Shown here: piece after piece, positions 1-36,495 of the stretch
How the letters are laid out: each line of letters begins with the position of its first letter
Numbering within the stretch: the stretch's first letter is position 1
Assembly (NCBI RefSeq): GCF_001194135.2
Contig: NC_068981.1
Coordinates: 180,043,310-180,079,804, forward strand
Reading direction: 5' to 3'
From: Octopus bimaculoides
Taxonomy: Eukaryota
Length of the DNA: 36,495 nt
Program-made: the position numbers and the translations under genes
Notes under the pieces: generated by a model
Told to the model about the DNA's origin: nothing
The model's database searches: none
What the model saw: only the letters and a program-made list of their open reading frames with translations

Positions 1-46
<46 letters not shown>

Positions 47-80
47 CACACATGCACACACACCCACACACACACGTATA
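1..80. repeat. (TA)n then (CA)n microsatellite
   Basis: Direct reading. Similar TA/CA/TG/TATG tracts flank almost every N gap in the window. Confidence 0.95.
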
Positions 81-259
81 TATACCCCTTTCTCCGACAT
101 TGCTGGCCTTGTACCAAACTTTGAAATATATATGTATATTTAAATGTACTACACATATCGCGTTCTTTATCATGTTAAGATAAATTACATTTTAATGTAC
201 ATCTATATTTATATATTAGTTAGATATCCATGCTTAGATATCTCTTTCACAATTTAGAC

Positions 260-410
260 CTACATGTGTGGTTAAAAATGTCGCGTTTCAAATACGTATA
301 AACGGTTTAAATTCCCGCGCGCGGTACATTGTCAAGTGTCAAGCTCGAAGCCAATTAACACATTGTGAGTAAAATTTGGTCGATGGAAAATGTGTTGATA
401 TTCGTCATGT
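260..410 (+). mobile_element. Highly decayed tRNA-derived SINE (family 1, CORE-like)
   Basis: gtgtggttaaaa...ggtttaaattcccgcgcgcggtacattgtcaagtgtc...ttgtgagtaaaatttggtcgatggaaa parallels the younger copies at 4090 and 12895. Confidence 0.45.
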
Positions 411-413
411 GTG

Positions 414-444
<31 letters not shown>

Positions 445-449
445 TTATA

Positions 450-784
450 TTTGATACCTCTAAGTTAGATGGCTAAACCGTAATCCCTTCACACGGGACT
501 TTTTTCATACGGGACTATTTGTGACGCACATGGAATAGATTTCTTTGAGATGGGATGCCTGAACTCACTAACCGATGAATTCGTAAGTGCCTTTCTTATC
601 GTTGATTTTTGGTGTCGCATGGCCAAAAATTACCGTGAATTTTTTTTAGAGACACTTTCAAATTTATCAGAATATCGGACTGAGGATTGGAATAGGGATT
701 TTTCATTCTCTTAACCATGAAACGATCGTATCCGATTAACTAAAGACTTGTTTTGTTTATGCTTTCCCCTCCGGTTTTTTGTTC
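450..784 (+). mobile_element. Penelope-like element (PLE) pLTR remnant
   Basis: Contains the hammerhead at 674-736. 450-481 reads FDTSKLDG, then NR after a frameshift, weakly like the GLN motif ending PLE GIY-YIG domains. Bounded by (TA)n and a gap. Confidence 0.55.
674..736 (+). ncRNA. Type I hammerhead ribozyme motif, PLE-type
   Basis: Stem I AUCGGA(674-679)/UCCGAU(731-736), 6 bp perfect. Core CUGAGGA 680-686. Stem II UGG/CCA with a U.U closing pair and extension AGGGA/UCUCU. GAAA 719-722. Palindromic stem III ACGAUCGU. GUA cleavage triplet, cut after 730. Confidence 0.85.
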
Positions 785-1543
785 NNNNNNNNNNNNNNNN
801 NNNNNNNNNNNNNNNNNNNNNNNNNNNNNNNNNNNNNNNNNNNNNNNNNNNNNNNNNNNNNNNNNNNNNNNNNNNNNNNNNNNNNNNNNNNNNNNNNNNN
901 NNNNNNNNNNNNNNNNNNNNNNNNNNNNNNNNNNNNNNNNNNNNNNNNNNNNNNNNNNNNNNNNNNNNNNNNNNNNNNNNNNNNNNNNNNNNNNNNNNNN
1001 NNNNNNNNNNNNNNNNNNNNNNNNNNNNNNNNNNNNNNNNNNNNNNNNNNNNNNNNNNNNNNNNNNNNNNNNNNNNNNNNNNNNNNNNNNNNNNNNNNNN
1101 NNNNNNTATATATATGTATGTATGTATGTATGTATAAATGGAACAAAAGCGCAATAGAGGAAAAGAAAACATTCGGACAGGCAGACGATACAAAGACGGA
1201 CAAAAAAAACAACAATTAGAAGGACAGGCAAAAAAAGACGGGTCATTCGTGGCTTTCTTTCAGCAGTCAAGTCCCAGAAATCATGACCATTTCGGGCAGT
1301 TACACTTCAGATGGTTCGATCTGGTTGCCCCTAAAAAAAGTCTGAGCTAAAAGCATTAGGCCCCTTTGTAAGAAAGCTAGTGAATGTGTATGGTAATAAA
1401 GACAATAAAACAAACAAAAAATCGGAGAACATGGTACACAATTACGACTGAATGTATGTATAAATATATATATATGTGTGTATATATATATAAGTGTGTG
1501 TGTGTGTATAAATATGTATACACTTAGATAATTATGTAGACGC

Positions 1544-2215
1544 CTATCCATGCCTCCTCCATCTCCACTTTGTCACTCTGAGCCCATCCTTGTTCTTTAG
1601 TACCGTTCCTTCCGGCCTGCAGCGAGCCAGCCCTCTCCTGGATCTGTTGAAACTTTTCATTTCCTCAGCCGCTTGCGTCAATTTCGACAAACTATAAATC
1701 TCGAAGTCATTTCTTAGATACTGTCTGATCGCTTTGCAGAGAACGGACTACCCGAAGTGATCTTTCATGTTCCGCTCCATATTTTCCGTGTCTCTAACAT
1801 TTTCTTCGTCTCCTCCGAGATTCTTCCCTCAGGGTCTCCCTGGCTTGAAGTTTTTCATTTCCATATGTAGCTTTTAATTTTTATGGTCATCAAGCTGTAG
1901 TCCTCATCGGGCTTTTCATGCTTCCTCTAAATTTCCCCCTTGATAGCTTCCTGCAACTGTTTCTCAACAAAGGCCTTGGTGCGTTGATTCTTCATTGAGA
2001 TATGCAGAGCCTTTTTCTCTGTTATTCAATTGATCATAATCTTCGCCCGTAGCAAATGATAATCATTGCCTGTGCTAAATGGCGTTGCTACTGAAGAAGG
2101 TCTGCAATATGCAGTAGATAATTTGTTGCACCAAGTCAATAATCTTTATATCGTGAAGTTAGATTGCTTCGAATTGTGTTGTTAGACGCTTTTCGGTGAC
2201 CACATGAAGCATAAT
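1544..2215 (-). mobile_element. RTE-like LINE fragment (APE endonuclease C-terminus plus linker), degenerate
   Basis: Minus-strand translation gives FMWSPK...SVATPFSTGNDYHLLRAKIMIN (cf. TWxSP...TGSDHRLLRAKI) and VLCKAIRQYLRNDFEIYSLSKLTQAAEEMKSF...LKNKDGLRVT, with stops and frameshifts. Confidence 0.8.
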
Positions 2216-2616
2216 GCCGGTTACTAAGAATAAATGCCCTCCACATGAGAAGCATATATCCTTTTTCTTTGTTCTGAATGATCTCAAAATACAACGAGCC
2301 ACTCGCCTGCATTGTAGTAACGTGCAATCCCAAACTTTGCGTCTGGGATTGCACTACCCCTGGTTTACTGTATTCCGTTTGTAATGTTTGTGGGCCAATA
2401 GAGAGTAGAGTGCTTGAAAATCCGTCTAATGAGGTAATATAATAGTTATGTACTATAAGTGTTTTGGGTTGGTTTGCCACTAATACTCCGTTTTGTTCTG
2501 TAACTGAAACAAAGCTGGTTTTGAAGCTGCCTATCCAAGACGGCTGCTAGTGGCCGCTCATTCAGCGGGAAGATATATTTTAGAAAGAAAGAACGAACAA
2601 GCAAAGCATGTATTTA

Positions 2617-2990
2617 ATTTGTAATTCAAGCATAATTTCAGAGTAGTTAGACGAGGTAAGGAATTAAGAAATAATGCGTAAAGTTTCTTACAACTGTTCA
2701 TAAAATAGCTGAACATACGGGTAATATGTCATTAAGAAAAAATTTCCACGTAACCCAACTGCTCTTCGAAAATGGAACTAGTAACTACTATTATCTTTTA
2801 TCAAGGGTACTCCTTGATCCTTCAACAAAGAACTGCGAGCTGCTATGGCATATATGACTTAGGTGGAAATTTTTGTTCAATGTCATATGTTTCACATGCT
2901 CGGTTACCCTAGAAACAGCTGTAAGAGATTTTACGTGTTATTTCTTAATGCTGTATTTACTATAATTACTCTGGAATTATATTTGCATTT
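2617..2990 (+). mobile_element. PLE-like remnant with inverted arms
   Basis: Reverse complement of ~2623-2730 matches ~2882-2989 (gaacagttgtaagaaactttacgcattatttcttaat vs gaaacagctgtaagagattttacgtgttatttcttaat). Encloses a decayed hammerhead. Confidence 0.65.
2793..2929 (+). ncRNA. Decayed hammerhead motif with ~109-nt stem II
   Basis: Stem I AUCUUU/AGAGAU. Core decayed to UAUCA. Nested stem II helices AGGGUA/UACCCU, CGAGC/GCUCG and AUAUGAC/GUCAUAU. GAAA 2912-2915. Palindrome ACAGCUGU. GUA triplet. Confidence 0.55.
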
Positions 2991-3128
2991 TAGAAAAATG
3001 TTCTAAAGTGATATCACGTTTTCCTCCCTTGTTCTTTGTTTCTAATATGTGTGTGCGTGCGTGTATGTATGTATGTATGTGTGTGTGTGTGTGTGTGTTT
3101 GTATGTATGTGTGTATACATATATACAT

Positions 3129-3162
<34 letters not shown>

Positions 3163-4089
3163 AAGCATGTGTATATGTGTGCATTAATGTATGCATNNNN
3201 NNNNNNNNNNNNNNNNNNNNNNNNNNNNNNNNNNNNNNNNNNNNNNNNNNNNNNNNNNNNNNNNNNNNNNNNNNNNNNNNNNNNNNNNNNNNNNNNNNNN
3301 NNNNNNNNNNNNNNNNNNNNNNNNNNNNNNNNNNNNNNNNNNNNNNNNNNNNNNNNNNNNNNNNNNNNNNNNNNNNNNNNNNNNNNNNNNNNNNNNNNNN
3401 NNNNNNNNNNNNNNNNNNNNNNNNNNNNNNNNNNNNNNNNNNNNNNNNNNNNNNNNNNNNNNNNNNNNNNNNNNNNNNNNNNNNNNNNNNNNNNNNNNNN
3501 NNNNNNNNNNNNNNNNNNNNNNNNNNNNNNNNNNNNNNNNNNNNNNNNNNNNNNNNNNNNNNNNNNNNNNNNNNNNNNNNNNNNNNNNNNNNNNNNNNNN
3601 NNNNNNATATATGTATATGTATATATATATATATGCATGTAGATTAACGTATGCATGTATGTGTATGTATGTGTGTGTATACACACGCATCCATAGTTGT
3701 ATACGTATAGATACAAGAAGTTACATATGTTTATATACATGTGTGTATGAGTGTATGCGTGAGTACATACACTGACACATAAACACACTATATATATGTG
3801 TGTGTGTGAGTGTGCGTGTGTGTGTGTGTGTGTGTGTGTATGATTGTGTGTGTGTTTTCTGTGTGTTTGTGTGTGTGTGTGTGTGTGTATGTGTGTGTGT
3901 GTGTGTGTGTGTGTTTGTGTGTCTGTATTTATATACATGCAGTCGTGTAGCATTTCAAAATGGGAGAGAAACAAATGCTTCTTTGGTCTTAATTGATATA
4001 CTTAATCAAGATAATATTTCATTTCATTATAGATAACATAGTCTCATCTCTTTGGCAAATTGTTGATCCTTTGGGCGTAAAATTCTTTA

Positions 4090-4330
4090 GGAGTGGCTGC
4101 GTGCTAAGTTGCTTTATTACCAACCACATGGTTCCGTGTTCATTCCCACTGCGTGGCACTTTGGGCAAGTGTCTTCTACTATAGCCTCGAGCCGAGCAAA
4201 GCCTTGTGAGTGGATTTNNNNNNNNNNAATAAGTCCTAGGGTCGATTTGCTCGACTAAAGGCGGTGCTCCAGCATAGCCGCAGTCAAATGACTGAAACAA
4301 GTAAAATAGTAAAAGAGTAAAGAGTAAAGA
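4090..4330 (+). mobile_element. tRNA-derived SINE family 1 (CORE-like), centre lost in gap
   Basis: A-box-like ggagtggctgcgtgctaag and B-box-like ggttccgtgttcattccc. ttgggcaagtgtctt resembles the MIR/CORE motif ccttgggcaagt. Tail ggcggtgctccagcat...gtaaaaga repeats. Confidence 0.85.
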
Positions 4331-4456
4331 ATCATCCAATATTACTTTTAGACTCTTCACATTTAATAAAGTATTTTCCTGCAAATAAAGTTGCAACGAT
4401 CTGAAAAAGCGACAGTCGAATGACGTAAAGTTGGAAGAATAATGAGTTTAGTTAAT

Positions 4457-5390
4457 GGCCTATCAAAAAGTTAAATATACGAGTACACTACTAAAAATTC
4501 ATAAACTACCAAAAAACCTAATAGAAAAATATAAAATAAGACAAAATAAGACAAAAATAAAATACAATAAATCTCCACCGACTGAAAAAGTTTTTTCACA
4601 CAAGTACGTACAAAATTCATAAGTAAACGGACTTCCACAGGTCAAATTCACATACATCTTTTTAAAAAATTTGGACTGGTCCGTTGATAGGTTTTTCTTT
4701 TAAATTATATAATCTTTTCATGAAAAGTATGAGCTTTTCATAAAAGAAAGTTTTGATCTGTGGGTGTATCCTGTTTCCTGTTTATCCTGATGAGAGGTTC
4801 ATTACCGTGATGCACTTTAGTGTAAATGAACTGCGGTGGTGAGCTCCCGAAATGGCCATAGATTTATGCGAATGTTGAATTTGACCTGTGGAATCTGTTT
4901 ATTATGAACTTTTGGACGTACTTGTGTGAGGAGAGTAAAAGACTTTTTTCAAGATGTATGTGAATTTAACCTGTGGAAGTCTGTTTACTTATGAAATTTT
5001 GAACGTACTTGTGTGAGGGAAGTATAAGATTTCTTCAAATATTAAAAATAAAAAAATTATATTTTAATCGTCTGATAAAACTTTTATGATCGGTGGACAT
5101 TTATTTTATTTTATACTATTTTTATCTTTATTTATATTATGTTTGTCTATTAAGTTTTTTGGTAGTTTTGAATTTTTAGTCGTGTATATTTAACATTTTG
5201 ATAGGCCGTTCTGTTTGTATTTTATTCGATTATATATTTTGCCTTCTGTGATTTTATGTATATGTATTATTATTTATGTGTTTGGGAACCATGGTGATTT
5301 TTATATATGATTAAATGTTTGAGGGGTGGTGTTGTATGTTAAGTCATTGACCTAAATTTAATGTTTGTTCTATAACCAATGCTTCTTTAT
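4457..5390. mobile_element. PLE remnant: inverted repeat 4457-4669 / 4944-5207, 85-bp tandem repeat, hammerhead, GIY-YIG-like tail
   Basis: Arms match over about 200 bp; the right arm has a ~60-70 bp extra segment. Direct repeats start at 4876 and 4961. Minus strand 5388-5332 reads KEALVIEQTLNLGQ*LNIQ, like the EAxxI...LN end of PLE endonucleases. Confidence 0.75.
4784..4863 (+). ncRNA. Type I hammerhead ribozyme motif with 55-nt branched stem II
   Basis: Stem I AUC/GAU. Core CUGAUGA 4787-4793. G4794-C4848 closing pair with an imperfect base of stem II. Inner helices GUUCAUU/AAUGAAC and UGCAC/GUGUA. GAAA 4849-4852. Palindrome AUGGCCAU. AUA triplet. Confidence 0.7.
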
Positions 5391-5946
5391 ATATGTGTAT
5401 ATATATATATACCATTTTATTTTTCATTCCCTCTCGAAATTACCCCTAATTGTGGTTTGGATTTTAACTACTCCTTCTAGCGGGTTAGATTTCCGATTGT
5501 GGCCATCTCATGTGTTTAAATGTACACTGTATATAAAATGAATAATATATAGTCTATTGAGTAGTTTTTCTACACGCTAGGCCACGGTGGTAAAAAAATT
5601 TCTAAATAATATNNNNNNNNNNNNNNNNNNNNNNNNNNNNNNNNNNNNNNNNNNNNNNNNNNNNNNNNNNNNNNNNNNNNNNNNNNNNNNNNNNNNNNNN
5701 NNNNNNNNNNNNNNNNNNNNNNNNNNNNNNNNNNNNNNNNNNNNNNNNNNNNNNNNNNNNNNNNNNNNNNNNNNNNNNNNNNNNNNNNNNNNNNNNNNNN
5801 NNNNNNNNNNNNNNNNNNNNNNNNNNNNNNNNNNNNNNNNNNNNNNNNNNNNNNNNNNNNNNNNNNNNNNNNNNNNNNNNNNNNNNNNNNNNNNNNNNNN
5901 NNNNNNNNNNNNNNNNNNNNNNNNNNNNNNNNNNNNNNATATATAA

Positions 5947-5978
<32 letters not shown>

Positions 5979-7089
5979 GTATGTATATGTGTAAGGAATT
6001 CATTATATAGTGTTCTAACTACAACACTATGTCTCATCGGTAGATAATAGCTCGATATGTATGTATTTATATATGTATGTATATTATTATGTAGTGGGAG
6101 TCAAAAACAACTTGATAATTAACTTCGTAGCACTGCTACGTATATCAGAAAACAGGTTACTCCAAAGGAATATATAAATATTCCAAATCATGCAACTGGT
6201 CACCATTAGAAGTTAAATGGCTGTGTAATGATCTTATTCATCCTGTAAATCCATTTATAAATCAATGAGACAATTATTACATATTACGCGATATATCGTG
6301 TAGTAAAGAAATATTAATGGACAACTAAAAACACCATTATACACGTCTTAACAGCATGGCTATTTATTCAACAATGAGTAATGATAAAATAATTTACATA
6401 ACATACTTACTCATATGAGCAGAAACATATATGCATATATACGCAAACAAATATGCGCAGACACACGGAAAAATCAGCGTTACCTTTAAATTCATTCTCT
6501 ATAAAATTCAAGACAAACACAATTTTCAAAATTACGATAACATGAGAAAAATACAATACAATTTTAAAAAAGCATGAGAGAGAAGCAGAAGCGAAATCGA
6601 ATATAGACATTAATTATAAAATAAGTGGTTAGAAACTACTGATAAATACAGTGATTGGGGAAAATTTGACGTGTTAATACACTAGAGTATACAAATATGT
6701 GTTAGAACCACATGGGTGTCGACTCAAACAAATATCTTCTAAGTTGACGATCAAAAGTAAATACAGAGTGGCAATAGTGGAGGTTCAAAAGAATGAAATC
6801 GGTTTAAAGGTTATGAGGAATAGAGTACTGTCGAAGTTTATCATTCGAAAGTAAACACAACGAAGTATTCCCCAGGAATCACCAATCATAGGTAACATAA
6901 TAATCATTAAGTAGGTAAATTTTGGCAATACAAAAAAATAACTAAAGTATAGAATAGAAAAGAATAAATTACTGTAATTCATCACTCCAGTAAAACTCGT
7001 AACAATAAGAAGATACAAGGCTAGAAACCGTTGTTGCTTGGTTTTAAATGTAAATAACGGAAAGCAGTATGCACCTTTTAATTTCTAGA

Positions 7090-8120
7090 AGTAAAGTGCT
7101 GAAATGCAAGGGGGCCGCTGGAGAGGAAGAAATTTGGCCTCAGATGTTAAAAGACTTAAATAGATAAGGTATTCTCTGGTTGACTCGTACATGCCAGATG
7201 GTTTAGACCTCTGGAAAAGCACCAAATCAATGGAAATCTGGGCTTATAATCTCAATTTTTTAAAAAGCAGACAAAAGAGATTGCTCTAATAATAGAGGAA
7301 TCCTCTTTGTTGAGTATTTTCGGTAAAGTCTATGCTAACTGCCTGGAAAAGAGATAAAATTGTCGAAGATTACGGAAGAACAATGTAGCTCTCATCTTTG
7401 ACGCACTTTAACCGACTAGATATTCACTCTACTGTAAGTCTTCGAGAAATCGCGAGAATATTGCTAAAAGAGGTGTATGTTTGCTTTGAAGACATCGAAA
7501 AAGCATGTAACTGCGCGCCGTTGGACATGCTGCGAAGTATTTTGCTGGAGTTTAGGATAAATTGAAACTTCTTGTTACTGTGAAGTTCCTTTGGTGATTG
7601 TTCAAATATTTGTGTTCGGCTAAATGGTGTTATGTCGAAACATTTCAGTGTGGGTGTTGGACTTCGGAAGAGGTTTATATTGTCATCTCACATCTCACCA
7701 TTGCCTAATTTTTGTAAACTGAATTGACATACTCAGCCGTTTTGAAAGTGGTATCATAATTGATGGTTATAGGATCGGTCGGCTGATATTTGCAGACGAC
7801 ATGGCGCTTTTTGACTCACAGGTGATCTCCAGCAAGCAGTGAATGGGTTCTCTGGAAGGCAGAGATGAATTGGTTTTGCGATGGCTGAGACATTAGTTCG
7901 CTAAAGAAACTTGTCTCAATGCACTCTGCATACTAGTAAAACATTAGTGAGACAAACGAATCGTTTACATATCCCGGAACCGAATACTAAGAGACAGGAG
8001 GCTGAACTGGATGCTAGAAATGCAGGTGCTGGCATAGTAATGTGCCTGCACCAGCATTCAGTCCTCAGAAGAGAAGAGGTTTGTAAAAAAAAGTATGCAA
8101 AATATCTCTTTTCAATTTAG
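7090..8120 (+). mobile_element. RTE-clade LINE reverse transcriptase fragment, degenerate
   Basis: GAAGEEEIWPQMLKDLNR*GILWLTR...SGKAPNQWKSGLIISIF*KADKRDCSNNRGI; VYVCFEDIEKA; VRLNGVMSKHFSVGVGLRK; LIFADD at 7789-7800; RQEAELDARNAGAGIVM. Confidence 0.9.
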
Positions 8121-8129
8121 TTTTCCAGA

Positions 8130-8430
8130 GACAGGCCATTAGCTCCAGCTTCTGGCTCATAGGTGAGCTATCTCCTAACCTTGTCTTTTCTATCGCTACT
8201 ATAATGGCTTATGTTCTTCAGGGCTTGTTGGTCCTGTACCGCTACCATTTAGGCACACTAGTCTCATTCGTCTTTCCTGTTCTCGTCACGCTGGAGTGTC
8301 GTATCTCATCTGTCTCGCAGTAACCATTACTTTCAGGACTTTCTCACCAGAACATATGCTTTCTGGAAACTTCTCCGCTCCCATGTATTTCCTATAGACG
8401 TTGAATGTCATGTTTAGAGGGAGCACTAAT
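8130..8430 (+). mobile_element. 3' fragment of a CR1/L2-group LINE ORF2
   Basis: LQLLAHR*AIS*PCLFYRYYNGLCSSGL and RSNHYFQDFLTRTYAFWKLLRSHVFP (cf. HRR..SL.LFYRYY.G.CS and SF.PRT..LWN.LP..VFP). Confidence 0.7.
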
Positions 8431-9774
8431 AGCATCACTTTCACTCTGATATTATAGGTCCTGCGAAAGTTAAGAGTAATGCCTCCCCCAGATTCAGTAA
8501 TAAAAGAAAATAATGTGTAAGGTTTCAACCTTACAAATTGGAAAATCGACCCCAGTGAGATCTCGAAGAAGTACATTGTAAAAAATGGACCTAATTTCTA
8601 TTTTAATCTCAAAATAAGACATTTAAGGACAGAGCAGTAAAACCTCTTCCTCTTCCACTTTTTCAAGAAGTCAAAAAGACAGATACGCGGTGCACATCAG
8701 TAACTTTGGACACTTCTAAACCTCGATTTCTTTCTTGATGTTCTAAACACAATTTCTTTAAAATAGAAAAATAAAAATCAATCTATATTTCGAAAATGCT
8801 ACAAAATGAAACGGAGAAAAAGAAAATGACAAAAGGAGAAGTGAAAGACATAATGGGAAAGGAAAAAAAAAGTTAATAAGTAAATAAAATCACAAATAAA
8901 TAAATAAATAAAACACAGATCGTATCAATAATGGATGACAACCAGTGAACTAAAACTACGAATTTAATAAAATGAAACACACACACACACACGTATATAT
9001 TTGTGTATGTTTGTATGTATATACACATGCATACACATATACGTATGTATGTATGTTTGTCTATATATATANNNNNNNNNNNNNNNNNNNNNNNNNNNNN
9101 NNNNNNNNNNNNNNNNNNNNNNNNNNNNNNNNNNNNNNNNNNNNNNNNNNNNNNNNNNNNNNNNNNNNNNNNNNNNNNNNNNNNNNNNNNNNNNNNNNNN
9201 NNNNNNNNNNNNNNNNNNNNNNNNNNNNNNNNNNNNNNNNNNNNNNNNNNNNNNNNNNNNNNNNNNNNNNNNNNNNNNNNNNNNNNNNNNNNNNNNNNNN
9301 NNNNNNNNNNNNNNNNNNNNNNNNNNNNNNNNNNNNNNNNNNNNNNNNNNNNNNNNNNNNNNNNNNNNNNNNNNNNNNNNNNNNNNNNNNNNNNNNNNNN
9401 NNNNNNNNNNNNNNNNNNNNNNNNNNNNNNNNNNNNNNNNNNNNNNNNNNNNNNNNNNNNNNNNNNNNNNNNNNNNNNNNNNNNNNNNNNNNNNNNNNNN
9501 NNNNNNNNNNNNNNNNNNNNNNNNNNNNNNNNNNNNNNNNNNNNNNNNNNNNNNNNNNNNNNNNNNNNNNNNNNNNNNNNNNNNNNNNNNNNNNNNNNNN
9601 NNNNNNNNNNNNNNNNNNNNNNNNNNNNNNNNNNNNNNNNNNNNNNNNNNNNNNNNNNNNNNNNNNNNNNNNNNNNNNNNNNNNNNNNNNNNNNNNNNNN
9701 NNNNNNNNNNNNNNNNNNNNNNNNNNNNNNNNNNNNNNNNNNNNNNNNNNNNNNNNNNNNNNNNNNNNNNNNNN

Positions 9775-9806
<32 letters not shown>

Positions 9807-10114
9807 TGTATATATATGCATACATGCATATGTGCTGTGTGTGTGTTTGCGTATGTGCGCGCGCGTGTGTGTGCGTGCGTGTGTATAAAGGAAATTGATA
9901 GAAAATAGATAAAAGAAACAATACAGGTAATGACAAATGAGTGAAATTTATTAAAAACATAACAAAAGATGTGTTGCAAAGAAACATAAAAGAAAAAATG
10001 AGAATGGAAATAGAAATACCTTAAAAGTGGAATGGAAAGATGAAAACGAAAACGAAACGAAACACGAGGAACGGACAAATGAAAAACTTAAGTGAAGGAA
10101 AGTAAACGAAAAAC

Positions 10115-10152
<38 letters not shown>

Positions 10153-10779
10153 TATTTATTTATTTATTTATTTATATAAAGAAATGAGAGAAAATGCAAT
10201 AAAAATTTGTTGAAATTGAAAGAAAATTCTAGATTAATGTTGTAAAGAAAAAATATTGCTGTGTAAAATACACATATGCACTTATAGAAATATATGAAAA
10301 TAATGTGCATATTATGTATGTATATACGTATATACATGTTAGTGATTATATACACCTATCCCTATATAGAAATATATATACACATATACATACATGAATA
10401 CATATGTATGTGTGCATGTGTCTGTATATATGCATGTGCGTGCATGCGTATAGTGTATATGTGTGTATGTCTGTGTATATATTCAGTTGTATTTGAGTAG
10501 TGGCAATTATATCCTTAATAAAGTAGAAATAAAAGTTAACTATAAATGTTCAGAATTGTATGAACGCCATGTTTCCCCTTATATGTAACTACTCAGTACC
10601 CAACGTTATCTAGAGATAACGTTAGATATTAACTAAAGCCAATACATTAGTTAATGCCTAATCCTTTTAAATAACGTTACAACTTGCATACACACAGTTT
10701 TAGAAATACAAAATTACGTATTTCAACAAGATTAACTTAGTGTGTATTTAATTTTAACTTCCCGAATACGAATTACGAA

Positions 10780-11291
10780 CAACACTGGGCTATCATAACA
10801 ATACAGTGGAATCATGAAAGACTGCAGACGTTTGCTCTACTGAAACATTTCCTATTCTATAAATAGCAATATATTACTAAATCTGAAACTATTGCTTTCT
10901 CTCATAGAAACATATAATTTTAAGATAGTTTAAGTTTTATAAATACAATTATGCCCAGATAAAATTGTGAATAACAGTCGCCTGCAATTGTTCGGTTGAT
11001 TCTTAATTTATTACATATGACTATAATTACATAGACGTATTACTACTATAAGAATATAGAAACTTTTAAAATAATGGTAGTTTAAAATTACTTCCTTCCC
11101 ACAATATAGCAGTAAACTTATCGGTGTGTGTGTGTGTGTAAGCATAGATATGAACAGAGTGAATACGCATGCGAGCGTTTATTGTGTATTAGAACCCATA
11201 TAAACTATCATTGACGCTTGACTGTGCATGCTGAAAGTCTGTCATACCGGCCATGACGAAGGGAAATAGCCCTGAAACTCGAGTCGCCGTT
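10780..11291 (+). mobile_element. PLE remnant (GIY-YIG C-terminus-like sequence, 3' UTR, hammerhead)
   Basis: ETFPIL...LLLSLIETY (to 10915), a 20-nt insert, then FINTIMPR*N (10936-10965), resembling F.IL...lEslyI....P.LN. Ends at a hammerhead abutting (TA)n. Confidence 0.55.
11248..11289 (+). ncRNA. Minimal type I hammerhead motif with a 1-nt core insertion
   Basis: Stem I CGGC/GCCG. Core C(A)UGACGA. Stem II AGGG/CCCU with a 6-nt loop. GAAA 11274-11277. Palindrome ACUCGAGU. GUC triplet. Confidence 0.75.
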
Positions 11292-12443
11292 ATATATATA
11301 TATTTATATTTATATATTTATATATTTGATCCTTTATATTGAACACTCAATATTTCATCTACATTCAATACTTTCTTTCATGGTGCCATCCATTTATATT
11401 TTATTTTATTTTATATTGTATATTGTATATCATATTATATATTGTATATTCCATATTCTATACCCCACATTAGTTCTGCAGGAATATAAATAAAACATAA
11501 AAAACAGACAGTGTTGGAACTCTTTTAAGCAAAANNNNNNNNNNNNNNNNNNNNNNNNNNNNNNNNNNNNNNNNNNNNNNNNNNNNNNNNNNNNNNNNNN
11601 NNNNNNNNNNNNNNNNNNNNNNNNNNNNNNNNNNNNNNNNNNNNNNNNNNNNNNNNNNNNNNNNNNNNNNNNNNNNNNNNNNNNNNNNNNNNNNNNNNNN
11701 NNNNNNNNNNNNNNNNNNNNNNNNNNNNNNNNNNNNNNNNNNNNNNNNNNNNNNNNNNNNNNNNNNNNNNNNNNNNNNNNNNNNNNNNNNNNNNNNNNNN
11801 NNNNNNNNNNNNNNNNNNNNNNNNNNNNNNNNNNNNNNNNNNNNNNNNNNNNNNNNNNNNNNNNNNNNNNNNNNNNNNNNNNNNNNNNNNNNNNNNNNNN
11901 NNNNNNNNNNNNNNNNNNNNNNNNNNNNNNNNNNNNNNNNNNNNNNNNNNNNNNNNNNNNNNNNNNNNNNNNNNNNNNNNNNNNNNNNNNNNNNNNNNNN
12001 NNNNNNNNNNNNNNNNNNNNNNNNNNNNNNNNNNNNNNNNNNNNNNNNNNNNNNNNNNNNNNNNNNNNNNNNNNNNNNNNNNNNNNNNNNNNNNNNNNNN
12101 NNNNNNNNNNNNNNNNNNNNNNNNNNNNNNNNNNNNNNNNNNNNNNNNNNNNNNNNNNNNNNNNNNNNNNNNNNNNNNNNNNNNNNNNNNNNNNNNNNNN
12201 NNNNNNNNNNNNNNNNNNNNNNNNNNNNNNNNNNNNNNNNNNNNNNNNNNNNNNNNNNNNNNNNNNNNNNNNNNNNNNNNNNNNNNNNNNNNNNNNNNNN
12301 NNNNNNNNNNNNNNNNNNNNNNNNNNNNNNNNNNNNNNNNNNNNNNNNNNNNNNNNNNNNNNNNNNNNNNNNNNNNNNNNNNNNNNNNNNNNNNNNNNNN
12401 NNNNNNNNNNNNNNNNNNNNNNNNNNNNNNNNNNNNNNNNNNN

Positions 12444-12495
<52 letters not shown>

Positions 12496-12894
12496 CAAAT
12501 AAACGTACAGCTTGTGTTATGTCGCATAAATTCTTCATTTATTAGATTTGGACTTGAAAATACCTCTGTAGCGGCTTTATATATTTATATTTATTGATGC
12601 AAACATGTACGTATAATTTTTTGCATACTGAAACTAATATTTCAAGAAGATTACAAAGGAGCCGTAATCATATGGAAGTCATATGGAAAAATAATCTTCA
12701 CCTATCACACTTAGCGTTATAGTTTATGTACACACACACGTATATAAATATATAAAGCCTATAGAGAGGTATTTTTAAAGTCCAAATCTAATAAATAAAG
12801 AATATATGCGACTTGGTATTAGCCTCGGTATAAAGAATAAAACCAAACATACATAAAAATATAGAAGAAATATAAAAATATATAAAAATACGTA

Positions 12895-13161
12895 GGCGTA
12901 GGAGTGGCTGTGTGGTAAGTAGCTTGCTTACCAACCACATGGTCCCGGGTTCAGTCCCACTGCGTGGCATCTTGGGAAAGTGTCTTCTACTATAGCCTCG
13001 GGCCGACCAAAGCCTTGTGAGGGGATTTGGTAGACGGAAACTGAAAGAAGCCTGTCGTATATATGTATATGTGTGTGTATGTGTTTGTATATCTGTGTTT
13101 GTCCCCCAACATCGCTCGACAACCGATGCTGGTGTGTTTATGTCCTCGTAACTTAGCGGTT
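12895..13161 (+). mobile_element. SINE family 1, 3'-truncated
   Basis: ggcgtaggagtggctgtgtggtaag...ggttcagtcccactgcgtggcatcttgggaaagtgtctt..., internal TA/TG tract, ends at gtaacttagcggtt. Confidence 0.85.
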
Positions 13162-13729
13162 TTATTCCTGCATTTATGCAAATAATTTAAGCATACATGC
13201 ATAATTATATGTGTGTGTATGTTTGTGCGTACGTATGTATGTATGTATGTATGTATGTATGCATGCATGTATATACTGTTTTACATCGTATGTATTTAAT
13301 TCATGCAAATAATTTACGCCATAAAATGTTCTACTCTTTTATCTTTTTTGTATATATCAACATCTCTTGACAGCCGGAGATAGGCTAGGACTATTGTCGT
13401 TCTGAGAACGCCTATTGAGGCAGAAACTTTCCCGTAATTTGTAGCTATCCCTTAAACTCTCGCTATTTCGTAATCTCTACATACTCTTGTTCTTTTTCTT
13501 AATGGCGTATCATCTTTGGTGACTTGTTTCCTTTGGTGATTATTTTATCTTCTTATATGGAGCAGGTCTCAACTGCCATTTCGCAATTGTGATACATTCT
13601 CTAGAGACGGTGAAAATTTTAGTAAATTGAGAATTTATGCGGCCTGGCATTAGCTGTACGTTTGTTTCTCTCCCTATCTTCACTCCCCTCCTCTCACTCT
13701 CTCTCACTCTCTCCATCTGTATATATATC

Positions 13730-13790
<61 letters not shown>

Positions 13791-13837
13791 GCTCACACAC
13801 ACATACACACACGCACACACACACACGCACACACACA

Positions 13838-13877
<40 letters not shown>

Positions 13878-13894
13878 TATATATACATATATAC

Positions 13895-14702
13895 AGAAGT
13901 GGCTGTGTGGTAAGAAGATTGCTTCCTAATTACATTGTTCCGGATTCAGTGCCACTGCGTGGCACCTTCGGCAAGTATCTTCTCCTATAGCCTCAGGCCA
14001 GTCAATGACTTGTGAGTGGATTTGATAGACGGAATCTGAAAAAAGCCCATCTTATATATATATATATATATAAAAGATAATAAGAGTGAAAAAACTACAG
14101 AAGGCTTGTGTTACATGGTTAAAGTATATATTTAAATTTTGTCAGAAAAATGTTAGGAAAATGTTAGAAAAATGTTATAAAATCTTTTTGGTATATAAAC
14201 ATTATATTTTGAGAAATAACCGGTTTCGTGTTGTCTTTTAAAATTTCTCTACTTCATTGTAACGTGTTCGCTATATATATANNNNNNNNNNNNNNNNNNN
14301 NNNNNNNNNNNNNNNNNNNNNNNNNNNNNNNNNNNNNNNNNNNNNNNNNNNNNNNNNNNNNNNNNNNNNNNNNNNNNNNNNNNNNNNNNNNNNNNNNNNN
14401 NNNNNNNNNNNNNNNNNNNNNNNNNNNNNNNNNNNNNNNNNNNNNNNNNNNNNNNNNNNNNNNNNNNNNNNNNNNNNNNNATATATATATATATATATAC
14501 ATAGATATATGTATGTATCTGTGTTTGTTCCCCATCATCGCTTGACAACGGATGCTGGTGTGTTTACGTTCCCGAAACTTAGTGGTTCGGCAATAGAGAC
14601 TGATAGAATAAGTATTAGGCTTACAATGAATAAGTCCAGAGGTCGACTTGTTCGTTACGGGTGGTCCTCCAGCATGGCCGCTGTCAAATGACTAAAACAA
14701 GG
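13895..14702 (+). mobile_element. SINE family 1 interrupted in its internal microsatellite
   Basis: 5' half 13895-14052 and 3' half ~14519-14702 are collinear with other copies. They are separated by (TA)n, a ~200-bp insert and a gap. Confidence 0.7.
14211..14249 (-). ncRNA. Decayed minimal hammerhead-like motif within insert ~14072-14272
   Basis: Minus strand: GAGAAAU [UUUAAAA] GACAACAC GAAA CCGG UU AUUUCUC. Perfect 7-bp stem I, 7-nt core slot (4/7 match to CUGAAGA), palindrome AACCGGUU. Confidence 0.4.
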
Positions 14703-14714
14703 ATATATATATTT

Positions 14715-15000
14715 TTGTATCCTTTTATTCTTTTACATGTTTCATTCGTTTGACTGCGGCTATGTTGGAGCACCACCTTAAAGGCTTTTAGTGGAACAAA
14801 TCGACCCCGGGACTTATTCTTTGTAAGCCTACTACTTATTCTGTCGTTCACTTTTGCCGAACCGATTTTCAGGTGATGGTGGAGGAACAAACACAGATAC
14901 AAAATCACAGGCATATAAATATATACATATACGTACATACGACAGGCTTCTTTTAGTTTCTGTCTACCAAATCCACTCACAAGGCTTTGGTCGGCTCAAG
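14715..15000 (-). mobile_element. SINE family 1, reverse orientation, 5'-truncated and internally deleted
   Basis: Reverse complement of tail (tttgactgcggctatgttggagcaccacc) and body (ctaccaaatccactcacaaggctttggtcggc). Confidence 0.8.
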
Positions 15001-15278
15001 AATCTCATATATTCCTGTATTCGTATATATATCAACATATGTATGCAATGAGCATACGCATCACGCAGTCACACACACACACACACACACACACAAGCAC
15101 ATATTCGCGTCTACGTAAACACATACACATCCCAGCACATATGAAACATGGAGGAAAATACATAAACAAAGCATTCTTTACGTTTTGGAACGGCATTTTT
15201 GAACGAGTGAAACATCTAAAATTAGCTAGAACAGGTTCAGGAATACATTTGTCACCGTCATTGACACCATCACAATAG

Positions 15279-15282
15279 TTGT

Positions 15283-15317
<35 letters not shown>

Positions 15318-15983
15318 TAGTAGTAGTANNNNNNNNNNNNNNNNNNNNNNNNNNNNNNNNNNNNNNNNNNNNNNNNNNNNNNNNNNNNNNNNNNNNNNNN
15401 NNNNNNNNNNNNNNNNNNNNNNNNNNNNNNNNNNNNNNNNNNNNNNNNNNNNNNNNNNNNNNNNNNNNNNNNNNNNNNNNNNNNNNNNNNNNNNNNNNNN
15501 NNNNNNNNNNNNNNNNNNNNNNNNNNNNNNNNNNNNNNNNNNNNNNNNNNNNNNNNNNNNNNNNNNNNNNNNNNNNNNNNNNNNNNNNNNNNNNNNNNNN
15601 NNNNNNNNNNNNNNNNNNNNNNNNNNNNNNNNNNNNNNNNNNNNNNNNNNNNNNNNNNNNNNNNNNNNNNNNNNNNNNNNNNNNNNNNNNNNNNNNNNNN
15701 NNNNNNNNNNNNNNNNNNNNNNNNNNNNNNNNNNNNNNNNNNNNNNNNNNNNNNNNNNNNNNNNNNNNNNNNNNNNNNNNNNNNNNNNNNNNNNNNNNNN
15801 NNNNNNNNNNNNNNNNNNNNNNNNNNNNNNNNNNNNNNNNNNNNNNNNNNNNNNNNNNNNNNNNNNNNNNNNNNNNNNNNNNNNNNNNNNNNNNNNNNNN
15901 NNNNNNNNNNNNNNNNNNNNNNNNNNNNNNNNNNNNNNGTGGTGGTGGTGGTGGTGGTGGTGGTGACGGTGGTGGTGATGGTG

Positions 15984-16019
<36 letters not shown>

Positions 16020-16350
16020 ACAGCTATAAAATTTACTTCTAACTGCGAAGTTACTTAAAAGTGCAATACTGGAAACGTTCAAAAGCAGCAGCCGCAATAC
16101 CATCCATGTCAGCACCAGCGCTGAAATTCGCTACCGACACCACCACCACCACCACCACTACTACTACTGCTACTACTACCACTACTACTACTACCACTAT
16201 TACTACAGCCGCTGCTGTTACTACTACTATTGCTACTAGTATAACTGCTGCTGCTGCTCGTATCGCTGTTCTTTCCGCTTGCTCATGCAGCTAATACAGC
16301 CACCACCCACACCGTCCTCGCCACCACTGCTTCCACCTCCATCACCATCA
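15279..16350. repeat. Compound trinucleotide repeats (GCA/GTA/GGT; ACC/ACT/GCT) around a gap
   Basis: Direct reading. Confidence 0.9.
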
Positions 16351-16753
16351 ATAATATTGATTAGTAAAACACAGTAAGAAATCTGGATTTAATTGCTTTT
16401 CGCAACTATTGTGTTTTTTTTTCTTTTATTTTTGTTTGTATTTTTGATTTTGTTTTCTTTATTATTATTTTTTTTCTTTTTTTTACTTCAACGAACCGAG
16501 ACTAACCAGATTTCTTCGATTTCTGGTTCTTGTTCAAGATATTTCACACTCGATTTGGACGGTGGTTGTCCTTGGCAACCGCATGAACGTCACAACAACC
16601 TATTGCTTTTCTCCATTTTTAATCTATAACATAAATTGCTTTTATTTTTGTTTGTTTTATTTAGAGTAGGGTTTTAATATTTCTTGTTTTTTTTTTGTTT
16701 GTTTGTTTTTCTAGTTTCTTACCTATATTNNNNNNNNNNNNNNNNNNNNNNNN

Positions 16754-17251
16754 AGAAACGTTAGTGCACAAGGCGGCGAACTGGCAGAAACGTTAGAACG
16801 CCGGGCAAAATGCTTAGCGGTATTTCGTCTGCCGTTACGTTCTGCGTTCAAATTCCGCTGAGGTCGACTTCGCCTTTCATCCTTTCGGGGTCGATAAATA
16901 AAGTACCAGTTACGCACTGGAGTCGATGTAATCGACTTAATCCCTTTGTCTGTCCTTGTTTGTCCCCTCTATGTTTAGCCCCTTGTGGGCAATAAAGAAA
17001 TAAGAAACGTTAGTGCACAAGGCGGCGAACTGGCAGAAACGTTAGAACGCCGGGCAAAATGCTTAGCGGTATTTCGTCTGCTGCTACGTTCTGAGTTCAA
17101 ATTCCGCCGAGGTCGACTTTGCCTTTCATCTTTCAGGGTCGATTAAATAAGTACCAAGTTACGCATTGGGGTCGATATTATCGTCTTAATCCCTTTGTCT
17201 CTCCTTGTTTGTCTCCTCTGTGTGTAGCCCCTTGTGGGCAGTAAATATATA
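16754..17251 (+). mobile_element. Two tandem 249-bp units of tRNA-derived SINE family 2 with an atypical pyrimidine-rich tail
   Basis: Units start at 16754 and 17003, about 90% identical. Head ggcggcgaactggcagaaacgttag (A box), B box gttcaaattcc, tail ccctttgtctgtccttgtttgtc...aataaagaaata. Confidence 0.9.
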
Positions 17252-17430
17252 AGAAACGTTCGTGCATCAAAAACAAAATGCTTAACGGAATTTCAGCAAA
17301 TCCCACCGGGATCAACTTTGCCTATCATCCTTCCGAGATCGATAAAATATAGTCCCTATCAAGTACTGAAATCGATATAATCGAGTTGCAACCGGCCCCA
17401 AAATTTTGGCCTTCTGCCAAAACTTGTTAC
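17252..17430 (+). mobile_element. Older, decayed SINE family 2 body (host of the tandem units)
   Basis: agaaacgttcgtgcatc...aaaatgcttaacggaatttc...gatcaactttgcctatcatcc...aaattttggccttctgccaaaa is collinear with family 2 and has the usual tail. Confidence 0.7.
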
Positions 17431-17699
17431 CAAATATGTCTGTTTCTCAGTGATGTAAGGATTGATGTATTCGGGGTCATGTAACAGTTATTCTTGACGC
17501 AATTATTCTGGTTGTGTCCTTTCATGCACATTTTGTAGTTTTATGAGAAGCACTTTTTATCCCCACAGCTTCTTATATGCTAGTCTGCACTTTCCTGCCC
17601 TCAAATCTCATAAAAATTGATTTAACCTTTCATCTACCAGTTTTTGTTAATTTTGATTTATTTTATTTTGTTTTATTACGTAAAGAAGCTTAATTGAAA

Positions 17700-18535
17700 C
17701 TGTCGAACCTTATAGTTTTACTGTTCTCTCTCTTGGGCTTCGATGGAGGTCAACTTGCCAGCTTGCACCTAAGAACATTCGGACCAGGGCCTATGGGCAA
17801 TTACCTAAAGTCCCTGGCATGGCAGTGATACAGAGGTGCTTTACCTGTTCGAGATAAGCTCTTTAGGCATGGTTCTTTTTCCTCGCCGACTTGTCCAAGA
17901 TGTGGGCAGGACAGTGAAACTGTTCTGGACGCAATTGTACAATGTCCGAAGATTTCGGAACTCTGGGTTTATGTCGAACACTTGCTGTCACATCTGAGAA
18001 GAGTGCAACTGTCGACCGAATCTATAATTAGGATTGTTCTGCCGCCCTCCCTGAATAGGGAAGAGAGGGCTTGTTTTCTCTCGGTAGTAGCTATCGCGAA
18101 AGAGGTAGTATGGAAGACGAGAGTGAACGGGATCATGACAGGCATTTTTATCTCCAGCTTTGGGTTAGTTAACTTTTTCCTTTTCCACATGAAAAGAAAA
18201 ATAAGGCTGGAGAAGAAATGCCTGTCGCACGGTGTGTTTCGGAAAAGATGGAAGTCTGTAGCAAGTGTGTTTGAGAGTGGAAGAACTTGATTAAGTGAGA
18301 ATATAAAAGGAAAAATAAAGTCTTCAGTGTGAGAACGTGGTTTGTGGGTTCAACCACGTCCTCCGCTTCACTTTTGTTAACCATCCGTTTATTTTATCAT
18401 TATTTATTTTTTGGAATTTTTAACGTTCATCCTTCACTCTGTTACTCTCATTCGCTACCTGACCCCTTGTCTGTTTGTCTGTCCTTGTTTCGTCCTCTCT
18501 TCATTTAAACCGGTATTTGGTGAATAAAGAAAAGA
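17700..18535 (+). mobile_element. 3' end of an L1/Tx1-like LINE (C-terminal zinc-knuckle region plus 3' UTR)
   Basis: GALPVRDKLFRHG...CPRC (17892-17903) GQDSETVLDAIVQCPKISELWVYVE continues into ORF 17982-18290. T-rich 3' UTR ends in aataaagaaaag. Confidence 0.8.
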
Positions 18536-18555
18536 GTTTTAATGTTCTCTTCAGA

Positions 18556-18698
18556 GCATGAGTTCAAATTCCGCTGAAGTCGACTTTGCTTTCATCCTTT
18601 CGGGGTCGATAAACTAAGCACCAGTTGCGTACTGGGGTCGATCTAATCGACTGGCCACCTTCCCCCAAATTTCGGGCTTTGTGCCTAGAATGGAAAAG
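18556..18698 (+). mobile_element. 5'-truncated SINE family 2 with 15-bp target-site duplication
   Basis: aatgttctcttcaga at 18541-18555 and 18699-18713. Usual tail cccccaaatttcgggctttgtgcctagaatggaaaag. Confidence 0.9.
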
Positions 18699-18889
18699 AA
18701 TGTTCTCTTCAGAACCATCAAGAAAATATATGGATCGAAATAACTGTAACAAGGCATTGTAATATTCATTTGAGTATCAGCATTGGGTTTTCTAATAACA
18801 GGCATCCACCAATACCCGGCGCCGGCGCATAAAATGTAAGTGGAAACTTTTGGTACTTACCCTATATATTAGCGGTTTCTTATTTAGGT

Positions 18890-19075
18890 ACAAGGCCAGA
18901 ACTTCTCATGGGAAGAGACCAGTCGATATCATCGAATCTAAAACTTGACTGCTACTTTATCCTATTGATCCCGAATAGATATAAAGTAATGTTGACTCCT
19001 GAGGAAATGGTACTCAGAATGAAATGATGCGGAAGAAATTTTTCGATGCTTTAATGATTCTGAAAGCTCATCGTT
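18890..19075 (-). mobile_element. Decayed SINE family 2
   Basis: acaaggccagaac...cagtcgatatcatcga...ttgatcccgaa...gttgactcctgagg...ctcagaatg parallels the reverse complement of family 2. Confidence 0.55.
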
Positions 19076-19799
19076 TCCACCTTGTTTATTAATGAAAAGA
19101 AAAACCCGAATTTGAATTCCTTTTCCCTCTTTTGGTGGCGATCAACTTTAGAAAATTGGAAATTATTTCAATCTAATTAAGCATTGCAGCATGTCTGCCC
19201 ATTTCTTAATCTCCACATTTTTCCAAAGAATGGAGCATTCACCAACTGTTTGCGATATACTGCAAATGATCCTGCTACATCTGAGTGACCAAAAGTTAAA
19301 TAATAATAACAATAAGGACAAATTTCACTAGGAAAATTTGGAAGGGGAAGTAAGAGATATGAGATACAGATCAATCCAGAAGTTACATGTACTGCACAGA
19401 GATAACGATATAAAGGCTTCTAACATTGACACAAATGCAGCAGTTTCAGGGAAAAGACATATAAAGTAGTAAACTGGTTCTTGTGTAATCGGTCTCCATG
19501 CTTGGTAGCATTTAACTATGGATCCATGATTGATGAAAAAGAAACTCGGGTGAATAAGACTTCAATACAGAATGTAAAGAAAGGCGGTAGGTGCAACAAA
19601 ATTCTTCAAGGTAGAATCGGTTTAGTGCTTTATAATGATACCTTATGAATTAATTATGCCCTTCTCTCTTTCGTTATAAGGCCAAATGTCATTGGGATCG
19701 ACATAACTCTCAAATGAAAATTACCTTAGAAGCTTCGGTTAAATGCCATGAACAACGGGCCATCATCTATAATAGCGTTTCGGACCACTCCCTAATGTA

Positions 19800-20010
19800 A
19801 ACAGAAGATACTGCACTGAGAAAAGTCAAGAGCTTCAAATACCTAGGATTATATGTGAAATCATCTCAAAGTGAGAAGACGGCCTTCATGGAACACTTTA
19901 AAAAGTATGGTCTGTGTGTGTGGAACTCCAATCTTGCACATCATATCAAGTTTAGTTTCTTATCTACTACTTCAGGGTGTGTTCCGATATATAATTATGA
20001 ATGCTGAATT
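19800..20010 (+). mobile_element. LINE RT C-terminal remnant
   Basis: LRKVKSFKYLGLYVKSS and VWNSNLAHHIKFSF (cf. V..FKYLGS and W.S.L....K...F). Confidence 0.5.
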
Positions 20011-20189
20011 CTGAAGCCTACAGAAGTCTCCGGATGGTTGTTATATTAGAATACCGAGTGCAGCACTTCCTCTCAAACAGAATTAGTACATATCGAAAGA
20101 GGCTTACTAGTGTTGAGTGTCAAAAGAGAAATCAGAAGAAGCCAGCTGTGATACGCACCAAAATTTCCCTTCTTCTCTCGTCCTCCCTT

Positions 20190-20660
20190 TTATCTTCTAT
20201 TTTACATGTTCATCATTGGACTGCGTCCGCGGAGGGGCGCTGCATTCAAGGCTTTAGTCGAGCAAATCGTGCGCATTATTTTTTTTTAATATAGTCTGGT
20301 ATTTATTCTATCGGTCCCATTTGCCGAAATTGCTAAATTAGTGCCGTAAAAAAAGAAAGAAACAACGGTTGTCAAGTAGAGTGAGACATGCACAAGCACA
20401 AAGACATATGCAAACACACACACACACACACATACACACATGCACACACGTACGCTTACACGCACACATATATACATTTATACGCATACACACTCACAAC
20501 TGGCTTCCATGCATATTTCGCCGACCAAATTCACTCACAAGGCATTGGCCATCCGGGGACATAGAAGGAGATATTTGCCCAAGGTGCCACGTAGTGAGTG
20601 GAGACTCAACCTGAAACCGCGCCCTTGCAAATCGAGTCTGTTAACTATACAAGCTATGCT
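20190..20660 (-). mobile_element. Older SINE family 1-related copy
   Basis: ttgcccaaggtgccac and ttcactcacaaggcattgg are reverse complements of the CORE-like body. Internal (CA)n, tail at ~20190-20250. Confidence 0.7.
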
Positions 20661-21659
20661 TGCTCTTATCAAGATCACTGGAAAAGAAATCGAACAAGTC
20701 CACAACGGAGTGACAAAAGCCCTTCAGTAAAATTCATAGCTGAAATTTGCATGCGAAAGCTTCTAAAGTGGGCTAGTCATCTTTGTTAAACCCACCCTAA
20801 ATACGTGACAAACACAGTCACCAATCCAACATCAGTACCACTCCACGTTACTATTATACCGAACAAAATCATAAACGAAAAAATGTTGTTTTTTCGAAAT
20901 ATACACTGTCGATATTTTTATTAGTTCAGCAATGACGTAGTAATATTCACAGCACGCAGTGTTGTTTAAACGAAACCCCAGGCCAACTCACACCAGGCAC
21001 ATATAATATGAAAGACGCTCCAACTGTGACCATTCCAACAATTTTATAATGTACAGATGCTTGTGTATATATCTGTGTGTATGTGTGAGTCTGTGGCTGT
21101 GTGTATCTAATACATACCTTATACATATATACGCAGACATATATCGGTATGCATGCATTTCGCTATGTATGTTTGTATGCATGGATACAACTACGTTGAA
21201 ATGAAGGCAGACATAAATACATCTATACTAACAAAACTTTGACAACCATATCAGTGTATATGTGTGCGCATGGGTGCGTGTTTGTCTGTCTGTTTGTGTT
21301 TGTATACGTGCATGTATTTTATATATATATAAATGTGTGTATGTATATAACTATGTGTGTGTACGTGTGAGCGTGTGTGTACGTATATTCATATATATAT
21401 ATATATAATATATATAATATATATAATATATATAATATATATAATATATATATATTCAAGTATATATATATGTATGTATATTCATATATATGATTATACA
21501 TACATACATACATACATAACAGTACGTAATCCAATTTGCTTTGTCAGACTTTAGGGTATGATATAGGAACATTCTGCTATTATTCCTAGCACATCGGGCG
21601 ACCGCATTAATATATTCCTCAGTAGCAGGAGGAAAAGTACTTTTAAATGCAAGCTATTC

Positions 21660-21660
21660 A

Positions 21661-21726
<66 letters not shown>

Positions 21727-21960
21727 TAGTAGTGGCGGCAGCGGCTGTGCGCTGATAATGATGCCAATACACAACAGCTGGTGCAGTTATATGAATGGTG
21801 GTATTGAAGTAAAAACTGTAAAAGTAATGACGTCAGCAGTTGCAGCAGCAGCATTGACAGCAGCAGCAGCGGCAGCAGCAGAAGCGGCAGTAGTGGAGGC
21901 GGCAGCAGCAGCAGCGGCGGTGGAGGCGTTAGTATCAGAAGTAGTAGTATTAGTAGAGGA
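21660..21960. repeat. (AGT)n and degenerate (GCA/GCG)n repeats
   Basis: Direct reading. Confidence 0.9.
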
Positions 21961-22418
21961 TATTTTGTAAACACAAATCTGGATCTTTGAGAGTTTATAT
22001 GCATATCCGCGTGTTTGTAAATATATATATGTATGTATGTATATATGTACACATACATATATATATATATATANNNNNNNNNNNNNNNNNNNNNNNNNNN
22101 NNNNNNNNNNNNNNNNNNNNNNNNNNNNNNNNNNNNNNNNNNNNNNNNNNNNNNNNNNNNNNNNNNNNNNNNNNNNNNNNNNNNNNNNNNNNNNNNNNNN
22201 NNNNNNNNNNNNNNNNNNNNNNNNNNNNNNNNNNNNNNNNNNNNNNNNNNNNNNNNNNNNNNNNNNNNNNNNNNNNNNNNNNNNNNNNNNNNNNNNNNNN
22301 NNNNNNNNNNNNNNNNNNNNNNNNNNNNNNNNNNNNNNNNNNNNNNNNNNNNNNNNNNNNNNNNNNNNNNNNNNNNNNNNNNNNNNNNNNNNNNNNNNNN
22401 NNNNNNNNNNNNNNNNNN

Positions 22419-22468
<50 letters not shown>

Positions 22469-22473
22469 TACAT

Positions 22474-23317
22474 AGTTAAATTGTCGCCATTCCATATTTT
22501 TAATTTCGCACATGCGCATTGTTTGTTTTTTTATTTTGTCAGTTGGACACCGTCTGTGAGAAACACACTACCATGACGCCATTCATTCTGCCAAAAATTT
22601 GGAAACAACATGCTGAACGGCTGGCATTGGTACCGGAAGCTCCAATACGAACATTTCAGAGTGTTTGGGTATCAATCTGAGGACATGTACCGAGAGTGAT
22701 AAAAATCAAACGTCCAGTCAACATCACAGTGTTTGGACTCATAAATAGTGATGGCGACGTTATGTTTCCATTCATCTCCCAACACGGCCTCTGACTCAAC
22801 AAAGAGGCCTGCATCAAGTGCCTGGAGGAGATAGTGCTGCCCTTGGTCAAGAGGGTGGCTGCTGGAAGACCCCATATCTGGCAACAAGACTCTGCCCCAT
22901 TCCACACAAGCAGGAGAAGCCCAGTCATAGCTGTCATACCATTTCTGCGACCATATCTGGTCCTAACATCTGGCCACCTAACTCCCCAGACCTCAAACCT
23001 ATTGGTTATTATGTGTGGAGCGAAGTTGAGCAAGAGACCAACAAAACTCTTTGTAACACTGAAGACGAATTGAAGGCAAGGATTATGTTAGCATTCACCA
23101 GTTAAAACAAGGAGATCGTCCAGAAGTGCTGCAGGAGATACCGAAGTCGTCTAAAAGCCGTGGCTGAAGCTGATGGCAATTTTATTGAATAAATTTATTC
23201 TTTGGTATTTCAAGATATTTTTATGTAGTTTTGGTGAATATATCTGTTGAAATGAGACGTCAGTGATTTTTCCATTTTTGCGGAATGTATACGATAGCTT
23301 ATTCACTGCACCCTCTG
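22474..23317 (+). mobile_element. Tc1/mariner DD37D (maT)-like transposon, internally deleted and degenerate
   Basis: IWQQDSAPFH, IWPPNSPDLKPIGYYVW, ELKARIM...RSRLKAVAEADGNFIE*. Right TIR-like gcttattcactgcaccc; left TIR partly lost in (TA)n. Confidence 0.85.
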
Positions 23318-23656
23318 TGTGTGNNNNNNNNNNNNNNNNNNNNNNNNNNNNNNNNNNNNNNNNNNNNNNNNNNNNNNNNNNNNNNNNNNNNNNNNNNNNN
23401 NNNNNNNNNNNNNNNNNNNNNNNNNNNNNNNNNNNNNNNNNNNNNNNNNNNNNNNNNNNNNNNNNNNNNNNNNNNNNNNNNNNNNNNNNNNNNNNNNNNN
23501 NNNNNNNNNNNNNNNNNNNNNNNNNNNNNNNNNNNNNNNNNNNNNNNNNNNNNNNNNNNNNNNNNNNNNNNNNNNNNNNNNNNNNNNNNNNNNNNNNNNN
23601 NNNNNNNNNNNNNNNNNNNNNNNGGGGGGGGGGTGCATACATACACACACAGATAA

Positions 23657-24166
23657 TGATAGACTAAAAGAGTTTTGACTCTACACCTTGGAGCAAAAGC
23701 GGGAAAGATATGCAAAAATTTACATCTGGAAAATCCTAGAAAAACTTGTTTCAAACTTTGGCATTGTCACTTACACAAACAGCAGGTCTGGCCGCTACTA
23801 CATGGTACCAAAAGTCCCAACATTGCCATCAGAGTACAAGGCCAGATACAGCAACACCTTGAGTTTCAAAGGCCCACAGCTCTTCAATATCCCCCCACAC
23901 ACACACACACACACACAAAGCCTGAGAGACCTGGATGCGTGGATACAGGCTTTTTCAAAACAGAACTAAATCTCCTTCTGTCAAGAGTTCCGTATGAACA
24001 TACCTCTAGGCAAGAAACACAAATGCGGGCAGCAACATGAAACTTCCTTATCCACCAAACGACACATATTAGAGGAGGTTTAGTGAAAGAGTAGCAAAGT
24101 AAATGACGGTGCCCCAGCATGGCCACAGTTCTTGGATTCAAACATAAATATTAAAAAATAAGAATA
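23657..24166 (+). mobile_element. 3' end of a CR1-clade LINE with 3' UTR
   Basis: DRLKEF*LYTLEQKRERYAKIYIWKI...GR...NTLSFKGPQLFNIP...LRDL...FKTELNLLLSRVP...RAAT*NFLIHQ (cf. LYSLERRRERY, GP.LFN.LP, FK..LD..L..VPD, RAA.SNSL). Tail at 24105-24166. Confidence 0.85.
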
Positions 24167-24901
24167 CAGCACATTTGTATATACAACATATTTAGGAAAA
24201 TGCATATATGTAAATATACAGCCACATACATATATACATATATATATATGTATATACATATATATACATAATATATATATGTACATACATATATATACAT
24301 ATATATATGTGTGTGTGTATATACACATCTATATATGTAAGTTTGTTTATAGATATAGATATATATATGTGTGTGTATATATATATATATATATATGCGT
24401 GTGTGTGCATATATATATATATATATATTATAAGGTTTTTAAACTTTTAAAATTTCATGTTCAAAAGAGACAGAGACTTCAAATTCGATATATCGATTTA
24501 TTCACCACTCTATGTTAACATTTCTGTGCCAAACTTATCCAGTGACTGGTCCATTGGATTTAGACATTTGGTACTTTTTCAGGAGTGGTTGAAAAATTAT
24601 TATATATATATATATATATATATGTATGTCTAGTATATATGTATATANNNNNNNNNNNNNNNNNNNNNNNNNNNNNNNNNNNNNNNNNNNNNNNNNNNNN
24701 NNNNNNNNNNNNNNNNNNNNNNNNNNNNNNNNNNNNNNNNNNNNNNNNNNNNNNNNNNNNNNNNNNNNNNNNNNNNNNNNNNNNNNNNNNNNNNNNNNNN
24801 NNNNNNNNNNNNNNNNNNNNNNNNNNNNNNNNNNNNNNNNNNNNNNNNNNNNNNNNNNNNNNNNNNNNNNNNNNNNNNNNNNNNNNNNNNNNNNNNNNNN
24901 N

Positions 24902-24961
<60 letters not shown>

Positions 24962-25338
24962 GTATATATTCAGGCATACAGCTGTTTATGTAAGCATGAA
25001 TTGATATGTTATTATGCATGTTTGTGTGGGCGTATGCGTGTGCGCGCGCGTGCGTGTGTGTGTGTGTGTGTGTGTGTGTCTGCGTGTTTCTGTGTGAGCG
25101 CGCGCTCGCGCGCTCGCACAGTAAAGCCTACATGGCATTGCTCTGACCGAGTACACCTCTGACAGCAATAACCTGATACCAGACTCAAACAAGTACTAAG
25201 TTTAGTATGATGGAATTAACTCCTTGAAGACGAAGGGTCAGAATATATATACATTAAACACATGTATAGATTATATACATTAAAGTTATTGTTAATACAT
25301 ATTCAATAGTATGAATATAAATATACAGATATACATAC

Positions 25339-25369
<31 letters not shown>

Positions 25370-25489
25370 TATATATATTGTCAAATCAAGTAAACGCAGA
25401 AGAAAATTAGCAATAACAAAAAAGATGTGAGCGAGGAACGTATTAGTTTGACGCCCACTTATACACAAACACACACAAGCACAAACACA

Positions 25490-25538
<49 letters not shown>

Positions 25539-26179
25539 ACACACAAATATATATATATATATATTTATACTATGATTTTACGCTTATAATATATAATAGT
25601 GAATTGGGCCGTGAGATACTTGTTGATAACGTAAAGCTTTATATAAACTGTTAACCACCAAAACAAAGATAATATGCTGAAGCATTATCTTTTGAAACTG
25701 ATCTTTATTTCTCGTTAGACGTAAAATATAATACAGGCAAAATGTGCTTACCTTTCTTGATAAACATTTCCATATAGATTATCAATATCGAAAATTATTT
25801 AACATAAATAGTCTTAATACTTGTAAGTTTATGATAACAATATTTTATCAAGAATCATTGGATAGTAAAGAAAAAGTATATAATACTATCGGTAGTTGTT
25901 TAAATATATATTTATGCTTTTCTTGCGAGTACAATTCACAGATATTTAGTGCAAATATGCTTTCAAATTCCATTAAGAAGACTAAAACTAGTATGATATA
26001 AACACTGGTATGAGAGAAGGAAAATCTACATTGATCATAACTCCATCTTTCTAGAGCAAATTCAAAATAAACAGAAACATCACATCCTATAGGAAACCGT
26101 ATACGAACTATCATGATATTGTAAGCTATGCATTTCCGAGACCTTTCCTATATCAAACAACGCCTTCACATTTTGACAC

Positions 26180-26345
26180 AAGGCCAGTAACTTCAAGGAA
26201 GGGTGTAAGTTGATTTCATCAACCCCAATGCTCAACTGGTACTCATTTCATCGACCCTAAAACGATGAAAGGCACACAGGGACTTCACTGTAATTGTTTT
26301 CGGAACATAAAATACTTCAAGAAAAGTCGCTCAGCATCTTATATC
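26180..26345 (-). mobile_element. Decayed SINE family 2
   Basis: acaaggccag...ttcatcaaccccaatgctcaactggtactcatttcatcgaccctaaaacgatgaaaggc. Confidence 0.65.
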
Positions 26346-26821
26346 AAATAGTAACATCTAATCAGTCAACTATTTCAGTAAAATATTTGAAACTAATATC
26401 CACTGAAGACATTCTGTCAGATCTCTTTTAATAAAATATAATTAGTCGACGGTCCCTGGTTGAAGTACGATTTTTACCGGAGGTTTATTGTGCGTTCCCC
26501 TATGCATGTCAAAAAGAGTGTTCTGTTTCATGATGGAATTACTACAGAGCAGTGAAAGCTTACAATGGCTTATGTTCCTTTTTTATCATGATTTTTATTG
26601 TCACAAAATATAGGTAATCTCGTATGTCACACAAATTTATTCATACGTATTCGTATTTACACATAGATATACATATGAATATACATATGCGCATATGTAC
26701 CTGCATGCATATAAATATGCTTATATACGTAGACATTAGAAGTATTCGTATACATATAGATATATACATACATAAAAAAATAAATAGGACAAGTTCTGCT
26801 TTTATCATTTTGGTTTTAATA

Positions 26822-26865
26822 TTTGTATAGAAGAGTTCGGTTAAACGAACGAAAGCGCTACTAAA
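26822..26865 (+). ncRNA. Decayed minimal hammerhead-like motif
   Basis: Core UAGAAGA (5/7 match to CUGAAGA). Perfect stem II GUUCG/CGAAC. GAAA 26851-26854. Palindrome AGCGCU. CUA triplet. Stem I imperfect (UUUG.. / CUAAA). Confidence 0.5.
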
Positions 26866-27526
26866 GAATTATCAAAAATTCTGACTGCCTCTCTTTTCTC
26901 AACATCCAATATCTGTACACCATATCAAAGACATTATATATATANNNNNNNNNNNNNNNNNNNNNNNNNNNNNNNNNNNNNNNNNNNNNNNNNNNNNNNN
27001 NNNNNNNNNNNNNNNNNNNNNNNNNNNNNNNNNNNNNNNNNNNNNNNNNNNNNNNNNNNNNNNNNNNNNNNNNNNNNNNNNNNNNNNNNNNNNNNNNNNN
27101 NNNNNNNNNNNNNNNNNNNNNNNNNNNNNNNNNNNNNNNNNNNNNNNNNNNNNNNNNNNNNNNNNNNNNNNNNNNNNNNNNNNNNNNNNNNNNNNNNNNN
27201 NNNNNNNNNNNNNNNNNNNNNNNNNNNNNNNNNNNNNNNNNNNNNNNNNNNNNNNNNNNNNNNNNNNNNNNNNNNNNNNNNNNNNNNNNNNNNNNNNNNN
27301 NNNNNNNNNNNNNNNNNNNNNNNNNNNNNNNNNNNNNNNNNNNNNNNNNNNNNNNNNNNNNNNNNNNNNNNNNNNNNNNNNNNNNNNNNNNNNNNNNNNN
27401 NNNNNNNNNNNNNNNNNNNNNNNNNNNNNNNNNNNNNNNNNNNNNNNNNNNNNNNNNNNNNNNNNNNNNNNNNNNNNNNNNNNNNNNNNNNNNNNNNNNN
27501 NNNNNNNNNNNNNNNNNNNNNNNNNN

Positions 27527-27580
<54 letters not shown>

Positions 27581-28383
27581 GCATATATGTACATAAATGC
27601 ATATGTGTGTGTGACGAATTGGTAATATATACGCATGTGTGTATATAAGTGTGAATATATGTGCGTCCAGGTATATGTACTTATAGATATGCATACTCGT
27701 ATGGTTTTACTTATGAATTCCCCAAATTTTCCAGCAATGACATTCTTTCTTGCATTCATAATTCTGACCAGATTTTTGCATCACGTTTCCATAAATACTG
27801 AACACATTAAGAAAAAAAGAAAGACCTTACTCAATGAATAAAAGATATGTTATTCGCAATCTATCTGAAAGCAAATCACTCACTGTAACTCGATGATACA
27901 ACAGATTATCTTAGTTGTCAGTGGCAACTGATGAAGTTAAACTTGCATAAAATTCTTCGTTCAAAATATGTCTGAAAATTAAATTTTGAATCTACATTCT
28001 ACAGAATTTATCTCTGATTTGTGGGTTAACTACTATGTTGTTAGATATACACATATATATGTACATATATACTAATACTTTGTTGCGTCTAGGGAGAGTC
28101 ATTACATCAATAATAATAACACACGCACAGGTTCAGTTCCACTTCTTTATTATTAGTCGATTGGTTAAATTTCAAGTCAACTTACTGATCTATAATGAAA
28201 CCGTCTTGAATCCAAGATACATACATACATACATACATACATGTATATATATAAAAATGTATGTATGTGTGTATGCCTGTGTGTGCATGTTGTGTGTATC
28301 TTTAGCAAAATACAGAGACAAACCGACAGACAGGCATATATTTATTTATAATGTGATATTGCTATTGGCGGAATCTATAAAAA

Positions 28384-28470
<87 letters not shown>

Positions 28471-28838
28471 ATATATATATATATATATATATATANNNNN
28501 NNNNNNNNNNNNNNNNNNNNNNNNNNNNNNNNNNNNNNNNNNNNNNNNNNNNNNNNNNNNNNNNNNNNNNNNNNNNNNNNNNNNNNNNNNNNNNNNNNNN
28601 NNNNNNNNNNNNNNNNNNNNNNNNNNNNNNNNNNNNNNNNNNNNNNNNNNNNNNNNNNNNNNNNNNNNNNNNNNNNNNNNNNNNNNNNNNNNNNNNNNNN
28701 NNNNNNNNNNNNNNNNNNNNNNNNNNNNNNNNNNNNNNNNNNNNNNNNNNNNNNNNNNNNNNNNNNNNNNNNNNNNNNNNNNNNNNNNNNNNNNNNNNNN
28801 NNNNNNNNNNNNNNNNNNNNNNNNNNNNNNNNNNNNNN

Positions 28839-28878
<40 letters not shown>

Positions 28879-29012
28879 ATATTTTGGACTAATAGGTATA
28901 TGTTGATTAGTGTGTTGAAAGTGTTTGGTAGAGCACTGGCACAGTTTGGGCTGCCTGATGTCATCTGTAATCGGGGTATATCTACTTCAGGAACTCTGCA
29001 CTGTTAGTTGAG

Positions 29013-29570
29013 ATAATAATAATAATTTCTTAGGTAACCAGAAGATGGATTTGGTATTAAGCTTTACTTTGTACAACGGTCGTTTCGACCCATCCTGCTC
29101 CTGTCCATTATGTAGGTATACGCATCGCGACCTAAGCTATTTAGACATTCTACCCTGTATATATCTTTCCCTTCTTTTGCTTGTACTTTCCTTTGTCTTA
29201 AACCCAATGTAACCCAATCCAACCCTGTCCACCCATACACTTCCCCTACAATTTACTTTTATCAACAATTATTTGTCTATATTTACAAATGTTTGCAACT
29301 CTTATAGAAAGATAATAGTAATTGAAAATGGCAGCAAGGTTTCACTCCCTGTCCAGACGGGAATTATAACAACGACAGCCAAAGTTCAGTATCTTTAGGG
29401 AGACAGGACTTTATGTATGGATGTTCCTGATGAGTCCTTGACTGGAAAATAGATGTAACGGAGTCCCACCCATAAGGAACAGTAGCAGAAAGGGTCGAAG
29501 CGACTATTGTACGAAATAAAGATTGACACAAAATCCATCTTCTGGTTACTTAAGAAATTATTATTATTAT
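29013..29570 (+). mobile_element. PLE remnant with inverted arms anchored in (AAT)n/(ATT)n
   Basis: Reverse complement of 29013-29112 matches 29471-29570 (gggtcgaaacgaccgttgtacaaagtaaag...aaatccatcttctggttacctaagaaattatt). Both outer ends run into (ATT)n. Confidence 0.75.
29423..29512 (+). ncRNA. Degenerate type I hammerhead with 63-nt stem II
   Basis: Stem I GUUC/GUAC. Core CUGAUGA 29427-29433. Stem II GUCC/GGUC. GAAG in place of GAAA. The inverted arm (29062-29112, minus) keeps GGUC GAAA CGACCG UU GUAC. Confidence 0.6.
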
Positions 29571-29580
29571 TACTATTATT

Positions 29581-29633
<53 letters not shown>

Positions 29634-29673
29634 TATTATTATTATTATTATTATTATTGTTTTTATTATTATT

Positions 29674-30216
29674 AAGTGAGAGCGCAGTGCATGCCATCAA
29701 AGTGACACTGGGGTAAAATATACAAAGCCCAGTATACCCATCAAGACTACTCGTCTGATAAGGGTACACTAGGCACATGCATCACAACCATGTGTGCGCG
29801 ACATGGTAATCCCATATCAAGATAAACAGCGCATGACCTTGCAGGTGGAGCCCTGTTAGACGATTCTACAGATCGAGAAGCCCATCCTACTCAAAAGTTT
29901 CGTGAATAAGGATTGTTTAAGGATATTAAACAAAACACCCATGTTTCCAAAGGTGAATTATCCAAACCCCAAAGAATTCCTCTCAATACATGGCTATGAT
30001 GCTACCCCACTACTTCTGCTCATGATCAAAGATGCACATATCGTCAGCCACCAAGGGACATGCTCAACTGGTTAAGGTCAAACAACTGACAAGTAATTCT
30101 CTGGTATTGAGCAGAATATTTGCTGTAGCCCATCTTTTATACCAAGACAAAAGAATGTACATGATAGCAGTTAAGATCAGAAGCCATGAGAGCCACTGTC
30201 TGGTACTGCATCAGGG
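29674..30216 (-). mobile_element. Unclassified ~540-bp non-coding interspersed element embedded in (TAA)n
   Basis: Higher-complexity block flanked on both sides by (ATT)n. On the minus strand it ends in a stem-loop (CAGUG-UCA..UGGCAUG-CACUG) followed by (TAA)n. No convincing ORF. Repeat status is from recall only. Confidence 0.5.
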
Positions 30217-30231
30217 AATTTATTATTATTA

Positions 30232-30292
<61 letters not shown>

Positions 30293-30355
30293 TACCACTA
30301 TTATTATTATATATGCATGCATGTATGTATGCGTGCACGCACACACACATGCATA

Positions 30356-31233
30356 CAGGTTGTGTTGGATAAATTATCACCATTTTATATTTTTAATTTC
30401 GCGCTTGTATATTGCTTGTCTTTGATTCTGCCGACTACACAGTATGATAGATCAGGTGGGCACCGTCTGGGAAAAAAACAACGCCGTGATGCAATTCATT
30501 CTGCCAGAAATTTGGAAACGACATGTTGTACGGCTTACCATTTGCTCGGAAGCTCCAATACGAACAGATGGTGAGCACACAGGTCAACTGTTGGCTTGCC
30601 GTCTCCCCAAAACATGTACCGAGAGTGATTAAAATCAAACATCCAATCAACATTATGGTGTTTGGAGTGATCACTAGTGATGGCAACGTTATGTCCGCAT
30701 TCATCTTCCCACACAGCCTCAGATTCAACACAGAGGCCTACATCAAGTGCCTGGAGGAGGTAGTGCTGCCCTGGGTCAAGAGGGCGGCTGCTGAAAGACT
30801 CTATATCTGGCAACAGGACACTGCACCATTCCATACAAGCAGGGGAACCTAGTCATGGCTGTCATATACAATTTCTGTGACCACATTACCCCTAACATCT
30901 GGCGACCTAACCCCCCAGAATGCAACTGCCTTGTGGGGTGCAATTTAGCGAGAGACCAACAAAACCCTTTGTAACAGCAAAGATGAACTGAAGCCAAGGA
31001 TTATGGCAACAGTCACCATTTTAAACAAGGAGACCGTCCAGAAGAGTTGCAGGAAACTCAGAAGTCGTCTGGAGACCGTGGTTGAAACCAATGGCGATTT
31101 TATTGAATAAATTTAGTCTTTAGTATTTCAAGATATTTTAATCTCATTTTCGTAAATATATCTGTTTAAATGAGATGTCAATGTCATTTTCTTCTTTACG
31201 CAATGTAGACGACAGGTTATTCACCGCATCCTG
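30356..31233 (+). mobile_element. Second DD37D (maT)-like transposon with both TIRs, internally deleted
   Basis: TA-caggttgtgttggataaattatc ... gacaggttattcaccgcatcctg (about 23-bp imperfect TIR). HVPRVIKIKHPINIMVFGVITSDG...YIWQQDTAPFH. Removing a 2-nt insertion gives 37 residues between the second D and the expected third D position. Confidence 0.85.
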
Positions 31234-32514
31234 TGTATATGTATATATATATATGTGTGTGTGTGTGTATGTATATATATATATATGTATGTATATATAT
31301 ATATACACATAGATATATATTTATACTTATATATGTATATGTACATGTATATATATACACACACACATATATATACAGATATATGCATATATATATATAC
31401 NNNNNNNNNNNNNNNNNNNNNNNNNNNNNNNNNNNNNNNNNNNNNNNNNNNNNNNNNNNNNNNNNNNNNNNNNNNNNNNNNNNNNNNNNNNNNNNNNNNN
31501 NNNNNNNNNNNNNNNNNNNNNNNNNNNNNNNNNNNNNNNNNNNNNNNNNNNNNNNNNNNNNNNNNNNNNNNNNNNNNNNNNNNNNNNNNNNNNNNNNNNN
31601 NNNNNNNNNNNNTATATATATACACACACACATATCTTGGAGTCAAAATAGTTTCATTATATTCCTGCGATCAGTTCATTGACACAGTTTTATTACTTCT
31701 CAATAGAATTCGGAATTCATGCAGTTGAAATAAATTTGTCAGTGGCGAAACGTTTTGACAGTCAGACTATAGAATGCTATTAGGAAACAACTGCCAAGTG
31801 AATATGACGTCTTTATTTGGATTTTTAAAGTGTTGTCAGGAATCTTTCACAATCTAATTGTTGTTTCATTTGTACAACACAATCTCAAGATCACTTCAAT
31901 AGTCAATCAAATACAACTGAGAAATGCCGAAGCCTTCAACCAGACCGCAAAATCCCTGCAGTATTCTGTTGCTTGTTGTTTAGTAATGTATAGAATATGT
32001 ATAATCTATGTGCGTGTTTATACTGCATGTGTGGATATATGTGTTTTGTTTTACTCAGGTTAATTATATTGTATCTCAGATCACACACTACGTATATTTA
32101 AAAATCACAATTCAGTGTCCCCATGAACCTAGGCACATACATACATGCATACATACATACATACATACATACATGCATGCATACATGCATACATACATAC
32201 ATACATGCATACATGCATACATGCATACATACATACATACATACATACATACATGCATACATGCATACATACATTTAGATGTCTCTCCCCTTTCTGTCTG
32301 CCTCTCTCTCTCACTATATACACACCTACACACCCACACATATGTGTGTATGCGTGTGTATATATAATATATTTATTGTATGTATATACATATATGTACG
32401 TATGTATGTACTACGTACGTATATGCGCGCGCGCAATATATGTATTATTCATATTGACTTATATACTTTATATATATTGTGCATTATATTATTTTATATA
32501 CGGGCGTGCACACA

Positions 32515-32566
<52 letters not shown>

Positions 32567-32736
32567 GCACGCACACACATACACACGTGACCGTTCTCGC
32601 AAACTCTAGGAAATAAATTTGGTAATGGGATGGAATCTTTATATGAAACATATTACATAGAGGATAATTAATTCGAATTTAATGAAGTTTAGTAAAAACA
32701 GCGTTTATTCTACAATGCGTAAAATCATTATCCACA

Positions 32737-33200
32737 GGAGTGGCTGCGTGGTAAGTAGCTTTCCTACCAACCACATGGTTCCGGGTTCATTCCCACTGCG
32801 TGGCACCTTGGGCAAGTGTCTTCTACTATNNNNNNNNNNNNNNNNNNNNNNNNNNNNNNNNNNNNNNNNNNNNNNNNNNNNNNNNNNNNNNNNNNNNNNN
32901 NNNNNNNNNNNNNNNNNNNNNNNNNNNNNNNNNNNNNNNNNNNNNNNNNNNNNNNNNNNNNNNNNNNNNNNNNNNNNNNNNNNNNNNNNNNNNNNNNNNN
33001 NNNNNNNNNNNNNNTATGTATGTATGTGTGTATATGTTTGTGTGTCTGTTTTTGTTCCCCCCAGCATCGCTTGACAACCGATGGTGGTGTGTTTACGTCC
33101 CCGTAACTTAGCGGTTCGGCATAAGAGACCGATAGAATAAGTACTAGGCTTCCAAAGAATAATTCCTGGGGTCGATTTGCTCGACTAAAGGCGGTGCTCC
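32737..33200 (+). mobile_element. SINE family 1, near full length, spanning a gap
   Basis: ggagtggctgcgtggtaag...caccttgggcaagtgtctt...gtcgatttgctcgactaaaggcggtgctcc. Confidence 0.85.
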
Positions 33201-33334
33201 ATTGGCCCACGTCTTTACGATTCATATTAAAGAACGGGATAATCATGGGATATTGATAAAATGGCTTGTTGAAATACAGGTTCAGAATTAAATAATCTGA
33301 GCTATTCTGGGTGCTCCGCTATCCATCGCTAAAT

Positions 33335-33500
33335 TAACAATCCTTTCTACTATAGCCGCAACGCCTGAAATTTTGGTGGATGGGTAAGTCGATTACATTG
33401 ACACGAGTGTTCTCTACTGGTACTTATTTTATCGACCCCGAAAGGATAATGGTAAAAGTCGACCTCAGCGGGGTTTGAATTAAGAACGTGAAAACGTACA
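33335..33500 (-). mobile_element. SINE family 2 (usual tail)
   Basis: cctgaaattttgg...gtcgattacattgac...ttttatcgaccccgaaagg...gtcgacctcagcgggg tttgaatt. Confidence 0.75.
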
Positions 33501-33599
33501 AAATATGTGAACACGCTCATCCTCCTATATCAAAAAATCATCACAGTTTCGACGCTTCTGGGATAATAATGTCGCCTGCGTCGTAAAATTAATCCATTC

Positions 33600-33795
33600 T
33601 TCTATAGGCACAAGGTCTGAAATTTTGGGAGAGGGGACCAGTCGATTATATCGACTCCAGTACGCAGCTGGTACTTATCTTATCAACTGCGAGATGAAAA
33701 GCAAAGCCAGCCTCAGAACTCAGAACATAATGACTGACAGAGAGCTGCCAAGTGCTTTGCTCGGCGTACTATCGGTTATGCCAGCTCGCCGCCTG
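33600..33795 (-). mobile_element. SINE family 2 with head (usual tail)
   Basis: ggcacaaggtctgaaattttggg... through gccagctcgccgcc, the reverse complement of the head ggcggcgagctggc. Confidence 0.75.
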
Positions 33796-34065
33796 CATCA
33801 ATACATTAATAATAAGTATGATTTCTAATAAATGTTTGGAGGAGTGTCAAAAAAGGCAAATATGAGCTCATATATTAAAATGTCACAACATTTGAAATTA
33901 TAGATTTGATTATTACAGACATGGGGAATAGTATAAAGCTGTTCTTTACACAAAATTGAATACATAAACATACACATACATCATCACAATCCAACACCAT
34001 TGTAAAATATCAGACCTTGTTTGACCACACTCTTGCACCAATGCAAAAATATGCCCCAATATGAT

Positions 34066-34070
<5 letters not shown>

Positions 34071-34148
<78 letters not shown>

Positions 34149-34166
34149 TAGAGAGAGAGAGAGAGA
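34071..34166. repeat. (GA)n microsatellite
   Basis: Direct reading. Confidence 0.95.
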
Positions 34167-34280
34167 GGATAGATAAAGAGAGATGGATGGATGGATAGAT
34201 ATAGATGTAGATAGATATGTACATACACACACAGAGAGATAGAGATATACAAACACTCACATACATATCAATACATAAAC

Positions 34281-34319
<39 letters not shown>

Positions 34320-34543
34320 CAGGGGTTCGACAAAATATTGGAAACACCTTAAAATTTCAAACAAATTTATTTTAATATGGGATAGGACCGCCTTTGGCAA
34401 TAATTACACCTTGAATTCTACGAAGTATGGACTCGTACAAGGTTTGTATTGCTTCCAAAGGAATTTTTGTCCATTCTTCAGCTAAAACAATCTCCAGTTC
34501 TTGTAGCGATGACGATGTGAAGCTCCTGGCGAACAGTTTTTGT
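34320..34543 (-). mobile_element. Tc1-like transposon 3' end
   Basis: Minus strand LQELEIVLAEEWTKIPLEAIQTLYESILRRIQGVIIAKGGPIPY*. Terminus TA-caggggttcgacaaaatattggaaacacc. The remainder is lost in a gap. Confidence 0.85.
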
Positions 34544-34867
34544 NNNNNNNNNNNNNNNNNNNNNNNNNNNNNNNNNNNNNNNNNNNNNNNNNNNNNNNNN
34601 NNNNNNNNNNNNNNNNNNNNNNNNNNNNNNNNNNNNNNNNNNNNNNNNNNNNNNNNNNNNNNNNNNNNNNNNNNNNNNNNNNNNNNNNNNNNNNNNNNNN
34701 NNNNNNNNNNNNNNNNNNNNNNNNNNNNNNNNNNNNNNNNNNNNNNNNNNNNNNNNNNNNNNNNNNNNNNNNNNNNNNNNNNNNNNNNNNNNNNNNNNNN
34801 NNNNNNNNNNNNNNNNNNNNNNNNNNNNNNNNNNNNNNNNNNNNNNNNNNNNNNNNNNNNNNNNNNN

Positions 34868-34904
<37 letters not shown>

Positions 34905-34970
34905 CGACAAGACAGTAAAGTTCGAACACAGTAAAGCTGTAAGGACAAGAGAGAAAGATTGAGTTTTTAG

Positions 34971-35060
34971 CCTTATAACCCTATGAGACGGAAAAAAAAT
35001 TGCCAGTAGGTGGCTACGGGACTCGAAGTCGCATCCCTCCGTCTTGAAAGGTTATAAAGG
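34971..35060. other. 90-bp fold-back cassette (possible MITE or structured RNA)
   Basis: CCTTATAACC/GGTTATAAAGG outer stem, AGACGGA/TCCGTCT second stem, inner hairpins GCCA/TGGC and GGGA/TCCC. Confidence 0.5.
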
Positions 35061-35794
35061 TAAGTACCCAATCTTTCCCTACTCTTCATGGTACCTCGCA
35101 CTAGTTTTCAGATTAATCTATGAAGATAAATATGGTTATCGTTAATGTCTTTCGTAGTCCAGATCGAGTAGCTCTATGTATTATCAAAGACACATGATAT
35201 GAGGATGACGTCACTACTATTTCTCTCAAGCCAAGTACCCGAACGAGAGCACATTCAGTTTGTTATTTATGCGAAGTTTTCGGATCCCTGATTGCAATGA
35301 TTTGTCTCTGAGAACGTTTACTGCGCGTAAAACATAGTTGGCAAGTATAATTCTAGTATGCGTTCTGTGTAAAACATATAAAATATACAGTTTCACGAAT
35401 TTTGAAAGGAAAGCGTTTACCAATAACCTAAAAGCTGTTGCTGCAATAGAAGTGACTCAGAGATAAAGAAGAGGGGCTGGTTTTTAGGTCATTTAAAGAA
35501 ATATACTGTTTCCCGATATGATAATTTTTCCGATAATAATCCGAAGGAACTAGATTAAATGTATATTGAGATTGAGATAGTATAGCATTTCTTCCTTCAA
35601 CTTTTGCCAAAAGGATTCCTGCCTTCTGACGATGTGTCTTATAAAACACAATTATTTTCTGATTCATTATAGACATCTATTCCAGTATTCTCTTCGTACA
35701 GTGGTCAAAGGAGTCAATATGCTAAAGCAAAATCGAAAGATGTTTATAACCATACATTTGTATATATATATATATATGTGTGTGTATGTGTATG

Positions 35795-35825
<31 letters not shown>

Positions 35826-35866
35826 NNNNNNNNNNNNNNNNNNNNNNNNNNNNNNNNNNNNNNNNN

Positions 35867-35930
<64 letters not shown>

Positions 35931-36384
35931 AATATATATACATCCAGATTGAGAGAATAGAGCAGGTAAAATCTAGGCTAAATATGTATCTTAGCTAGCA
36001 GATACTCGGAAGTAATAATTACTCAACGAGGAGTACTCCACTAGCTACTCATCAGGCCCTATGTCGGTATATGTGGTATATATGCTTCCATCTAAGTGAG
36101 CGGCTATACAGAATTTAGAACATTGGCCGAGTATCCCGTACAACAGCAGCGATTCTATAGATGGACATTTCAACCTCTGATCAACACCCTAGACCTGAAT
36201 AATAATAGAATGATCTGTTTTCAATTCCAAATTAAGAAGAAGAAATAATTTCCTTTGCCAATTGCGTATAGCCTGGGAATCGACAACGCTTAAATTTCTC
36301 ACCACCCTATATCCGAGCATTTTTACTTAGTCCTAAATTGCAGTATTAGTTTAGGCACAATGGCAATTTTTTTTTTTTTTTTTT

Positions 36385-36495
36385 ACAGACGGAACAGTTG
36401 ATACAGTCGATGCCGGTTAATTATATATTTTATCGATCCTGGAAAGACGAAAAGTATAGTTTATCTCGAAAGGGTTGAGCCCTGCCGAGATCGTA
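36385..36495 (-). mobile_element. Decayed SINE family 2 fragment
   Basis: cagtcgatgcc...tattttatcgatcctggaaagacgaaaagtatagtt parallels family 2. Confidence 0.45.

What the first reader, a model, noticed from the sequence alone, without database searches (positions are those of the whole stretch)
16754..17430. Apparent self-targeting SINE: repeated insertion at one site in the A-box region of its own family
Seen: layout T-E-T-E-T'-[rest of an older SINE], with T = agaaacgttagtgca at 16754 and 17003 and T' = agaaacgttcgtgca at 17252. Both young units end exactly at the start of T. T matches the old host variant (...gtgca) rather than the units' own internal site (...gaacgcc), as expected for a host-derived TSD. 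The units differ at about 10% of positions. Established: Tx1-clade LINEs are often sequence-specific and successive insertions regenerate the target. Inference: this SINE variant uses a Tx1 endonuclease that cuts tRNA-like SINE heads, so it parasitises and inactivates its relatives and builds arrays. Caveat: the first ~80 bp of unit 1 are identical to unit 2 and abut a gap, so the first T could be an assembly artefact.
Basis: partly seen in the sequence, partly recalled or inferred. Interest (0 to 1): 0.75.

Follow-up and report, generated by a model that had tools for sequence, protein, structure and literature searches.

The report
SINE dimer nested in older SINE
Two head-to-tail copies of an octopod SINE, separated by one copy of their 15-bp target duplication, sit inside the promoter region of an older related SINE. 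This is a known, ordinary kind of transposon dimer, and nothing I could test shows that the family aims at its own relatives.

Summary
The layout T-E-T-E-T'-[rest of an older SINE] is in the sequence exactly as described: period 249, with T at 16754 and 17003 and T' at 17252. T carries the host copy's private variant (...GTGCA), so it is a host-derived target-site duplication.

Two details matter.
- The first 79 bp of the two units are identical and start right after a 24-N gap, while the other 170 bp differ by 13.5%.
- The units are unequally decayed (16 private changes in the right unit, 5 in the left, p=0.027). This fits two events of different age better than one duplication.

The self-targeting idea found no support. 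The only other element in the window with this tail is a 5'-truncated L1/Tx1-type LINE. It sits at an unrelated 16-bp target. So do every LINE 3' end that reaches flanking DNA and about 20 same-tail SINE copies from related octopods.

Best reading (about 0.4): two retrotranspositions at one re-usable nick site, a known way of making transposon dimers. Unequal exchange between the duplications (about 0.27) and an assembly error (about 0.2) remain open.

The parts
16730..16753 (.). 24-N assembly gap directly upstream of the first T. It would have to hold the host SINE's missing 5' 17 bp, or further units.
16754..16768 (+). T copy 1 (AGAAACGTTAGTGCA). It is the first base of the contig and part of the 79-bp stretch identical to 17003-17081, so it is not independent evidence.
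16769..17002 (+). Unit E1: a full-length A-tail SINE with a tRNA-like head (CAAGGCGGCGAACTGGCAGAAACGTTAGAACGCC), a B box (GCGTTCAAATTCC), the shared core, and the LINE-type tail CCCTTTGTCTGTCC...CCCCTTGTGGGCAATAAAGAAATA. It is the less decayed unit.
17003..17017 (+). T copy 2, the target duplication sandwiched between the units. Its last 3 nt (GCA) may belong to the SINE's own 5' end, so the duplication is 12-15 bp.
17018..17251 (+). Unit E2: the same SINE subfamily. Its last 170 bp carry 16 private changes against 5 in E1, but its first 64 bp are identical to E1.
17252..17266 (+). T' (AGAAACGTTCGTGCA), the right-hand target duplication. It has one derived change (A to C) and is continuous with the host SINE.
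17267..17430 (+). Rest of the older host SINE (B-tail type: ...GGCCCCAAAATTTTGGCCTTCTGCC...). It is strongly diverged and has a roughly 20-bp internal deletion. The 3' end is approximate.
17714..17729 (+). 5' target duplication of the neighbouring LINE fragment (AGTTTTACTGTTCTCT).
17730..18534 (+). 5'-truncated LINE: the C-terminus of ORF2 with zf-RVT, then a 3' UTR ending in an A-type tail (...TTGTCTGTCCTTGTTT...GGTGAATAAAGAAAAG). This tail type is shared with E1 and E2, so it represents the partner LINE lineage.
18535..18550 (+). 3' target duplication of the LINE fragment (AGTTTTAATGTTCTCT). It is unrelated to T.

Best explanation
An A-tail SINE (E2) retrotransposed into an older B-tail relative. 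The first nick fell between GGC and AGAAACG, inside the A-box-like part of the host's tRNA-like head. The second nick fell about 15 bp downstream and produced the duplication T/T'.

The left junction (host 5' part plus T) kept the original target intact. A second, later retrotransposition of the same subfamily (E1) used the same nick, giving T-E1-T-E2-T'.

The identical 79 bp may mean that the second event was completed by a template switch from the SINE RNA onto the homologous resident head. That would copy T plus 64 bp of head afresh. Alternatively, the assembler collapsed that stretch.

This is re-use of one site, as in other transposon dimers. It is not a family-wide aim at SINE heads.

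Shown: the layout, the host origin of T, the unequal decay, and the diversity of other targets. Inferred: the order of events, re-use of the nick, and the template switch.
For: - Layout and coordinates.
- T carries the host-specific GTGCA variant.
- A 15-bp duplication is typical here. The neighbouring LINE has 16 bp and a B-tail SINE has 15 bp.
- Polarised differences: E2 derived at 16 sites, E1 at 5, with 2 ambiguous. Binomial p=0.027. Equal ages are therefore disfavoured, and the left unit is the younger one, as expected if the intact left-hand target was re-used.
- T copy 2 keeps the ancestral A, while T' has a derived C.
- Site stacking is common in this LINE lineage. In 42.8 kb of Argonauta hians there are 8 head-to-tail junctions among 38 elements, against 0.34 expected.
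- Literature: sequential insertions that sandwich a target duplication for SINEU-3/Tx1-Mar (PMC4494074). Tandem dimers by double insertion, including the non-LTR element jockey (PMC5932611).
Against: - Only one locus, in a short-read scaffold with 18 gaps.
- The first T and 64 bp of head are identical between the units, which a plain full-length second insertion does not predict. E2's head should carry about 6 private changes (P about 0.002; my estimate from the counts).
- Both nicks would have to coincide in two events.
- A less decayed E1 is also what a consensus-like assembly of multi-copy reads would give.
- The outgroups used for polarising are few, and come from other subfamilies or species.
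- The Argonauta stacks mostly abut without a sandwiched duplication, so they may arise differently.
- The host's 5' part upstream of the first T is unseen (gap).
Confidence: 0.4

Rival explanations
1. There was a single insertion, followed by tandem duplication of the [SINE + duplication] unit. The cause would be unequal exchange or replication slippage between the two 15-bp target duplications. It may be part of a longer array hidden by the gap, with later partial homogenisation of the first 79 bp.
For: - The product T-E-T-E-T', with identical unit boundaries and equal unit length (249 bp), is exactly what exchange between T and T' gives.
- No coincidence of two independent pairs of nicks is needed.
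- The gap next to the array could hide more units.
- Conversion between adjacent units could explain the identical 79 bp.
Against: - Private changes are unequal (16 versus 5, p=0.027), whereas two copies at one locus should decay equally.
- 15 bp is very short for homologous exchange.
- The 79-bp identity needs an extra event.
Confidence: 0.27
2. The dimer is an assembly artefact. The left unit, or at least its first 79 bp, was built from reads of other copies of this abundant SINE during contig extension or gap closing. The real locus would then hold one nested SINE.
For: - The contig starts exactly at T, directly after a gap.
- The first 79 bp are identical to the second unit (P about 1e-5).
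- The left unit is consensus-like.
- The scaffold is heavily gapped, with 18 gaps in 36.5 kb.
Against: - The junction E1-tail/T/E2-head lies in continuous sequence. It needs real reads that join this tail, the host-specific T and a SINE head, so such a junction must exist somewhere in the genome.
- E1's last 170 bp have 5 private changes of their own.
Confidence: 0.2
3. The partner LINE's endonuclease is sequence-specific for the GGC|AGAAACGTT motif of tRNA-like SINE heads. This SINE subfamily therefore regularly lands in, and inactivates, its relatives and builds arrays there.
For: - Both copies of this subfamily in the window lie at T.
- The contig break exactly at T would also follow if T-E junctions were common in the genome.
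- Target-specific Tx1 lineages and their SINEs exist and do form such tandems (PMC4494074).
- L1-Tx1 families are recently active in Octopus vulgaris (PMC13282606).
Against: - The two copies are one locus, not two observations.
- All three LINE 3' ends of this tail type that reach flanking DNA lie at other, mutually unrelated sequences. A fourth is followed directly by a SINE of another family, and a fifth ends in an (ATT)n run that reaches the contig end.
- About 20 same-tail SINE flanks in Argonauta are diverse.
- The units' own internal AGAAACGTTAG sites and two other family heads are unoccupied.
- Tx1 clade membership is untested.
Confidence: 0.08

Closest known systems
SINEU-3 / Tx1-Mar in crocodilians (Kojima 2015, PMC4494074)
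   Same: A SINE mobilised by an L1/Tx1-type LINE, with tandem copies that sandwich one target duplication, read as sequential insertion at a regenerated target that lies inside another transposon.
   Different: There, 77 of 88 copies sit directly in one Mariner family, 9 more adjoin SINEU or Tx1 copies that do, and the LINEs share that target. Here there is one locus, and every other element with the tail sits elsewhere. The target here is a SINE head of the same superfamily.
Transposon tandem dimers by double insertion (McGurk and Barbash 2018, PMC5932611; R1 arrays in rDNA)
   Same: Head-to-tail copies separated by exactly one target duplication. This is also seen for a non-LTR element without extreme specificity (jockey). 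Such dimers can seed satellites.
   Different: Those cases rest on population read data and on different 5' truncations of the two copies. Here both units are full length, and the only sign of independence is unequal decay.
tRNA-derived SINEs of octopods with LINE-matched 3' tails (SINE2 type; first described in octopus by Ohshima and Okada in the 1990s, from my own knowledge)
   Same: A tRNA-like head with a B box, a conserved core, a tail shared with a LINE, and 10-17-bp target duplications.
   Different: None as far as tested. The units look like ordinary members, and only their arrangement is unusual.
Chimeric L1 insertions made by template switching or annealing to a resident copy (U6-L1 chimeras, L1-L1 chimeras; from my own knowledge)
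   Same: The proposed completion of the second insertion on the resident homologous head would be this kind of event. It would explain the freshly duplicated 79 bp.
   Different: This is inferred only. Known L1-L1 chimeras usually delete the DNA in between rather than produce a tandem.

Membership tests
Target-specific Tx1-clade LINE/SINE pair | The partner LINE falls in the Tx1 clade in an RT phylogeny | not testable with these tools
   The Argonauta relative has Exo_endo_phos, RVT_1 and zf-RVT domains. Its best solved relative is human L1 ORF2p. That places it in the L1/Tx1 group only. No Tx1 reference sequences were available.
Target-specific Tx1-clade LINE/SINE pair | Most LINE copies are flanked by one and the same target sequence | tested here: not met
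   Five LINE 3' ends were examined. Three reach unrelated flanks: AGTTTTAATG (window), CTTCTCTGTC (L027) and (ATT)n-ACAATTTC (L001). One is followed directly by another SINE after (ATT)n (L001 fragment). One runs off the contig in (ATT)n (L034)..
Target-specific Tx1-clade LINE/SINE pair | Most SINE copies are flanked by that target | tested here: inconclusive
   Only this locus carries the octopus A-tail subfamily in the data I could reach. Same-tail SINEs in Argonauta have diverse targets, but they belong to another genus and another subfamily.
Target-specific Tx1-clade LINE/SINE pair | Tandem copies that sandwich one target duplication | tested here: met
   E1-T-E2-T' at 16769-17266.
tRNA-derived SINE with a LINE-matched tail | A tRNA-like head with internal A and B boxes | tested here: inconclusive
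   GAGTTCAAATTCC fits the B-box consensus, and TGGCAGAAACG fits the A box only partly (consensus from my own knowledge). ARAGORN and Rfam report nothing.
tRNA-derived SINE with a LINE-matched tail | A 3' tail shared with a LINE, and flanking target duplications | tested here: met
   The tail matches the 3' end of the LINE fragment at 18474-18532 at 78% over 59 aligned positions. The LINE 3' ends in L001, L027 and L034 carry the same tail motif. T/T' flank E2.
Transposon tandem dimer by double insertion | The two copies arose independently (different age or truncation) | tested here: inconclusive
   16 versus 5 private changes, p=0.027, favours independence. Both units are full length, the first 79 bp are identical, and the assembly is uncertain.
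Tandem duplication by unequal exchange between target duplications | Both units equally diverged from their common ancestor | tested here: not met
   Relative-rate count of 16 versus 5. Weak outgroups and assembly effects could bias it.
False duplication at an assembly gap | Read depth and spanning reads contradict the two-unit structure | not testable with these tools
   No reads were available. Warning signs are the contig start at T and the identical 79 bp.

The most novel reading that the evidence does not exclude
The octopus A-tail SINE subfamily and its L1/Tx1-type LINE have a real, if partial, preference for the GGC|AGAAACGTT motif in the A-box region of SINE heads of their own superfamily. 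Under this reading the family preferentially disrupts the promoters of its relatives, and dimers like this one are common genome-wide.
Probability: 0.1. Interest if true: 0.6.

Novelty: new member of a known kind. Interest (0 to 1): 0.2.

Why it matters
If the dimer is real, it is one more example of how retrotransposon double insertions create tandem repeats that can later grow into satellites, here in a cephalopod genome rich in SINEs. It would matter more only if the site preference proved to be family-wide. That would be a SINE lineage that competes with its relatives by hitting their internal promoters. It would also be a natural case of a sequence-specific APE-type endonuclease in molluscs. 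The present data do not show this.

Tried and rejected
- **DNA pattern scans.** I scanned the metagenome, prokaryotic-genome and viral collections for the SINE tail or core. Only chance hits came back, with no SINE.
- **More sequence of the same species, by the protein route.**
  - A mariner fragment led to one Octopus bimaculoides locus (L024, 45% N) and one ENA contig (L025). Neither holds this SINE.
  - Exact look-up of an ORF inside unit 1 found nothing.
  - A subfamily consensus and a genome-wide flank logo therefore could not be made.
- **RNA-gene finders.** Rfam and ARAGORN give no hit on the SINE heads.
- **T as a 5' leader of the unit.** I considered that T belongs to the SINE transcript rather than to a duplication. 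I rejected this because T carries the host copy's private variant, and because T' continues in register into the host.
- **Insertion into the resident tail, or RT template jumping, as in the Argonauta chains.** I rejected these for this locus because they give abutting elements without a 15-bp host spacer.
- **A possible second T-E-T-E-T case in Argonauta (L030 14817-15323).** It stayed ambiguous, because the 10-nt spacer also aligns to the SINE's own 5' end.
- **Two further LINE loci.** L033 and L035 stop before the LINE tail.

Full report
**What is there.**

The window is a heavily gapped, AT-rich scaffold with 18 N-runs and 29% G+C. Its repeats identify it as octopod.

TRF reports a 249-bp period with 2.1 copies at 16754-17266. 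AGAAACGTTAGTGCA (T) lies at 16754 and 17003, and AGAAACGTTCGTGCA (T') at 17252. Between them lie two 234-bp units, E1 at 16769-17002 and E2 at 17018-17251.

From T' the sequence continues as a diverged SINE of the same superfamily that lacks its first 17 nt or so. The first 79 bp of the two repeats are identical and begin directly after a 24-N gap. The remaining 170 bp differ at 23 positions.

**The family.**

Other copies in the window define a SINE with three parts:
- a tRNA-like head, GCAGGCGGCGAGCTGGCAGAAACGTTAGAACGCC;
- a B box, GAGTTCAAATTCC;
- a conserved core, ...CATCCTTTCGGGGTCGATAAA....

These copies are 18556-18698, 33605-33796 (minus strand, full length), 33341-33489 (minus strand) and 26177-26274 (minus strand).

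The family has two alternative tails. E1 and E2 carry tail A (CCCTTTGTCTGTCC...CCCCTTGTGGGCAATAAAGAAATA). The host copy and all the others carry tail B. Rfam and ARAGORN do not recognise the heads.

The cut site GGC|AGAAACG lies within the stretch that best fits an A box. That judgement rests on my own knowledge of the consensus.

**T is host-derived.**

At the positions after AGAAACGTT, family members read AGAACGCC, AGTACGCC or AGCACGCC. The host copy reads CGTGCATC, and T reads AGTGCA. T therefore comes from this host, as a target duplication should.

Full-length copies begin GCAGGCGG, so the last three bases of T may belong to the SINE. The duplication is then 12-15 bp.

**The partner LINE and its targets.**

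Just downstream, 17730-18534 is a 5'-truncated LINE. Its reading frame ends in a zf-RVT domain (PF13966, E=1e-7), and its 3' end carries tail A. It is flanked by AGTTTTACTGTTCTCT and AGTTTTAATGTTCTCT. This target is unrelated to T.

Protein searches led to relatives in other octopods. A near-complete copy in Argonauta hians (L001 5371-11205) has three reading frames: an ORF1 without a Pfam match, an APE endonuclease, and RT plus zf-RVT. Its nearest solved structure is human L1 ORF2p. The lineage therefore belongs to the L1/Tx1 group, but I could not test Tx1 membership.

Five LINE 3' ends were examined:

| Copy | What follows the tail |
|---|---|
| window | AGTTTTAATG |
| L027 | CTTCTCTGTC |
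| L001, full length | (ATT)n then ACAATTTC |
| L001, fragment | (ATT)n then another SINE |
| L034 | (ATT)n to the contig end |

In 42.8 kb of Argonauta, about 20 SINE copies with this tail have 10-17-bp duplications at diverse, A/T-rich sites. Examples are CTAGCACACATAC, TTTCAAGGAA, TATATTRCATGAYATCC, TTTTAMCGATAAA and ATTTGCTAGCTGG. No T-like sequence occurs in any fetched locus. Nothing here indicates an endonuclease aimed at SINE heads.

**One event or two.**

I polarised the 23 differences using other family copies and LINE tails as outgroups. E2 is derived at 16 sites, E1 at 5, and 2 are ambiguous (two-sided binomial p=0.027).

Two copies made by one duplication should decay equally, so this favours an older E2 and a younger E1 on the left. 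The left side is where the original target (host 5' part plus T) stays intact after a first insertion.

The 64 bp of E2's head are as clean as E1's, although about 6 private changes would be expected there. Three explanations are possible:
- The second event ended with a switch from the SINE RNA onto the homologous resident head. That would copy T plus the head afresh. This is inference, by analogy with chimeric L1 insertions.
- Conversion between the units homogenised the stretch.
- The assembler collapsed the stretch.

**The assembly.**

A contig that starts exactly at T is expected at a fork where two different left contexts meet T. It is also a warning sign. The junction E1-tail/T/E2-head is continuous sequence, and it joins a host-specific T to a SINE head. 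Reads with that junction must therefore exist somewhere in the genome. Whether the left unit is faithfully rebuilt cannot be decided without reads.

**Context from relatives.**

In Argonauta, elements with this tail stack head to tail far more often than chance. There are 8 junctions among 38 elements, against 0.34 expected and a maximum of 3 in 5000 random placements. Two examples:
- a chain of six elements at L001 4481-11205;
- one SINE inserted inside the tail of another at L030 1472-1791.

These stacks abut without a host spacer. They probably reflect priming on resident tails or template jumps, which is a different route from the one needed here. They do show that the machinery often re-uses occupied sites.

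**Comparison with what is known.**

Tandem SINE copies that sandwich a target duplication, read as sequential insertions, are described for SINEU-3 and its Tx1-Mar partners. In that case nearly all copies share one Mariner target (PMC4494074).

Tandem dimers by double insertion are common in Drosophila, including the non-LTR element jockey, and can seed satellites (PMC5932611). L1-Tx1 families are recently active in Octopus vulgaris (PMC13282606).

The present locus fits this known kind. The only new element would be a preference for heads of the SINE's own superfamily, and that rests on a single locus.

**Verdict.**

The nested insertion and a second event at the same site are plausible. The proposed self-targeting endonuclease is unsupported.

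My estimates are:
- double insertion at a re-usable site, about 0.4;
- exchange between the duplications, about 0.27;
- assembly artefact, about 0.2;
- family-wide targeting, about 0.08-0.1.

The decisive data are long reads and a genome-wide flank logo, and these tools could not reach either. Interest is low (0.2).

Noticed in passing
window 18541-18713: A 5'-truncated B-tail SINE (18556-18698) with a perfect 15-bp duplication AATGTTCTCTTCAGA. It inserted only 6 nt downstream of the LINE fragment's 3' end and overlaps the LINE's own target duplication.
   Followed up: partly
L001 4481-11205 (Argonauta hians): A chain of six same-orientation elements that share one tail type: SINE, LINE fragment with (ATT)n, three short tRNA-SINEs, and a near full-length LINE. 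They abut without spacers. Head-to-tail junctions are about 20-fold enriched over random placement in 42.8 kb. This suggests priming on resident tails or RT template jumping.
   Followed up: partly
L030 1472-1791, minus strand (Argonauta hians): A 5'-truncated SINE inserted inside the tail of another SINE, between ...CTTGTGGCTA and ATAGAGAAATCTATTTT. The host's tail resumes after the insert.
   Followed up: partly
L030 14817-15323 (Argonauta hians): Two adjacent SINE copies followed by a 10-nt repeat of the second copy's start (AGGCCAGCAC ... AGATCAGCAC). This is either a second T-E-T-E-T dimer or two units plus the start of a third. The alignment could not decide.
   Followed up: partly
L034 1995-2105; L001 4826-4905 and 11150-11205: In Argonauta, and in a JGI metagenome contig, the LINE tail ends AATAAAAGAAAT followed by an (ATT)n microsatellite. 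The octopus copies in the window end in a short ATA or TATATA instead.
   Followed up: no
protein P0014: A protein labelled 'MAG: Herbaspirillum sp. zinc-binding domain-containing protein' is 60% identical to the Argonauta LINE ORF2. It is almost certainly octopod DNA in a bacterial bin.
   Followed up: no
window 22656-23105, 30435-30852, 34372-34540: Decayed mariner/Tc1-type transposase fragments. The one at 30523-30852 is 68% identical to an annotated Octopus bimaculoides protein, LOC128250757.
   Followed up: partly
window 18921-19120, minus strand: Another old SINE that shares the core and the B-type tail but has a different head.
   Followed up: no
window 15939-16360: A long run of triplet microsatellites (GTG, GTA, CAC, ACT) next to a 610-N gap.
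   Followed up: no
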